64,000 nt of DNA from Gemmatimonadales bacterium (GTDB lineage: Bacteria; Gemmatimonadota; Gemmatimonadetes; Gemmatimonadales; GWC2-71-9). A program made the position numbers and the translations under genes. Positions within the stretch are counted from its first letter, which is position 1; each line of letters begins with the position of its first letter. Location of the stretch: the NCBI GenBank assembly GCA_044229245.1, contig JBGATI010000002.1, positions 261,302 through 325,301 on the forward strand, in the 5' to 3' direction. Shown piece after piece: positions 1 through 64,000 of the stretch. The notes beneath the pieces are model-generated. The model saw nothing but the letters and a program-made list of their open reading frames with translations, made no database searches and was not told the origin of the DNA.

Positions 1-413
1 GGGTCGGCGGCGACGATCCAGCCGAGGACCAGCGAGAGCAGCGCCGTGCTCACGACGAAGGACGGTCGGGTGACGGCGCTCCACGCCCCGGTGGCGACCC
101 CGAGGTTCGCGACTAGCGCCGCCGTCGTGATGAGCAGGTCGACTCCGACCGTGGCCACGAGGAGCCGGAGCGGCATCAATCGCTTGAGCAGTGGCGTGGC
201 GAGTCCCCAGGCGAGACCTCCGACCACCAGCGCGCCGACCGCTGTCGCGCCGAGGATGGCGAGTGCGAGTTGCCACCAGAGGGGACGGGCGGCCACCGCG
301 GTCTGCACCAGCACGATCACCTGTACGACCGACCATGCGAGCATGGCGCCGCCGCCCCACGCGAAGGGGTGCCAGAGCGGACGACGGGGACGGGGCCGGA
401 TGTAGAATGGCAT
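1..413 (-). CDS. hydrophobic membrane protein, 3' end cut by window edge
   Basis: Hand reverse-translation from ATG (413-411) gives MPFYIRPRPRRPLWHPFAWGGGAMLAWSVVQVIVLVQTAVAARPLWWQLALAILGATAVGALVVGG... The frame is uninterrupted and hydrophobic down to position 1. It is absent from the ORF track because no stop lies inside the window. Confidence 0.4.
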   Translation of the reverse strand, partial: MPFYIRPRPRRPLWHPFAWGGGAMLAWSVVQVIVLVQTAVAARPLWWQLALAILGATAVGALVVGGLAWGLATPLLKRLMPLRLLVATVGVDLLITTAALVANLGVATGAWSAVTRPSFVVSTALLSLVLGWIVAAD

Positions 414-514
414 TAGACTGGAGGCTGCATCAGGCTCAAGCTGCAGGGACTCGGCGAGTCGTGCAAGAGCGCGACCGGCCAGTTGGCACCCATCGGACGC
501 AAGGAGACTCCGCC

Positions 515-1315
515 ATGACGAAGCCGATCACCCTCGGGCTGGCCGCTCTCGCCTGCGTGCTCGGTGCATCGCCGGCATCCTCGCAGCTGCCGAGTCACCC
601 CTTCGTCTACAGCCTCCTGCCGGTCGCGGCACCCGGCAAGAGTCGGGTGACCCTCTTCGGTGATGTTGCGTATGGCGAGCAGATGTTCGCCGCCCTGGGG
701 CCGGAGCACCTCGAGCAGCGGGTGGGCGCGGAGCTGGCACTCGGCAGCAGGGTGATGGTCGTGGCCCAGAGTGGCTGGCTGCCGTCATCCGACGCGGGGC
801 CAAGCCGGCTCAGCGGACAGGTGGAGGCCTTCCGGCGGCTGACCGGCACGCGGTCGCGGGTGCAGCTCACGGTCGGCCTTGGAGCAGGTCGCGACTATCA
901 GGCGACCACATCGGCGTTAGGCAGGCTCGTCGCCTGGGCCACCTGGGGGCAGAACACCGTCGTGACCAATGTCCGGCTCGAGCGGGCGTTCGGGAACCCT
1001 CGGCGCGACGGGCTGGATGTGAACACCACGATCGGGTTCGCGCACGCGGTGACTTCCCGCTTCCGCCTGGGGGTGGAGGCCGTGGCCGAGGATCTGGAGG
1101 GATTTGTCGAGTCCGACGAGGCGGAAGGTGGCGCCAAGCTGATGCTGGGACCGAGCCTCGCGTTCGGGTCCGCGAAGGGTGGCCTGGGCTTGAGCCTCAC
1201 CGGCGGTCCGGTCTTTCGCCTGAGCCGATCAAGCGTGTCGGGCTCGGCGTCCGGTGCCACCCGCGCCCTGGGGAACGGCTTCGTGCTGCGGAGCTCGATC
1301 GTGGTGCGGCCGTAG
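515..1315 (+). CDS. secreted hypothetical protein (possible outer-membrane beta-barrel)
   Basis: Internal ATG of track ORF 191..1315, preceded by AAGGAG (501-506). MTKPITLGLAALACVLGASPASSQ looks like a signal peptide, followed by an alternating hydrophobic pattern. Confidence 0.6.
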   Translation: MTKPITLGLAALACVLGASPASSQLPSHPFVYSLLPVAAPGKSRVTLFGDVAYGEQMFAALGPEHLEQRVGAELALGSRVMVVAQSGWLPSSDAGPSRLSGQVEAFRRLTGTRSRVQLTVGLGAGRDYQATTSALGRLVAWATWGQNTVVTNVRLERAFGNPRRDGLDVNTTIGFAHAVTSRFRLGVEAVAEDLEGFVESDEAEGGAKLMLGPSLAFGSAKGGLGLSLTGGPVFRLSRSSVSGSASGATRALGNGFVLRSSIVVRP

Positions 1316-1401
1316 GGGTCTCAGCGGAGACTGCGCAGCTCGACCGTCACTCTCCCAGGCTCTGGGCGATGCGAGAGCCATTGAGCGCTATTGAGGGACG
1401 G

Positions 1402-1686
1402 CTACACCGGCGTCAGGTGTTCGGTCTCGATGGGGGGCTGGGTACCGCGGGTCAGGAGCCGATCGGCGAAGTCGAGCCGCTCGTGCAATTCAGCGACCGT
1501 CGTCGTGAAGTCTGTCTGGAGGGACTCGACCTGTTCGGACAGGCGCGCGATCTCCCGTCGATCCGCGACCATCCGGCGGTCGTGGCGCAGCTTCAGCCAG
1601 AATCCGAACAGCCCGGTGCCACAGACAATGACGGTGGGGTAGATGACGGTCATCAGGCGCACGAGCCATTCGTCCATGGGTGCCAC
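1402..1686 (-). CDS. small membrane-anchored coiled-coil protein
   Basis: 94-aa ORF with one hydrophobic helix (LMTVIYPTVIVCGTGLFGFWL) and then a heptad-like segment. No family recognised. Confidence 0.45.
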   Translation of the reverse strand: MAPMDEWLVRLMTVIYPTVIVCGTGLFGFWLKLRHDRRMVADRREIARLSEQVESLQTDFTTTVAELHERLDFADRLLTRGTQPPIETEHLTPV

Positions 1687-1756
1687 CTCATGTCGGAGTG
1701 ATGGTACGCTGAATGGTGCGGGAGCGGGCTGGTCCCGTCAACCGCGCCGTCTCAGC

Positions 1757-2338
1757 CTACTGCTTCGCTGCTGCCGCGGCTGTCGGCGCAGCGGCTGTGT
1801 AGAGCACCATGTCCGCGCTGCCATACACCTCCACGGCGCCGTGCAGGTGGAGACCGCTTCGTTCGAGGACGCGGCGGGAGGCGTGGTTCGGCGCGTCGAC
1901 GACGGCATGAAGCCGGGAGAGCCCGTAGCGTTGCCAGGCGTCCGCCATCACCGCGGCCGCCGCTTCGGTGGCGAGCCCCAGTCCGTGCCACGGTCGCGCC
2001 AGCATGTAGGCCAGCTCCGGACCCCAGCGCTCCTCCGCTAGCGCGGGAGTCAGGATGCCGCACCAGCCGAGGAAGGTGCCCGCGGGTGCCGCGAGCTCCG
2101 GGCCAGCGGTGAGCGCCCAGCAGATGTAGCCACGGGTGCGGTGGCCTTCGGCGAAATGCTCGAGAAAGTCGCGTCGGGCACGGAGCCGGCGCTCCTCGTC
2201 CGAGGTGATCGGGCCGTAGGCGTGGAAGAAAGCCATGACGGCGGGATCACAGACGCAGGAGCTGTAGAACGCCTCGAAGTCCTCCTCACCAAAGGGGCGC
2301 AGGAGGAGGCGTGGCGTCGCGAGGGAGGGTTCCGTCAT
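1757..2338 (-). CDS. GNAT family N-acetyltransferase (RimJ/RimL-like)
   Basis: PRLLLRPFGEEDFEAFY near the N-terminus and WHGLGLATEAAAAV in the acetyl-CoA region. Start moved to ATG 2338 (MTEPSLATPRLLL), which removes an Arg-rich extension. Confidence 0.8.
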   Translation of the reverse strand: MTEPSLATPRLLLRPFGEEDFEAFYSSCVCDPAVMAFFHAYGPITSDEERRLRARRDFLEHFAEGHRTRGYICWALTAGPELAAPAGTFLGWCGILTPALAEERWGPELAYMLARPWHGLGLATEAAAAVMADAWQRYGLSRLHAVVDAPNHASRRVLERSGLHLHGAVEVYGSADMVLYTAAAPTAAAAAKQ

Positions 2339-2366
2339 CGGTTGATTTGTGTACGCCCCGCGAGCA

Positions 2367-3272
2367 CTAGTGGCCAGCCCTGATCGAATCCGCACACAAC
2401 ACCACACCCTGCGCGTCGACGAGGTTGTCGCACCGAACCTTCTCGCCATCAAAGAAGATGCCCTCCTGCATGAGGACGCGGACCTTCTGGCCCCGCGAGG
2501 TTCCCGGCGAGTACTCGCGGGCCAGGAGCGTCATGATCGCGGCTGGCTCGAAGGCACGATCGGTAGAGCTTGTGACTTTCGTGCTGCCGGGCTCCGGATG
2601 ACCCGCCGTGTCGACCACGAACTGAAGGGTCACTTTGCCGGCGCGGTCCAGACGGTCCTTCGGATGGTAGCGCATGTGCCCGACCCTGAGGCGCGGCGAA
2701 TCGTCGACCTCCGCGGCGAGAAAGACCTCTCCCTCGACTGCCGTGGCCCGGGCCGGAAGCTGCTGACGAACGAGCGTCACCCGTGCGAATGGCCGCCGGA
2801 CCCCGGCGCTGTCGTTGTCCATGTGCCACCGCCACGAGTCGACCTGCCGGTCGTAGACGAAGGTCGTGTGGAACTTGTTGACGGGGTCGTAGTCGAAGAG
2901 AAATGGAATCGAATCGCCCGCCACATAGCCGCGTCCCGTCCCGATCGGATCGAAGGCCGAGGTGCCCGTGTTGTCGAGCCAGAGCGCGGCATACTCGCCG
3001 GTCTTGGGGTCTCGGCCGAAGAGCACGACCGCCTCGTAGGCGGGCGTCCCATCCGGCCCCCGTTCCCGGGAGATCTCATGCATCTCGACATACCCCTTGC
3101 CCAGGAGCCAGGCGAAGGTCACGTCATGGGTGGTGGATTGATGGGCGATGGTGCCCTGCAGCACCCAGGTGCCGATCAGCCGGGCAAAGAGCGAGTCGGG
3201 GGGCAGGCCCTGCGCCTGTAGAGGAGAGCTCATGGCCAGGACGAGCGTGACGGCGGCGAGGATCGGTTTCAT
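2367..3272 (-). CDS. secreted two-domain protein: DUF1579-like N-terminal half plus TonB C-terminal-like domain
   Basis: Signal peptide MKPILAAVTLVLAMSSPLQAQ. C-terminal GKVTLQFVVDTAGHPEPGSTKV...FEPAAIMTLLAREYSPGTSRGQKV resembles TonB_C. The N-terminal half has a decayed paralog at 5765-6150. Confidence 0.7.
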   Translation of the reverse strand: MKPILAAVTLVLAMSSPLQAQGLPPDSLFARLIGTWVLQGTIAHQSTTHDVTFAWLLGKGYVEMHEISRERGPDGTPAYEAVVLFGRDPKTGEYAALWLDNTGTSAFDPIGTGRGYVAGDSIPFLFDYDPVNKFHTTFVYDRQVDSWRWHMDNDSAGVRRPFARVTLVRQQLPARATAVEGEVFLAAEVDDSPRLRVGHMRYHPKDRLDRAGKVTLQFVVDTAGHPEPGSTKVTSSTDRAFEPAAIMTLLAREYSPGTSRGQKVRVLMQEGIFFDGEKVRCDNLVDAQGVVLCADSIRAGH

Positions 3273-3302
3273 GTGGTTGCCAGGCGAATGCTGATAGCCG
3301 TC

Positions 3303-3680
3303 TCAGGAATGAGGGAGGCCGAGCAGGGTGGAGAAAGCCTTCCTCAGGGCGCCTGTTGCTGCGAGCTCGGCCCGACTCCAGGCTGCCTGGTTGCCGGCCG
3401 GTCGTTCGGGATAGAGTGCCTGAACGATTTCTTCCAGGCGCCTGGGAGGAGGCGGTGCCAGGCCGGCAGGGACGGGCAGCGGCACCCTGCGTGACGCCTG
3501 CGGTTCGAGCGCCACTGCCTCACGAGAGACCGCCTCCCGACGGCGGGGCTCAGGCTCCGGGTCCGGAGCGGCCGTCGCCAGCGCCGTGGGCGGATTGCGC
3601 CGCGGCGGGTCGAGTGAGCCACCCGGGTCGGGGATGGGCAGGAAACGCGGCAGTCGAGCCTGCTTCTGAAGGACGTCCAA
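3303..3680 (-). CDS. proline-rich hypothetical protein
   Basis: 125-aa ORF co-oriented with the neighbouring genes, with mostly G/C third positions. Competes with two other long overlapping ORFs. No family recognised. Confidence 0.3.
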   Translation of the reverse strand: MDVLQKQARLPRFLPIPDPGGSLDPPRRNPPTALATAAPDPEPEPRRREAVSREAVALEPQASRRVPLPVPAGLAPPPPRRLEEIVQALYPERPAGNQAAWSRAELAATGALRKAFSTLLGLPHS

Positions 3681-3825
3681 ACATGGGGAGCGGTACCGGG
3701 AGCGGCAAGCCGCTCCAGAGAGGCAGTCGGTCGCCTCCTCTCCCGCCCCACACCGAAACCGCGCACCGACCCCTCGGATCGATGCGCGGCTTTGGTAGCG
3801 TAGTTGCCCTGCCCCGCACCTGCTC

Positions 3826-4245
3826 CTAGCGGGTCACCTGCACGAACACCGGCGCCTTGCTCGTGACCGACTGGTCCGCCGCCTCTGCGAGCGCCGCCTG
3901 CCAGCTCGCCGTCGAGGCGGAATCCGGGATCGTCATCGATGTCGTCGGCGCCTCCGCCGGCTCGGCGCAGGTCACCACGATCTCCATCGGTGTATAGATG
4001 CTGAAGGTGAGAAGGGTGACCAGCTGATTCAGAAAGCTCAGCTTGGTCTCCACCTTCGCGACGCCGGTCGCACACTTCGACGCCGTTTCAATGGTCTTGG
4101 GAGGAACCAGGCCGGCGATCCAGCCGGAGGCCCAGCGCTTCTCGATGGTCACAGTGGAAGGCTTGGCTCCGGTTTCGATGGTCGCATGATAGCATCCCAT
4201 CACGGTCACCAGGCCAACCAGAACAGCAGCTACTCGGACGCGCAT
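3826..4245 (-). CDS. Bor/Iss-family lipoprotein
   Basis: Lipobox VTVMGC. VETKLSFLNQLVTLLTFSIYTPMEIVVTC matches the remembered conserved Bor core (..TF.NGLL.F.TLGIYTP.E..V.C). Confidence 0.7.
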   Translation of the reverse strand: MRVRVAAVLVGLVTVMGCYHATIETGAKPSTVTIEKRWASGWIAGLVPPKTIETASKCATGVAKVETKLSFLNQLVTLLTFSIYTPMEIVVTCAEPAEAPTTSMTIPDSASTASWQAALAEAADQSVTSKAPVFVQVTR

Positions 4246-4318
4246 TCAGTTCCTTGCTGAGGATGTGGACTTCACCTGCTAGAGCCGCGCCCAACCTACC
4301 CCTCTTCCGACATTGTTC

Positions 4319-5407
4319 CTAGCGCCTGGGCGCATCGTATTCCATCTGAATCGCAATGAACTCCGCCGTCCGCTCCCCATACCACCCCGCCATCCTGACC
4401 AGCGTGCTGTCGAGCGCGCTCGCCGGCGGCGCCGCAGGCAGCGTTACCGAGCGCGCAATATTGCTGGCAGACGCGCGCGTCCGATCGGCGTGGAACCGCA
4501 GTCCCTGCCGCCCGGTGATGGTGGCCTCCGACTCCGAGACCAGGACGCCCGTGGCGCGGCGCGAGATGGCGTCGAGGGTCAGGCCGAGCGCGATCTCATC
4601 GACCCCGTCGGCGACGGGGATCGCGATCTCGTCGTGGCGCCAGAAGGCCACCTGATCGATGAGCAGCATCCCCCACATCATCGGGGTGAAGCGAAAGGCG
4701 TGGCTGTCGTGGGTGGGACCCCAGTCCGGCACTCCGATGCGCTCGGCCACGCGCCGAGCGGCGGAGTCGCCGCCGATCCGCGCGACCAGCATCAGCGAGA
4801 CCGGCGTCGAGGCGGTGACCCCGGTCGTGGTGATGATCTTGCCGTCACTCACGTAGCGCTGATCCCAGACCCATTGGGTCTTGGGGAAGTTCTTGGTCAG
4901 TCGTTTCAGTGACGCCCAGTGGCCGGTGGCGCGGTGCCCCTCGAGCAATCCGGCGTTCGCCACCGTCCAGACCCCGTCGCACACGCCGACGATCGTGGCA
5001 CCCTGGGCCGCCTGACGCTGCAGCCACTTCAGGATCACCGGATCGTCGTTCGGCATGATGTTGGGCACCACGATGTAGTCGGCGCCCGCCGGATGGCTCG
5101 CGTCAAAGGCGGCGAGCGTCAGGTCCGGGTCGACCGCGAGGCTGCTCCGGTTGAACCGGATCGGTGCCGACTCGGCCGCCACCGTGACCACCGTGCCGAC
5201 ATCGGCCTCCGCCAGGATGGCGCGGGGAATCAGGAAATCGGTGAGCTCGGTCCTGGCGTTGCTGCCCACCACGACGATCACCGGGCGTGCATGAACCGGT
5301 CTGCCCGCGGTGTCCGCCACGGTCGGCGCCTGCCCCGCGGCGATCCGCGGACCGGCGGCTGTGGCGAGGCCGACGACGAGCCAGGTGATCGCATGGGTGG
5401 GGGTCAT
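4319..5407 (-). CDS. secreted DJ-1/PfpI family (class I glutamine amidotransferase-like) protein
   Basis: N-terminal signal-like helix. ATIVGVCDGVWTVANAGLLEGHRATGHW contains the nucleophile-elbow Cys typical of DJ-1/PfpI. Confidence 0.85.
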   Translation of the reverse strand: MTPTHAITWLVVGLATAAGPRIAAGQAPTVADTAGRPVHARPVIVVVGSNARTELTDFLIPRAILAEADVGTVVTVAAESAPIRFNRSSLAVDPDLTLAAFDASHPAGADYIVVPNIMPNDDPVILKWLQRQAAQGATIVGVCDGVWTVANAGLLEGHRATGHWASLKRLTKNFPKTQWVWDQRYVSDGKIITTTGVTASTPVSLMLVARIGGDSAARRVAERIGVPDWGPTHDSHAFRFTPMMWGMLLIDQVAFWRHDEIAIPVADGVDEIALGLTLDAISRRATGVLVSESEATITGRQGLRFHADRTRASASNIARSVTLPAAPPASALDSTLVRMAGWYGERTAEFIAIQMEYDAPRR

Positions 5408-5410
5408 GAC

Positions 5411-5560
5411 TCAGGCCGCCTTGCAGGCGCAGGTGGCGCCGCAGGTGCAGCTCTCGCCGCACGCGCAGCCGGCTCGGCGCGCCGATTCGGCGTTCTGGCA
5501 GCCGCAGGTGCAGGACGACCCGGGGCAGGTGCTGCAGGTACAGGTGGTCTCGGTGGACAT
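5411..5560 (-). CDS. metallothionein-like cysteine-rich peptide (49 aa)
   Basis: Hand translation: MSTETTCTCSTCPGSSCTCGCQNAESARRAGCACGESCTCGATCACKAA. It has 12 Cys in CxC motifs. GAGGAG lies 7 nt upstream of the ATG, and the stop is 3 nt before the DJ-1/PfpI ATG. It is below the size cut-off of the ORF track. Confidence 0.6.
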   Translation of the reverse strand: MSTETTCTCSTCPGSSCTCGCQNAESARRAGCACGESCTCGATCACKAA

Positions 5561-5764
5561 GCTGGACTCCTCGTGCTCGGGTGAACCATCATGGTGACGG
5601 CACGAGTATACGGCCCGGCGGCTGGCGGGGATTGAACGAAGGGGCTGTGGTGGAGGGAGGGTGGGGGCGTCCTGTCCAGTCGAAGGACGTCCCGGACGTC
5701 AAGGGAGCAGTCCCGTTGAGGGAGACTCTAGGCACGGGGTCTGTTACGAGCCGGCCTTCCCTCG

Positions 5765-6150
5765 AGTGAGCGTGACCCGTGCAACTGGCCGACGGATCCC
5801 GACGCTCTCGTTGTCCATGTGCCATTGCTAGAAGTCGTGCCCCCGGTCGTAGGCGAAGGTCATGAGTAGCCTGTTGACGGCATCGAAGTCAAAGAGAAAC
5901 GGACTGGAATCTGCCACCACCTAGCCCCGCCCCGTCCCGATCGCGTCAAAGGCGATGGTGCCCGTGTTGTCCAGCCACAGCTCGGCACAGTTGCCGGTCT
6001 TAGGGTCTCGGCCGATGAGCACGCCCATCTCGTGGGCGGGTTTCCCATCCGGCACAAAAGTTCCCGGGAAAGCTCGTGCGTCTCGATGTACCCCCTACGG
6101 AGGCTAGTTAAAGGGCACGTCATTGGTGCCCAAAGTAACACCGCCCCTAA
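5765..6150 (-). pseudogene. decayed fragment paralogous to the N-terminal half of CDS 2367..3272
   Basis: Nucleotide-level similarity to 2765-3130 (for example ..gacggggtcgtagtcgaagagaaatgg.. versus ..gacggcatcgaagtcaaagagaaacgg..). Several in-frame TAG stops. Both the signal peptide and the TonB_C part are missing. Confidence 0.7.
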
Positions 6151-6232
6151 CCTGCCAGTCGGGCTAGCGCCTGACTAACTTTCATGGTGTAGCCCAATCC
6201 ATGGCTCTAATCTGAGAGAAGGATCGGACAAC

Positions 6233-7216
6233 TTGAGCCAGCCAAGCGCAATAGCCGACTCGTCGTTTCAGCGATTCCAGATCTTGAGCCTGGATGGTGG
6301 AGGAATCCGGGGCATTTTCTCGGCTGCAGTTCTGGCCGCAATCGAGGATGACCTCGGCGTTGAGGTTGATAAGCATTTCGACCTAGTGGCCGGAACCTCC
6401 ACAGGGGGCATTATCGCATTGGCGTTGGGCCTTGGGATTCGCCCAAGACAAATTCTAGAGTTCTACGTCAGTTATGGAGCCCGCATTTTCGAAAGACGCT
6501 TTGGGTTGGAATTGATTCAGCATTGGATGATAAGGAAGTACTCGTCGAAACCTCTTGAGTCTGCATTAAAGTCCATATTTGGCGATAAGAGTTTCGGCGA
6601 CAGTTCATTACGATTAGTTGTTCCCGCCTATAACCTCGACACTGACGAGGTGTACAATTTCCGGACGCCGCACCTAGAGCGCCTGAGACGCGATTACAGA
6701 GTTCCTGCATGGAAGGTGGCAATGGCGACAAGCGCTGCCCCTACATTCTTCTCCGCGTATCGTGGTGTAGACTCTGCACGCCTCTTAGATGGAGGCATCT
6801 GGGCGAACAATCCCTCGATGGTAGCGATAGTAGAGGCAGCTTGTGCACTCGATGTGCCAATGGCCAACATTGCGATGTTGAGTATCGGTACGCTTTCGCC
6901 GGTCGTAAGGAGGCGCTCGTATCTAGACTGGGTTGGTCTGTTGGGTTGGGCGAGGAAGGCGCCCGCCCTCATCATGAGGGCAACATCGACTGGAGTGGTG
7001 AATCATGTAAGACACCTGCTTGGTCCGAGTCGCTTCCAGCGAATTGACCCGGCAGTCCCAGATGGGAATTTGGATTTAGATAGCGTCAACTCAGCAGAGA
7101 GCTATTTGGGTCGCGCTGGCCATTTCAGTCGCTCAGCGATGCCAGAGATCCGGGGTCGGTTCTTCGAGCACAAGGCTTCACCCTATACCCCCTTACATAG
7201 AGTGCAACGCGCGTGA
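6233..7216 (+). CDS. patatin-like phospholipase, CBASS effector (CapV-like)
   Basis: LDGGGIRG oxyanion motif, GTSTGG nucleophile elbow and a LLDGG Asp motif. TTG start follows GAGAGAAGGA. The stop overlaps the next gene's start (GTGA). Confidence 0.85.
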   Translation: MSQPSAIADSSFQRFQILSLDGGGIRGIFSAAVLAAIEDDLGVEVDKHFDLVAGTSTGGIIALALGLGIRPRQILEFYVSYGARIFERRFGLELIQHWMIRKYSSKPLESALKSIFGDKSFGDSSLRLVVPAYNLDTDEVYNFRTPHLERLRRDYRVPAWKVAMATSAAPTFFSAYRGVDSARLLDGGIWANNPSMVAIVEAACALDVPMANIAMLSIGTLSPVVRRRSYLDWVGLLGWARKAPALIMRATSTGVVNHVRHLLGPSRFQRIDPAVPDGNLDLDSVNSAESYLGRAGHFSRSAMPEIRGRFFEHKASPYTPLHRVQRA

Positions 7217-8625
7217 GCGGCTCAGATCTTTCATCTCTGTGGGAAGAAGCCATTGCGTCGCTTGACCTTCCAGAGGCGCTCTCCACTGAGGCCGTCCTCA
7301 CATACCAGGATGTCGCATCCTGGCTAGGCGAGCAGGACTCTCCGCTCCAGCCTCATCGCCCTGAGTTGTACCCACAAGGTTCATTCCGACTCGGTACACC
7401 CGTCCGACCTCACAAGGCGAAGGATGAATTTGACATTGATCTTGTGTGCAAGCTGGAAATCAAGAAGGAGCGGATATCCCAAGCTGACCTCAAGCAGATG
7501 GTCGGACGACGGCTTAGAGCGCATCCAGAACATGGCACAAGCGTTGACGAACGGAGGCGTTGTTGGACCATTTCATTCGAGACAAGGTTTCATTTGGATG
7601 TCCTGCCAGCGATTCCTGACGAGGAACAGGCAGGGAGCTCCCTGCTGATCACAGACATGGAGTTAACGAGGTGGCAGCCGAGTAATCCAATTGGCTTTGC
7701 TGACTGGTTCTATTCACGAATGGTTGTTCCGTTGAATGAGAGCCGCGAAGCCCTGGCCAAATCGCTGCGGGCATCGATTGAAGACGTGCCAGTGTGGGCG
7801 GTCCGCACTCCACTTCAGCGAACTGTTCAGCTGCTGAAACGTCATCGCGACGTAAGATTCCGAGGAAGTCCGCAGACGTGCCCCGTATCAGTAATTCTCA
7901 CGACGCTTGCAGCGAAAGCGTATCAGCAGGAGCGAAGGCTTGAGGACGCTATTGTCTCGATAGTGTCGCGGATGCCTGAGGGTATTGAGAAGCGCAATGG
8001 CAAATGGTGGGTGGAGAATCCGGCCCACCCCGACGAGAATTTTGCGGATAAATGGAATGAAGAGCCAGAGAGGCGTGTCGCTTTCCTTAAGTGGCTAGAG
8101 GCGCTTAGCGCCGATGTCTCTTCTATCGCACATTCTGCTTCAAGCCAAGATGCACGCCGCTTGACGGAAGGGCTGTTGGACGTTCAGGGCGCAAAGGAGC
8201 GGTTGTTGTTGGAGTCGACAGTACCTGACGTCGATTCAACGTCTCACATCAAGAGTCCGCTTTGGCCTGTGAGCTTGCGATACCATTGTGGGGTCACAGT
8301 GGGTGTTCACAGACGGAAGCGCCATGGCCCGAGGCTGTGGTACATGGGAGCTCGGCTGGTCCCAAAGAGCGCGGGCCTGAGATTCGAGGCCACAACAGAC
8401 ACTCCGCAGCCCTTCGAGATCAAATGGCAGGTTTCAAATAGCGGCGCGGAGGCCCGTAAGGCAGGAGCGCTGCGAGGAGGGTTCGAAGATGGTGAGGGCC
8501 GGATGGGAAACGTCCGGTGGGAAGAGACACGATACAGGGGCACTCATCTTGTTGAGGCTTTTGTGATAAAGGACGGAGTCGCAGTAGCTAGGTCGGGACC
8601 TGTGCCGGTGCGAGTTGCTAGGTAG
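7213..8625 (+). CDS. CD-NTase / SMODS-type nucleotidyltransferase with a ~130-aa C-terminal extension
   Basis: YPQGSFRLGTPVRP (GS motif), DEFDIDLVC and HLDVLPA give the pol-beta NTase triad pattern. Translationally coupled to the patatin gene. Confidence 0.8.
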   Translation: MSGSDLSSLWEEAIASLDLPEALSTEAVLTYQDVASWLGEQDSPLQPHRPELYPQGSFRLGTPVRPHKAKDEFDIDLVCKLEIKKERISQADLKQMVGRRLRAHPEHGTSVDERRRCWTISFETRFHLDVLPAIPDEEQAGSSLLITDMELTRWQPSNPIGFADWFYSRMVVPLNESREALAKSLRASIEDVPVWAVRTPLQRTVQLLKRHRDVRFRGSPQTCPVSVILTTLAAKAYQQERRLEDAIVSIVSRMPEGIEKRNGKWWVENPAHPDENFADKWNEEPERRVAFLKWLEALSADVSSIAHSASSQDARRLTEGLLDVQGAKERLLLESTVPDVDSTSHIKSPLWPVSLRYHCGVTVGVHRRKRHGPRLWYMGARLVPKSAGLRFEATTDTPQPFEIKWQVSNSGAEARKAGALRGGFEDGEGRMGNVRWEETRYRGTHLVEAFVIKDGVAVARSGPVPVRVAR

Positions 8626-8820
8626 CTCGCTGATTTGACCCGAGCCGAGGCTAGCCGGACGGCCATTTCTGCCGGAAGGTAAGGACCATCCAATCCTCTG
8701 TTCTAAAATCACGCGGCGAGGGTAGTTCGGTCTGCGCAACGAGGTCGCCCAATGCCCTGCATGGCATGGTCAGCCGTGCGAAGTTTGACGATTCTACAGC
8801 GAGCCGCCTGGTTGTGCGCA

Positions 8821-8867
8821 ACAAACCTGCGGCCGCGCCCCGTGGCTGTACGTGCGCCGAGGAGGCC
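8821..8867 (-). repeat. degenerate half-copy of the attC-like element (E8)
   Basis: ACAAACCTGCGGCCGCGCCCCGTGG..GTACGTGCG..GAGGCC aligns with the right half of E13/E15, directly after the GIY-YIG stop. Confidence 0.3.
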
Positions 8868-8870
8868 TCA

Positions 8871-9758
8871 CTAGTTGTCGTTTAGACCCTGTGGGGCACG
8901 AGTCTGCAAACGCCGCTTCCAGCTAGCCTCGATCGCGGAGATGTCACCGGGGTCGAGATCCGGAGAGACGAGTTGGAGGATCGTGAAAGTGAAGTGCTTT
9001 GGATCGCGCTGCCGCAGCAATCTATTACCGCCATGGCCACTCTTGGCGTAGTTCAGCCATCTTCCTAGCAGGTTGTCCTTTCCGGCCGCCGATCCGACGT
9101 AACGCTTTCCATCAGACTCATCGAGGATGTGGTACACCCCACGCCATTGAGAGAGTGTGTCCCTCCATCGCATGGGGAGAAGCTTCAGGTGATCCCAGGT
9201 GAGTGAAATCTCTTGCCACCCTGGCACACCTTGCTCGAGCGCACTATCCTCCAAAATGCTGAGCACCGGCATCTCATTGCGGTGGGCACGACGCCACCAG
9301 GAACGCTCCGGCGGAGGCCACCCGACAGTAAGCTTTCCCTTCCAGTTGGAATAGAAGTCAACAGGCGTAAGCTCAAACCAAAGAAGAGACGATCGCCCGG
9401 GGCTCTTCGTGAACCCCTCCATTCCCAATGTCCTCAGCTCCCGATGAGCTGGAAGCCTCCAGTACTGAGCATGTGTCATGGGCCGTGCCCGGCCAATCTC
9501 GTACAGGCCCACGAACAGCGCTTGACCCGGACGGCGACCCAGAAACGAGGCCAAATAGCCGGTCCGTGTCATCCGATACATCGCGCGCTCAAGCTGTTCG
9601 CCATGGGACTGCTGGTAGGTGTTATACAGGTCAGGCCTCGCGCTCGCGAGCCATGGCATCACCCGGTTCAATTTGCGTTCGTGAGGTCGGTGACGGAGCA
9701 CCAGGACTGACTCGGGGGCAATGCTCTCTCCGCGAAGAAGGTCGTTCAGCTCTAGCAT
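8871..9758 (-). CDS. GIY-YIG nuclease domain protein with uncharacterised ~200-aa N-terminal domain
   Basis: C-terminal WRGVYHILDESDGKRYVGSA...LLGRWLNY...IEASWKRRL gives the GIY, YIG, Arg and Glu motifs. Start moved to ATG 9758 because the longer track ORF runs through repeat E9. Confidence 0.75.
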   Translation of the reverse strand: MLELNDLLRGESIAPESVLVLRHRPHERKLNRVMPWLASARPDLYNTYQQSHGEQLERAMYRMTRTGYLASFLGRRPGQALFVGLYEIGRARPMTHAQYWRLPAHRELRTLGMEGFTKSPGRSSLLWFELTPVDFYSNWKGKLTVGWPPPERSWWRRAHRNEMPVLSILEDSALEQGVPGWQEISLTWDHLKLLPMRWRDTLSQWRGVYHILDESDGKRYVGSAAGKDNLLGRWLNYAKSGHGGNRLLRQRDPKHFTFTILQLVSPDLDPGDISAIEASWKRRLQTRAPQGLNDN

Positions 9759-9781
9759 GACGTGTCTCGGGTAAGAGTGTA

Positions 9782-9908
9782 ACCTCACATCGGCATAAGA
9801 ATCAGGGCCGAAGCTAGTACTCGCGACTGAGGGCGAATCCTCCAGATGATGCAAAACCCTTGGACAAGCCGATGGACGCGCCCCGCCGACACTATTCGGT
9901 TGTGAGAT
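9782..9908 (-). repeat. attC-like imperfect palindrome E9 (127 bp)
   Basis: In gene orientation: CCATCTCACAAC-CGAATAGT-GTCGGCGGGGCGCGTCCATCGG...GCTTCGGCCCTGAT-TCTTATGCC-GATGTGAGGT. Same box order and length as E13, E14 and E15. Confidence 0.5.
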
Positions 9909-10092
9909 GGAAGATTGGTCAGCCTGAGAGGCCAAGCTCATGGACAATGGCCCTCGCGAAGGGAGCCAGGTCGCGGCAATACCTCTGTGCCGCTGAATGT
10001 ACGCGAACCATGTGAGTTTGCAGGTACTTCAGTGTCACCACCGGCACGAGAGCCTGATGATGCTCGTAATCCCCTGGTACCGCGGCAAGAAG

Positions 10093-10740
10093 TCAGTCCA
10101 CATCTCGCAGTTCAGGCTCTGAAGAAGACAGCTTGTATAACATCAGCTGACCATCGAAGACCACAAGCGGAAGGAACACCGCTGCAGATGGGTGAGGCGG
10201 GGAGGAACTACGGCTTGCGGTTGTACGAGCCTTGTCCAGACTCCGTACGGCAGAGCACGCCTGCATCATCGCCGAGTGTGGAGAGGTCGGAGCGTTCTCA
10301 TCCCTGGTTCCGAATGCCTGAACAAGCCCTCCAACGCGGGGAGCAGCCTCCGGGACGATCTCCGGGAAAGGAATATGGTTGAGATTCCCTCCAGCTATTG
10401 CGTGACGCGCCATCTCGCCCATGTACAAGCCGTAGTGCCCGTTCTGGCCGTACTCATTGCCGGAGTGGAAGCCAACCCAGGGCTTGTCGATGCCCGACTT
10501 GCACTCGATAAGGAAGCCGAAGCCAACCGATTCGCCTGCAGGAGTGTGGACCCACGTCAGCGCCGAAACGTCGAGCTCGCGCGGCTTTGCGGTCTGCGAG
10601 TCGGTATACCAAGAGCTATAGGAAACACTCCAACCAGCCTCCTCACAGGCGCGGCCCGTCCGGAGTTCCAGCGGGTAGCCCGTCTTGTCGAGCCACTCGA
10701 GAACCTTCGACGATGGAACTGGAGTCATGGCATCCCTCAT
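10093..10740 (-). CDS. PD-(D/E)xK (restriction-endonuclease-like) fold protein
   Basis: PRELDVSAL ... FGFLIECKSG fits a D...ExK nuclease core. No closer family recognised. Confidence 0.55.
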   Translation of the reverse strand: MRDAMTPVPSSKVLEWLDKTGYPLELRTGRACEEAGWSVSYSSWYTDSQTAKPRELDVSALTWVHTPAGESVGFGFLIECKSGIDKPWVGFHSGNEYGQNGHYGLYMGEMARHAIAGGNLNHIPFPEIVPEAAPRVGGLVQAFGTRDENAPTSPHSAMMQACSAVRSLDKARTTASRSSSPPHPSAAVFLPLVVFDGQLMLYKLSSSEPELRDVD

Positions 10741-10807
10741 TGCCGTCTAACGACTCGTCATAAGCTTCGAGTCGCAATCCATCCTGCCAAGCCGGGGCTT
10801 TGGCAGC

Positions 10808-11830
10808 CTAGTTCCCCGCCGCCGGTAACGAATCGACATGCGCCAGGAACGCTCTCGTCACCGCGAACATTGCCGCCGGGTTGTCCCACGTCGTCACATG
10901 CGCCGCGCCGGGGATGATCTCGACCTTGGCACCGGGCGTGAGTGAGGCGAAGTGCTGGATGGTCGCGGGATTGGCCTCGTCGAACTCCCCTACTGTGTAG
11001 AGCAGCGGCACCTTGACCTGCGGCAGGAACGGCGTCGCGTCATAGTGCTTGAGCGTCCCGACGATCGTGAACTCGCTGGGGCCCTGCATGTAGTTGTAGA
11101 TCCGTTCGTTCACCGTCTGCATCAGGCTGTCGAGCTCGACCTGTACGGGGTGACGCCAGACGTAGCGGCTGTAGAACTCGCCGAGTGCGGCCTGGTAGGC
11201 CGGCGTGGTGGTGTTGCCGCTCTTCTCGGCCTCACGGATGGCGCGCTGGGCCGAGTCGGGCAGGGTGGTGATCAGCTCGCGGGCGTGGCGTTCCCAGGCG
11301 GGGATGTCGAGCGCGGCGCTGCCGAGGATCAGGCCGGCCACGTGATCGGGGTGGGCGCGGTAGTACTCGAGGGCGAGGATGGTCCCCCAGGAGTGGCCGA
11401 GCAGGTAGACCCGGTCGGTCGCGAGCGCTCGGCGCACCGAGTCGAGTTCCGCGACGAAGTGCGGGATGTTGAAGACCGTGGTATCGGTGATGCGGGTCGA
11501 CTTGCCGCCGCCGAGCTGGTCGTAGCGGATCGTCGGGCGATCGAGGCCGAGCGAGTCGAGTACGCGGAGGTAGAAGCTCGAGTACCCCGGGCCGCCGTGG
11601 AGGAGGATCACGGGTGTCGCCGTGCCGCCGCCCGAGACCCGATACCAGAGGCGCCCACCGGGCACATCGAGGAAGCCTTCGCGTGCGGTGAGCGTCGTGG
11701 GGCTGGGGGCCGCGGCGACGGGTGACGCCTTGGGGCGGTCGGTGCAGGCGGCGAGGAGGAGCAGGGCGGCGAAGACTGAGCTTCCCGATGTTCGCGCCTT
11801 TGACACCGCTATGCGGATGTTAGGATGCAT
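10808..11830 (-). CDS. prolyl aminopeptidase / alpha-beta hydrolase (possible lipoprotein)
   Basis: VILLHGGPGYSS and LLGHSWGT motifs; host-like high GC. The start is uncertain. ATG 11830 or 11854 gives a lipobox LLLLAAC but overlaps the PIN-like stop and repeat E11. An internal GTG (DVPGG) start is also possible. Confidence 0.8.
   Translation of the reverse strand: MHPNIRIAVSKARTSGSSVFAALLLLAACTDRPKASPVAAAPSPTTLTAREGFLDVPGGRLWYRVSGGGTATPVILLHGGPGYSSFYLRVLDSLGLDRPTIRYDQLGGGKSTRITDTTVFNIPHFVAELDSVRRALATDRVYLLGHSWGTILALEYYRAHPDHVAGLILGSAALDIPAWERHARELITTLPDSAQRAIREAEKSGNTTTPAYQAALGEFYSRYVWRHPVQVELDSLMQTVNERIYNYMQGPSEFTIVGTLKHYDATPFLPQVKVPLLYTVGEFDEANPATIQHFASLTPGAKVEIIPGAAHVTTWDNPAAMFAVTRAFLAHVDSLPAAGN
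11701..11826 (-). repeat. degenerate attC-like element E11, overlapping the iminopeptidase 5' end
   Basis: In gene orientation: TCCTAAC-ATCCGCATAGCG-GTGTCAAAGGCGCG ... CGCCGCGGCCCCCAGCC. The left arm shares the 11-mer GGGCCGCGGCG with E14 and E15. Confidence 0.4.
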
Positions 11831-13043
11831 CAGAATCCCAGATCGCATCCACATAAGTCACACTGTCGAGGGCTGGGGATTTGAGGTGGCCCGTCGTCGT
11901 AACTGAGACAGACCATGTAACGTCCACATTCCCCGTCCCGCTGGCGACCGTCTGGTCGAGTTGAAAGGAGTTCATCGACGGGGCGAAAATCGATGGATCA
12001 AAGCTGCTTTTCGCTAGATCCATGCCTTCGGGAAACTTATACAGAGAACTTAAGTTGAGTGTTGCCTTAGACAGGGGCGGGGTCTCTGCTTGGATCGAGG
12101 AGCTTAGAAGGTTCTGCCGAAGCAGGCCCCACGTTCCCATTGACGGACTCTTTTGCGCGACAATGCCGGCATTGAAGCGAGTCAAGAGTGTGATCTTTTG
12201 CCCTTGCTTCCTTACAAAGCGGGGCGGATTAATCGTCCACTTGCCGATGCTGAACTTGTCTGCTCCTTGCGGCAATGTGACAGGTGCGTTGTCGAGTGCA
12301 GCTCGGAGAGCTTGGCCCAGGCCCCACTTGTAGTAGAGTGTATCCTTGTCGCCTGTTAGGAAGAATAGTCTGCCTGCGCGAATGAGAATCTGTCCTATGA
12401 ACGCCTCATCGGCGGTCGATGCAAGTGTATTTATCAGGCCTTTCAGGGAATCAATCGAGTCAAGAACATGAACATTTGTTGCGTTTGAGACGCGCTCCGA
12501 CACCGCGGTCTGAAGGAGCTCGTCGGCTGACACGATCGCAAGACGACACGTTGAAGGAGACGCTGGCGAGGTGGCGATCAGCTGCGCGAACGCTTCAAGT
12601 ACCAACGCATCCCGAAAGCCCTTCTCCTTCTCACCAGAGCTAAATGGCGGACGACGGAACGCCGCATCGCTGGCGAGACGCTTCCAATCTACCTGGCTGG
12701 CATCCAACTGAAGAAGTTCCAGGCCATGATCTGAAATCTGTCTTGCTATTGCCTCATTTACGCGCGTATCTAGGATGTCCGTCGTGATGTTGAGCTTGTG
12801 GCCAAGGAGGCGCTCGAGCTTGGCTACGGGATCGAGGAAGCGGCGCGCTTCTGTGAGCATCTGGAAGTGGCGTTCATCGCGGACTGTCTGAGGGATCATC
12901 CAGTGTATGCGGAGATCCGGTAGGCCCTTGTGCTCTGCTATGAGGTCGGCAATCTCCTTACGAATAAAGTAGCTCGCTGAGCCGGTATAAAGAGCGTTGG
13001 TGTCCAAGACTACTTTGAGGTCGCGACTCTTCGGCTTCGGCAT
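11820..13043 (-). CDS. PIN-like (DUF4935-type) predicted RNase with ~200-aa unknown C-terminal domain
   Basis: VVLDTNALY at the N-terminus, then GFRDALVLEAF and LAIVSADELL, fit the PIN acidic residues. The C-terminal half is Ser/Thr-rich and beta-like with no recognisable motif. Confidence 0.65.
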   Translation of the reverse strand: MPKPKSRDLKVVLDTNALYTGSASYFIRKEIADLIAEHKGLPDLRIHWMIPQTVRDERHFQMLTEARRFLDPVAKLERLLGHKLNITTDILDTRVNEAIARQISDHGLELLQLDASQVDWKRLASDAAFRRPPFSSGEKEKGFRDALVLEAFAQLIATSPASPSTCRLAIVSADELLQTAVSERVSNATNVHVLDSIDSLKGLINTLASTADEAFIGQILIRAGRLFFLTGDKDTLYYKWGLGQALRAALDNAPVTLPQGADKFSIGKWTINPPRFVRKQGQKITLLTRFNAGIVAQKSPSMGTWGLLRQNLLSSSIQAETPPLSKATLNLSSLYKFPEGMDLAKSSFDPSIFAPSMNSFQLDQTVASGTGNVDVTWSVSVTTTGHLKSPALDSVTYVDAIWDSDAS

Positions 13044-13063
13044 AGGCCAGTAGGTTATAGGTA

Positions 13064-13191
13064 GGTCTGTTACCCCGAAGGTGTTTCAGGGCGACGGCCA
13101 GATCAGTCCAGTATGAGGTACGACTGCGGGCGGTACAAGCCCTACCACAAACCGATCGCGGCGCCCTGTCAACGTCGTGCGATTGTCAGCC
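13064..13191 (-). repeat. attC-like imperfect palindrome E13 (128 bp)
   Basis: In gene orientation: GGCTGACAAT-CGCACGAC-GTTGACAGGGCGCCGCGATCGG...GGCCGTCGCCCTGAAAC-ACCTTCGG-GGTAACAGACC. It begins 4 nt after the Abi_C stop and ends 20 nt before the PIN-like ATG. Confidence 0.55.
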
Positions 13192-13195
13192 AGCT

Positions 13196-14044
13196 TCACT
13201 TCTCTGAACGCTTATCCCAGCTCTCGATAACAAAGATTGCGAGGCTATGCGCCGCGTTGACCACGACCCTAGCGTGTCTCGGCTCAAGCTTGTACCTCGG
13301 CCGACCACGGCCATGAGCCGAGCCGGTGTGAGTGCGGAAGCTTCCCAAACCCTGAACGATCGAGGTGAGGCCACCGAGCACCTTCTTCAGGTCATCGTCC
13401 TCGACCGCCTTCGGATCAAAGCCCAACTGGCTCTGAACCACCTTCCAGAGCGGGTTGATTGATTGATCTGTCGGCAGCTCGAGTTTCTCATCGGAGATAT
13501 AGACTTTGAAGAGTGCCTCGAGGATAGAGCAGGCTGCTGTAACTGCCGCACCAGGATCGCCGGTGACGCCGGCTAAGGCTCGCTCGAATTCGTCGTTGAC
13601 CCCGCCGAGATCCCTATCGCGAATCAAGTCCTCGAGTTGGCGAGCCGGGACGGCCGTGCTCCGCGAGACAATCTTGCCCCCGCGCATGTACTCAAAGCCG
13701 TTCTCTCCCAGGATTCGAGTGATCCGGGCTTTGGCCTTCTGGTGTCCTTCGTTGTCAAAGTTTCGTGGCATGTCCGTGTCCATGATATCTTCAAGGACGC
13801 GGCCCAGGACTTTCTGCCCGTTCAAACCAGGAGTGTTGGCCACTCGCCTAAGCCAAGCCGCGGCTTTGGCGGAACACCCCCCCTCCGGTGGGTCCCCCGG
13901 AGCCCCCGACTCTTCGAAAAGAGCTTCGATTGTGGCGTGGTGGAAGTAGTACCGACCTACTATGTCGCCGACAACCGAAGCTATGGCATTGGGGAAGTGT
14001 GGATTCAAGAAGTGCTTCCATTCATGCTGGCTTACGCCCCGCAT
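13196..14044 (-). CDS. Abi_C (abortive infection C-terminus) domain protein
   Basis: C-terminal LGSFRTHTGSAHGRG matches the remembered Abi_C signature (R..x.aHG). The N-terminal half is unassigned. Confidence 0.6.
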   Translation of the reverse strand: MRGVSQHEWKHFLNPHFPNAIASVVGDIVGRYYFHHATIEALFEESGAPGDPPEGGCSAKAAAWLRRVANTPGLNGQKVLGRVLEDIMDTDMPRNFDNEGHQKAKARITRILGENGFEYMRGGKIVSRSTAVPARQLEDLIRDRDLGGVNDEFERALAGVTGDPGAAVTAACSILEALFKVYISDEKLELPTDQSINPLWKVVQSQLGFDPKAVEDDDLKKVLGGLTSIVQGLGSFRTHTGSAHGRGRPRYKLEPRHARVVVNAAHSLAIFVIESWDKRSEK

Positions 14045-14155
14045 AAGTTGCAGGGCCGCGGCGCGCTCACCGCGGTAGGGTATCCCAGAAAAAGTCGTGC
14101 CATTGCCTTCGCTATCCGACGGCCGCGCTCTGCCAACTTCATGCCTTTGTTAGAC
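14029..14155 (-). repeat. attC-like imperfect palindrome E14 (127 bp)
   Basis: In gene orientation: GGTCTAAC-AAAGGCATGAA-GTTGGCAGAGCGCGGCCGTCGG...CGCGCCGCGGCCCTGCAAC-TTATGCGG-GGCGTAAGCC. It overlaps both the putAbiC stop and the Abi_C start. Confidence 0.55.
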
Positions 14156-15170
14156 CGCGCTCATCCGCGCGAAGATAGGCTGGCAATGAACGATCCGTGT
14201 TCTGCCATTCGAAATAGCCAGTTGGGAACAGCTTAGCCGCGTCCAACTCAAGCAGGGAATCGAAGAAGTCTCGTGGAAGATTCTTAACAAGCTTGTACCC
14301 AAGCATGTGCCCATCAGACCACCATACGTAGCCCAATGGGGTCAAAGAGTTCAGGAGAAAGAGAGCTTGCTCGTGTGTCGAGAACTGGGCGCGAACTGTC
14401 CTAACGTATTCATACTTGTCAACAGGCACGTCGGTTTTGTGAACGAACCCGACCAGCTGATATAGATGCCGGTAATAGTGACCAAGCCGAGATTGATGCC
14501 CTTGGAAGGGAATGTAGCGACCAGGCTTGCCATGCTTTCGGAAGAACGCTGCCTCCATTTCCAAGACGCGCGATACGTGTCGAGCCAGTTTGCGCTGATG
14601 ATCATCCAAGGTTGCCTCTACAAGTCGCCCGGAGTGGGCTCCGGCGCCATAGTAGAAGAAGTAATAGCTGATCTGAATTGCGTCGAGCGGAACAATGCGA
14701 ATGTTGTTGCGCCTTGCCTCTGCATGGACAACGCGGAGAATTCTCCGCCATTCCGAGAAAAGCTTAACGAATACAACTCTCCCTAGGCGTTTGCCTACTG
14801 CAATCGTGTCCGCGTTTGAGCGGTGTAGCGCTAGCAGGGTGTTGAACCGCGTCGCAAACCCTTCTGACGAGGCTGTGCGTCTCTGAGCCCTTAGCGTGGC
14901 CACGAGGAGTACGACGCTCACTAAGCCGAAGTATGTGCCAACGTAGCCGCCAACGAACTCGCCAAAGAGCGCCGCACTATTCCGGTCCAGCGTCCACGTT
15001 TCCCTGAAGGCAGGAGGGATGAAGGCAAGGTTAATGACGAGGAGCCCGACGATGAGTATGCCTATTTCGAGCGCGAGCGAGCGCGCTTTACGAAGGGATC
15101 GTGCAAGCCACATGTCGTAGCAGACCATAGTTAGCGAAAAGTAGCGGCAAACAAGATCGGGACCTGACAC
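14139..15170 (-). CDS. putative phage abortive-infection protein (putAbiC-like), N-terminal TM helices
   Basis: Two N-terminal hydrophobic helices followed by FQGHQSRLGHYYRHLYQLVGF, remembered as the putAbiC family signature. The true start may be ATG 15128 or 15110, because GTG 15170 lies inside repeat E15. Confidence 0.6.
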   Translation of the reverse strand: MSGPDLVCRYFSLTMVCYDMWLARSLRKARSLALEIGILIVGLLVINLAFIPPAFRETWTLDRNSAALFGEFVGGYVGTYFGLVSVVLLVATLRAQRRTASSEGFATRFNTLLALHRSNADTIAVGKRLGRVVFVKLFSEWRRILRVVHAEARRNNIRIVPLDAIQISYYFFYYGAGAHSGRLVEATLDDHQRKLARHVSRVLEMEAAFFRKHGKPGRYIPFQGHQSRLGHYYRHLYQLVGFVHKTDVPVDKYEYVRTVRAQFSTHEQALFLLNSLTPLGYVWWSDGHMLGYKLVKNLPRDFFDSLLELDAAKLFPTGYFEWQNTDRSLPAYLRADERGLTKA

Positions 15171-15289
15171 CGCCCATTAGTTGCAGGGCCGCGGCGCGTT
15201 TCACTGCAGTATGGAGTGCTTCAGAAGGTCGAGCCAGCCCCTACACAAACCGACGGCCGCGCCCTTTCAACGTCATGCGGTTGTGAGCC
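15160..15289 (-). repeat. attC-like imperfect palindrome E15 (130 bp)
   Basis: In gene orientation: GGCTCACAAC-CGCATGAC-GTTGAAAGGGCGCGGCCGTCGG...CGCGCCGCGGCCCTGCAAC-TAATGGGC-GGTGTCAGGTCC. The last box is close to the reverse complement of the first. Confidence 0.55.
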
Positions 15290-15305
15290 GACGTGCAAAG
15301 GCGTC

Positions 15306-16184
15306 CTATTCGTCGGTACACCGTGGCACTCCTTCGGTCGTGGCAGGGGCGAGTGAGTGCTGAGCTGGCGGGCCAGCAAAGATGGCGCATGTCAGACCCG
15401 TGGCGGTCAGCGCCGTAGCGGCATGGCCAGATGCGTTCCCATGCGCCAGAGTGAATGTTATGCCTTCGGAGGGATAGAACCGGAGGTCAGACATGCTCGA
15501 TGCGTAGGAATTGTGCTCGGAGAAGTAGGCTTCCTGCGCGACGATATAGTTGCGGAGATCGCTCCTCGCGGCGGCTCGCAGGGATGCGCCGCGGGTGCGC
15601 TCCTGGAGCTTGGCAATGAGCGGTCCGAGATCGTCTATACCAATGACACGCCAGCCTCCGTCGCCCTTCTCGAGCTTCAAGGCGACATCAAAGCTGTCTG
15701 CTCCTGGACGACCAACGCGAATCGTGACCAACGCAAGCCTGCCTTTGGTCTGAGTCTTCAGGATGCCCCTGAAGGCTGAGATGACCGTATCTCTCGAGAC
15801 TTGTTCTGAAGAGGATCCCGCAAACGCAGGAAAGGTGAGAGGTCCGCCCGAGGCGAACGAATTGACACCGGTGGTTATCCCTCGAACTAGCATCGGCTTC
15901 ATTGAAGTTACCATGGCACCGCCAAGAGCAGTCCCGAGTGCCTCAAACCCCGAGTTACTGCTCGTGCTCATTGACTGGGCGAGTGAGGCATCAACAAACT
16001 GATCGACTGCGGCAGCCACTGTTCGCTGGACATCCATCCGGGCCTCGACTCCGAGCTTGTCTCCCTTCTTGAACGCTTCTCCCAGTTCACGAACAGCATC
16101 GTCTGGCCCAGATGCACAGCCGGCGGCAAGTATTAGCGCGGTGATTGGAGCGAGCCAACTGGCGTTAGTGCCGAGAGGGGGCAT
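15306..16184 (-). CDS. lipoprotein with C-terminal type IV pilin-like segment
   Basis: AGGAG lies before the ATG. Lipobox ILAAGC. AARSDLRNYIVAQEAYFSEHNSYASSMSDL resembles the pilin globular-domain start. Confidence 0.55.
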   Translation of the reverse strand: MPPLGTNASWLAPITALILAAGCASGPDDAVRELGEAFKKGDKLGVEARMDVQRTVAAAVDQFVDASLAQSMSTSSNSGFEALGTALGGAMVTSMKPMLVRGITTGVNSFASGGPLTFPAFAGSSSEQVSRDTVISAFRGILKTQTKGRLALVTIRVGRPGADSFDVALKLEKGDGGWRVIGIDDLGPLIAKLQERTRGASLRAAARSDLRNYIVAQEAYFSEHNSYASSMSDLRFYPSEGITFTLAHGNASGHAATALTATGLTCAIFAGPPAQHSLAPATTEGVPRCTDE

Positions 16185-16280
16185 TCAATGCTCCTGCTAG
16201 GGTCACGAAAGTACACGACGTCGGCTAACGCAGATTCGCAGTCCGCACATCGCACATAGTCACTTCTTGCTCTTCATCTC

Positions 16281-16526
16281 TCAAAACACCCCCACCCTCC
16301 GCCCCTCCCTCGCCTCCGTCACCGCATACCGCCCGGCCGCCGACCGCTCGACCCGCACCCGAGGGCCCCCCACCTGTAACCCGAACCTGCCATTCGACGA
16401 GTCGGGCTGGATCAGCAGCGCCACCCCGCCCGTTCCGCTGGCGTCGAGCGTCGCATGGGCACCCGGCTCGAGGTCGAACCCCGCCGGCGTCGCCAGGATC
16501 GTGTCCCGGCCGGCGGCGGGCGTCAC
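16281..16526 (-). CDS. short high-GC ORF, possibly a remnant of a host gene at the island edge
   Basis: 81-aa GTG-initiated ORF with protein-like composition (DTILATPAGFDLEPGAHATLDASGTGGVALLIQPD...). A TGA stop lies about 50 nt upstream in frame. No family recognised. Confidence 0.25.
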   Translation of the reverse strand: MTPAAGRDTILATPAGFDLEPGAHATLDASGTGGVALLIQPDSSNGRFGLQVGGPRVRVERSAAGRYAVTEAREGRRVGVF

Positions 16527-17005
16527 CGACCCCGCGATCCGCGCCCCGGCGCCGGCGGTGGTGAGCTTGAACTGGGGGCTTTCGGCACTGTCCGGTCAGG
16601 AAGCAATCCGGTGCTGCTCCCGCAGGACCCGCGCGGAACTCCGACCGGGCCCGACCAGGGTCGCAGTCAGGAGTGCCGCGGAGAAGAGGGAGCATGGCAT
16701 CGGATCCCCCGCCTGCACCCAGCGGCTCCTGGCCATCCCCAACCTGCTAGGCAAGTCGGGACCGCGCCAGTACCGCCATTGAGCCGAGTCAGGCAGACGT
16801 CAGGAACGCCACCCGCGCCCGTCAGCTCGCTCGGCAAATTCTTCCGGCCGCGAGGCCGGATCATATATGATCGCGTCGTCCCGCGGCCTCACACTCCCGC
16901 CCCCGCTGTCACTTTCCACCCCGCACGCACGTCCTATCAGGTGTCCGACACTGTCCACGCGAGTGTCCACCGACTGTCCTCGTGGACACTTTTCGGAGAC
17001 ACTGC

Positions 17006-17420
17006 ACAAGATCGCCGAATCGATTTTCCAGCCCGCCGTTTCGATTTCCAGACCGCCGAAACAACTGTCAGATTCCTGAACAGTCCGTCCAGGCGACCGA
17101 ATCAGTTGTCGAGCCCGCCGAAACATTCTTCCAGCCTCCCGAAACGACTCTCCAGGCCCGCGAAACAGTCGTCGAGATCGGCGAAACATTTCTCCAGACA
17201 GCCGAAACGAATCTCCGGACGACCGAATAGGTTCTCCAGCCCGCCGAAATGAAGTTCTGAGAGACGAATCGAACATCCGGACAGCCGCAGTAAACGTCCC
17301 GTTCGCTGGATGAGATGTCCAGTGCGCCGCACTGGATGTCCAGCGCACTGAACTGGACGTCGAGCTCACCGAACACGACGTCCAGCGCGCCGCGCTGAAC
17401 TCCAACTCTGCCGCCTCACA
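17006..17420. repeat. tandem 21-bp repeat, about 20 units, with three 20-bp units
   Basis: Units such as ccagcctcccgaaacgactct, ccaggcccgcgaaacagtcgt and cgagatcggcgaaacatttct. On the minus strand they read as the heptad F-G-x-L-(E/D)-x-x, and the reading phase changes at each 20-bp unit. Confidence 0.8.
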
Positions 17421-17642
17421 CCCCGATCCAGTCGCCGTCAAAATTCTTGGCGATCGAAATGATTGTCGAGCCGATGGAAGCGCCCGCCTGACACCGACAT
17501 CCCGCATCTGGCACAGAACTTACCGACGGTGCCCCCCGGCCCGTGCTCGGTCGACACGGGACCGCACTTCAACAGCACAGGACTGACGCGGGGTCGAGTT
17601 CTCGACCGGACTCCGCGGCCACGCTCACGAAAGGAGCGTCGT

Positions 17643-18341
17643 ATGACGGATTACATCAGCAGAGTGTTCGACATGGTCCTCCGCGTGCTGGTCTTCCTGC
17701 ACGCGAACCCCCTCGACACGCCCGCGTTCACCGCGAACCTGGCGCTGCTCGAGGCCGGCGCCGCCAGACTGAAGGAGCTGGCCGACATGGAACGGAGCGG
17801 TCACGTCGAGGCGAGTGCCGCCGTGATCGGGAAGAAGGAGGGGAAGGCCAATATCCTCGACGGCCTGAACTTCCTCGGCCGCGTCGCCATGGTCGCCACC
17901 CGAGAAATGCCGGAGATGCCGGTGCGGCTCACGATGCCTAAGCCGAACAGCGGGGCGCAGAAGCTGATCACCGGTTCCCGGGTGGTGGTGACCCAGGCGC
18001 GGGCCCAGCAGGAGCTGCTCACCAAGTACGGGATGACGACCGGGTTCCTGGATGAGCTCACCGTCTCGATCGACCAGTACGAGAAGGCGGTGAACACCAA
18101 GTCCTCCGGCGTCAACACGCACATCGGCGCCGCCGCCGAGATGGAGTCGGTGACCCGCGAAATCACTCGGCTCGTGAAGGTGATCGATGCCGTGCTGCGT
18201 CGGCGCCTGCGGAACGACCCGCAGAAGCGCGCCGCGTGGAAGGCTGCTCGCACGATCGTTCGTCATACGCCGAAGCCGGCGGAGGATCCGGCCGAGACAC
18301 CGACGCCGCCGAAGGCAGGGAGCGAGTCGCCGGCGGCGTGA
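17643..18341 (+). CDS. hypothetical protein
   Basis: ATG preceded by AAAGGAG. 232 aa, helical-looking, with a Pro/Ala-rich tail. The start was trimmed from track ORF 17463..18341. Confidence 0.65.
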   Translation: MTDYISRVFDMVLRVLVFLHANPLDTPAFTANLALLEAGAARLKELADMERSGHVEASAAVIGKKEGKANILDGLNFLGRVAMVATREMPEMPVRLTMPKPNSGAQKLITGSRVVVTQARAQQELLTKYGMTTGFLDELTVSIDQYEKAVNTKSSGVNTHIGAAAEMESVTREITRLVKVIDAVLRRRLRNDPQKRAAWKAARTIVRHTPKPAEDPAETPTPPKAGSESPAA

Positions 18342-18345
18342 TTTT

Positions 18346-18466
18346 AGTACTTAGTGCTTAGTGCTTAGTGCTTAGTGCTTGGTCTCAGGCACTAGGCACT
18401 AGGCACTAAGCACTCATTCGCACCCGGAACCCGGAACCCGGAACCCGGAACTAAGCACTAAGCACT
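18346..18466. repeat. heptanucleotide array H1: (AGTGCTT)n hairpin plus (CCGGAAC)4 plus (TAAGCAC)2
   Basis: agtacttagtgcttagtgcttagtgcttagtgctt GGTCTC aggcactaggcactaggcactaagcact, then cccggaa x4. Lies between two convergent stop codons. Confidence 0.9.
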
Positions 18467-18801
18467 CCATAGGCCAGCACTGCCATGAGGATCCCCAGCA
18501 CGCTCACCATGATGATCGCCGGGGTTTCGCGGTACTTCACATGGACGCCGATGAAGACCAGGCTCTCGAGCGCGAGGACCGCGGCGGCCACGCCGGTCAG
18601 CACCGGCGAGAGGTGGAGGAGTGGCGGGAGAATGAAGCAGGCGACGCAGATGAGCTCGACGACGCCGAGTGCGGTCCAGGCCCGCTTCGGCAGCGCACCG
18701 AAGGAGGGAACGTCGACGCTGACCTTGTCGAACATGAACACTTTCATGATGCCGGACGCGCCGTACACGAGCGTGGCGAGACCCTGCAGGACCCAGAGCA
18801 T
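18451..18801 (-). CDS. DoxX-like family membrane protein
   Basis: 116 aa with four hydrophobic helices and a DoxX-like layout. The last codons GVLSA-TAG lie inside array H1. Confidence 0.75.
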   Translation of the reverse strand: MLWVLQGLATLVYGASGIMKVFMFDKVSVDVPSFGALPKRAWTALGVVELICVACFILPPLLHLSPVLTGVAAAVLALESLVFIGVHVKYRETPAIIMVSVLGILMAVLAYGVLSA

Positions 18802-18818
18802 ATGCGCTCCCTGTGTTG

Positions 18819-18902
18819 AGTACTCAGTACTTAGTACTCAGTACTTAGTACTTAGTGCATAGTGCTTAGTACTCGGAACTCGGAACTCGGTACTCGGAAC
18901 TA
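18819..18902. repeat. heptanucleotide array H2
   Basis: (AGTACTC/AGTACTT/AGTGCTT) x8 followed by (GGAACTC) x4. Confidence 0.9.
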
Positions 18903-19205
18903 TCAAGCTTTTCCCCGCATCTTCGCCGCCCACCAGCGGAGGCCGACGAAGAGGAAGCGCCAGTCGTGGAAGAACTCGGGCGGCTTGCCTTCTACCGCGT
19001 GGCCGATGAACTGCAGCGCCCACCCGGCCACGAACAGCCCCAGCGCCACGGGCCAGAGGCCGTGCACGAATAAGGAGAGAGCGAAAAGGACGAGGGAAAC
19101 GACGATGGTCGGGATGCCAAGGGTGTGGCAGAACCGGTTGAACGGATGCTGATGACTCAGGCCGTACTGGGCGATCCATTCATTCCACGGGCGTCCACCG
19201 AGCAT
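18903..19205 (-). CDS. DUF962 (Mpo1-like) membrane protein
   Basis: HPFNRFCHTLGIP ... FIGHAVEGKPPEFF is typical of DUF962. Start trimmed to ATG 19205, which is preceded by AGGGAG. Confidence 0.8.
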   Translation of the reverse strand: MLGGRPWNEWIAQYGLSHQHPFNRFCHTLGIPTIVVSLVLFALSLFVHGLWPVALGLFVAGWALQFIGHAVEGKPPEFFHDWRFLFVGLRWWAAKMRGKA

Positions 19206-19222
19206 AGGCGCTCCCTGTGTTG

Positions 19223-19299
19223 AGTGCTTAGTACTAAGTACTAAGTACTTAGTGCATAGTGCGCAGTACTCGGAACTCGGAACCCGGAACTCTGAACTA
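19223..19299. repeat. heptanucleotide array H3
   Basis: (AGTGCTT/AGTACTA/AGTACTT/AGTGCAT...) x7 followed by (GGAACTC/GGAACCC) x3-4. Its terminal GAACTA supplies the TAG stop of the next gene. Confidence 0.9.
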
Positions 19300-19929
19300 T
19301 TGGTCGCTCCACCGAAACGTCCGCCCGACGGCCCGCAGCCGCCCGAGCAGCGTGGTGTTCTCGCGGTCTCGGCTGTCGACCGAATACTCGATGACGGCGA
19401 TCCGTCCCCTGCTCCCCGCCACCAGCGCCTCGGAGCTGCAGCCCTCGCAGTGGAGCGCCAGGCGGAGGGCGGTGTCCGAACCAAGGAGCACCGAAGGCAA
19501 CTCGGTCGGCCGGGGATCGAAGCTGCTCGGATTCACCGGCGCATCCATCCGGAAGTGGTCGCGCATCCACTGCTTGAGGCCCAGCCGGCGCGCGTCCTGG
19601 AAGGTGGTGACCGTCACGGCGCACGGCCACGAGCACTCCGGCAGGTCGGTGACCCGGAACTTCCGGTTGGCGGGACGATCGGGGTCCCGCCAGCGGGCGT
19701 CGGCCACGGCGGGGACAGTGAGCGTGAACCCGCCGCCATCGGCGATCTGGGTCGAGTCCCACGAGCCGGGATGCGGGAGCCCGAAGCCGGGCGTGGCCTG
19801 ATGATCGGCGGGAACCATCGAGGCCATGGCGGTCTCGTCGGTCGAGTCGGCATCGGCCGACGCCGGCGGCGAATCGCCCTGGTGACAGGCCGAGAGCAGG
19901 ACGAGCAGCAGTAACGGATGGTGGCGCAT
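19297..19929 (-). CDS. lipoprotein, unknown function
   Basis: MRHHPLLLLVLLSAC lipobox; 210 aa; no family recognised. Confidence 0.6.
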   Translation of the reverse strand: MRHHPLLLLVLLSACHQGDSPPASADADSTDETAMASMVPADHQATPGFGLPHPGSWDSTQIADGGGFTLTVPAVADARWRDPDRPANRKFRVTDLPECSWPCAVTVTTFQDARRLGLKQWMRDHFRMDAPVNPSSFDPRPTELPSVLLGSDTALRLALHCEGCSSEALVAGSRGRIAVIEYSVDSRDRENTTLLGRLRAVGRTFRWSDQ

Positions 19930-20013
19930 GGGTCCCTGGGCGGGCCGACGGACGGGGATAACCTGCGGGCCGCAACGGAGGAACGCCAGTGCCCGCGGGA
20001 GCCCGCGCGGGAG

Positions 20014-20140
20014 CGCTCGGCTGAGGCCAGTAAACTGGCCCGGTCCATTCCTTAGCGTCGCTTCAGCGACATCAGCCGAGCCGTCGCTTCAGCGACGAGC
20101 TCGGACGGGGTGAGGCCGCGTTCAATCGCGGCCCCCACAT
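20014..20140 (+). repeat. multi-hairpin repeat S1
   Basis: GCTCGGCTGAGGCCAGTAAACTGGCCC..GTCGCTTCAGCGACATCAGCCGAGCCGTCGCTTCAGCGACGAGCTCGG..GGCCGCGTTCAATCGCGGCC. One of three copies. Confidence 0.85.
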
Positions 20141-20226
20141 TCGAACCTCGGAACTCGAAACCCGAAACCCGGAACCCGGAACTAAGCACCAAGTACTAAG
20201 TACTAAGTACTAAGTACTAAGTACTA
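20141..20226. repeat. heptanucleotide array H4
   Basis: (CGGAACC-type) x5-6 followed by (TAAGTAC) x6. Confidence 0.9.
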
Positions 20227-20716
20227 TCTCAAACAACGTCTCCCACGCCGATGTTCCGATCTGTTCGATCAGCGCGAGCCGAGTCAGCGTCATCGTGATC
20301 GGGGTGTTGAGCGACGCCCAGGTGGACGGCAGGTTCTCCGGTGCGCGGGGATTCCGTGGGTGGGCCAGGGTGATGTGGGGACGGTGGGCGCGGATCGTGT
20401 CGGTGCCGAGGAGTGCCACGCGGAGCCGCTGGAACTCCGGCTGGCCGGCGGTGCAGGGGAGGAGCACGCCGTGGCCGTCGAACTGCTCCGGTGCGCCGAA
20501 GGTCAGGGTGATCGGCGCGGGCCGAGCCTCGCGGCAGCGCCCCTCGAGTTCATCCACCGAGTACGCCGCCAGCTCGTCCTCGCGGCAGAGCGTGACGTGG
20601 GCGGGGATGAGCCGGTGCTGCACCGGATCGAGCCGCGTCCGGATCGCCTCGAGCGTGGCGCGGGCCGGGTCGGAGACGAAGAGGGTGAACTGGCGGCGCA
20701 GCCGAGCCTCACTCAC
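20210..20716 (-). CDS. 2H phosphoesterase superfamily (LigT / 2'-5' RNA ligase-like)
   Basis: Two H-x-T-x motifs (PAHVTL and PHITLA). The last codons IVLST-TAG lie inside array H4. Confidence 0.75.
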   Translation of the reverse strand: MSEARLRRQFTLFVSDPARATLEAIRTRLDPVQHRLIPAHVTLCREDELAAYSVDELEGRCREARPAPITLTFGAPEQFDGHGVLLPCTAGQPEFQRLRVALLGTDTIRAHRPHITLAHPRNPRAPENLPSTWASLNTPITMTLTRLALIEQIGTSAWETLFEIVLST

Positions 20717-21215
20717 GACCGGCCTCCGGTGCGTTGGGCAGGTAGCGGCGCCATTCGTCCGACTCCAGCGCGGCCTTGAGCAGCTCCGCGCGGCGGGCGA
20801 TGAAGCGTCGCATGTACGCCGTCAGGAATGTCACTTCGGCCGCGCGACCGAGCAGGCCGTACGGCGCCACGAAGCTGAAGAGATCGGTGACGACGGTCCG
20901 GTCAGCATGCTGGCGAGATGGTTTGAAGAAGTGATCGTGGTCGAAGCGCTCGAAGGCGCCGCGCACCTGGGAGTCGCGGAAATGCTCGGAGGGCGACCAC
21001 GCGGTGATCTCGCTGGTCAGCTCCTGCCAGACGCCGAGATGCCGCGCCCGCCAGGTGACCTGGTCGCCCAGTGTGAGCAGCCCGGTCCGGACGCCGCCGA
21101 CGACGGATTCTCCGGTGCCCGGGGTCGAGGCGAGGTGGAAGTCCACGCTCCGGGCAAGATCGAAGCAGCGCTCCAGCGGCGCCGCGATCTCGAGTTCTAT
21201 GCGGATGACGGGCAC
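20709..21215 (-). CDS. SRPBCC (START/polyketide-cyclase-like) domain protein
   Basis: The IELEIAAPLERCFDL... layout is typical of SRPBCC. Overlaps the downstream 2H gene by 8 nt. Confidence 0.7.
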   Translation of the reverse strand: MPVIRIELEIAAPLERCFDLARSVDFHLASTPGTGESVVGGVRTGLLTLGDQVTWRARHLGVWQELTSEITAWSPSEHFRDSQVRGAFERFDHDHFFKPSRQHADRTVVTDLFSFVAPYGLLGRAAEVTFLTAYMRRFIARRAELLKAALESDEWRRYLPNAPEAGRE

Positions 21216-21238
21216 GGGTGACTAACGCCGCGAGGAGG

Positions 21239-21487
21239 TCATCGGTTCCGCTGCCGCAGCTTCGCCAGCGTCGCCTTGAGATAGCGCCGATACCCCGCCG
21301 GGCTCATCCATCCCTTCGGCGCAGGAACTCGGCGCAGTCGCCGGGGCGCAAACTCGACGAACTGATCGCTCGACCCGGAAACTCTCCGCACCCGCACCCG
21401 CCAGCGCGCGGCGATCCGGGCCCGGATCCGGCCGATGCGGCCATCCGGGAGCCGCACGCAATCGCCAACGGCGAGCCTCGTGGTCAT
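21239..21487 (-). CDS. small basic hypothetical protein (82 aa)
   Basis: MTTRLAVGDCVRLPDGRIGRIRA.... Trimmed from track ORF 21239..21778, which otherwise runs through repeats S2 and H5. Confidence 0.4.
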   Translation of the reverse strand: MTTRLAVGDCVRLPDGRIGRIRARIAARWRVRVRRVSGSSDQFVEFAPRRLRRVPAPKGWMSPAGYRRYLKATLAKLRQRNR

Positions 21488-21532
21488 CGTCTCCCCGCGG
21501 AAGGGCGGACAGGCGGACGGGCGGACAGGCGG

Positions 21533-21675
21533 ATCGCGGCTAAAACCGCGGCTCGGCTGAGGCCAGTGAACTGGCCCTGCCATTCCCGACCGTCGCTTTA
21601 GCGACATCAGCCGAGCCGTCGCTTTAGCGACGAGCTCGGACGGCGTGAGGCCGCGATGAATCGCGGTCCCACATT
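21533..21675 (+). repeat. multi-hairpin repeat S2
   Basis: CGCGGCTAAAACCGCG, then the same core as S1 with GGCCAGTGAACTGGCC and GTCGCTTTAGCGAC x2, then CCGCGATGAATCGCGG. Confidence 0.85.
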
Positions 21676-21746
21676 CGGAACCCGGAACCCGGAACCCGGA
21701 ACCCAAAACCCGGAACTCGGAACCCGGAACCCGGAACCCGGAACTA
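21676..21746. repeat. heptanucleotide array H5
   Basis: (CGGAACC) x10 with two variant units. The terminal GGAACTA supplies the TAG stop of the upstream gene. Confidence 0.9.
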
Positions 21747-22190
21747 CCCCGGAATCTCCGCGTGCACCAATTGCGCAAGAAGGGTGAGCGACTCCTGCCA
21801 CCCGAGATAGCATCCCTCGGGCGGAATCGCCTCGGGGATCCCCTCCTGCACGATGCTGATGTCGGTGCCGACGGACACCGGTTTCAGGTCGATCGTCGTC
21901 TGCATGACGCCGGGCAGGTTGGGATCGTCGAAGCGGTCGGTGTGGCGGATCCGCTGGTTGGGCACCAGCTCCACGAACTCGCCGCCGAAGGAGTGGCCGT
22001 TGCCGGAGCTGAAGTTGGTGAAGGTCATGCGGTAGGTGCCGCCGACCCGGGGCTCGAGATGATGCACTCTGCAGGTGAAACCATGCGGCGGCAGCCACTT
22101 GGCCAGCGCGTCCGCATCGAGAAACGCACGATAGACACGCTCGGCCGGGGCGCTGAGGACTCGATGGAGCCGGACGGTACCTGTCGACAT
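21744..22190 (-). CDS. SRPBCC / AHSA1 (Aha1-like) domain protein
   Basis: RVLSAPAERVYRAFLDADALAKWLPP ... GWQESL is typical of AHSA1. Start trimmed to ATG 22190, after GAAGGAAGG. Confidence 0.8.
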   Translation of the reverse strand: MSTGTVRLHRVLSAPAERVYRAFLDADALAKWLPPHGFTCRVHHLEPRVGGTYRMTFTNFSSGNGHSFGGEFVELVPNQRIRHTDRFDDPNLPGVMQTTIDLKPVSVGTDISIVQEGIPEAIPPEGCYLGWQESLTLLAQLVHAEIPG

Positions 22191-22204
22191 GGAGGGCCTT
22201 CCTT

Positions 22205-22282
22205 CTGAACTCGGAACTCGGAACTCGGAACTATGCACTAAGTACTAAGTACTAAGTACTAAGTACTAAGTACTAAGTACTT
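22205..22282. repeat. heptanucleotide array H6
   Basis: (GGAACTC) x3-4 followed by (TAAGTAC) x7. Abuts the TAA stop of the next gene. Confidence 0.9.
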
Positions 22283-23436
22283 TATCGCTTGATCCAGCTC
22301 CCACTCTGTCGCCCGACCAGTTCAACAAGATTCCCCATCACCACTTCCATATCGACCAGATGCAGCCCGAGCGGCTCCGCCAGGTCGCCCTGGATGTCGC
22401 GGCTCGCGGGACTGCCGGGGCCGCGGTCGACCGTGATCTCGAGGTAGGTCGCAAAGGCGTTGGTGGCGCACTTCCCCTTCAGCATGCCGGCGACGCGCAC
22501 CATCGGCGTCGCGATCGGTTTGCCGCCGACGGTCCACGGCTCGGTCGGTCCCCACGGCAGCGCCGTCGCGCCGGTCGCGTCGAAGTAGCCGCTGAGCGGC
22601 GCCTCACCGCCGCCGAGTGAGGCGGGATTGGTGCAGGCGGCGACGAGGGTCGAGTCGGCCGAGCGGCCGAAGACGGAGGTCGCCGACGGCGGCGCGGTGC
22701 TCCGGAAGGCGGAATAGGTCACGATACAGCCGGTCTGGGTCGCGGCGCGGCAGAGCGGCATCCGCTTGAAGGTGCCGCCGACATCCTTGCCGCGCGGCAC
22801 CTGGATGCCGCCCGGGATGCCGATGATGTACGCGGCGACGATGCGCGACGCGACCGGCGTGCCCTCGATCTCGCGCTGGATGAGCGCGGTGAGCAGGACG
22901 CTGCCCTGCGAATGCCCGATCAGGACCACCCCGCGCCCGCCGTTGTCGTGCGACAGATAGTAGCGCCACGCGGCGCGGACATCGTCGTAGCCGGGTCCCA
23001 GGAAATCGGGCGACGTGACGCCGGCGGCGTTGAGCCGGCCCATCTCGGCGAGGGTGAGCTGCCGGTAGATCGGCGCGAAGAGCCGGCACTTCGTCCCGAA
23101 CCGCGCGAGCTGCAGCCGCACCACCGCCCGCTCGGCGTCATCCGCGACGAGATCGCTGTACGTCGTCGTGTCGGTGGACACCGTGGGATAGACGTAGAAG
23201 CAGTCGACCGGCGCCTTCGGATCGAGCGGCGCCTTCTCGACGGTGACGCCGCCGCCCGGACTCAGCACCGTGGTGGAGAGATCGACGTCGCACGCGCCGA
23301 GGTGGTCGGGGCGGCAGAGCCAGGTGGCGGGGCTGGCGTAGTCCGGCGCCGGCGGAATGGCGCCGGTCTGCGCGGAGGCACCCGTCGCCGCGATCGAGAG
23401 CGCCAGGATGATGAGGCGGGGCAGTCGGGTCTGCAT
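22282..23436 (-). CDS. secreted alpha/beta hydrolase (DUF3089-like)
   Basis: Signal peptide MQTRLPRLIILALSIAATGASA. VLIGHSQGS nucleophile elbow. Start trimmed from a 528-aa track ORF, and it overlaps the upstream stop (TGATG). Confidence 0.75.
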   Translation of the reverse strand: MQTRLPRLIILALSIAATGASAQTGAIPPAPDYASPATWLCRPDHLGACDVDLSTTVLSPGGGVTVEKAPLDPKAPVDCFYVYPTVSTDTTTYSDLVADDAERAVVRLQLARFGTKCRLFAPIYRQLTLAEMGRLNAAGVTSPDFLGPGYDDVRAAWRYYLSHDNGGRGVVLIGHSQGSVLLTALIQREIEGTPVASRIVAAYIIGIPGGIQVPRGKDVGGTFKRMPLCRAATQTGCIVTYSAFRSTAPPSATSVFGRSADSTLVAACTNPASLGGGEAPLSGYFDATGATALPWGPTEPWTVGGKPIATPMVRVAGMLKGKCATNAFATYLEITVDRGPGSPASRDIQGDLAEPLGLHLVDMEVVMGNLVELVGRQSGSWIKR

Positions 23437-23840
23437 CAGTACTTCACCTTCGCGATCTCCTCGTTCGGGGTGAAGTTGTCCCCGAAGTCCTCGATGTCCA
23501 TCAGCTTCCGGATCTCGACCACCGTCTCGCCGTTCGGCGAAAGGTTCGGCGCCCGCTTCACCCATTCGATCGCCTCGGCCAGCGACTTCACCTGGATGAT
23601 CGAGAAGCCGGCGATGACTTCCTTCGTCTCGGTGAACGGCCCATCGAGGACGGTGCGCTGGTCGCCGCTGAACTTGACCCGCGCCCCCTTCGCCGTCGGC
23701 GAGAGCCCCTCGGCCGCGAGCAGGATGCCGGCCTTCACCAGGTCCTCGTGGTACTGCTGCATCGCGGCCATCGCTTCGGCGGTCGGCGGCACCCCCGCCT
23801 CGGACTCCTGGGTGGCCTTCCCGATGATCATGAATCGCAT
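23436..23840 (-). CDS. YciI-like (DGPF) family protein
   Basis: MRFMIIGKAT... VLDGPFTETKEVIAGFSIIQVKSLAEAIEW is typical of the YciI fold. AGGAG lies before the ATG. Confidence 0.8.
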   Translation of the reverse strand: MRFMIIGKATQESEAGVPPTAEAMAAMQQYHEDLVKAGILLAAEGLSPTAKGARVKFSGDQRTVLDGPFTETKEVIAGFSIIQVKSLAEAIEWVKRAPNLSPNGETVVEIRKLMDIEDFGDNFTPNEEIAKVKY

Positions 23841-23997
23841 GCTGCTCTCCTGGCTCAGGTCCGTGCATGGCGCCGCGCCGGTCGCGGGCTCTGAGACACG
23901 ACGAACGGGACCGGGCAAAATCGACAACGACTGCGAGGGAGCCCTAAACAGTCGCAGGCCAAGAACTTAGCGCTATTCCCCCGGGAGAACAGCGATC

Positions 23998-24065
23998 AGG
24001 CACCAGGCACTAATCACCCGGAACCCGGAACCCGGAACCCGGACCCGGAACTAAGTACTCAGCAC
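23998..24065. repeat. heptanucleotide array H7
   Basis: (AGGCACC/AGGCACT) then (CGGAACC) x4-5 then TAAGTACT. Confidence 0.85.
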
Positions 24066-24632
24066 CGCGTCGAAATAGTGATTCTCCCCCTCATCCTCAT
24101 ACTCCGCCACCAGCCGAAGCCCCGCCGCCTCGAGGGCCGCGACATACCCGTCCCGCCCGAGTGAGTACGACGGCCGCCGAGTGAGCACGTCGACCCATTC
24201 CACCTGCTGCGAAGGCGCGGTGAAGAGCAGCCGGCCGCCGGGACGAAGCGCCGCGCCCAGCCGCGCAATGACCGCCGGCTGCGATTCGGCAGACAGGAGG
24301 AAGAGGAGTCCCCACGCCACGACGCCGTCGAACTGGCGCGCAAAGCAGCCGCTGGTCTCGATCGGCTCCGCCAGGGCGGGGACCCCGGGGAAGTTCTGCC
24401 GGAAGAGCTCGATCATCGCCGGTGAGGCGTCGAGGGCGTGCAGCCGGCACCCCGCCTCCACGAGCGCGCGCGAGATCGGGATCCCCGTCCCGCAGGCGAC
24501 GTCCAGCACCGCCGCGCCTGACGGAAGCCCCTCGGCCCACCGCTTCACCGTCGCGGCGCCGATCGTCGAGCCGTTCCTGCGCCGGGCGAATTCGGCGGCG
24601 ACCACGTCGTATCCGTTCGCGATATCAGCCAC
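24051..24632 (-). CDS. class I SAM-dependent methyltransferase
   Basis: Motif I VLDVACGTGIP. 193 aa. The last codons AVLST-TAG lie in array H7. Confidence 0.85.
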   Translation of the reverse strand: MADIANGYDVVAAEFARRRNGSTIGAATVKRWAEGLPSGAAVLDVACGTGIPISRALVEAGCRLHALDASPAMIELFRQNFPGVPALAEPIETSGCFARQFDGVVAWGLLFLLSAESQPAVIARLGAALRPGGRLLFTAPSQQVEWVDVLTRRPSYSLGRDGYVAALEAAGLRLVAEYEDEGENHYFDAVLST

Positions 24633-24654
24633 TCGATCCTCGGAACCCGATGGG

Positions 24655-24761
24655 CTCGCGGCTGAAGCCGCGGCTCGGCTGAGGCCAGTAAACTGGCCCT
24701 AGTCCTTGCGAATGTCGCTTTAGCGACATCAGCCGAGCCGTCGCTTCAGCGACGAGCTCGG
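24655..24761 (+). repeat. multi-hairpin repeat S3
   Basis: CGCGGCTGAAGCCGCG followed by the same core as S1 and S2. The 3' part diverges. Confidence 0.85.
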
Positions 24762-24841
24762 TGCGCAGAACTCTGCGCCCCCGCGCCTCCGCGGAGAACG
24801 ACCACAGATTGCTTCGGCCGCTTCGCGGTCTTGCAATGACT

Positions 24842-24896
24842 AGCACTCGGAACCCGGAACCCGGAACCCGGAACTAAGTACTAAGCACTAAATCAC
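24842..24896. repeat. heptanucleotide array H8
   Basis: (CGGAACC) x4 followed by TAAGTAC TAAGCAC TAAATCAC. Confidence 0.85.
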
Positions 24897-25788
24897 GGAC
24901 TTGTCTGATCGTCTCGGGCGTCGTCCGGCAACACCCCCCAATCCACGTCGCGCCCGCACCGAGCCAGTCCCGCACCAGTTCATCGAGCGGCGCCACCGTC
25001 GCCGAGCCGCGCCAGCAGTGCGCCTCGCCATCCCAGACCTCGCCCGAGTTGGGATAGACCACGATCGGCTTGCTCGTCCCCTTCCGGAGTTCGCGGATGA
25101 GGGACGCCGTCGTCTCGGGGCGCACGCAGTTGACTCCGACCGCGATCACCTGCGGCTCCTTCTCGAGCATCCGGGCGCAGTCGACCAGCGGCTCGCCGTG
25201 CGCGGTGTGGCGGTCGTCGCGCGCGGTGAAGCTCACCCAGGCGCGCGCCGCCGGGACGTCGTGCAGCACCTCGGTGAGCGCCTTGGCTTCATCGAGGGAG
25301 GGGATCGTCTCGCAGGCCAGGAAGTCGGCGCCTGCCGAGGCGAGCACTTCGAGCCGTTCGCGATGGAAGTGGCAGAGTTCGCCGATGGTGAGCCCGTAGT
25401 CGCCGCGGTACTCCGAGCCGTCGTGCAGCGTGGCGCCGTAGGGGCCGACCGACGCCGCGACCCACATCGGCCGGGAATCGGTCGCCGCGACCTCGCGCCG
25501 CGCCTCCGCCGCGAGCTCCACCGAGCGGCGGAGCAGCCGGTCGGTCCCCGCCTTGTCCAACCCTCTGGTCGCGAAACCGGCGTAGCTCGCCTGGTAGCTC
25601 GCGGTGATGGCGACATCGGCGCCTGCCGCGTAGTACGCTCGGTGCACCTGGCGTATCAGATCGGGTCGTTCCGCCAGGATCCGCGCCGACCAGAGCCCGC
25701 CGGAGAGGTCGGCGCCCGCCCGCTCCAGCTCCGTCGCCAGTCCGCCGTCCACAATCCGGAAATCCCGTGGCATTCCGTCCCCGTCCAT
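24874..25788 (-). CDS. mmuM: homocysteine S-methyltransferase
   Basis: GGLATELE, ITASYQAS, GVNC and IGGCCRTTPE motifs. The start is uncertain (ATG 25788 or 25773). The last codons LVLST-TAG lie in array H8. Confidence 0.85.
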   Translation of the reverse strand: MDGDGMPRDFRIVDGGLATELERAGADLSGGLWSARILAERPDLIRQVHRAYYAAGADVAITASYQASYAGFATRGLDKAGTDRLLRRSVELAAEARREVAATDSRPMWVAASVGPYGATLHDGSEYRGDYGLTIGELCHFHRERLEVLASAGADFLACETIPSLDEAKALTEVLHDVPAARAWVSFTARDDRHTAHGEPLVDCARMLEKEPQVIAVGVNCVRPETTASLIRELRKGTSKPIVVYPNSGEVWDGEAHCWRGSATVAPLDELVRDWLGAGATWIGGCCRTTPETIRQVRDLVLST

Positions 25789-26016
25789 ATAAAGGAAAGA
25801 CCCGACCGGCAACTTACCATCCGGCCCCGAAAGCGACCATTTCGCCCCGCCGATCCGTGAATTTGCCGCTTCACCGATGCAACACTCAAACGTCACACCC
25901 CACCCTGTGACTTGGGACACCTGCGGGGCTCGCGGCATCTGCTAGTGTGATAACCGCGTCGGCATCCGCCGACAGATCCAGATCCCACTAGAACGCCGTC
26001 TCGAGGACTCACCGTC

Positions 26017-28623
26017 ATGGCCGCCTTCCTGAGCAATCTGCGCCGGAGTGGTTCCGCGGAGGATCTCGCCGAGCTGCAGCAGCTCGTGACCCGTCTCGAA
26101 TCCCAGCGCGGCAGTCTCGAACAGCTCGTCCAGCACGCCGACCGCTCCATCGGTCAGCTGCAGCGACTCGGCACCCTCGGTGAGCGGGTGAACACCCTCG
26201 AACGCCAGCTCTCCGGGATCGAGCATCTCGCCGCCCGGCTCGGCGCGGCCGAGAGTCAGCTCGCCGGACTCGCCGGCACCCACAACCGGCTCGAGACCCA
26301 GATGGCGGAAACCGCCACCGGCATCGAGCAGGCGCGGGTGGACGTGACGCTGCTGACCGAGACCGTGGCCGCGACCGCGCGGCTGAAGGACGAACTCTCC
26401 GGCTTCCTCTCCCTCAAGGGGCCGTTCAGCCAGCTCAAGTCCGAGATGGAGGGGCTGCAGTCGCAGAACGAGGCCTTCCGCGCCGACTTCGCCCGGCTCC
26501 GCGATCAGCACGACGCCACCCTCAACAGCTACAAGACGGCGTCGGGCCGGATCGAGTCGTTCGACGGCGACTGGCAGCGGATCACCCGCACCGTCGCCGA
26601 GACCGAGAACCGCATCAGCGGGCTTGAGCAGCTCGTCGCCGACATGATGGGGGTCGCCGAATCGGTGGCGCAGACCAAGCGCCAGCTCGCCGGCGCCAAG
26701 GCGATGGCCGATCAGCTCGGCCAGAAGGTGGCGCTTCTCGAGCAGCAGCGGGACGAGGTCGATCGCGCCACCGCCAAGCTCGAGCACCTCACCGCGCTGA
26801 TGCAGCGGGTGGACCAGGGCGCCGAACGCTCCAGCGAAGCGGTGCGCACCGTCGCCGCGCTCCGCACCGAGCTCGAGTCGCTCGAAGAGGCGCAGACCGC
26901 GCTCACCGAGCGGAGCCGCTCCGTCACCGAACGGCTCGAACGGATCGAAAGCGGCCAGACCGCGGCGGAGCGGAGTCTCGTTTCGCTCCGCGAAGGGCTC
27001 GACCAGAGCACCGAGCGGCTCGCGCTCGAGAGCCGGAGCGTGGAGGGGATGGGGCAGCGGGTCGGCGACCTCCGCCGGAACCTCTCCGAGTGGGAGGCGC
27101 GCTTCGCGACCCTCGCCGCCGGCGCGGAGGCGATCACCACCGCCGCCTCGAAGGCCGACACCCTCTCGACCCAGGTCACCAGTCTTACGGGCGAACTCGC
27201 CCGCGTCGCCGAGCTCGGATCGCGGGTTCGCACCGGGCTCGCCGATCTCGAACGGCTCGAGGAGGGGATCGGCGGACTCACCGAGCGCACCTGCCGGCTG
27301 GAGGAGTCGCGCCCGCTGCTCGAGCGCACCGTCCGCGATCTCTCCGGACTCGGCGCCACCGAGGAGGCGATTCACGAGGCGCTCGAACAGCTCCGCGGCG
27401 CCCGCAAGGAGCTGAGCGACACCCGCGGCACCCTCGATCAGACCCGCACCTGGCTCGGCGAGACCGACCGGAGCGTCGCGGCGCTGAAGACCGATGTCGC
27501 CGGACTCGACCGGATGCGCGCCACGGTGGATGCGCTCCGCCAGGAGCTGGAGCAGCTCAACAGCCAGATGACCGTGGTCGAAGGGCGGCGCGGCGTGGTG
27601 GACGACGTGCAGAAGCGCCTGACGGAAGCGGCGGGGATGGGCGCCTCGATGGAGGCGCGCGCCCGCGGGCTCGCCGAGCGGCTGGAGGCGGCGGAGGATC
27701 ATCTCGGGACGCTGGTGCCGAGGCTCGATGAGGTCGGGCGCGCGGGGAACCAGCTCGTGAGTCTCGGCGCCGAGGTGCGGGAGATGGAAGAGCGGGTGCG
27801 TGCGGTGCAGGGGACGGTGAAGGGGGTCGAGCAGCGCGCGAGCGGGCTCGAGACCCTCGCCAACCGGATGCAGGAGCTCTCCCGCGAGATCGATCAGCGC
27901 CAGAATGCGCTCGCCAGGGCGACCGAGCATCTCGATCGCGCCGCGACGCTCCGGCAGGAGGCGGCGGTCGCCGCGCAGACCCTGGCCGACCGGGCGCGGG
28001 AGGTGGATGCATCGCTGGTTGCCGCGGATCAGCGGCTCACGAGCTGTGATTCGCTGTCGCGCGAGCTGGAGGCGCGGATCGGGGTGCTCAACAGTGCGCA
28101 GGAGCGGATCACCGGCTTCGAGGCAAAGCTGGCCGACTGGCGCGGGGCGGAGCAGCAGCTCGCGCAGGCGATGGAGCAGGCGGTCGCGCGGCAGGCGACG
28201 ATCGCCTCGCTGCAGAGCGAGATCCGGGCACTCTTCGATCTGGCGGAACGCACCCAGGACGATGCCCGCGCGGTGACGGCGGCGCAGCCGCAGATGGCCC
28301 GCGCCCGGAGCGAGCTCGACGCGCTCCTCGCGCGGCTCGGCGACACCGACGGCATCATGCAGACACTGGAGGATCGCCGCCGCCAGCTCGACCGCACCGA
28401 GGAGCGGCTGGCCCACGCCGACCTGCTCGCCACCGATGTGCGGGAGTCGCTCGAGACCCTGGTCGCCCAGAAGGCGCAGGTGGATCACTTCCTCGGCATG
28501 GCGAGCGCGCTCACCCTGGAGACCAAGCGGGTCGAGGGGCTGCTCGAGGCGCTCCGTGACGAGCGCCGCCTCTCCGACCGGGTGCAGTCGTCGCTGGCCG
28601 GATTGCGGCGGCAACCCGAATAA
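26017..28623 (+). CDS. 868-aa all-coiled-coil protein
   Basis: Continuous Leu/Glu/Ala/Arg/Gln heptad-like sequence with high GC3. No enzymatic motif (no Walker A) was seen. Confidence 0.75.
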   Translation: MAAFLSNLRRSGSAEDLAELQQLVTRLESQRGSLEQLVQHADRSIGQLQRLGTLGERVNTLERQLSGIEHLAARLGAAESQLAGLAGTHNRLETQMAETATGIEQARVDVTLLTETVAATARLKDELSGFLSLKGPFSQLKSEMEGLQSQNEAFRADFARLRDQHDATLNSYKTASGRIESFDGDWQRITRTVAETENRISGLEQLVADMMGVAESVAQTKRQLAGAKAMADQLGQKVALLEQQRDEVDRATAKLEHLTALMQRVDQGAERSSEAVRTVAALRTELESLEEAQTALTERSRSVTERLERIESGQTAAERSLVSLREGLDQSTERLALESRSVEGMGQRVGDLRRNLSEWEARFATLAAGAEAITTAASKADTLSTQVTSLTGELARVAELGSRVRTGLADLERLEEGIGGLTERTCRLEESRPLLERTVRDLSGLGATEEAIHEALEQLRGARKELSDTRGTLDQTRTWLGETDRSVAALKTDVAGLDRMRATVDALRQELEQLNSQMTVVEGRRGVVDDVQKRLTEAAGMGASMEARARGLAERLEAAEDHLGTLVPRLDEVGRAGNQLVSLGAEVREMEERVRAVQGTVKGVEQRASGLETLANRMQELSREIDQRQNALARATEHLDRAATLRQEAAVAAQTLADRAREVDASLVAADQRLTSCDSLSRELEARIGVLNSAQERITGFEAKLADWRGAEQQLAQAMEQAVARQATIASLQSEIRALFDLAERTQDDARAVTAAQPQMARARSELDALLARLGDTDGIMQTLEDRRRQLDRTEERLAHADLLATDVRESLETLVAQKAQVDHFLGMASALTLETKRVEGLLEALRDERRLSDRVQSSLAGLRRQPE

Positions 28624-28683
28624 CCCGCGGGCCGCACCACTCAGTAGCCCGCGGCCTCCGTGCCGCGGGCTATCTTTGTTCCC

Positions 28684-29187
28684 ATGACCTCCGAACAACT
28701 CCGCGCCCTCCAGGCGCCACTCAAGCAGCGCTACCGTACCGATCCCGCCTCCGCGCTCGTCACCTCCGTCGTCGTCGCGACCCTCGATCAGGGCCGGATC
28801 GCCTGCCACGTCGAGGCGCCGAACGCCGGTGCCGACGTCGGGCTCCATCCCGCAGCCGGCGGCAGCGGGGCTCAGCGCTGCTCCGCCGACATCCTGCTCG
28901 AGGCGCTCGCCGGCTGCGCCGGCGTCACCCTGCTCGCCGTCGCCACCGCGATGGGGATCACGGTGCGGAGCGGCACGATCAGGGCCGAGGGGGACTGGGA
29001 CGCGCGCGGCACGCTGGGGGTGAGCAAGGAGGTTCCGGTCGGACTCCTCGCGGTAAGGCTCACCGTCACCCTCGACAGCACTGCGACGGAGGAGCAACTC
29101 GCCAAGCTGCTCGATCTAACCGAACGGTATTGTGTTGTAGCTCGGACGCTGTCCGAAGGTGTCGGTGTTTCAGTGCTTAGTGCTTAG
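28684..29187 (+). CDS. OsmC family peroxiredoxin-like protein
   Basis: LLEALAGCAGVTL and LTERYCVV give the two conserved Cys contexts of OsmC. The last codons VLSA-TAG lie in array H9. Confidence 0.8.
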   Translation: MTSEQLRALQAPLKQRYRTDPASALVTSVVVATLDQGRIACHVEAPNAGADVGLHPAAGGSGAQRCSADILLEALAGCAGVTLLAVATAMGITVRSGTIRAEGDWDARGTLGVSKEVPVGLLAVRLTVTLDSTATEEQLAKLLDLTERYCVVARTLSEGVGVSVLSA

Positions 29188-29296
29188 TGCTTAGTGCGTG
29201 ATCGCCAAGGCTCGTACCGAGCACTAAGTACTAAGTACTAAGTACTAAGTACTAAGTACTAAGTACTTAGTACTCAGTACCAAGCACTCGGAACTA
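29172..29296. repeat. heptanucleotide array H9 (long hairpin)
   Basis: (AGTGCTT) x3-4, a 23-nt loop, then (AAGTACT) x8, ending in ..CGGAACTA. Confidence 0.9.
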
Positions 29297-29311
29297 TCGA
29301 CCAACCTCCCC

Positions 29312-30169
29312 ATGCAGAGAACGAGATTCGCCCCCGCCCCCACCGGCTACCTCCATCTCGGCCACGTCGCCAACGCGCTCTACGTCTGGCAGACGGCGCG
29401 GGCACGGGGCGCGTCGGTGCTGCTCCGGATCGAGGACCACGACCGGCAGCGCTGCCGGCCGGAGTACGAGGCGGCGCTGCTCGAGGATCTCGACTGGCTC
29501 GGCTTCGTGCCGGACATCGGGGCGACCGCAGAGTTCCGCCGCGGGGCGTCGGCGTACCGGCAGAGCGACAACGGCGCGGTGTACGAGGCGGCGATCGAGC
29601 GGCTGATTGCCGCGGGGCATCGGGTCTACGCCTGCGACTGTTCGCGTACCACGCCCGCGGAACCGGGTAGGGGCGAACCTGTGGGCGGGGGCGACCCGCC
29701 GGGTCGCCCCTACGGCGGTCGGTGCCGGGAGAGGGGCCTCGAGCCGGGGCCGGGGCGCGGGCTGCGCGTCGTGATGCCGCCCGGCACCGAGCGGTTCGAG
29801 GACCTGCGGCTCGGGCCCCAGGCACAGGAGCCGCTGACGCAGTGCGGCGACCTGCTGCTTCGCGACCGGCTCGGCAACTGGACCTATCAGTTCGCGGTGG
29901 TGGTGGACGACCTGCGCCAGGGGATCGATCTCGTCATCCGCGGCGAGGACCTGCTCGACTCCACCGGGCGCCAGCTCGCCCTTGCCCGGATGCTGGGCCG
30001 CGAGACGCCACCGCTCTTCCTCCATCATCCGCTCATCCTCAAGCCGGGCGGCGAGAAGCTGAGCAAGGGGAATCGCGACACCAGCGTGCGTGAGCTCCGC
30101 GCCGCGGGGATGAGTCGCGACGAGCTGCTCCTTCGTGCCGCCGAGTCGGTCGGCCTCACGCTAGAATAG
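29312..30169 (+). CDS. gluQ: tRNA glutamyl-Q(34) synthetase
   Basis: RFAPAPTGYLHLGHV (HIGH-type motif), LLRIEDHD, KLSKG-like GEKLSKG. The short 285-aa size is typical of GluQRS. Confidence 0.85.
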   Translation: MQRTRFAPAPTGYLHLGHVANALYVWQTARARGASVLLRIEDHDRQRCRPEYEAALLEDLDWLGFVPDIGATAEFRRGASAYRQSDNGAVYEAAIERLIAAGHRVYACDCSRTTPAEPGRGEPVGGGDPPGRPYGGRCRERGLEPGPGRGLRVVMPPGTERFEDLRLGPQAQEPLTQCGDLLLRDRLGNWTYQFAVVVDDLRQGIDLVIRGEDLLDSTGRQLALARMLGRETPPLFLHHPLILKPGGEKLSKGNRDTSVRELRAAGMSRDELLLRAAESVGLTLE

Positions 30170-30181
30170 CGGGGGGCTCGG

Positions 30182-31588
30182 TTGCGTCCCCTGGGGGCGC
30201 GCCGTAGTATGCCAGTGACTCTCCACTCCCATTCTCCGGAATCCGTGCGACGCCTGCCGCTGCGTGCCGCCATCGCCCTGCTCGTGTGCGGCGCCCTCTC
30301 CCTCGCCTGTGGCGGCGGAGGAGATGGCGGCGGGCCGAATCCGGTGCCGACCTCGATCAGTGTGACGCCGGCGGGGCCGCTCACCCTCGCCTCGGGCGCG
30401 GCGCAGCAGCTCACCGCGACGGTGCTCGATCAGGACGGCAAGCCGATCAGCGGGGCGTCGGTCACCTGGCAGACGACGGTGGTGACCATCGCGGCGGTCT
30501 CGGCGGTGGGGAACATCACCGCCTCACACGTGGGCACGACCTCGATCACCGCGCATGCCGGCGCCATCACCTCCAACGCCGTGCAGGTCACGGTGACGTC
30601 GGGGCCGCCGGCCCAGCTCACCGCGATCGCGGGGAATGCCCAGACGGGGAAGACGGTGGGCACCGCGTCGGATACGATGATCGCCCGCCTGACGGATGCT
30701 GCCGGGAATGTCATCGCGGGCGCCACGATCGACTGGCTGCTCACCAGCGGCACCGGCACGGTGACCTCGGCCCAGACCACCACCGCCGCTAATGGCACCG
30801 CCGGCAACCGGCTCACGCTCGGCACCACGCCGGGCACCCGGATCGTCCGCGCCACCGTCCAGGGCACCGCGCTGCAGCAGCTCTTCAGCGTGGCCGCGAT
30901 CGCCGGGCCGGCGCTCAACCTCAGCGTGACCAACCACTTCGTGGTGCTCGACTCGGGCAGCTCGAGCCTCGCGATGTGGACGGCGCAGGATGCCTTCGGC
31001 AATCCGGCGACGCTCACCAACCTCGTCTTCACGGCCCGCGATCCGCTGGTCGCCTCGGTGAGTCTCTCGGGTGCGGTCACCGGCCAGCAGCGCGGCAGTG
31101 CGGTCGTCGTCGCGTCGCTCCCCGGCGGCGCCACCGACTCGGTGCAGGTGCTGGTCGCCATCCCCGGCGGGCCTGCGCTCATCAGCAACCTCACCAGCTT
31201 CGCGGTGACCGCGGGCGGCAGCTTCACGGTGGCGCTGGTGCTCGACATGCGTGCGAGCGGGGAGCCGCTCGGTGCCACGACCGTGCAGCTCGACTGGGAT
31301 CCCGCATTCCTCACCTACCAGAGCGATGCCGATGCCGGGAACGGTGTCGGCGCCACCATGAACGCGAGCGGGGCCGCGACCGGCACCCTGCTCCTCGCCG
31401 CGGCGAGTGCCAACGGCTTCCCCGGCGCCGTGCCGATCCGCACGGTGACCTTCCAGGCCGCGGCCGGCGTGGGACTGACCGGGGCCATCCCGCTCACGCT
31501 CACGACGACCGAGGTGCGGGCCGCGCTCAGCTTCCGCGACCTGCTGGGGAAGACCGTGGCCGGCAGCTACCCGCTGGTGACCCAGTGA
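30182..31588 (+). CDS. lipoprotein with Ig-like (Big_2-type) repeats and a C-terminal cohesin-like domain
   Basis: Lipobox LSLAC. ISVTPAGPLTLASGAAQQLTATVLDQDG is Big_2-like. C-terminal FTVALVLDMRASGEPLGATTVQLDWDPAFLTY is cohesin-like. The start may instead be ATG 30209. Confidence 0.7.
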   Translation: MRPLGARRSMPVTLHSHSPESVRRLPLRAAIALLVCGALSLACGGGGDGGGPNPVPTSISVTPAGPLTLASGAAQQLTATVLDQDGKPISGASVTWQTTVVTIAAVSAVGNITASHVGTTSITAHAGAITSNAVQVTVTSGPPAQLTAIAGNAQTGKTVGTASDTMIARLTDAAGNVIAGATIDWLLTSGTGTVTSAQTTTAANGTAGNRLTLGTTPGTRIVRATVQGTALQQLFSVAAIAGPALNLSVTNHFVVLDSGSSSLAMWTAQDAFGNPATLTNLVFTARDPLVASVSLSGAVTGQQRGSAVVVASLPGGATDSVQVLVAIPGGPALISNLTSFAVTAGGSFTVALVLDMRASGEPLGATTVQLDWDPAFLTYQSDADAGNGVGATMNASGAATGTLLLAAASANGFPGAVPIRTVTFQAAAGVGLTGAIPLTLTTTEVRAALSFRDLLGKTVAGSYPLVTQ

Positions 31589-31596
31589 GGAGGGAG

Positions 31597-32094
31597 ATGA
31601 TGCCGAGACGTGGATTGATGCTCATCGCGGCGCTGCTCCTCGCCGGCTGCGAGCAGGACACCGCCAAGCCGACCCCCGCGCCGCCGCCGGCGCCGGGCAA
31701 CGGGCCGGTGATCGTCACGCTCTCCGATTCCGCACCGGCGAAGGGGAGCCTTGTCACCATCCATGCGCAGGTGCGCGCCGGGGCGCCGATGGCGGCGAGC
31801 TACACCGCGCGGCTCGTCTACGATCGCAACGGGCTGGTCTATCTGCGCGACCGCACCGCGGCCGACGGGATCCACGCCATCAATCCGCAGCCGGGGCTGG
31901 TGCGCATCGCCGGTGCCTCGACCGCGGGATTCAAGGATGGCCGGCTCTTCTCGGTGGAGTTCCGGGTCAACGATCCGGCGGCGCTCCGCACCCTCGAGCT
32001 CCGGCTCGAGGAGCTGAACGGCGCCGACTTCCGCACCACGCTCCCGCGTGCCGCGCTCGACCGGGTGTCACGCTTCACCCCGGAGCCCCGTTAG
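31597..32094 (+). CDS. small lipoprotein with cohesin-like domain
   Basis: GAGGAGGGAG lies before the ATG. Lipobox LLLAGC. SYTARLVYDRNGLVYL...LFSVEFRV is cohesin-like. Confidence 0.6.
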   Translation: MMPRRGLMLIAALLLAGCEQDTAKPTPAPPPAPGNGPVIVTLSDSAPAKGSLVTIHAQVRAGAPMAASYTARLVYDRNGLVYLRDRTAADGIHAINPQPGLVRIAGASTAGFKDGRLFSVEFRVNDPAALRTLELRLEELNGADFRTTLPRAALDRVSRFTPEPR

Positions 32095-32097
32095 GCG

Positions 32098-34605
32098 ATG
32101 CGGCAACTCCTCTCTTCCCGCCTCCGCCGCCTGCTCCTCCTCGGGCTGCTGCCGCTGATCGCCGCCTGCGGTGAGCGCTTCCGCGACGCGGAGGAGGCGG
32201 AACGGGAGCTGCTCCCCGAGGGGCCGGACCTCGAGGCGCACGAGGGGGAGAGCCTCCACGGCCGGCTGGAGTACTTCTACCGCCGGCGCGCCTTTCCCTT
32301 CGACCGGATTCCCACCGGCGCGTTGCAGCGGGCCCAGGTGCAGGTGGCAGCCCGCTGGCCCGCGGCGATGCGGGGCCGGGCCTTCCTGGGCGCGGGGGCC
32401 TGGACCTCGCTCGGGCCGCGACCGATCTCGGCGGGGCCGAGCGCCGTGTCAGGCAGGATCACCGCGGTGGCGGTCGACCCCGTCAATCCCAGTGTGCTGT
32501 ACATCGGCGGCGCACAGGGCGGCATCTGGAAGAGCAGCGACGCCGGGGTGAGCTGGAGCCCGCGCACCGACGATCAGTGTTCGCTCGCGATCGGTTCGCT
32601 GGAGATCGATCCGGTGAATACCAGCATCCTCTACGCCGGCACCGGCGAGGCCAACCTCTCCGCCGACAGCTACTACGGCTGCGGCATCCTGCGGTCGATC
32701 GACGGCGGCATCACCTGGGCCCAGTTCGGGGCCGCGGTCTTCGACAGCCCGACCGGTGGGGCGTACATCCAGGCGATCGAGGTGGACCGGCTGCATGGCG
32801 GCACCGCGAGCCAGAGCATCGTCCTCGCGGCGACGAATGGCGGGATCTGGCGGTCGACCGACAGCGGCCAGAGCTGGGCCCGGGTTCAGACGGGGTATGC
32901 CACGGGCCTGGTGCAGGATCCGGCCACGCCCGCCACCTGGTATGCCGCCGTCACCTTCACCAACGCGGCGCGGGGCATCTACAAGTCGACCGACAACGGG
33001 GTGACCTGGGCTCCGGCGTCGATCGGGCTGCCGTCGAGCAACATCGGCCGCATCGCGCTGGCGATCGCGCCCTCGTCGCCGAACACCCTCTACGCCGCGA
33101 TCCAGGATGATTTCGACGGCACCGGCTCCGACGGTGCGCTGCTCGGCATCTTCAAGACGGTCGATGGCGCCCAGACCTGGACCCAGCTCACCGCCGCCAA
33201 CGCGAACTGCGCGACCCAGTGCTGGTACGACATCGTGCTCGCCGTGAATCCCCTCAACCCGCAGAATGTGATCTTCGGCGGGATCGCGCTCTTCGCCTCG
33301 ACCGACGGCGGGAACAACTTCTTCAGCGCGGGGAGCGGGATCCACGTCGATCAGCACGCCCTCGCCTTCGCGGATGCCACGACGCTCTATGCCGGCAACG
33401 ACGGCGGCGTCTATCGCGGGATCCTGCCGGGCTACATCTGGGAGTCGCTCAACAACGACCTCGCCCTGACCCAGTTCTATCCCGGACTCTCGCTCCAGCC
33501 CGGCGCCGCCACCGGCGTGCTCGGCGGCACCCAGGACAACGGCACCCTCGAATACACCGGATCGCCGAACTGGAACTTCGTGCTCGGCGGCGATGGCGGA
33601 TACACCGCCACCGACGGCTTCACCTCGGGTGTCGCCTATGGGGAAACGCAGTGGAGCGCGAACAGCGGCTTCAGCGGCCCCCGCCGCCGCGACGCGCTCG
33701 GCGGGCAGTTCTTCCTCAAGGCCACCGGCATCAACCTGGCGGAGGCGGCCAACTTCATCCCGCCGCTGGTGATGGATCCGCTCGATCCGCAGGTGCTCTA
33801 CTTCGGCGCGAGTTCGCTCTATCGCACCGCCGACCGGGGCGAGCACTGGGACGCGATCAGTCTCCCCGCCGCCAACGGCGGCCAGGTCGATGCGATCGGC
33901 ACCGGCTCCGACGGGCTCACCCTCTATCTCGCCTCCTCGGGCTCCGGGCAGATCGACCTCGAAGTCACCTCGAACCTCGGCGCCACCTGGCAGCCGGCGA
34001 CCAGCGGACTCCCCAACCGCATCATCACCGACATCCAGGTCGACCAGAGCGATCCACAGACCGCCTATCTGGTGACCAGCGGCTTCAACGCCGGGCACGT
34101 CTTCAAGACCAGCAATGGCGGCGCGAGCTGGCAGAACATCAGCGGGTCGCTGCCCGACGTGCCGGCCAACTGCATCCTCTGGATCCCCTCCCGGGGCGAG
34201 CTCTACGTCGGCACCGACCTCGGCGTCTTCAGCTCGAGCGATCAGGGGGTGAACTGGACGCCGTTCGTCACCGGGCTCCCCAACGTCGCCGTCTTCGATC
34301 TGGTCTACAACCTCGCGAACAACACCATCGTCGCCGGCACCCACGGCCGCGGCGCCTTCGCCTACACCCTCCCTGTGACCGGCGTGCTGCGCGGCGACGT
34401 CTCGCTCGATGCCCAGGTGACCGCGGTGGATGCGCAGGCGATTCTCTCCGCCGCCGTCAGTCTCCCGGTGCCGCCCGGCTACGTCGCCTCCCCCAACGGC
34501 GACGCGAGCTGCGACTCGAAGGTGACCGCCTTCGACGCGCAGCTCGTGCTGAGTTATGCGGTGGGGCTCCCGACCGCGCAGTTCTGCGTGGGGTTCACCC
34601 GCTAG
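32098..34605 (+). CDS. BNR/Sortilin-type beta-propeller repeat protein with C-terminal dockerin-like repeats
   Basis: Many S.D.G.SW / S.D.G.TW motifs. C-terminal GDVSLDAQVTAVDAQAILSAAV and GDASCDSKVTAFDAQLVLSYAVG resemble the dockerin duplicated calcium loop. Confidence 0.8.
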   Translation: MRQLLSSRLRRLLLLGLLPLIAACGERFRDAEEAERELLPEGPDLEAHEGESLHGRLEYFYRRRAFPFDRIPTGALQRAQVQVAARWPAAMRGRAFLGAGAWTSLGPRPISAGPSAVSGRITAVAVDPVNPSVLYIGGAQGGIWKSSDAGVSWSPRTDDQCSLAIGSLEIDPVNTSILYAGTGEANLSADSYYGCGILRSIDGGITWAQFGAAVFDSPTGGAYIQAIEVDRLHGGTASQSIVLAATNGGIWRSTDSGQSWARVQTGYATGLVQDPATPATWYAAVTFTNAARGIYKSTDNGVTWAPASIGLPSSNIGRIALAIAPSSPNTLYAAIQDDFDGTGSDGALLGIFKTVDGAQTWTQLTAANANCATQCWYDIVLAVNPLNPQNVIFGGIALFASTDGGNNFFSAGSGIHVDQHALAFADATTLYAGNDGGVYRGILPGYIWESLNNDLALTQFYPGLSLQPGAATGVLGGTQDNGTLEYTGSPNWNFVLGGDGGYTATDGFTSGVAYGETQWSANSGFSGPRRRDALGGQFFLKATGINLAEAANFIPPLVMDPLDPQVLYFGASSLYRTADRGEHWDAISLPAANGGQVDAIGTGSDGLTLYLASSGSGQIDLEVTSNLGATWQPATSGLPNRIITDIQVDQSDPQTAYLVTSGFNAGHVFKTSNGGASWQNISGSLPDVPANCILWIPSRGELYVGTDLGVFSSSDQGVNWTPFVTGLPNVAVFDLVYNLANNTIVAGTHGRGAFAYTLPVTGVLRGDVSLDAQVTAVDAQAILSAAVSLPVPPGYVASPNGDASCDSKVTAFDAQLVLSYAVGLPTAQFCVGFTR

Positions 34606-34705
34606 CCCGCCGCCCCACCCAGCCCGGCTGCGACGACCGCTCGGCGCCGGGCATCTCGTAAGGCATCGCCTGTCACCGTCGGCTCTCCCCGCGAGGATCC
34701 GTCCC

Positions 34706-35542
34706 ATGCACGCGCTGCCTCACGAGTCGCCCGCTCCGCTCGGCAATACCCGCTCCTTCCTCATCGCCTTCCTCGGGCTCACCGGCATCATGTTCGCCGA
34801 CCAGCTCCGGCAACGACTGCCGGTGCTGGTGGGCCGCCTCGATCTCGCGCATGCGGCGACGATCCTGCTGCTCACCCTGCCGTTCATCGTCGCGGTCACC
34901 CTGCCGGGTGCCGTGCTGGTCTCGGCGGCGTACAGCTTCAGTCGGCCGGGCGTGCGCCCGCTCCGGCACACACTCCTCGCGGCCTTCGGCCTCAGCGTCA
35001 TGGCCTATCTGCTGGTGGATCAGCTGGTGCCGCGAACCAATGCCACCCTGAGGGAGCGCTACATCGCGCTGCAGGCGCCGCGGGGGACGCCGCCCGTGAC
35101 CGGGATCAAGGGCGACCGGGAGATGACGATCGCGGAGATGCGGGCCGTGGTGCGGGAAGCTGAAGTGGGGATGTTCAAGGCCGGCGAGAGCGCCGATCTC
35201 GAGATGATGGATGCGGCGGCCGCCAGGATAGCCCAGTACCGGGTGGAGATCGAGAAGAAGCGCGCGACGGCGGCGGCCTGTCTCGTCTTTGCGCTTACCG
35301 GCGCGGGACTCGGCCTGCGCCTCGCGGGGCGGCGCTGGTGGATTCCGGTCGGCGCGGGCGCCGGGCTCGTCGCGTTCAACTACGCCGCCATCGTCGTCGG
35401 CGAAGAGCTGGGGAATGCGCGGACACTCTCGCCCGTGCTGGCGATGTGGGGTGGGAATCTCCTCCTCGGTGCGCTCGGCGTCGCGCTCCTCTGGCAGGCG
35501 AGGCGCGCGCCCCGGCCGGCACCCCTTCCGACGGGCAGCTAG
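34706..35542 (+). CDS. LptF/LptG (YjgP/YjgQ) family permease-like membrane protein
   Basis: The TM layout and LLLTLPFIVAVTLPGAVLVSAAYSF resemble the family. It is shorter than usual, so the assignment is tentative. Confidence 0.55.
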   Translation: MHALPHESPAPLGNTRSFLIAFLGLTGIMFADQLRQRLPVLVGRLDLAHAATILLLTLPFIVAVTLPGAVLVSAAYSFSRPGVRPLRHTLLAAFGLSVMAYLLVDQLVPRTNATLRERYIALQAPRGTPPVTGIKGDREMTIAEMRAVVREAEVGMFKAGESADLEMMDAAAARIAQYRVEIEKKRATAAACLVFALTGAGLGLRLAGRRWWIPVGAGAGLVAFNYAAIVVGEELGNARTLSPVLAMWGGNLLLGALGVALLWQARRAPRPAPLPTGS

Positions 35543-36249
35543 AGCGACGCCAGCGCGGCGAGGGCGCCGGCGGCATTCGGTGCCTCGGAGACCGCCGCCG
35601 GTTCCCATCCCAGTGAGCGCGCAGTCGCCGCGGTGGCACGGCCGAGACAGACCAGGGCCGGGCGCCGCCGTCCGGCGGTGACTTCCGCCGCGCGGGTCAG
35701 CACCAGGTGGCTCCCGATCAGCACCGCATCCGACTGCCGCAGCACGCTCATCGTCTGCTCCGGCGAGGCGAGCGTGGTGCGGTACACCACGATCTGGTCC
35801 ACCTGGATCCCGGCGGCGCGGAGCCGGGCAGGGAATTCCGGCCGCGCGTCGGCGCCGCAGGGATAGAGCAGCGGGCCCCGCGCTCCCGATGATATGACCG
35901 CGTCCGCCAGGCCGTCCCCGCCGATCGAGACCGGAGGCGCCTCCACCCTCGCAAAGGCGGCGAGGGGCGCCCCGGTCGTCGGCCCGATCGCCCAGACCCG
36001 CATCGTCTCCGGCAGATGCATCTGCCCCGCCGCCTCGAGTCGCCGGGCCAGTGCGAGCGAGCCCCGCGGCGAGGTGAGCCCGAGCAGCGGGTACTGCTCG
36101 ATCCGCGCGATGGCGCGGTCGAGCTCCGCCCAGCTCTCCGGCGACTTGAAGTGGAGCAGCGGCGACTCAACCGGCTCGTGCCCCAGCTTCTGGATGCCGG
36201 GGATGAGTCCAGGGAGCGAACCGGGGGAGAGGGTGATGGTGACGATCAT
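35539..36249 (-). CDS. hemD: uroporphyrinogen-III synthase
   Basis: HemD-like two-lobe pattern (LLGLTSPRG, VWAIGPTTG, VLIGSH). Overlaps the hemA stop. Confidence 0.7.
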   Translation of the reverse strand: MIVTITLSPGSLPGLIPGIQKLGHEPVESPLLHFKSPESWAELDRAIARIEQYPLLGLTSPRGSLALARRLEAAGQMHLPETMRVWAIGPTTGAPLAAFARVEAPPVSIGGDGLADAVISSGARGPLLYPCGADARPEFPARLRAAGIQVDQIVVYRTTLASPEQTMSVLRQSDAVLIGSHLVLTRAAEVTAGRRRPALVCLGRATAATARSLGWEPAAVSEAPNAAGALAALASL

Positions 36250-37280
36250 GCCGCACCCGCGAAGTGCCGGGCGCGGGCGCCGAGCCAGGTGCGAAAGGCC
36301 CGTGCCTCGACCTCTACGATTTCATCCGCGGCTTCTCTCACGAGGACATTGGTCGCCGCGTACCCCGCGAGATCCTGCAGGCCGAGCAGCGTCACGCCGT
36401 CGAGCATCGCCACGCCATCGTCGGCGTTGCGGGGGAAGCCGAGATCGAGCAGCAGCAGCGGATGCGCCACGCGGCCGGCAGCCACGCGTGACTCGTGGAG
36501 CGCCGCGCTGGTGAGAATCGGTTCGCGGGCGCCGGTGGCGAGGATCGCGGCATCGGCGCGGGCGACGAGGTCGTGACGCGCCTCGAATGGCGCCACTGTA
36601 GCACCAACCTCACGGGCAAAGCTCTCGGCCCGCTCCCCGTCCCGATTGCCGATCGTCAGCCTGGCGCCGAGTGCCACCAATGCCCGTGCCGCCGCCTCGG
36701 CCGCCTTCCCGGCGCCGAGCAGCAGCACTTCGGCGCCGTTCAGCTCCGGGAGCTGTGCCGCCACGACCTCCGCCGCGGCCGTACCGACGGAGGCGCGCCG
36801 CCGGCCGAACTCGGTGTCGTGGTGCACTCGCTTCCCGGCGCGGAGCGCCGTCTGGAAGATCCGGTGCAGCTCCGCGCCGACTCCGCCTGACTCGGCGGCC
36901 TGCGCATAGGCCGCGCGCACCTGGCCGAGCGCCTGCACGTCTCCTTCGATCCGGGATGCGAGCCCCGCCGCCACCCGGAGCAGGTGACGCACGGCGGCGT
37001 CGCCCCGGTGGCACGTCGCAAGGGCGAGGAACCGGTCGGCGAGCCCGGGCGCGTGGCGACGGCCGATCGCGAGCACGCCGGCGACGACACTCCGCGGCTC
37101 CGCCTGCTCGCTCCACACGATCAGCTCCACCCGATTGCAGGTCACCAGGAACGCGACCTGACAGCCGGTCGCGCGGCGCGCGATGCGGCCGAGCCGCGCC
37201 TCTGCCTCGGGCGGGAGCGCGAAGGGCTCGCGCTCCGCCACGCTCGAGTGGGCGTGATCGAGGGAGAAGATCGTCAGCAC
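36246..37280 (-). CDS. hemA: glutamyl-tRNA reductase
   Basis: FLVTCNRVEL active-site Cys motif and LLGAGKAAEAAARAL NADPH-binding motif. Confidence 0.85.
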   Translation of the reverse strand: MLTIFSLDHAHSSVAEREPFALPPEAEARLGRIARRATGCQVAFLVTCNRVELIVWSEQAEPRSVVAGVLAIGRRHAPGLADRFLALATCHRGDAAVRHLLRVAAGLASRIEGDVQALGQVRAAYAQAAESGGVGAELHRIFQTALRAGKRVHHDTEFGRRRASVGTAAAEVVAAQLPELNGAEVLLLGAGKAAEAAARALVALGARLTIGNRDGERAESFAREVGATVAPFEARHDLVARADAAILATGAREPILTSAALHESRVAAGRVAHPLLLLDLGFPRNADDGVAMLDGVTLLGLQDLAGYAATNVLVREAADEIVEVEARAFRTWLGARARHFAGAA

Positions 37281-38764
37281 GGTACCCCGGTACCCACGGC
37301 GCGTGCCGCCACGTTGCCGACGACGATGATCACCGGCGCTACCAGCCCGTCGCGGTCGGCGGCATCGGCGATCGTTGCGAGCGTCGCCGCCGTCACCCGC
37401 TGCTTCGAAGTGGTGCCGCTCTGCACGCAGGCGGCCGGCGTATCGGGGTCACGGCCCGCGGCGATCATCTCGTCGGCCAGCTCGCGCAGCACCGAGCGCC
37501 CCATGAGCAGCACCAGGGTCTCGATGTCGGCGTTGGCGGCGAGGGCCCGCACCGCCTCGGGGCGTTCGCCGCCCTCGCCGTGCGCGGTGATCACCGCGAA
37601 GGAGCGCGACTCGCCTCGCGCCGTCACCGGAATCCCCGCCGCTGCCGGTACGGCGATGGCGCTGGTGATGCCGGGGACGACGGTGCAGGGGATCCCGTAC
37701 AGGGCGCAGGCATCCATCTCCTCGGAGCCGCGCCCGAAGACGAAGGGATCGCCCCCCTTGAGGCGGACGACGCTCCGCCCCGCCAGCGCATGCTCGACGA
37801 GGAGGGCGTTGATCCGCTCCTGGCTGGTGCCTTCTCCGCCGGGCAGCTTGCCGACGTCGATGACCAGCGCGTCGCGGCGAACTTCGCTGAGCAGTTCCGG
37901 GGCGGAGAGCCGGTCGTGCAACACCACGTCGGCGCCGCGGAGCAGCGACAGGCCGCGCACCGTGATCAGTCCCGGATCGCCCGGGCCGGCGCCGACCAGT
38001 GCGACCGATCCCGGCTCGATCGTCGCCGGCGTTCCCGCAGCGGGAAGCTCCCGCCGCGCGATCTCGAGGAGCAGGTCGCCGAGTACCGGGTACGCGCCCA
38101 CCGGCTCGTCCAGCACGATGCGGCGCTCGGCGTCGCCACCGATTCGGCGCGGGAGATCCTCGAGCGCGTGCCCGCCGCCGCCGATGAGGAAGGGCACGAC
38201 GATGACCCACCGATGTCTCAGCGAGGCGAGCGCCTCCTCGATCCCCGGTTCGTCGTCGAGGAATCCGGAGGCCACCTCGGAGGCGGCGCCGCGCGCGAGC
38301 AGCGCCTGCGCCAGCTGCTGCGTGGCCAGCCTGCTGTTCGGGTTGCGGGGGGTGCCGTGCCCGACGAGCAGCACGCTCGTCGTGTCGAGGTCGAGGTGCT
38401 CCCGCCTCGCTACTGCGGCAATCCGCTCGGCCACGAGCCGCTCGATGCCCGGGTGGACACCGAGCGGCGCCGCCTGATGGAGCCGCACCGCATGGAAGCG
38501 CGCGCTCCGCGCGAGCGCGGCCGGGAGCACCTGCTCGGTGTAATACCCCGCGCTGGTGAAGAGCGGCAGCACCAGTACCAGATCGGCGGTGAGCTGGTCG
38601 AGCGCGGCGGTGAAGCCCGGCTCGCCCTGGTGGAAGCCGGCGACGACTTCGTCCGCGGCACCGCGCGCGAGCAGCTCCCGGGCGAGTGCGCGCACCCGGT
38701 CGTTCGCCGCGGAGTCGCGGCGGGCGCCGTGGGCCGCGAGGAGAATCGCCGTCCGCGCGCTCAC
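37274..38764 (-). CDS. fusion of two CbiX/SirB-type chelatase domains with uroporphyrinogen-III C-methyltransferase
   Basis: N-terminal ILLAAHGAR... and LLVGHGTPRN are CbiX-like. C-terminal VALVGAGPGDPGLITVRGL...VVRLKGGDPFVFGRG is SUMT. Confidence 0.85.
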   Translation of the reverse strand: MSARTAILLAAHGARRDSAANDRVRALARELLARGAADEVVAGFHQGEPGFTAALDQLTADLVLVLPLFTSAGYYTEQVLPAALARSARFHAVRLHQAAPLGVHPGIERLVAERIAAVARREHLDLDTTSVLLVGHGTPRNPNSRLATQQLAQALLARGAASEVASGFLDDEPGIEEALASLRHRWVIVVPFLIGGGGHALEDLPRRIGGDAERRIVLDEPVGAYPVLGDLLLEIARRELPAAGTPATIEPGSVALVGAGPGDPGLITVRGLSLLRGADVVLHDRLSAPELLSEVRRDALVIDVGKLPGGEGTSQERINALLVEHALAGRSVVRLKGGDPFVFGRGSEEMDACALYGIPCTVVPGITSAIAVPAAAGIPVTARGESRSFAVITAHGEGGERPEAVRALAANADIETLVLLMGRSVLRELADEMIAAGRDPDTPAACVQSGTTSKQRVTAATLATIADAADRDGLVAPVIIVVGNVAARAVGTGVPC

Positions 38765-40494
38765 GTGAGACTGCCGATCTGCACCAGCGCCGAGGTGGGG
38801 CTCTCCCTGCCGGTGATCGACTGGCGCGGCGTGTCGCGCGGCAGGAGCCGCTGGTAGAAGTCGCCCAGTCCCTCGTCAGGCAGCCCTTCCGCGGCCCAGC
38901 GGATGAGCAGGGGCCGGAGGGCGTTGAGCAGCTCCCCCTCCTTCACCTGCGCCATGTAGAGATCGGCCACCCGGTTCCCAGCGAGGCTCCCGCCGACGTA
39001 GATCTGGTACAGTCCGAGCGAGCGCCCCACGAAGGCGATGTCGGCGGTGTAGGGCCGGGCGCAGCCGTTGGGGCAGCCGGTCATGCGGATCGTGATCGGC
39101 GTGTCGCGCCGGCCGAGTGCTTCGAGTTCCTCCTCGAACTGATCGAGCAGCGCCGGCAGCGCCCGCTCCGACTCCGCGACCGCGAGGCCGCAGGTGGGGA
39201 GGGCGGGGCAGGCCATCGAGTAGCGCCGGGCGGCGGGCAGCTCCTGCGCGGGGGTCACCCCCGCCTCACGCAGCGCCGTTTCGATCGCCCGCACCTGCGC
39301 TTCGGTGAGCCCGGTGAAGAGCAGGTTCTGCTGGCCGGTGAGCGCGAGTCCGGGGCGGAAGCGCTCGATCACCGTGCGGAGCGCAGTGCGGAGCGGCTGC
39401 CGCTCGGTGTCCGCGATCCGGCCGCTCTGGATGAAGACGCCGTAGAACCAGCTTCCATCCGTGGTGCGATGGGCACCGAGGTGGTCGTGGAAGGCGGGCG
39501 TGGGGAGCTCGACCGCGGGGAGCAGCGGGAACTCCGCGCGGCGGCGGAACTCCTCGCGGAAGCGGTCGATGCCCCACTCGTTGATCAGGTACTTGAGCCG
39601 CGCGTGGCGCCGGTCGGCGCGATTGCCATGGTCGCGGAAGATCGCCGCGACGTGCCGGATTGCGGCGGCGCCATGCTCCTCGGCCACGAAGCCGAGCGGC
39701 TCGGCGAGCCGGGCGAGGGTGTCGCCCTTCCCGTGGGTCATGCCGAGCCCGCCGCCGACCAGCACGTTGAAGCCGCGGATCGTCTCGCCGTCGACGACGG
39801 CGAGGAGCCCCGCGTCCTGGGAGTAGATGTCGATGCAGTTGTCGGTCGATAGCGCGACGCCGGTCTTGAACTTCCGCGGCAGGTACTGCTTGCCGTAGAA
39901 GGGCTCCTCGACCTGGGTGTTCACCTGCTGCTCCTCGTCGAGCCAGATCTCGTAATAGGCGCGCGACTTCGGATTGAGCTCGTCGGCGATCCGCTCCGCC
40001 GCGCGGCGCACCGCCGCGTGGGCCGGGTGATCGAGGTCCACCGGGCAGCCCATCACGTTGCGGCGCACGTCGCCGCAGGCCGCGATCGTGGTCGCGAGCG
40101 AGGCGTTGATCGCCTGGATGGTCGGCTTGAGCTCGCCCTTGAGCACGCCGTGGAACTGGAACCCCTGGCGGGTGGTGATCCGCAGGGTGCCGTTGGCGTG
40201 CGCGCCGGCGATCGCGTCGAAGGCGAGGTACTGCTCTGCCGTCAGCAGCCCGGCCGGCAGCGCCACCCGCACCATGAACGACCAGGACTTCTCCTCCTCG
40301 CCGCGGGCCTTCCGCGCGTCGCGGTCGTCCTGCTGATAGGTGCCGTGGAACTTGAGGAGCTGCAGGTCGTCGTGCCCGAAGTGGGTCGCCTCCGACGCCA
40401 GCGTCTCGGCGATCGTGCCGCGGAGCTGGCGTCCGTCGCGCTTGGCGACCTCGACCTTCGATTCCTCTGTCTGCTGCTTGCTGGTCCGGTCCAT
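38761..40494 (-). CDS. cysI: sulfite reductase hemoprotein (siroheme/4Fe-4S)
   Basis: LLKFHGTYQQDDRD and TGCPNGCARP motifs. Start trimmed to ATG 40494 (MDRTSKQQ...). Confidence 0.9.
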   Translation of the reverse strand: MDRTSKQQTEESKVEVAKRDGRQLRGTIAETLASEATHFGHDDLQLLKFHGTYQQDDRDARKARGEEEKSWSFMVRVALPAGLLTAEQYLAFDAIAGAHANGTLRITTRQGFQFHGVLKGELKPTIQAINASLATTIAACGDVRRNVMGCPVDLDHPAHAAVRRAAERIADELNPKSRAYYEIWLDEEQQVNTQVEEPFYGKQYLPRKFKTGVALSTDNCIDIYSQDAGLLAVVDGETIRGFNVLVGGGLGMTHGKGDTLARLAEPLGFVAEEHGAAAIRHVAAIFRDHGNRADRRHARLKYLINEWGIDRFREEFRRRAEFPLLPAVELPTPAFHDHLGAHRTTDGSWFYGVFIQSGRIADTERQPLRTALRTVIERFRPGLALTGQQNLLFTGLTEAQVRAIETALREAGVTPAQELPAARRYSMACPALPTCGLAVAESERALPALLDQFEEELEALGRRDTPITIRMTGCPNGCARPYTADIAFVGRSLGLYQIYVGGSLAGNRVADLYMAQVKEGELLNALRPLLIRWAAEGLPDEGLGDFYQRLLPRDTPRQSITGRESPTSALVQIGSLT

Positions 40495-40513
40495 CCGGTC
40501 CCGTCCTCTCGAG

Positions 40514-41218
40514 TCAGATTCCGCTGCCGTTGCTGTGCAGGCCGCACTCGGTCTTTCCGGTGCTGTCCCAGCGGCCCAGCCTGGTGTATTCGGTGACGCT
40601 CCCGCCGGCCACGGCGCGGGTGCACTGCACGCAGCCGATGCTCGGGTAGCCCCGCTCGTGAAGCGGGTTGTATGGCACATCGTGCGACTGCACGTACTCC
40701 CACACCCGCTTCCGGTCCCAGTTGGCGAGCGGGCTGATCTTGAGCAGCTGGAACTGCCAGTCCCAGCCGATCAGTGGGGTCTCGGCGCGGGTCGCCGACT
40801 GCTTCCGGGTGATGCCGGTGATCCAGACCTCGACGCCGGCGAGGGCGGTGCGCATCGGGTCCACCTTGCGGATCTGGCAGCAGCGGTCGGCATCGCGGGC
40901 CCAGAGCTCCTCGCCATACAACTCGGCCTGGGCCGCGGGGGTGAGCGTGGTGCCGCGGTTCTCGAACCGGAGATGCGGGTAGCGCGCCGCCAGCCGGTCG
41001 CGGAGGGCGTAGGTCTCCGGGAAGAGGAACATCGTGTCGAGATAGACCACCGTGAGCGGGTGCCCATGCGACGCGTACATGTCGATCAGTGCGCAGCCTT
41101 CCATGCCGAACTGGGTCGTGATCACCATCGGCTGGTGCCCGAACCGTTCCAGCGTCCACCCGATGAACTCCCCGGTGTCCGTCGCCTCGGAGATCGCTGC
41201 GGTTGCCGTGTCGCTCAT
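40514..41218 (-). CDS. cysH: adenylylsulfate/PAPS reductase, Fe-S type
   Basis: CCQIRKVDP and SIGCVQCT cluster cysteines plus a C-terminal KTECGLH. Confidence 0.9.
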   Translation of the reverse strand: MSDTATAAISEATDTGEFIGWTLERFGHQPMVITTQFGMEGCALIDMYASHGHPLTVVYLDTMFLFPETYALRDRLAARYPHLRFENRGTTLTPAAQAELYGEELWARDADRCCQIRKVDPMRTALAGVEVWITGITRKQSATRAETPLIGWDWQFQLLKISPLANWDRKRVWEYVQSHDVPYNPLHERGYPSIGCVQCTRAVAGGSVTEYTRLGRWDSTGKTECGLHSNGSGI

Positions 41219-41268
41219 GCGTTCCGTTCCGTGGTGCCTGAGGGGGCCCGCTGCGCGGGCGGGATACG

Positions 41269-41305
41269 GAAAACGAAAAAGGCCCGCGGGAATCTCCCGC
41301 GGGCC
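41269..41305 (-). terminator. intrinsic terminator between the Cys/Met-rich sORF and cysH
   Basis: On the minus strand: GGCCCGCGGGA-GAT-TCCCGCGGGCC (a perfect 11-bp stem) followed by TTTTTCGTTTTCC. Confidence 0.7.
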
Positions 41306-41338
41306 GGACGACAGACTGCTCGACTGTCTATGCCGTAC

Positions 41339-41515
41339 TCAGGAGAATCCCCCGTCGTTGCCGATGCAATTACACATCGACATGCCCATACAGGCCGGCA
41401 TGCAGCAACAAACCCCCGCCTGATTGGCGGCGGCGGAATGCTGGCGGGAGAAGGTCAGAGACGGCATGAGGGCATGAATATGCATGCGAATGCGAGGTCC
41501 GTCAACGGGTTTCAT
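41339..41515 (-). CDS. Cys/Met-rich small ORF (58 aa), candidate leader peptide
   Basis: MKPVDGPRIRMHIHALMPSLTFSRQHSAAANQAGVCCCMPACMGMSMCNCIGNDGGFS. Many A/T-ending codons, which is atypical here. A GTG at 41524 is also possible. Confidence 0.4.
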   Translation of the reverse strand: MKPVDGPRIRMHIHALMPSLTFSRQHSAAANQAGVCCCMPACMGMSMCNCIGNDGGFS

Positions 41516-41546
41516 TTTTGTCACCGGCGTCGGTACTCGGAACTTC

Positions 41547-43337
41547 CTACTCTGTCAGCCCGGCGAACAATCCGTGCCTGACTTTCGCCGCCTTGGGTGA
41601 GGCATTCGGGTCGACGACCGCGCGGGTGGTGGTGATCACGCGGAGCTGCACCGTGGCCGGGAGCGTGATCTCCTGGTCCCCACGCTTCACCCGGATCGGC
41701 AGTGCCTCTCCTTCGCGGGTCGCGTAGGTGGTGCGGAACTTCTCGAACGGATCCACGCCCGGGGTCACCGCCATTGACACCTCGCCGAGCGAGAGCAGCA
41801 GGTCACCGGCCTCCATCCCGGCAGTGGCGGCGACGCCACCCGGAATCACCTGCATGACGTGGACGCCGACGCTGTCGTTGTTGGTGTTGATGCCGAGTCG
41901 CGGGACGCGGACGCTGTCGGTCTGGAGCTTGAGTCCCGCGAGCGGCAGGATGCTGTCCCAGGGGAACGGCTCGCGGCCATCGACGTAGTTGTTGTTGAAG
42001 GCCTCGAACTTCCGCCCGCCCGCCGCGCGGCTCACCGCGCCCCACCACTCCGCGCTGCCGAAGCCGCGCCCGCGCTTGTAGGTCGTCTGGTAGACCTCCC
42101 GCATGACCCCGTCGAGCGACCGATGGTTGTCGCTCGCGTCCCGGATGATGATGTCCAGCATGAACCCCGCGAGCGACCCCTTCGGATAATAGAGGTAGCC
42201 GGTGCCGTCGGTCGGGTGGATCCAGGTCGAGAGCGACGCATCCTCGAGCGCGACCGGTGGCGCGTCCATCACGTTGGTGATCTTGCCCGTCGTGGTCTCG
42301 AGGAAGCCGGTGGAATCGACTGCGCCGCTCCGAAGGAGGGCGAGGTCGGCGTAGTAATCGGTGATCCCCTCGCTCACCCAGAGCCAGGGCGTCGGCTGGG
42401 CCACGTCATAGCGGTACGGCACCATCTCGGCGGGCCGCATCCGCTTCACGTTGATGGCGTGGAACATCTCGTGGGCGGTGACCGAGAGGAGCCACGGCTG
42501 CCCGATGCCCTGGGTGGTGTAGATGCCGAGGTGCGAGTTCTGGTGCTCGAGGGCGGAGCCGCCGCCGAAGCTCTCGGAGAACACCATCAGCGTGGTGTAG
42601 CTGTCGTAGGGCGTCTCGCCGATCACCGCGGTCTCCGGGGCGAACAGCTTCTGGTACTGCGCCCAGAAGGCGCTCCTGGCCTCACCCGAGAGCGTGCCCG
42701 CGGGGTAGCTCGCCAGCCGGACCTTGAGCCCGTTGACCATGTTGCTGTCGAGATCGAACGCGCCGACGAAGAACGGCATGTCCACGAGGTCGTGGTAGTT
42801 CTTCTCGGCGTAGCCGCTCGCGGGGCTGCCGTGCATGCCGGTCGCGATGTGCCAGTCGCTCTCGGTGTGTACCGCAATGATGGCGGGGAAGTCGAGGCTG
42901 CGGCCTTCCGGGTAGAGCAGGATGTTGGTGCCGTTGAAGAAGGCGAAATCCTTCTGGCTCCAGGCCATCGCGTTGTCGAGGGTGTCGGCCTGGAAGTCGA
43001 AGGCGACCGAGAGCTGCTTCGCGCCGGCCGCGCGGATGCGCCAGGTGTCGTAGTCGAGCTTGTCCCAGCGGAGCGGCTTGCCGGCGGCGGTCGGCGTGAA
43101 GCTCGAGACCCAGCGCGCGAAATTCGTCACTTCATAGGCACCCGGCGTCCAGCTCGGCAGCGACAGGAGGACGTCGCCGGAGCCGTTCACGTCCATCGTC
43201 ATGGCGACCTTGAGGCTCCGCCGTGCCGCGGTCTCGCGGGTGAACGTGACGTCGTAATGGATATTGGTGACCGGGGCCGAGACGGGAGCGGCGGGGCCCG
43301 CCGCGGTGAGGGCAAACAGGGCGAGACTGGCGAGCAT
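41547..43337 (-). CDS. M61 glycyl aminopeptidase family metalloprotease with PDZ domain
   Basis: Signal peptide, HEMFH zinc motif and a C-terminal PDZ-like GVHVMQVIPGGVAATAGMEAGDLLLSLG. Confidence 0.85.
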   Translation of the reverse strand: MLASLALFALTAAGPAAPVSAPVTNIHYDVTFTRETAARRSLKVAMTMDVNGSGDVLLSLPSWTPGAYEVTNFARWVSSFTPTAAGKPLRWDKLDYDTWRIRAAGAKQLSVAFDFQADTLDNAMAWSQKDFAFFNGTNILLYPEGRSLDFPAIIAVHTESDWHIATGMHGSPASGYAEKNYHDLVDMPFFVGAFDLDSNMVNGLKVRLASYPAGTLSGEARSAFWAQYQKLFAPETAVIGETPYDSYTTLMVFSESFGGGSALEHQNSHLGIYTTQGIGQPWLLSVTAHEMFHAINVKRMRPAEMVPYRYDVAQPTPWLWVSEGITDYYADLALLRSGAVDSTGFLETTTGKITNVMDAPPVALEDASLSTWIHPTDGTGYLYYPKGSLAGFMLDIIIRDASDNHRSLDGVMREVYQTTYKRGRGFGSAEWWGAVSRAAGGRKFEAFNNNYVDGREPFPWDSILPLAGLKLQTDSVRVPRLGINTNNDSVGVHVMQVIPGGVAATAGMEAGDLLLSLGEVSMAVTPGVDPFEKFRTTYATREGEALPIRVKRGDQEITLPATVQLRVITTTRAVVDPNASPKAAKVRHGLFAGLTE

Positions 43338-43437
43338 GGAGCGTCGATTCCTGGTAGAGAGACCCGGGATAGACGCGGCGATGCCCGAAAAGGTTGCAGT
43401 AGGGCGGGGCTCCGTCCCCGCCCGCCCCGATTGCCCG

Positions 43438-44760
43438 TTATTGCGGCGGCAGCGGCGGATGCACGCCCGAGGTGGACCCGAACCGCCGGGCGCCCGTCTC
43501 GTTGGCGCCCGCGGGGAAGCCGGGGGTGCCCAGTTCTCCTTCCCAGCGCGCCATGACGGCGGAGGCGAGGCAGTTGCCCAGCAGGTTGATCGAGGTCCGG
43601 GCCATGTCCATCAGCGCGTCGACGCCGAGGATCACGGCGATGCCCTCGATCGGCAGCTTGAACTGGGTGAGCGTGCCGGCGAGGATGACCAGCGAGGCGC
43701 GCGGCACTGCGGCGACGCCTTTGCTCGTCAGCATGAGCGTCAGCATCATCAGGAGCTGGGTGCCGAAGTCGAGCTGCACCCCGGCCGCTTGGGCGACGAA
43801 GATCGAGGCGACGGCGAGGTAGAGTGTCGAGCCGTCGAGGTTGAAGGAGTAGCCGGTGGGCAGCACGAAGGAGACGATCCGCTTCGGGACGCCGAAGGCT
43901 TCCATGTTCTCGAGCGCGAGCGGCAGGGCGGCCTCCGAGGAGGCGGTGCTGAAGGCGATGAGCCAGGGCTCCTTGGCGTAGCGCCAGAACGCCTTGAGCG
44001 GAATCCGGAAGAGCAGCGCCACCGGGATGAGGGCCACGACGACGAAGACGACGAGCGCCCCGTAGAGGGTGCCCACCAGCTTGGCGAGATTCTCCAGCAC
44101 TCCGATGCCGCTGTGCCCGATCGTGACCGCGACCGCGGCCCCGATGCCGAACGGCGCGAACTTCATCACCAGCCCCGTGAATTTGAACATCACCTCGGCC
44201 AGCCCCTCGAAGAACGAGAGCACCGTCTGCTTGTGCTTGCTCTTCACCTGGGAGAGCGCGATGGCGAACAGGATGGAGAAGAAGACGATCTGCAGCACTT
44301 CGTTCTTGGCCGCGGCATCGAAGAAGCTCGCCGGCACGGTGTGCTCCAGCACCCCGCTCAGCGTCGGCTTGTTGCTGGTGAACTGGGCGACCTGCGCGCT
44401 GTCCACCTTCACGTTGAGGTCGATGCCCACCCCGGGGCGGGTGAGGTTCACGGCGCCGAGCCCGATGAAGAGCGCCGCCGTCGTCATGATCTCGAAGTAG
44501 ATGATGGAGCGGAACGCGAGCCGGCCGACCCGCTTGAGATCGTCGCCGTGGCCCGCGATGCCGGTCACCAGGCTCGCGAAGACCAGCGGCACGACGATCG
44601 ACTTGATCATCCGGAGGAAGATCGACGAGATCGGCTGGAGGTAGACGCTCAGGTCGGTGTTCGTCCAGACTGCATTGTCGAGGTAGCCCAGCGCCACCCC
44701 GACGAACATCGAGATGATGATCCACCAGGTGAGCGAGATGCGCCGCAGGAAGCCGGTCAT
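43438..44760 (-). CDS. dicarboxylate/amino acid:cation symporter (DAACS family)
   Basis: SSEAALP and TLYLAVASIFVAQA motifs, with a multi-TM layout typical of GltP/DctA. Confidence 0.9.
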   Translation of the reverse strand: MTGFLRRISLTWWIIISMFVGVALGYLDNAVWTNTDLSVYLQPISSIFLRMIKSIVVPLVFASLVTGIAGHGDDLKRVGRLAFRSIIYFEIMTTAALFIGLGAVNLTRPGVGIDLNVKVDSAQVAQFTSNKPTLSGVLEHTVPASFFDAAAKNEVLQIVFFSILFAIALSQVKSKHKQTVLSFFEGLAEVMFKFTGLVMKFAPFGIGAAVAVTIGHSGIGVLENLAKLVGTLYGALVVFVVVALIPVALLFRIPLKAFWRYAKEPWLIAFSTASSEAALPLALENMEAFGVPKRIVSFVLPTGYSFNLDGSTLYLAVASIFVAQAAGVQLDFGTQLLMMLTLMLTSKGVAAVPRASLVILAGTLTQFKLPIEGIAVILGVDALMDMARTSINLLGNCLASAVMARWEGELGTPGFPAGANETGARRFGSTSGVHPPLPPQ

Positions 44761-44888
44761 GGATGATCGGTCGAGTGGGTGGCGAAGAGGGAACGAGGGA
44801 CCGGGGAATAATGAGCCGGAAGGGGCGCCACCGCTACCGAAGAGACCGGACTCCCCGCTAGCCTTCCCGGGTCCCTGTCCGGTCTCCC

Positions 44889-46415
44889 GTGCCCCGCCTG
44901 CCCATGCTCACCGACTACCTCCGGCGCATCCTGAATGCCCGGGTCTACGACGTCGCGATCGAGACCCCGCTCGAGCTCGCCCCCAGCCTGAGTGCGCGGA
45001 TCGGCAACCGGGTCCTGCTCAAGCGCGAGGACATGCAGCCGGTCTTCTCGTTCAAGCTCCGGGGCGCCTACAACAAGATGGTGCAGCTCCCGCCCGCGGT
45101 GCTCCGCCGCGGCGTCATCGCCGCCTCCGCCGGTAATCATGCGCAGGGCGTCGCCCTCGCGGCCCAGCGGCTCGGGTGCAAGGCGACGATCGTCATGCCG
45201 GTGACCACGCCCAGGATCAAGGTGGACGCCGTCGCGGCACGGGGTGCCCGGGTGGTGCTCTTCGGCGACACTTACGACGAGGCCTCGGGCGAGGCGCGCC
45301 GGCTCGAGAAGGTGAAGCGGCTGACCTTCGTGCACCCCTACGACGATCCCGATGTGATCGCGGGGCAGGGCACCATCGGGCTCGAGATCCTCCGTCAGGC
45401 GCACCGCCCGATCGACGCGATCTTCGTGGCGGTCGGCGGGGGCGGGCTCATCGCCGGGGTCGGCGCGGTCATCAAGCAGCTCCACCCCGAGATCAGGATC
45501 ATCGGGGTGGAGCCGACCGATGCCGATGCGATGGATCGCTCGCTCAGAGCGGGCCGCCGAGTGAGGCTCGATCACGTCGGACTCTTCGCCGACGGTGTCG
45601 CGGTACGGCAGGTGGGGGAGGAGAGCTTCCGGGTGGCGCGCCAGGTGGTGGACGAGATGATCCTCGTCGACACCGACGCGATCTGCGCGGCGATCAAGGA
45701 TGTCTTCGAGGATACCCGGAGCATCCTCGAGCCGGCGGGCGCGCTCGCCATCGCCGGCGCCAAGGCCTGGGCCGCAAAGCACCGCGCGCACGACAAGGAA
45801 CTCGTCGCGATCGCCTGCGGCGCGAACATCAACTTCGACCGGCTCCGCTTCGTCTCCGAACGGGCCGAGATGGGCGAGCGGCGCGAGGCGATTCTCGCGG
45901 TCACCATCCCCGAGCGGCCTGGCAGCTTCAAGCGCTTCTGCGCCGCGATCGGCCCGCGCAACGTCACCGAGTTCAACTACCGCATGGCCGATCCCGACCA
46001 GGCCCACGTCTTCGTCGGCCTGCAGGTGCAGGACCAGGCCGAGACCGCGGCGGTGGTGAAGCGGCTCCGCGCCAGAGGGTTCAGGACCCTCGATCTCTCG
46101 GGCAACGAGACGGCCAAGCTGCATGTGCGCCACCTCGTCGGGGGCCATGCACCACTGGCGCGCGACGAGCTGATCTATCGCTTCGAATTTCCGGAGCGCC
46201 CCGGTGCGCTGATGAAGTTCCTCAATTCGATGCGGTCCGACTGGAACATCAGCCTCTTCCACTACCGCAATCACGGCGCGGACTACGGCCGGGTGCTGGT
46301 GGGGATGCAGGTGCCGCCTGGCGAGATGGCGTCGTTCCGGAAATTCCTCGACACCCTGGGCTATCCCTGGGTGGACGAGACCGGAAATCCGGCGTATCGG
46401 CTTTTTCTGGGGTGA
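44889..46415 (+). CDS. ilvA: threonine ammonia-lyase, biosynthetic (two ACT-like C-terminal domains)
   Basis: PLP-lysine motif FSFKLRGAYNKM. A 508-aa long form with a duplicated regulatory domain. Confidence 0.9.
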   Translation: MPRLPMLTDYLRRILNARVYDVAIETPLELAPSLSARIGNRVLLKREDMQPVFSFKLRGAYNKMVQLPPAVLRRGVIAASAGNHAQGVALAAQRLGCKATIVMPVTTPRIKVDAVAARGARVVLFGDTYDEASGEARRLEKVKRLTFVHPYDDPDVIAGQGTIGLEILRQAHRPIDAIFVAVGGGGLIAGVGAVIKQLHPEIRIIGVEPTDADAMDRSLRAGRRVRLDHVGLFADGVAVRQVGEESFRVARQVVDEMILVDTDAICAAIKDVFEDTRSILEPAGALAIAGAKAWAAKHRAHDKELVAIACGANINFDRLRFVSERAEMGERREAILAVTIPERPGSFKRFCAAIGPRNVTEFNYRMADPDQAHVFVGLQVQDQAETAAVVKRLRARGFRTLDLSGNETAKLHVRHLVGGHAPLARDELIYRFEFPERPGALMKFLNSMRSDWNISLFHYRNHGADYGRVLVGMQVPPGEMASFRKFLDTLGYPWVDETGNPAYRLFLG

Positions 46416-46435
46416 CGGCGCACGGCCCTGCGCGC

Positions 46436-47191
46436 CTACACCAACCGCACCCCGAATTCCCGCTGCAGTCCGCGCCGTCCCGCGCCGGTGAGCTTGAGCG
46501 CGCGGGTCCCCCGTCGTCGCTCGAACCACTCCAGCTCCAGCACCCGTCCGAGCAGCGCCTGGCCCAGCGCACCGGCGAGGTGATAGCGCCGCTCGCTCCA
46601 GTCGAGGCAGGCGCGGGCGAGGTAGCGCCTTGACGCGCGGACCTCTTCCGCGAGGTGTGCGGTGTCGACGCCGAAGGCGCCGAGTCGCGTCCGCCCGGCC
46701 GGGGTGATGCTGTAGGTGCGTCCGTCGGCGGCGATCGTCCCCTCGCTGGTGAGTGCTTCCGTCAGCGCGACGCCGGCCGTCCCGGCCAGGTGATCGTAGC
46801 AGCTCCGCGCGAGACGCAGGTCACTCCCGATCGCACGGTCGCCTGCCCCGCGCGCCACCGCGGAGGTGCCGAGCAGCGCGAGCGACTCGAGCACGCGCGG
46901 GACGTCGCCGTTCGAAAGCCGGAAGTACCGATGCCGCCCGTGCTGCTCCGCGCCGACCCATCCGGCGGCCAGCAGCTTCCCGAGATGGGCACTCGCGGTG
47001 GGCGCTCCGACGCCCGCTGCCCGCGCGAGTTCTCCCGCCGGCAGGGCACGTCCATCGGCGAGCGCCCAGAGCATCGCCACCCGCGCCGGGTCGGCGAGCA
47101 ACGCGGCGGCGGGCGCGACCGAGGCATCGGGCAGTCGGCGGGGGCTCTTCCTCATGCGACGAATATGGGGCCGGGATGGTTCGTCGGCCAT
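46436..47191 (-). CDS. ArsR-type winged-helix transcriptional regulator with C-terminal extension
   Basis: LADPARVAMLWALADGRALPAGELARAAGVGAPTASAHLGKLLAAGWV is a typical ArsR HTH. Confidence 0.75.
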   Translation of the reverse strand: MADEPSRPHIRRMRKSPRRLPDASVAPAAALLADPARVAMLWALADGRALPAGELARAAGVGAPTASAHLGKLLAAGWVGAEQHGRHRYFRLSNGDVPRVLESLALLGTSAVARGAGDRAIGSDLRLARSCYDHLAGTAGVALTEALTSEGTIAADGRTYSITPAGRTRLGAFGVDTAHLAEEVRASRRYLARACLDWSERRYHLAGALGQALLGRVLELEWFERRRGTRALKLTGAGRRGLQREFGVRLV

Positions 47192-47239
47192 CGAAACGTC
47201 GCGATGCTATCCTGCGGCTCCCCGTGACCGGAGCCTCCC

Positions 47240-47581
47240 GTGACCGTGACCTGCGTCATCCGCTATCAGATCGATCCCTTCCAGCTCGAGGCCTTCGCGG
47301 GCTACGCCGCGGCGTGGGGTCGCATCATCCCGCGATGCGGTGGCCACCTCCTCGGCTACTTCCTGCCGCACGAGGGGACGAACGATGTGGCCTGGGGGCT
47401 GATCGGCTTCGGGAGTCTCGCGGAGTACGAGGCCTACCGTGCCCGGCTCAGGATGGACGCCGAGGCCCTGGCCAACTTCGCGATGGCCCGGTCGAAGCGG
47501 CTCATCCTGCGCGAAGAACGCCAGTTCGTCCTCGCGGTCGAGGGCACGGTCGGTCTCGCTCCAGATCGGGCGGAGTCATGA
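47240..47581 (+). CDS. NIPSNAP family protein
   Basis: 113 aa with a dimeric alpha-beta-barrel-like pattern (IRYQIDP...[12 protein letters not shown]). GTG start. Confidence 0.65.
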
Positions 47582-47922
47582 TCGGGGTGATCTTCGAAGT
47601 CTGGCCGGCGGAGGGGCGCCGAGATGAGTACCTGGCGCTCGCGGCGGAGCTGCGTCCGATGCTGAACCAGATCGAGGGGTTCATCGCGGTCGAGCGGTTC
47701 GAGAGCCTCGCGGAGCCCGGCAAGCTGCTCTCGCTCAGCTTCTTCCGGGACGAGGAGGCGGTGGCCCGCTGGCGCTCGGTCGCGGAGCACCGGGTGGCCC
47801 AGCGCTCCGGTCGCCGAGGAATCTTCCGCGACTACCGCCTGCGCGTAGTGAGCGTCGTGCGGGACTACGGCATGCACCAACGAGAAGAGGCCCCGGCCGA
47901 CAGCCGGGACCTCCACGGGTGA
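47578..47922 (+). CDS. antibiotic-biosynthesis-monooxygenase (ABM) domain protein
   Basis: [10 protein letters not shown]...[11 protein letters not shown]...[14 protein letters not shown]. Start overlaps the previous stop (ATGA). Confidence 0.75.
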
Positions 47923-47928
47923 GACAGA

Positions 47929-49035
47929 CTAGACGAGTGCCGCGGCCTTCTGCTCGATCACCTTGAGCAGCGAATCGAACGATCCGGCGAACGACGCGAC
48001 CCCTTCGACCTCGAGATTGGTCGTGACCGTCTCGAGGTTGATGCCGAGGTCCGCCAGCAGCCGGAGCGTCACGCTCGCCTCGGCCATCCCCTCTCGAATC
48101 CGTACCTTCGGGTTGCCATGGTCGCGGTACGCCGCGAAGGTGGCGGGCGGCAGGGTGTTCACCGTCTGGTCCGCGATGAGTGCCTCGACATAGTAGACGT
48201 CCGACAGCGCCGGATCCTTGGCGCTGGTCGAGGCCCAGAGCGGCCGCTGGACCATCGCGCCCTGGGCGGCGAGCGCCCGCCACCGCGGGGAGGCGAACAG
48301 CTCCTCGAATGCGGCATACGCGGCGCACGCATTGGCGATCGCGGCGCGCGAGGTGGGGAGCCCGGCGCCGCTGCTCGGCTCGAGCTTCTTGAGCAGCGGA
48401 TCGACCTTGCCATCCACCCGGCTCACGAAGAAGCTGGCGACCGACGCGACCCCCTTCACCGGCTTGCCGGACGCCGCTCGCTGCTCGAGCCCTGCGAAGA
48501 AGGCATTCACCACCTCCCGGTAGCGGGCCACGGCGAAGAGCAGCGTCACATTGACGTTGATTCCCTTCGACAGGCAGTGCGTGATCGCCGGCAGCCCTTC
48601 CCTGGTGCCCGGAATCTTGATCATCACGTTCGGCCGCGCGATCCGCGCCCAGAGCCGCTCCGCCTCGGCGATGGTTCCCGCGGCGTCGTGCGCGAGCGTG
48701 GGCGAGACCTCGATCGAGACCAGGCCGTCCATCCCCCCGCTCTCCCGGTAGATCGGCAGGAAGAGATCGCAGGCCGCGCGCACATCCTCGATGGCCAGCG
48801 CCTCGAAGATCTCCGCCGGGCGGCGCCCCTCGGAGGCCAGTCGCCGGATGTCCTCGTCGTAGAGGTCGCTCCCGGCGATCGCCTTCTCGAAGATGGTCGG
48901 ATTGGTCGTCATCCCTCGCAGCCCGTCCTCGGCGATGAGCCGTGCCAGCTCGCCGGAGGTCACCAGGTCGCGGGTGATGAAGTCGTACCAGGGGCTCTGG
49001 CCGTGGGCGCCGAGCTGAATGAGCGGATTGGTCAC
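47929..49035 (-). CDS. tal: transaldolase
   Basis: [19 protein letters not shown] and IKIPGT motifs. Confidence 0.9.
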
Positions 49036-51035
49036 TTGGTCTTCTCCATGACACGCTTGACGTCGGCCACGATCCGCTCCGTCGTGAATCCGAACTCCTT
49101 GAACAGCCGGTCTGCCGGCGCCGATGCGCCGAAGTGATCCAGGCCGATGACGGCGCCCTGCTCTCCGACCCAGCGATGCCAGCCGAAGGTCGTCGCGGCT
49201 TCGATCGCGACCCGGGCCCGCACGGCGGGCGGCAGCACCGCATCACGATAGGCGGCCGGCTGGGCTTCGAACAGCTCCCATGAGGGCAGCGAGACGAGCC
49301 GTGCCTGAATTCCCTCTCCATGCAGCCGCTCGACCGCGGTCATCGCAAGATGCACCTCGGCGCCCGTCGCTATGACGATCGCCGTCGGAGTGCCGCTCGG
49401 CGCATCGAGCAGCACATAGCCGCCCTTCGCCGCACCTGCGGCGGGCGCCAGCTTCGAGCGATCCAGGATCGGGAGCTTCTGCCTGGAGAAGACCAGCACC
49501 GTCGGCCCCGTCTCGCGGGTGATCGCCCCGCGCCACGCTTCGACGGTCTCGGTGGCATCGGCGGGGCGGATGACGCAGACGTTCGGCGTCGCGCGCAGCA
49601 TCGCGAGCTGCTCGATCGGCTGGTGGGTCGGTCCATCTTCGCCGAGGCCGATGGAATCGTGGGTGCCGATGTAGATCACGGGCAGCCCCATCAGGCCGGA
49701 GAGCCGGATCGACGGTTTGCAGTAGTCGGTGAAGATCAGGAAGGTGCTGCCGAACGGCCGCACGCCGCCGTGTGCCGCCATGCCGTTGAGACAGGCGCCC
49801 ATGCCGTGCTCGCGGACGCCCCAGTGCAGGTTGCGGCCCGTTCCCGTCGCGGAGAAGCTGCCGCCGCCCTTGATGTCGGTGCCGGTGCTTTCGGCCAGGT
49901 CGGCGGAGCCGCCCATCAGATTGGGGAGTTTCGCGGCGATGGCGTTGAGCACCTTCGCGGAGGCCTGGCGCGTCGCGAGCTGGCCATCCGCAGGGGTGAA
50001 GACCGGCAGCGCGGCATCCCACCCTGCGGGAAGCCTGCCCCCCAGCCACTGCTCGAATTCGGCGGCATCGGCCGGGTGCGCGGTGCGGTAGCGGGTGAAC
50101 TGCTCCTCCCAGGCGGCGCGAGCCTCCCGACCACGTGTCATGCAACGGGTCCGCCACTCCGCGGCCTCCGGGGCCACATGGAACGGTGTCTCCGGCCAGC
50201 CAAGGATCGCCTTGGTTCTCGCGACCTCTTCCTTTCCGAGCGGGGCGCCGTGCGCGGAGGAGGTATTGCCCTTGGTCGGAGCGGGGTCGCCGATCCGGGT
50301 CTTCAGACAGATCAGGGTCGGGCGGCTGGTCTCGTCCCGTGCGGTGGTGAGCGCGGCGGCGATCGCTTCCAGGTCGTTGCCGTCGGCGACGCGGAGCACC
50401 TGCCAGCCATAGGCCTCGAACCGTTTCCCCACGTCCTCCGTGAAGCTGAGTGTGGTGTCGCCGTCGATCGTGATGTGATTGTCGTCGAAGATCAGGTTCA
50501 CGTGGCCCAGTTGCAGGTGGCCGGCGATCGAGGCGGCTTCGCTCGCTACCCCCTCCATGAGGTCGCCGTCACTCACGAATCCCCAGACCCGGTGCTGCAC
50601 CAGCGGAAAGCCCGGCCGGTTGAAGCGTGCCGCGAGCGTCCGTTCGGCGATCGCCATGCCCACGGCATTGCCGAGGCCCTGGCCCAGGGGACCGGTGGTG
50701 GTCTCGACGCCAGGCGTGTGACCCCGTTCGGGGTGACCCGGGGTCTTCGAACCCCATTGCCGGAACTGCTTGAGGTCTTCGAGGCTCACCGCGTAGCCGC
50801 TCAGGTGGAGCAGCCCGTAGATGAGCATGGAGGCGTGTCCGCAGGACAGCACGAAGCGGTCTCGGTCGGCCCAGTCGGGCGCGGCCGGATCGAAGCGAAG
50901 GAAACGGTCCCAGAGCACGTAGGCGGCTGGCGCGAGCGCCATCGGCGTGCCCGGATGCCCGGACTGGGCCTGCTCGACGGCGTCCATGGCCAGCACGCGC
51001 AGGGAGTTGATGGTGCGCCAGGCGGATTCGGACAT
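49032..51035 (-). CDS. tkt: transketolase
   Basis: [36 protein letters not shown] motifs. Confidence 0.95.
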
Positions 51036-51148
51036 GTGGGATTCTGGGGTGGGGCGAGGCGCGGTGGCCGGGGTGGTCAGGGGCGAGGCTCCGGTAAGGA
51101 CGGCTCAAAATAGTGGCTGGTGGCGGGCGGTGTGAGGGGGGATTATAC

Positions 51149-51179
51149 TGTTCATGGTTCGTATGTCAAACTATGAACA
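51149..51179. promoter_or_regulatory. 7-bp inverted repeat TGTTCAT-N17-ATGAACA next to TATACT, candidate operator/promoter of the carotenoid locus
   Basis: The only AT-rich patch in the tkt/regulator intergenic region. TATACT at 51144-51149 abuts the left half-site. Confidence 0.3.
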
Positions 51180-51204
51180 CCCAGAGAGCCGGGCAGGAAC
51201 CGCC

Positions 51205-52104
51205 ATGACCACCATGACCGCCAACCGCAGCTATGAAATCCACGAAGTCGCCGAGCTGACCGGGCTGGCCACCGCCCGGCTCCGGGCGTGGGAGCGCCGC
51301 TATGAGGTGGTGCGCCCGCGCCGCCAGCCCAACCGGTACCGGGCCTATTCGATCGAGCAGGTCGCCCTGTTGCGCGCCTTCGCCCGGCTCTGTGCGGCGG
51401 GAGAGCGGATCGGGGATCTGGTGAAGGAGGAGCGGGAATCCGTCATCGCCCGGGCCGAGGGTCGCGCGACCGATGGGTCGCCGCTCGCGCAGCTCCTCAC
51501 CGCGGCGAAACGCCTCGATCGGGATCGGCTCTCCGCGCTGCTGGCCGAGCATCGGCGCCGCATGGACCTCACTAGCTTTGGGCGGGACATCGTGATGCCG
51601 CTCGGCGAGGTGATCGGGGATCTCTGGGCGCTGGGCAAGCTGAGCGTCGCCGTGGAGCACCTCGCCAGCGAAGTCATCGTCCAGCAGCTCAAGACCGATC
51701 TGTCGAACGGACCGGCGACCGGGCCGGTGCTGCTGGCCGCCTGTCTCCCGGGGGAGCATCACGAGTGGGGATTCCTGGTGACGCTCACGCAGCTCCAGGT
51801 GCGCGGCTGGCGCGTTCACTATCTCGGCGCCAACCTGCCCACCAAGGACATCGTGGAGGCGAGCTGGACGGTGATTCCGCGGGTGGTCGCGCTGTCGGCC
51901 GCGGATCCGGCCAACGTGACGCTCCGCCTGCCGGAGCTGCGCCGGCTGCCGCGACTGCTTCCCCCGGGGACGATGGTCGTCCTGGGTGGTCAGGGCGCCG
52001 AAGTGAACGGCGCCAAGCTTCGCCGCTCGGGCCTCAAGGTCGGGGCCGAGCACATTCCTGAACCTCAATCCGAGCCGGCCCCACGCCTGGCGGGCCGCAG
52101 CTGA
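51205..52104 (+). CDS. MerR-family regulator with B12-binding domain (CarH/LitR-like)
   Basis: N-terminal YEIHEVAELTGLATARLRAWERRY is a MerR HTH. C-terminal LPGEHHEWG...VHYLGANLP is a B12-binding (D/E)xHxxG motif. Start placed at ATG 51205; ATG 51154 is possible but lies inside the inverted repeat. Confidence 0.75.
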   Translation: MTTMTANRSYEIHEVAELTGLATARLRAWERRYEVVRPRRQPNRYRAYSIEQVALLRAFARLCAAGERIGDLVKEERESVIARAEGRATDGSPLAQLLTAAKRLDRDRLSALLAEHRRRMDLTSFGRDIVMPLGEVIGDLWALGKLSVAVEHLASEVIVQQLKTDLSNGPATGPVLLAACLPGEHHEWGFLVTLTQLQVRGWRVHYLGANLPTKDIVEASWTVIPRVVALSAADPANVTLRLPELRRLPRLLPPGTMVVLGGQGAEVNGAKLRRSGLKVGAEHIPEPQSEPAPRLAGRS

Positions 52105-52105
52105 C

Positions 52106-53650
52106 ATGACCTCCACCGCCTCGTTCGCCGCGCCTGACAATGAAGCCGCCGTCCCGCCTCCTGCCGCGGGACGGACCTCCGCGCTGGTGATCGGCTCGGG
52201 GATCGGTGGTCTCGCCGCCGCCGCCCGGCTCGCGCACGCCGGCTATCGGGTGACGGTGCTCGAGCGGCACGACGTCCCGGGCGGCCGGGCCGGGGTCTGG
52301 AAGTCGGAGGGCTTCACCTTCGACACCGGGCCGTCGCTGGTGATGATGGTGGAGTACTGGCAGAAGCTGTTCCGGGAGATGGGACGGCGGTTCGAGGACT
52401 ATGTCGACCTGGTCCAGATCGATCCCTGTTACCGGATCCACTTCGCCGATGGCGTCTGGCACGACCGCACCAGCGTGCTGAACCGGCTCATCGAGAATTG
52501 TGAGGCGATGGAGCCGGGCTGCGGGCCGAACCTCCTCGAGTACCTCGCCGTCACGGGGCGGATGTACGACAGCGGGCTCAAGTACATCAGCCGGAACATG
52601 CACACCCCCGCCTCGATGATCTCGGGCGATGTCCGCGGCCTGCTCTTCAGCCGCGCCCTCGGCGACCTGCAGCGGCTGGTGAAGAAGTACTTCAAGGACG
52701 AGCGGCTGCAGCAGTCGATGAGCTTCCAGACGCTGTACCTGGGTCTGTCCCCCTACGAGTCGCTCGCGATCTATTCCCTGCTGCCCTTCGTCGAGGTGGC
52801 GGGCGGGGTGCACTACCCGATGGGCGGCATGCACATGCTGCCGCTCGCGCTGGAGCGGCTCGGCAAGGAGCTCGGCGTGACCTACCGCTATGGCGCGCAG
52901 GTCGAGAGGCTCGAGCGGAGCGGTGGCCGCGTGACCGCCTGCCTCCTCAAGGGCGGGGAGCGGGTGCCGGCGGACGTGGTCGTCGCCAACGCCGATCTCC
53001 CGTACGTCTACGACCAGCTCCTCGAGGAGCCCTACCCGAACATCGAATCGAAACGGTTCTCCTGTTCGGTGGTGCTGATGTACATCGGAACGAAGCGGGA
53101 GTTTCCCCACCTCCAGCACCACAACTTCGTGGTCGGGAACGACATGAAGACGGCCTGCGAGGACCTCTTCGTCCGGCACCGGATGCCTGACGACCCGCCG
53201 TTCTACGTGGTCGCCACCAGCCGCACCGACGGGTCCGTCGCGCCCCCCGGCTGCGAGAATCTGTTCGTCCTCGTGCTCGCGCCGGCGCAGCCGCGCGACA
53301 AGGCGAAGTGGATCGACTGGGAGAAGGAAGGCCCGCGGGTCGAGGCCCAGACGCTCGAGCGGATGGAGCGCCAGCTCGGCATGGCCGGGCTCCGCGAGTC
53401 GATCGTCACCAGGAAGCTCGTCACCCCGGCGACCTTCACGGAGCGCTACGGGAACCTGCGCGGTGAGGCGTTCGGGCTGTCGCACAATTTCATGCAGATC
53501 GGCTACTTCCGTCCGCACAATCGGCACGCGGCGCTCAAGAATCTCTTCTTCGTCGGCCAGAGCACTCATCCCGGATGCGGCGTGCCGATGGCGCTCATCT
53601 CCGCGGAGTGCCTGGCGGAGCGGATTCTCGCGGAGGCGCCGGCCCGATGA
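52106..53650 (+). CDS. crtI: phytoene desaturase
   Basis: N-terminal VIGSGIGGLAAAARLA FAD motif and a C-terminal GQSTHPGCGVP. Confidence 0.9.
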   Translation: MTSTASFAAPDNEAAVPPPAAGRTSALVIGSGIGGLAAAARLAHAGYRVTVLERHDVPGGRAGVWKSEGFTFDTGPSLVMMVEYWQKLFREMGRRFEDYVDLVQIDPCYRIHFADGVWHDRTSVLNRLIENCEAMEPGCGPNLLEYLAVTGRMYDSGLKYISRNMHTPASMISGDVRGLLFSRALGDLQRLVKKYFKDERLQQSMSFQTLYLGLSPYESLAIYSLLPFVEVAGGVHYPMGGMHMLPLALERLGKELGVTYRYGAQVERLERSGGRVTACLLKGGERVPADVVVANADLPYVYDQLLEEPYPNIESKRFSCSVVLMYIGTKREFPHLQHHNFVVGNDMKTACEDLFVRHRMPDDPPFYVVATSRTDGSVAPPGCENLFVLVLAPAQPRDKAKWIDWEKEGPRVEAQTLERMERQLGMAGLRESIVTRKLVTPATFTERYGNLRGEAFGLSHNFMQIGYFRPHNRHAALKNLFFVGQSTHPGCGVPMALISAECLAERILAEAPAR

Positions 53651-54549
53651 TGCTGGACGAGCTCGAACGGAGCTACGTCCGCGCCGAAGGGGTGACCGCG
53701 GAGTGGGCGAAGAGCTTCTACTTCGCCAGCCGGTTCCTGCCGGTGGAGAAGAAGCGCGCGATCTTCGCGATCTACGACTATTGCCGGCACGTCGACAACC
53801 TGGTCGACCAGCGGGGCAGCCGTTCCGTGGCCGACGTCCGGCAGGAGCTGGCCGCGCTCGGCGACACCGTGCGGGCGATCCACGCGGGCAAGACGCCCGT
53901 TCCTCCTCGCTGGCTCGCGCTGGCGGACACGCTGCACCGTCACCGGGTCCCGCTCGCGCCGCTCCTGGAACTCCTCGACGGCGTCGCGATGGATCTGGGG
54001 GCCGTCATGATGCCTGACTTCCCCGCGCTGCTGCAGTACTCCCGCTACGTTGCGGGCGGCGTCGGCCTCATGATCGGCCCCGTCCTGGGGGTGGACGATC
54101 GGCGCTTCGACGAACTCGGCATCCGGCTCGGCGTCGCGATGCAGCTCACCAACGTCCTGCGGGACGTTCGGGAAGATCTCGACAACGACCGGGTCTACCT
54201 GCCGCTCGATGAACTGGCCGCGTTCGGCCTCTCGCGCGCCGATCTCGAACGCCGGGTGCTCACCCCGCGACTGCGCGATTTCCTGGTCTTCCAGGTGTCG
54301 CGGGCACGGGAGTGGTTTGCGTCCGCCGACTCGGCGATCCCGATCTTTCCCGATGATGGCTCCCGCCTGACCGTCCGCCTGCTGCAGCAGACCTATGCCG
54401 GCATTCTGGACCAGATCGAACGCGCCGACTATGACGTCTTCCGGGGCCGGGCCAGCGTGCCCTTCGCGCGGAAGCTCGTGATCCTGGGCCGCGCCTTCTG
54501 GCGCGAACGCCAGTATCGCGGCGTGGAGCCGGGCCTCACGCCCACCTGA
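53647..54549 (+). CDS. crtB: phytoene synthase
   Basis: SFYFASRFLP, YDYCRHVDNLVD and NVLRDVREDLDNDRVYLP motifs. ATGA overlap with crtI. Confidence 0.9.
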   Translation: MMLDELERSYVRAEGVTAEWAKSFYFASRFLPVEKKRAIFAIYDYCRHVDNLVDQRGSRSVADVRQELAALGDTVRAIHAGKTPVPPRWLALADTLHRHRVPLAPLLELLDGVAMDLGAVMMPDFPALLQYSRYVAGGVGLMIGPVLGVDDRRFDELGIRLGVAMQLTNVLRDVREDLDNDRVYLPLDELAAFGLSRADLERRVLTPRLRDFLVFQVSRAREWFASADSAIPIFPDDGSRLTVRLLQQTYAGILDQIERADYDVFRGRASVPFARKLVILGRAFWRERQYRGVEPGLTPT

Positions 54550-54653
54550 TTCCCTTCCTGAACGCTTCCGACGCTTCCCCACCGCCTCGGCGGTTCGCCG
54601 CCCGGGCCTTCGAGCGATACCTGCGTCGGCTCGCCTCCCGGCACTTCGCCGCG

Positions 54654-55349
54654 GTGCATTGGGGTGGAGACGTGCCCGGCGCCCAACCGGTCCCGGGATC
54701 TGTACTCTTTGTCGCGAATCACACGAACTGGTGGGACGGGTTCCTCGCCTGCCTGACGACCGCCCGGCTTGGCCTGCACTTCCACGTGCTGATGGAGGCG
54801 CAGCATCTGGAACGGTACTGGGGGTTCAGGTGGGTCGGCGCGCTGCCGATGCGACGGGAATCCCCCCATGGCGCCTATCACGATCTCGAGCGTGCCTCAC
54901 TGGTCCTCCGCCGTCCGGCGACGGGGCTGTGGATCTTTCCGCAGGGCTCGAGGCGACCACCGGAGGAACCCATCGCGGGCACCGAGCGGGGAGCAGCCCA
55001 TCTCGTGCTCGGCGCGGACCGGCCGCTGACGATTCGACCGGTGGGGTTCCGCTACCGCTATCGCGGAGAGCAGATTCCTGACGCCTTTGTGTGGCTCGGC
55101 CGCGCCTTCACGGTGGACCCGGGTGCGACGCCGGCCACGGCCCGCCGCCTCCGCCGCAAGCAGCTCGCGGAACGGATCGAAGCCCGGCTCAGCGAGACAG
55201 TCGGGGAACTCGACGAGCGGCTGGCGACAGAGGACCTGAGCGACTTCACCGTGCTGCTGCCGGGCAGGTTGTCCATCAACAAACGGCTGGACCGGGTGCG
55301 TCATGCGCTCGGCCTGCTCAACGGGCCCTTCGACGATCGCAATGGTTGA
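54654..55349 (+). CDS. PlsC-family acyltransferase
   Basis: HxxxxD motif in FVANHTNWWDG, then FPQGSRR. The true start is probably upstream (see findings). Confidence 0.7.
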   Translation: MHWGGDVPGAQPVPGSVLFVANHTNWWDGFLACLTTARLGLHFHVLMEAQHLERYWGFRWVGALPMRRESPHGAYHDLERASLVLRRPATGLWIFPQGSRRPPEEPIAGTERGAAHLVLGADRPLTIRPVGFRYRYRGEQIPDAFVWLGRAFTVDPGATPATARRLRRKQLAERIEARLSETVGELDERLATEDLSDFTVLLPGRLSINKRLDRVRHALGLLNGPFDDRNG

Positions 55350-55791
55350 CTACCAGGTCTTACGCGCGCTGCACGTGACGGGAGCGGTGCTGATGGTCGG
55401 CAACGTGACCGTGACCGGTGTCTGGTCCGCGTATCTCTACCGGCACTGGCGGGATGCCACGATGCCGTTCCGGCCGATCGCGCGAGCGATTCTCTGGACC
55501 GACCTCGTCTTCACGACGGGCGGCGGTGCCATGCTGACCATCACGGGGGTGGTGATGGCGCTGCAGGTGGGGTTCCCCTTCTTCACGACGCCCTGGCTGC
55601 TCAAGGGCATCGTTTCGCTCGCCCTTTCCACGCTCTCGTGGCTGGTATTCCTGCTGCCTGACCAGGTCCGGCTGGAGCGGAGCAGCGATCCCGTGGTGAT
55701 CCGGCGGGTTTTCATCCGCTGGTCGGTGATCGGATGGGCGTCGACCGTCCTCCTTTACTATGGGCTCTGGGCAATGGTGATGAAGCGGTGA
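55342..55791 (+). CDS. DUF2269-like integral membrane protein
   Basis: Four hydrophobic helices. Start trimmed to ATG 55342, which overlaps the acyltransferase stop. Confidence 0.6.
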   Translation: MVDYQVLRALHVTGAVLMVGNVTVTGVWSAYLYRHWRDATMPFRPIARAILWTDLVFTTGGGAMLTITGVVMALQVGFPFFTTPWLLKGIVSLALSTLSWLVFLLPDQVRLERSSDPVVIRRVFIRWSVIGWASTVLLYYGLWAMVMKR

Positions 55792-55846
55792 CGGGTGTAT
55801 CTTCTCCCTCCCAATAACCTTACCGCCGCCAGTCGGAGAGTCAGCC

Positions 55847-56380
55847 GTGTCCAACGACGAGCCCGAGTACATCAAGGCCATCAAGCGTGCCCAGGAGAAG
55901 AAGTCCTCCGGTGCGCCGGCCAAAAGCGCCACCAGCATCAAGAGCGGTCCCCCCTCGCCGGCCGAACGTGAAGCCATCCGCTGGGCGCGAGAGGTCGGAG
56001 GCAAGGATGTTCGAATCGCCGCCTCGGTCACCGGAGCCAAGGTGGCGCTGCTGATCCAGCCGATCACGCCCTTTGGCAGTCCCCCGGTGACCCTCGAGGG
56101 TCTGAATGGGCGAGAGGCGCTGGCCGAGCGGGTGAAGTCGGCGCAGGGTGGTGGTGAGAATGTGCTGGGCTGCTTCGAGCTGACGACGGGACGGCCGCTG
56201 ACGGCGGAATTGGCCGATGGCAAGGTGACGTTCACCGCCGGCGCTGCCCGCCAGATCATGAAGTCGGAGAGCCCCGACCGCATGATTCGTCTCGCAGCCA
56301 AGCAGGCGGAGGAGCTCGCCAAGACCCGAAAGCTGGACGACCGGGACAAGGGCGGCCGGGGACAGGGCGGCCGCCGCTAA
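55847..56380 (+). CDS. hypothetical protein
   Basis: 177-aa GTG-initiated ORF with plausible composition. No family recognised. Confidence 0.45.
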   Translation: MSNDEPEYIKAIKRAQEKKSSGAPAKSATSIKSGPPSPAEREAIRWAREVGGKDVRIAASVTGAKVALLIQPITPFGSPPVTLEGLNGREALAERVKSAQGGGENVLGCFELTTGRPLTAELADGKVTFTAGAARQIMKSESPDRMIRLAAKQAEELAKTRKLDDRDKGGRGQGGRR

Positions 56381-56546
56381 CCGCTCGTAAAGGAGTCAGG
56401 AACGTCAGGGTGCCGCGCCGGGAAGTCTCCGGTACGGCACCCTGACTCTTTCCGTGCCGGAAGCTCGGGGCGCGATCCGCGCGGGGTGCCGCCGCACGGG
56501 GTGCGTCCGCGTTGACAACCCGCGAAACCTCCCGCATCCTCCCCTC

Positions 56547-57095
56547 ATGCCACCAGCCAAGCCGCCCCGCAAACGCTTCACCAAGCGCACCATCGTCGCG
56601 CTCCTCGTCCTCGTCGCGATCCTGGGTGGTCTCTTGTGGGATGGGAGCCCGCTCGGCAGTCTGCTCCTTCGTCAGGCGCTCCGGATCAAGTTCCAGGGGG
56701 TGCGCCAGGTCTCGCCCGCCGAACTCGTGGCCTGGATGGCCGATCCCAACCGGCCGCCGCCGATGCTGATCGACGCGCGCCCGGCGGAGCAGTACGCGGT
56801 CAGCCGGATCGATGGCGCCGTGGAGATCGATCCCGCCGCTCCCGACCTCCAGCCGCTGTATCACATCTCGAAGGATCAGCCGCTGGTCGTCTACGATGCC
56901 ACCGGGGTCTACGGTACCGCGATGGTCCTCGCGCTCACGCGGGAGGGGTTCACGCGAGTCTCGAACCTCGAAGGCGGGCTCTTCCGCTGGGCCAACGAGG
57001 GGCATCCCCTCGTCTCCGACTCCGGTCCGGCGACCAAGGTGTTCCCGCTTACCTGGACCTGGGGACGGCTCCTCAAGGGTCGCTTCCACCCATGA
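56547..57095 (+). CDS. membrane-anchored rhodanese-like domain protein (no catalytic Cys seen)
   Basis: TM helix IVALLVLVAILGGLL. The rhodanese-like fold runs MLIDARPAEQYAVSRIDGAV...LVVYDATGVYG...LEGGLFRW, with Asp in place of the active-site Cys. Confidence 0.65.
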   Translation: MPPAKPPRKRFTKRTIVALLVLVAILGGLLWDGSPLGSLLLRQALRIKFQGVRQVSPAELVAWMADPNRPPPMLIDARPAEQYAVSRIDGAVEIDPAAPDLQPLYHISKDQPLVVYDATGVYGTAMVLALTREGFTRVSNLEGGLFRWANEGHPLVSDSGPATKVFPLTWTWGRLLKGRFHP

Positions 57096-59581
57096 TGGCT
57101 CGCCGCCTCGGCGATGTGCTGGCCGGGGCGGTGCTGCTGGTCCTGCTCGCGCTCAGCGTGCGACGCAACGGTCCGCTGCCGGCGCTGGGTCGCCTCCTCG
57201 ATCCCGCCAGTGGTGTCTGGAGCGTTGCCCGCCAGGCGGAGCTGGCCCCCACCGCGGCCGGTCACGTCCCCGGGCTCGGTGGCCCAGTCACGGTCCGGTT
57301 CGACCACCGTGGCGTCCCCCACATCTTCGCCGGCTCCGAGACCGACGCCATCCGGGCCCTCGGCTACGTCGTCGCACGCGACCGGCTGCTGCAGATGGAG
57401 CTCCAGTGGCGGGCCGGGGCCGGGCGCCTGACGGAGCTCGCGGGCTCCGCACTGCTCCGGCTCGATCGCAAGTCGCGGCAGCTCGGGCTCGCCGATGCGG
57501 CGGACGCCCACTTCGCCGCGCTGGCGCCTGACTCGCGGGACCGGCGGCTGCTCGAGGCCTTCTCCGCCGGGGTGAATGCCTGGATCGATCAACTCGGCCC
57601 GCGCGATCTCCCGCTCGAATACCATCTGCTCGGCCGGCGGCCGGCACGCTGGGCGCCCGTCTACAGCCTGTATCTCCTGGGGCGCATGGGATGGACCCTC
57701 GCACTCAGCGATCTCGAGGAGAATCACGAGGCGGCCCGCGCGCTCGTTGGTGAGGCCGCCGCGGATGCGCTCTATCCGATCAACAGCCCCATCCAGGAAC
57801 CGATTCAGCCCAACGGGCAGCGCGCGCCGCGCGAGGACTTCGCGCCGCTCCCGCCGCCGGGTGCTCCCGATCCGCTCGCCGGGCGCGCCGCCGGCCCGGA
57901 GCGCGAGCCGCTCCCACGCCTCGCAGGGGTCGGCGGCACGTCAGGCCGGGCGGTCGATGCGTTAGGCAGCAACAACTGGGCGGTCGCTCCCGGCCGCACC
58001 CGGAATGGGTACGCCCTGCTGGCCGGTGATCCCCATCTGGAACTGAGCCTGCCCTCGATCTGGTACGAGGCGCATCTCGTCGTTCCGGACTCGCTCGATG
58101 TGTACGGGGTCACGATCCCGGGCGCGCCCGGCATCACGATCGGGTTCACGCGAGACCTCGCCTGGACCTTCACCAACGCCGAAGCCGATGTGCTCGACCG
58201 CTACGCGGAGGTGGTGGATGACAGCCTCGCGCCGTCACGCTACCGGATCGACGGTCAGTGGCGGCCGCTGCGGCTCGTGCCGCAGCTCTTTCGCGGGACC
58301 GACGGGGCGGTGCTCGCCGCCGACACGCTTCGCTACACCCACCGCGGGCCGCTGACCCGCGATCGCAGCGGCCGCTGGTCCTCGATGCGGTGGACCGTGC
58401 TCGAGGCGGGGAACGAACTCGTCGCCTTCGCGCGCGCCGCGCGGGCGCGGACGGCGACGGCCTGGCTCGACTCGATGGCCGACTATCAGGCCCCCGCGCA
58501 GAACATGCTGGTCGCCGATCGCGGCGGGAGCATCGCGATCCGGACGACGGGTCGCTTCCCGCTCCGCCCCGGCGCTGGCCGCGGTGACCAGTTCCAGCGC
58601 GGCGACACCTCGGCGAGCGACTGGATCGGGGACTGGCCGGTGCGCACGCTGCCGCAGTCGCTGAATCCCGCCCAGGGCTATCTCGCCTCGGCCAATCAGC
58701 AGCCGGTGGACCCGCGCGTCGACGCGCGCTATCTCGGGGCCGACTGGTACACGCCGGCCCGGGCGCTCCGCATCAACGAGCTGTTGCGCGCGGACAACGC
58801 GGTGACGCCGGACGCGATGCGCCGCTATCAGACCGATCCCGGCAGTCCCCTCGCCGATCGGCTGGTGCCGGCATTCCTCCATGCCGCACGTCGCCATCCG
58901 GAGCGCGCGTCGCTGCAGCGGGCCGCCACGCTGCTTGCCCAATGGGATCGCCGCTATACGCTCGACAACCAGCGCGCCGTCCTCTACGAAGAGGCCATGC
59001 ACCAGCTCGGACCGCTGCTCTGGGACGAACTCGAGCTCCCGACACCTGGGCATGCGACGCCGTCTTTGCCCGGCACGGCGATCGTACTGGAGTTGCTCAG
59101 GGACTCGACCAGCCGGTGGTGGGACGACCGCGGCACCAAGGACGTGGTGGAGGACCGCGACGCAATCCTCGCCGAGGCACTCGAGCGGGCGCTGAAGACG
59201 ACGCTCCGCGAGCATGGCGAGCCCGATGCGGGCGGATGGCGGTGGGACCGGATTCGCCATGCCAGCATCTATCATCTACTCAGGCTCCGAGCGCTGTCCG
59301 CGCTCGGTGTGCCGGTGCAGGGAGGGATGTCGACCCTCAATCCCTCGAGCGGCGACGGGAGCTTCGGGCCGAGCTGGCGGATGGTCGTCGAACTCGGACC
59401 GGAGGTGCACGGCTGGGGGATCTATCCCGGGGGACAGTCGGGGAATCCTGCGAGCACGCGATACCTCGATCGGCTTAGCGCCTGGAGCAGAGGCGAACTG
59501 GATACCCTGTTCATGCCGAGGAGCGCGGAGGCCGCGGCGGCGAGCGTGGTGAGTGATCTCAGGCTGGAGCCCGCCAGATGA
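57092..59581 (+). CDS. penicillin/AHL acylase family Ntn-hydrolase
   Basis: LGSNNWAV supplies the beta-subunit N-terminal Ser nucleophile. The size and a C-terminal GGQSGNP motif fit the family. ATGA overlap with the rhodanese gene. Confidence 0.85.
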   Translation: MMARRLGDVLAGAVLLVLLALSVRRNGPLPALGRLLDPASGVWSVARQAELAPTAAGHVPGLGGPVTVRFDHRGVPHIFAGSETDAIRALGYVVARDRLLQMELQWRAGAGRLTELAGSALLRLDRKSRQLGLADAADAHFAALAPDSRDRRLLEAFSAGVNAWIDQLGPRDLPLEYHLLGRRPARWAPVYSLYLLGRMGWTLALSDLEENHEAARALVGEAAADALYPINSPIQEPIQPNGQRAPREDFAPLPPPGAPDPLAGRAAGPEREPLPRLAGVGGTSGRAVDALGSNNWAVAPGRTRNGYALLAGDPHLELSLPSIWYEAHLVVPDSLDVYGVTIPGAPGITIGFTRDLAWTFTNAEADVLDRYAEVVDDSLAPSRYRIDGQWRPLRLVPQLFRGTDGAVLAADTLRYTHRGPLTRDRSGRWSSMRWTVLEAGNELVAFARAARARTATAWLDSMADYQAPAQNMLVADRGGSIAIRTTGRFPLRPGAGRGDQFQRGDTSASDWIGDWPVRTLPQSLNPAQGYLASANQQPVDPRVDARYLGADWYTPARALRINELLRADNAVTPDAMRRYQTDPGSPLADRLVPAFLHAARRHPERASLQRAATLLAQWDRRYTLDNQRAVLYEEAMHQLGPLLWDELELPTPGHATPSLPGTAIVLELLRDSTSRWWDDRGTKDVVEDRDAILAEALERALKTTLREHGEPDAGGWRWDRIRHASIYHLLRLRALSALGVPVQGGMSTLNPSSGDGSFGPSWRMVVELGPEVHGWGIYPGGQSGNPASTRYLDRLSAWSRGELDTLFMPRSAEAAAASVVSDLRLEPAR

Positions 59582-59928
59582 TGCGCCGGCTCGGAGGTAT
59601 CGCGATCGCCGCGGCAGTCATGGCGGCGGGGACCTGGTTGCTCGGCTGGTGGGCGCTGCTGGTCGCGGCCGTCGCATGGCAGCTCGCCGATCAGGATGGC
59701 CCTCCGTGGCGCGTCGGGGTCGCCGCGTCCCTCGGCTGGACACTGCTCCTCGCATTCATCCCCCTCGCACCACTTGGCCGACTGACCGCGCGGCTGGCCG
59801 GCGTCTTCCAGCTCGCGCCCTGGGGGATGGTAGTCCTCGAGCTTGGCTATGCCGCGCTGCTCGGCTGGAGCGCCGCCAGGGTGACGGCGGCGCTCGTCGG
59901 CCTCAGGCCGTCTTCATCGCGAAGGTGA
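59578..59928 (+). CDS. small membrane protein
   Basis: Three to four hydrophobic helices. ATGA overlap with the acylase stop. Confidence 0.5.
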   Translation: MMRRLGGIAIAAAVMAAGTWLLGWWALLVAAVAWQLADQDGPPWRVGVAASLGWTLLLAFIPLAPLGRLTARLAGVFQLAPWGMVVLELGYAALLGWSAARVTAALVGLRPSSSRR

Positions 59929-60304
59929 CCAGCGCCCCGCCCGGTTCGCGGACCGTGATCTCCTCCATCCCGTAGAAGGTCGTGTGGCGCTCGACGACGC
60001 GCGGATAGCCCTCAAGGGCGTGGTCGACCGCGTCGAGATCGCCGACGTCGAGGAAGAGCGAAACGGAGTGGCCCCGCGGGGCGGCCGCGACCTCCGGGAG
60101 GTCGGCTTCGAGTGCGGCCCACGTCTGATACATCACCTCCAGCCCGTCCCTGACCAGGATCACGAACTGGGGCTCGCCGTCCGCCCCGGGGACCTCGGCC
60201 ACCGACTGGAAGCCCAGCCGCTCGGTCCAGAAGGGGAGGCAGGGGGGGATCCGGTCGACGAAGAGGACCGGCGTAAGACGATGGAACAGAACGCTTTCAG
60301 TCAT
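59903..60304 (-). CDS. VOC (glyoxalase/bleomycin-resistance) family protein
   Basis: LTPVLFVDRIPPCLPFWTERLGF ... FYGMEEITVREPGGALVTF is typical of a VOC fold. Confidence 0.8.
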   Translation of the reverse strand: MTESVLFHRLTPVLFVDRIPPCLPFWTERLGFQSVAEVPGADGEPQFVILVRDGLEVMYQTWAALEADLPEVAAAPRGHSVSLFLDVGDLDAVDHALEGYPRVVERHTTFYGMEEITVREPGGALVTFAMKTA

Positions 60305-60420
60305 GCTCGACTCCCGGGGACTGGTTAGGCTGGGGGGTCATGTCTAGATTACAGCGGACCGATAACTGCGGAGGGACCCCCTGACCCCATTCGCTGGACC
60401 TCATCACTGAAGGAATAGTT

Positions 60421-60861
60421 GTGTCACGAGCAAACCGTCGTCCCACCTCCTCACCACCTCCGACCCGCGCCCGCAGCCTTGGTCGTCGCTCGATGGATGC
60501 CCATCGCCAATGGCTCATCGACCGCTATGGCCCGATCTGCGCTTATTGCGGGACCGAGATTCCTGGGGACCGTACCACGCTGGACCACGTCTACCCCCGC
60601 AAGGGTCAGACGGCTTACGATCGGCCCGATAACCTGGTGATCGCCTGCCAGCCCTGCAACTCCGCCAAAGCCGATACGCCGTTCATCGCCTTCATCGCGC
60701 AGAAGCGCGCCCGTGGAGTCTTTCTGCTCCACTATGGAGAGCATCTCTCCGACTGGGTGAAGGACATGATCCGCCAGGCCTCGGAGCGCGACTGGCTCCC
60801 GCCCAACCGGCCGAAGTTCGTGCCGCACGTCGGGAATGGCAACGGGAACGGCCAGCACTAG
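60421..60861 (+). CDS. HNH endonuclease
   Basis: CAYCG...LDHVYP...DNLVIACQPCNSAK is an HNH motif. The start may be ATG 60493. Confidence 0.8.
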   Translation: MSRANRRPTSSPPPTRARSLGRRSMDAHRQWLIDRYGPICAYCGTEIPGDRTTLDHVYPRKGQTAYDRPDNLVIACQPCNSAKADTPFIAFIAQKRARGVFLLHYGEHLSDWVKDMIRQASERDWLPPNRPKFVPHVGNGNGNGQH

Positions 60862-60956
60862 CCTGCCGGGCACCCACGGAGCGGTGAAGAGCAAGGGCCG
60901 GCGTCCACCACGGACGCCGGCCCTTCGAGCTTCCGGGGAATTCTCCGCCCGACCTC

Positions 60957-61763
60957 TCAGGCGGAAGGGATCCGGTCGAGTGCGGCAGCGGGGGCGGTCT
61001 GAGTCAGGCACTGATACAGGGCGAGGCCCGGATAGAAGTTCGGGGTCAGGCAGGGGACGCTGAGCCGGGTCTTTCCGGTCGCGCGCTCGATGACCAGGAA
61101 GAAGCCGTTGCTCATCCGTGTTTCGATTGCCGTGAAGGCGAGCGCCGTGCTGCCGGCGTCGTCCTCGAGCAGGATCGCATCCCGGGACAGCGAGACCTTC
61201 GGTGGCCGAGGCACGACCCGCTGGATCTCCGTCAGCCAGCGCGCCCGCTTGGTCCGTGCCAGCTCCTGCTCCATCTGGGCCCGACCTCGGCTGGTCAGCG
61301 CCTCGACGACGCGGGCCAGATCGGCATCCTGGCCGCCGCGCGGTTGCACCGTTACCCGCAGCGTCTTGCCGGTCCGAGGGATCAGGCTCAGGGTATCGGT
61401 GACCTGCCCGGCGCGCGAGATCCTCGAGTAGGCGAAGGTGCGCATGTCGCGGTACTGCATCTCCCGCCGACCAAAGAGGCTCTCCGTCACAATCCCCTGT
61501 TCGTGGATGCGCGCGCGGTAGGAAAGGGTCCAGCCCACGAGCGCCAGCATGCCTAGCGCAAGCAGCAGGACCGACACCGTCGCGAGGGTGAGCGGACCCG
61601 CGCTGAGGGCCACCCAGAGAAACGCCAGCGCCACGGGCGTCAGGAGCAGTGCGCTGGACCGGGGCAGCCGCTTCTCGAAGATCAGCGGACCGTATTTCCG
61701 GTCCTCGACAGGGGGGGACATCGGACGATCCTCCGGTGACGAAGTCTGCATGGACAGTGGCAC
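60957..61763 (-). CDS. membrane protein, unknown function
   Basis: Two adjacent TM helices (LLLTPVALAFLWVAL, VLLLALGMLALVGW) followed by a soluble domain. Start uncertain. Confidence 0.5.
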   Translation of the reverse strand: MPLSMQTSSPEDRPMSPPVEDRKYGPLIFEKRLPRSSALLLTPVALAFLWVALSAGPLTLATVSVLLLALGMLALVGWTLSYRARIHEQGIVTESLFGRREMQYRDMRTFAYSRISRAGQVTDTLSLIPRTGKTLRVTVQPRGGQDADLARVVEALTSRGRAQMEQELARTKRARWLTEIQRVVPRPPKVSLSRDAILLEDDAGSTALAFTAIETRMSNGFFLVIERATGKTRLSVPCLTPNFYPGLALYQCLTQTAPAAALDRIPSA

Positions 61764-61953
61764 CGTGCGTTGCCGCGCGGTGGCAACAGGGCTGCCGTCC
61801 AGCGCCTAACTGCAAGCCGGACAAAGCTCTCCAGCACGGCGTTTCGGGATGCTCCCGCTCCGGAAGGCGAGGACCGTGCCGCCTGGTGGCGAAAAAAGGG
61901 GGGTGGGCTTCATGGGAAGCCCACCCCCTCCGTATCGGTGCGTCCGCCGGGGA

Positions 61954-64000
<2,047 letters not shown>

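Follow-up and report, generated by a model that had tools for sequence, protein, structure and literature searches.

Sulfate assimilation is elsewhere controlled by protein regulators (CysB, CymR, McbR/CysR) or by SAM riboswitches, and to our knowledge hardly anything is known of how the Gemmatimonadota and Planctomycetota regulate their genes. The closest described systems are short upstream ORFs that contain cysteine codons. In mycobacteria, leader ORFs of this kind regulate cysteine genes and form a "Cys ribulon" (Canestrari et al., 2020, bioRxiv 10.1101/834739). Of these, Ms5788A acts at the translational level by sequestering a ribosome-binding site and works without a terminator (bioRxiv 10.1101/834739). 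The uORFC-8-2 motif, which precedes cysS in Rhodobacterales, has been predicted to act as a ribosome-mediated attenuator (Brewer et al., 2021, PMC8632094). Candidate Cys leader peptides have also been described for the cys/cbs operons of Actinobacteria, where terminator hairpins were not found and Rho-dependent termination was proposed (Seliverstov et al., 2005, PMC1262725). The leader described in this work is, in our assessment, quite probably a ribosome-mediated transcription attenuator of an operon for cysH, sulfite reductase and sirohaem synthesis, with charged tRNA-Cys, and probably also tRNA-Met, as its signal. Judging from its predicted architecture, it most likely switches this operon on when cysteine is short.

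The leader is found in a window of 64 kb (the whole stretch of DNA that was analysed), where the 328-nt spacer between an M61 peptidase gene and cysH contains a short ORF rich in Cys and Met and a terminator with a perfect 11-bp stem. The short ORF, the terminator, cysH and the M61 peptidase gene, like every other feature of the leader, are on the minus strand. The genes of this locus are as follows:

41549-41547, minus strand: end of the M61 peptidase ORF (Pfam PF17899/PF05299)
40514-41218, minus strand: cysH (Pfam PAPS_reduct), start ATG at 41218
38761 to about 40497, minus strand: sulfite reductase gene (Pfam)
37274-38764, minus strand: CbiX/uroporphyrinogen methylase gene (Pfam CbiX/TP_methylase)
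36246-37280, minus strand: GlutR gene (hemA; Pfam)
35539-36249, minus strand: hemD gene (Pfam HemD)
35539-41218, minus strand: the putatively controlled operon, cysH to hemD, in which stop and start codons overlap or abut

The order of the genes from cysH to hemD is identical in the related loci L080, L081, L083 and L086. When the 64-kb window was searched by regular expression and with our covariance model R1, the cysH leader was recovered and no further copy was found; a 21.5-bit match of R1 at 28595-28679 proved to be an ordinary terminator.

The short-ORF family is invisible at the protein level, as a search of 5.8 billion proteins with a single sequence and a 7-sequence profile retrieved only two called ORFs of 48 aa (P0001 and P0002), and the comparison was therefore made on the DNA upstream of cysH. 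The alignment of these regions showed that the Cys-rich short ORF and terminator are conserved in relatives, as the initial annotation had envisaged: among the matches listed, the promoter, the Cys-run short ORF and the terminator precede cysH in about 50 loci whose CysH proteins are 58–99% identical. The carriers are Gemmatimonadota MAGs, Planctomycetota/Phycisphaerae MAGs and metagenomes, all of the organisms being represented by MAGs or metagenome contigs. In the subfamily with the peptide pattern CACMCMCACM...TF, CysH is 66–71% identical to the Gemmatimonadota references. In L004 and L005 the module occurs twice, the second time before a 1-Cys peroxiredoxin gene and with a separate promoter and Cys-containing short ORF. 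A single genome scan yielded MAGs and two cultured strains from outside the Gemmatimonadota, Halalkalibaculum and Gorillibacterium (CysH 44–45% identical), and these two strains lack the element.

The initial annotation had described a 58-aa ORF, extending from ATG 41515 to TGA 41341-41339 (61 aa if GTG 41524 is taken as the start), in which residues 36–50 (CCCMPACMGMSMCNC) include 10 Cys or Met in 15 positions. A recount gave the same figure, and the observation was confirmed and exceeds by far what chance would produce: none of 5000 dinucleotide-preserving shuffles of the 328-nt spacer contained 10 Cys+Met in a 15-aa window (the maximum was 7), and in the six frames of the whole 64-kb window this locus alone has 15-aa windows with at least 9 Cys+Met. 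The codons of the cluster are TGT TGC TGC ATG CCG GCC TGT ATG GGC ATG TCG ATG TGT AAT TGC. The annotated use of codons atypical for this GC content (three TGT, together with AAT, ATT and CAT) was likewise borne out, GC3 being 0.68–0.70 in the ORF versus 0.90–0.93 in the neighbouring genes. In 41 leaders, Cys makes up 11.5% of the short-ORF residues versus 2.8% of those of CysH, and non-start Met 6.5% versus 2.6%. The TGT:TGC ratio of the short ORFs is 106:74, and that of the adjoining cysH genes 16:237. All leaders have a Cys run, either CCC or alternating C-x-C, within which TGT and TGC are swapped synonymously. The last clustered Cys is placed 9–11 codons ahead of the stop in 36 of the 41 leaders; in the window the stop follows the last Cys by 9 codons and the CCC run by 21–23 codons.

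A 58-aa open frame exists, as had been annotated, but its start is not the conserved one. The features that bear on the start and on the coding signature are the following:

41500-41505, minus strand: predicted -35 box of the leader promoter, TTGACG (promoter scan and comparison)
41477-41482, minus strand: predicted -10 box, CATATT, 17 nt from the -35 box (promoter scan and comparison)
41339-41467, minus strand: leader short ORF of 42 codons plus TGA (MPSLTFSRQHSAAANQAGVCCCMPACMGMSMCNCIGNDGGFS), with a conserved ATG and no Shine-Dalgarno sequence
41416-41433, minus strand: hairpin P1 (CCGCC-loop-GGCGG; fold), just 5' of the Cys codons
41366-41410, minus strand: regulatory codon cluster, 6 Cys and 4 Met in 15 codons, with a Cys run in every leader

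The sequence TTGAC is present in 42 of 43 leaders at 35–38 nt from an in-frame ATG; among these 42 the distance from the -35 box to the ATG is mostly 35–36 nt, and in the window it is 38 nt. The -10 box of the relatives is found at the same place as CATATT, CATAAAT or TAnnnT, and the ATG follows it by 5–9 nt in all of them, so that a geometry of -35, N17, -10, N6–9 and ATG has been kept. Based upon this comparison, the conserved predicted start is ATG 41467, which gives a peptide of 42 aa instead of 58. ATG 41515 precedes the conserved -35 box; this start and ATG 41485, which gene callers had chosen, are upstream of or within the promoter, and both were rejected. Because ATG 41467 is located 35–38 nt past the conserved TTGAC box, the short ORF appears to be leaderless or nearly so, with a predicted 5' UTR of 3 nt or less; none of the leaders compared has a Shine-Dalgarno sequence ahead of the ATG. 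The ATG of the window follows the -10 box by 9 nt, and a leader of 2–3 nt is therefore likely. The promoter and transcription start are predictions made from the consensus alone. At the position of P1 the relatives also have a hairpin, of other sequence (e.g., CGGGC/GCCCG and CCCAC/GTGGG).

The Cys-rich C-terminal part that follows a leader-like N-terminus might also be taken for a functional peptide, either metal-binding or a RiPP precursor, in which case the terminator would merely end a small gene. Gene callers have called the ORF twice (P0001 and P0002), and the C-terminal residues of the peptide are conserved inside subfamilies. We regard this explanation as very unlikely, because the peptide matches no Pfam or NCBIfam family, its sequence beyond the Cys run is not conserved between subfamilies, and the conserved C-terminal codons are accounted for by RNA pairing with the terminator. 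Further, genes for maturation, export or immunity were not present near any of the loci, where the neighbours are haem, sulfur and unrelated genes, and the element is always directly 5' of cysH or of a peroxiredoxin gene, without space for another promoter.

The terminator consists of two adjoining features:

41281-41305, minus strand: intrinsic terminator stem-loop (5' arm 41305-41295, loop 41294-41292, 3' arm 41291-41281)
41268-41280, minus strand: T tract TTTTTCGTTTTCC, directly after the stem

The stem (GGCCCGCGGGA / TCCCGCGGGCC) has 11 pairs, 10 of which are G-C, and a loop of 3 nt. As had been annotated, it is perfect and begins 33 nt past the stop of the short ORF, and the ATG of cysH comes 49 nt after the T tract. 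Stems of the GCCCGCGG type also serve ordinary terminators of the same genome (e.g., 28643-28672). All leaders have kept a strong intrinsic terminator followed by a U tract, with the stem mostly at 29–34 nt from the stop codon, and in 34 leaders the stem is 99.3% paired, with three covarying pairs. A promoter downstream of the hairpin was considered in the initial annotation as a point against attenuation; the promoter scan of the window detected no promoter-like site between the terminator and cysH, and in 37 of 41 leaders the stem is only 16–64 nt from the cysH start and there is therefore no space for a separate promoter.

It could be argued that the hairpin does no more than terminate the M61 peptidase gene and that the ORF is a chance open frame. 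No other minus-strand terminator was detected between the peptidase stop (41547) and the hairpin, and peptidase read-through transcripts would therefore end here. This reading is nevertheless exceedingly improbable, as the module of ORF and terminator accompanies cysH although the gene 5' of it differs among loci (M61 peptidase, aminotransferase, peroxiredoxin, thiC and others) and has a conserved promoter of its own. The conserved spacing between stop and terminator and the Cys+Met enrichment reached by none of the shuffles also speak against a chance open frame. Thus neither of the other readings that had been raised for this ORF, a metal-binding or RiPP-like peptide and the peptidase terminator alone, is supported by the comparison.

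The leader is highly structured, the 206-nt sequence of the window folding with -100.6 kcal/mol (z = -5.35 versus shuffles), and its best match in Rfam is SAM-Chlorobi with 20.9 bits. These two observations could suggest a metabolite-binding riboswitch (e.g., for SAM or a sulfur metabolite) in which the open frame is incidental, an explanation to which we give hardly any credence. The SAM-Chlorobi match is under the gathering score of 35 (E = 0.76), no Rfam leader family reached its gathering score in the window, and in 14 related loci Rfam identified only unrelated TPP riboswitches. The leaders show no sign of a conserved multi-helix aptamer; what they have in common instead is the in-frame ATG at the start site, the Cys run with its synonymous codon changes and the distance from stop to terminator.

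An attenuator is expected to have a pairing that competes with the terminator, and the initial annotation had proposed for this role the sequence TCTCCCGC (41451-41444), which lies inside the ORF and could compete for the terminator 5' arm. This assignment was abandoned, since the sequence is not conserved in L002, L009 and L015 (L002, with a CysH 88% identical, has CCTCCGCC in its place), and it is now considered a part of region 1. An alternative pairing was, as anticipated, found in the relatives, in the form of an antiterminator helix with covariation. The elements of the predicted pairings are:

41444-41467, minus strand: region 1, mRNA 5' end, protector partner of region 2 (minimum-free-energy fold)
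41332-41346, minus strand: region 2, antiterminator 5' strand UCUCC-UGA-GUACGGC (last two codons, stop and CGGC motif)
41310-41328, minus strand: spacer hairpin P3 (GACAG...CTGTC; fold), within the antiterminator loop

The terminator 5' and 3' arms are referred to as regions 3 and 4, respectively. The conserved antiterminator, as deduced from the alignment, is the pairing of the last two codons, the stop and CGGC with the terminator 5' arm and loop; its 3' strand in the window is CGGGAGA (41299-41293) plus the base of the 5' arm. Region 2 would be hidden by a ribosome that has the stop codon in its A site. At the position of P3 the relatives have a hairpin of variable sequence.

Several lines of evidence point to the 2:3 helix. 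It is 84% paired, versus 36–50% in slid registers, and shows changes on both sides at 5 pairs. Its covariation score is 0.219 versus 0.140 in shuffles, with none of 500 shuffles as high; the shuffle and Wilcoxon figures come from related sequences and therefore overstate significance. Position a+8 of the terminator (nucleotide nine of the GCCCG arm), which varies between G and A, covaries with both of its alternative partners, i.e., position S-2 of the short ORF (two nucleotides before the stop) and the 3' arm. The native 2:3 pairing beats swaps across subfamilies by 3.4 kcal/mol. Loci outside the set from which the register was derived also fit it, and in two of them, L016 and L080, the terminator arm and the ORF end or post-stop sequence have diverged in a matching manner (L016 was absent from the deriving set as the terminator was not detected there). 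In the window a 3-nt insertion displaces the antiterminator (7 bp plus 3 bp), which is also weaker, with -14.9 kcal/mol versus -12.1 ± 2.9 in shuffles. On the sequence level, the comparison establishes which parts the leader has, how they are spaced and conserved, and that the 3:4 and 2:3 helices covary.

The 1:2 pairing of the mRNA 5' end with the stop region is seen in minimum-free-energy folds. The duplex has -26.1 kcal/mol versus -17.8 with partners swapped from other subfamilies; in the swap control the native pairing is more favourable by 3.4 kcal/mol, with a mean z of only about -0.9 versus shuffles. A lead ribosome stalled at the Cys cluster leaves region 1 bare, and 1:2 could thus compete unless it is masked by trailing ribosomes.

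Equilibrium folding with ribosome footprints masked gave a terminator probability of about 1.0 in every state modelled, viz. the free leader, a ribosome stalled at the first or the last Cys, and one that has reached the stop, and the model therefore depends on co-transcriptional kinetics. The switch was exposed by folding the nascent RNA without the 3' arm but not by equilibrium folding: with a ribosome stalled at the last clustered Cys and the 3' arm not yet made, 35 of the 41 leaders, that of the window among them, have the antiterminator in their minimum-free-energy fold.

That equilibrium folding never removes the terminator might also indicate that the attenuator is real and works by another mechanism than the stop-codon antiterminator, such as pairing of the Cys stretch with the 5' arm, translational or Rho-dependent control, or a report on general translation capacity. 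Within the 100 nt that precede the 5' arm, it is often the Cys-codon region that forms the most stable duplex with this arm (e.g., CCUGCGCCUGCA:GCAGGCCCGCGGA), with -17 to -22 kcal/mol, and in the window this duplex has -16.3 kcal/mol; the mycobacterial Cys short ORFs, moreover, work on translation (bioRxiv 10.1101/834739). The Cys-codon region was rejected as the antiterminator because this pairing shifts in position and register among subfamilies, is missing from some leaders, and would be hidden whenever a ribosome stalls at the Cys codons, so that the sign of the regulation would be wrong. In contrast, the 2:3 helix has a fixed register, covaries and has compensating variants in L016 and L080, and the terminator with its U tract is retained throughout. 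A mechanism of this other kind is accordingly considered unlikely, and conservation, the position of the terminator and the covarying antiterminator lend support to the reading first put forward, that of a leader-peptide attenuator for sulfur amino acids.

In the proposed attenuator, transcription would begin at a strong sigma-70-type promoter (-35 at 41505, -10 at 41482), with the mRNA 5' end at the AUG or 2–3 nt ahead of it. When Cys-tRNA is plentiful, the ribosome would reach the stop and cover region 2 (the last codons, the stop and CGGC), leaving region 3 with only region 4 as a partner; the 3:4 hairpin and the U tract would form and transcription would end ahead of cysH, masking of region 2 by the ribosome at the stop thus leading to termination. 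When Cys-tRNA is scarce, the ribosome would stall within the Cys/Met cluster, usually 9–11 codons upstream of the stop. Region 2 would then be bare and would pair with region 3 once this is made, forming the antiterminator around hairpin P3, and RNA polymerase would continue into the operon. If the leader is not translated, region 1 would pair with region 2 and the terminator would form. In this scheme the transcription start site, the translation of the short ORF, the stalling and the direction of regulation are what we infer from the arrangement of these features.

No description of this element was found in Rfam, Pfam, NCBIfam or published papers. The control appears to be of a classical type, belonging to the leader-peptide attenuator class, and for these genes and bacteria it has not been previously described. 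It would supply a concrete cis-regulatory mechanism for sulfate assimilation in the Gemmatimonadota and Planctomycetota, in which a cysteine sensor read by the ribosome would stand in for CysB, CymR, McbR/CysR or SAM riboswitches. It would also extend Cys-sensing short ORFs from the Actinobacteria, where they act on translation, to two other phyla, where they would act on transcription termination, and it offers indirect evidence for leaderless translation in these phyla. The alignment and covariance model define an unannotated family of RNA and small ORF and can be used for annotation and for finding regulon members. A broader reading, offered tentatively and with more doubt than confidence, is that the leader is one unit of a multi-operon, ribosome-read sulfur "ribulon" common to the Gemmatimonadota and Planctomycetota, a two-input Cys/Met sensor with its stop codon in the antiterminator, which has moved between phyla with the cysH operon. 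If so, leaderless short ORFs with interleaved rare UGU and Met codons would constitute the two-input sensor, and one module would govern sulfite reduction together with sirohaem synthesis, and some genomes would also use it for a 1-Cys peroxiredoxin.

In the leu leader, rare CUA codons are used. The element has this use of rare codons at sensing positions in common with the classical attenuators (trp, his, leu, thr, ilv and pheA in Enterobacteria; trp and ilvB in Actinobacteria), as well as an ORF rich in codons for the end product, an intrinsic terminator immediately 5' of the first structural gene, and mutually exclusive 2:3 and 3:4 pairings together with a putative 1:2 pairing, among which the position of the leader ribosome would choose. 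It differs from them in that cysteine, probably with methionine, would be sensed, and the target is sulfate reduction and sirohaem synthesis. Further differences are that the ORF is apparently leaderless (given the predicted transcription start) and lacks a Shine-Dalgarno sequence, the regulatory codons are located between regions 1 and 2 rather than within region 1, the stop codon belongs to the antiterminator helix, and the hosts are Gemmatimonadota and Planctomycetota, with no match to an Rfam leader family. Like the polycysteine short ORFs of mycobacteria, the ORF is apparently leaderless and is unannotated, has consecutive Cys codons ahead of sulfur/cysteine operons and a putatively constitutive promoter, and can occur at more than one locus per genome (two copies in L004 and L005). 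Unlike Ms5788A, the leaders have kept both a strong intrinsic terminator and an antiterminator; their Cys codons are interspersed with Met codons, the phyla are others, and a sequence relationship to the mycobacterial ORFs was not seen. With the conserved intrinsic terminator as its core, the element would therefore work in the manner of a Cys-sensing short ORF, yet it stands outside the mycobacterial translational class. It shares with uORFC-8-2 tandem Cys codons in an upstream ORF followed by an intrinsic terminator stem and U run, but the gene downstream is cysH (or the 1-Cys peroxiredoxin gene in the second copies) rather than that for cysteinyl-tRNA synthetase; uORFC-8-2 has two Cys codons in its first stem, is from Alphaproteobacteria and was not reported to be leaderless, and the two are separate, unrelated sequence families. 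Lastly, as in the candidates of Seliverstov et al. (2005), runs of Cys codons are found near the stop ahead of cysteine-biosynthesis genes, but in contrast to those candidates the terminator and the alternative pairing are the best-conserved parts of the leader described here.

The 328-nt spacer separating the M61 peptidase gene (Pfam PF17899/PF05299; minus strand, ending at 41547) from cysH (PAPS_reduct; minus strand, starting at 41218) contains, on that strand as well, a Cys/Met-rich ORF and a terminator, and this observation of the initial annotation is confirmed. The 58-aa ORF is present between the M61 stop and cysH (ATG 41515 to TGA 41339), with CCCMPACMGMSMCNC as residues 36-50 and three TGT codons. 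Its richest 15-aa stretch holds 10 Cys or Met residues, against a maximum of 7 in 5000 dinucleotide-preserving shuffles of the spacer, and no other place in the six reading frames of the 64-kb window has such a stretch with 9 or more. The GC3 of the ORF is 0.68-0.70, compared with 0.90-0.93 in the adjoining genes. The perfect 11-bp stem GGCCCGCGGGA/TCCCGCGGGCC lies at 41305-41281, 33 nt past the stop, and is followed by TTTTTCGTTTTCC, beyond which the cysH ATG comes after 49 nt (about 50 as first estimated). The 206-nt leader fold has an energy of -100.6 kcal/mol (z = -5.35). The gene cysH is the first of a tightly packed operon:

minus strand, operon order: cysH, sulfite reductase, CbiX/uroporphyrinogen methylase, hemA, hemD

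The sulfite reductase ORF as listed (38761-40680, minus strand; 639 aa) overlaps cysH by 167 nt; because its relatives are of about 578 aa, the true start is probably the ATG near 40497 (MDRTSKQQ...), 16 nt past the cysH stop.

An alignment of the regions upstream of cysH in relatives, as proposed initially, shows that the Cys-rich short ORF and terminator recur. The CysH sequence assigns the window to Gemmatimonadales. In six Gemmatimonadota MAGs (CysH 72-99% identical, one MAG contig at 99%), a Cys-run short ORF, a GC-rich terminator and a TTGAC box are found upstream of cysH, and the gene beyond this module varies (M61 peptidase, aminotransferase, or peroxiredoxin). A metagenome scan with the CysH alignment yielded at least 71 additional loci; all sequences compared derive from uncultured organisms. 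Given sufficient upstream sequence, almost all loci whose CysH is at least 58% identical carry the module, the exceptions being L047, L059, and L052. Some relatives with CysH 63-65% identical were identified by CysH protein search as Planctomycetota/Phycisphaerae MAGs, and in their loci (L080, L081, and L086) the module precedes a cysH operon of the same make-up, as it does an equivalent operon in the further Gemmatimonadota loci L083 and L084. The leader peptides are of four types, the fourth of which groups with Planctomycetota CysH sequences:

type 1, that of the window: ...VCCCMPACMG...GGFS, stop
type 2: ...ACCCM...PDRTT, stop
type 3, the CACMCM type: ...CACMCMCACMENLPRDTF, stop
type 4: ...CCRCTCCC...GGTP, stop

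Cys makes up 11.5% of leader residues and non-start Met 6.5%, compared with 2.8 and 2.6%, respectively, in CysH, and of 28 runs of at least two Cys, 17 are followed by Met. TGT, a rare codon, accounts for 59% of leader Cys codons vs. 6% in adjacent cysH genes, and the leader Cys codons vary synonymously among relatives. No Pfam or NCBIfam match was found for the short-ORF peptide and no Rfam match for the leader; with only two called ORF homologues among 5.8 billion proteins, the family is almost invisible at the protein level.

Several other arrangements were seen at these loci. In L047 (cysH 59% identical; region upstream of position 2501) a Cys leader is absent, and the gene immediately ahead of cysH encodes an Rrf2-family (CymR/IscR-like) regulator, which suggests that a protein regulator has taken the attenuator's place. 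The low-GC contig L061 (CysH only 46% identical) carries at about 400-620 a short ORF, MACCCLKTHCYCINSV, then a terminator-like hairpin 143 nt ahead of cysH; this pair looks independent and may reflect convergent evolution of the same control. In L073 and L079 (CysH 37-42% identical), TAGAAnnnTTCTA-type palindromes beside a divergent regulator gene upstream of cysH suggest another type of control, one based on a protein. Two loci contain TPP riboswitches that exceed the Rfam gathering score (L035:2025-2125 and L084:1998-2103, minus strand); these sit upstream of a divergently oriented thiC adjoining the cysH leader. Compared with the window, L001 (the 99%-identical relative) has an insertion of about 190 nt, at about 3500-3700, in the interval from the M61 stop to the leader promoter. 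In this insertion a unique core is surrounded by 7-nt tandem repeats in inverted arrays, with three copies of GTTCCGA, five of CCCGGAA and about seven of CTCGGTA/CTCGGAA; it may represent a small element that is mobile or forms hairpins.

The extent of the short ORF is indicated by its promoter, predicted in the window as follows:

41505-41500, minus strand: predicted -35 box
41482-41477, minus strand: predicted -10 box

Measured from the first base of TTGAC(A/G), the distance to an in-frame ATG is 32-38 nt (mostly 35-36 nt) across 42 distinct leaders, with a -10-like hexamer (CATATT, CATAAAT or TAnnnT) 17 nt past the -35 box and 5-9 nt ahead of the ATG, and no Shine-Dalgarno sequence was found ahead of this ATG. 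The predicted geometry is that of a leaderless mRNA. Where the first of two neighbouring ATGs is changed to ATT (L044), the one at the conserved distance is retained. In view of this geometry, the real ORF should consist of 42 codons from ATG 41467, and the 58-aa extent is not upheld, as it would begin at an ATG (41515) ahead of the -35 box; the start called by gene finders (ATG 41485) was rejected because it overlaps the -10 box. Since ATG 41467 is 9 nt past the -10 box, a 5' UTR of 0-3 nt is expected. Downstream spacing is also constrained, with 9-11 codons from the last clustered Cys codon to the stop in 36 of 41 leaders, 25-41 nt (mostly 29-34 nt) from the stop to the terminator stem, and 16-64 nt from the stem to the cysH start in 37 of 41. 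The last interval leaves no space for a separate promoter, and the promoter downstream of the hairpin that had been considered initially was not found by a promoter scan between terminator and cysH in the window.

With a ribosome stalled in the Cys cluster, folding of the nascent RNA beyond it as far as the terminator loop, with the 3' arm omitted, gave a recurrent helix in which region 2 (the last two codons, the stop and a conserved CGGC) pairs with the terminator 5' arm (region 3) and loop. A search for such alternative pairings had been proposed initially, and this 2:3 helix shows covariation. It is 82-84% paired in a fixed register, compared with 36-50% in registers slid by 1-3 nt; five pairs are changed on both sides, and its covariation score of 0.219 (0.140 in shuffles) was reached by 0 of 500 shuffles. 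Terminator position a+8 (G/A) covaries with both short-ORF position S-2 (C/U) and the 3' arm (C/U), as would be expected of a base with two alternative partners. Covariation with the last codon is also seen for loop nucleotides that the terminator leaves unpaired. Loci not used for deriving the register still fit it: with the diverged arms of L016 (GGCUUUCGGGA) and L080 (GGCCUUCAGGA), the ORF end and post-stop bases are altered in step (ACCUGAcAAGCC and GUCCUGA, respectively). Swapping partners between subfamilies lowers the stability by 3.4 kcal/mol relative to the native pairs, and for 35 of 41 leaders the minimum-free-energy fold modelled with a ribosome at the last clustered Cys includes the helix. 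The window's version comprises UCUCCUG:CGGGAGA plus a short lower helix around the spacer hairpin P3, and is only modestly better than shuffles. The string TCTCCCGC, initially suggested to compete for the terminator 5' arm, is present in the short ORF (41451-41444); as an antiterminator it was ruled out, as it is not conserved in 88%-identical relatives. In 31 of 34 leaders the stop codon is followed by a C (UAG-C or UGA-C; window 41338; alignment A3, columns 15-18), and PDRTT, PRDTF, GGFS, and GGTP are conserved C-terminal motifs of the peptides. The predicted antiterminator pairing explains the conserved nucleotides around the stop; a slow-termination context, or a nascent-peptide effect lengthening the ribosome's stay at the stop codon, is also conceivable.

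These parts appear to match a classical four-region attenuator, whose elements, conservation, spacing and covariation are documented by the aligned sequences. In the proposed scheme, for which the mRNA start, translation of the short ORF, ribosome stalling and the direction of regulation are inferred, a ribosome in cysteine-replete cells would reach the stop codon and, with a footprint reaching about 15 nt to the 5' side of the A site and 12 nt to its 3' side, mask region 2, so that regions 3 and 4 form the terminator. When cysteine, and probably also methionine, is limiting, it would stall in the cluster, 9 or more codons short of the stop, leaving region 2 free to pair with region 3 on emergence and allowing RNA polymerase read-through. 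Without translation, region 1 would sequester region 2, leading to termination. Region 1 (41467-41444, including TCTCCCGC) pairs with the stop-codon segment in minimum-free-energy folds (-26.1 kcal/mol in the window), and its native pairs are 3.4 kcal/mol better than swapped ones, but the shuffle z-scores are weak. A weak point is that the lead ribosome would not cover region 1, and therefore trailing ribosomes or kinetics must block this pairing. The terminator is 99.3% paired with three covarying pairs (34 distinct sequences), and in equilibrium folding with ribosome footprints masked it stays intact in every modelled state; hence any switch must be kinetic. Ordinary terminators of the genome also use GCCCGCGG stems, a further weak point. 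One such intrinsic terminator, at 28643-28672 on the plus strand (AGCCCGCGGC / GCCGCGGGCT plus a T run), comes after the gene for an 868-aa coiled-coil protein (26017-28623), and the shared stem sequence is thus generic in this genome. Overall, we consider it quite likely that the element is a cysteine-responsive attenuator, and the specific 2:3 antiterminator model is favoured with less assurance.

A covariance model of the stop-to-terminator segment, which recovers all leaders, detected a single copy of the module in the 64-kb window. Two relatives have another copy, some 1.1 kb ahead of their cysH leader:

L004:2701-2782, predicted TTGACA promoter of its own and leaderless short ORF, MPQPLALRQLTAPTGRGAACCRPTICMCLDTGTGAS
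L005:2793-2874, predicted TTGACA promoter of its own and leaderless short ORF, MSQPIPLCRLSPVPRRGEECCMEALRCLGAGPGAS

Both precede a 1-Cys peroxiredoxin gene (AhpC-TSA + 1-cysPrx_C). The module has therefore been reused, and it may define a small, multi-operon cysteine regulon.

Leader-peptide attenuation is a classical, textbook principle, and the element is a well-supported candidate for a new member of this transcription-attenuator class. It is predicted, with good support, to be leaderless with the stop codon embedded in the antiterminator, and to control sulfate reduction and sirohaem synthesis in Gemmatimonadota and Planctomycetota; it appears to be specific for Cys and probably also for Met. 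Cys-specific leader ORFs without terminators have been predicted in Actinobacteria (PMC1262725), and leaderless polycysteine short ORFs acting on translation were shown in mycobacteria (bioRxiv 10.1101/834739), in agreement with the mycobacterial poly-Cys uORFs mentioned in the initial annotation. For cysS of Rhodobacterales, an upstream leader has been predicted that combines a Cys-Cys uORF with a terminator (PMC8632094). Full-text literature searches turned up no report of a Cys leader preceding cysH or sulfite reductase, or of one in Gemmatimonadetes, in line with the initial suggestion that a terminator version at this position would be new. The cysH element has no sequence relationship to any Rfam family. 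Although it is proposed to work similarly to these Cys leaders, it falls outside the mycobacterial class, whose defining mechanism it lacks because a terminator is present, and it differs from the Rhodobacterales cysS motif in gene and taxon context; what is new here is the leader family, its hosts and its regulon, all directly testable.
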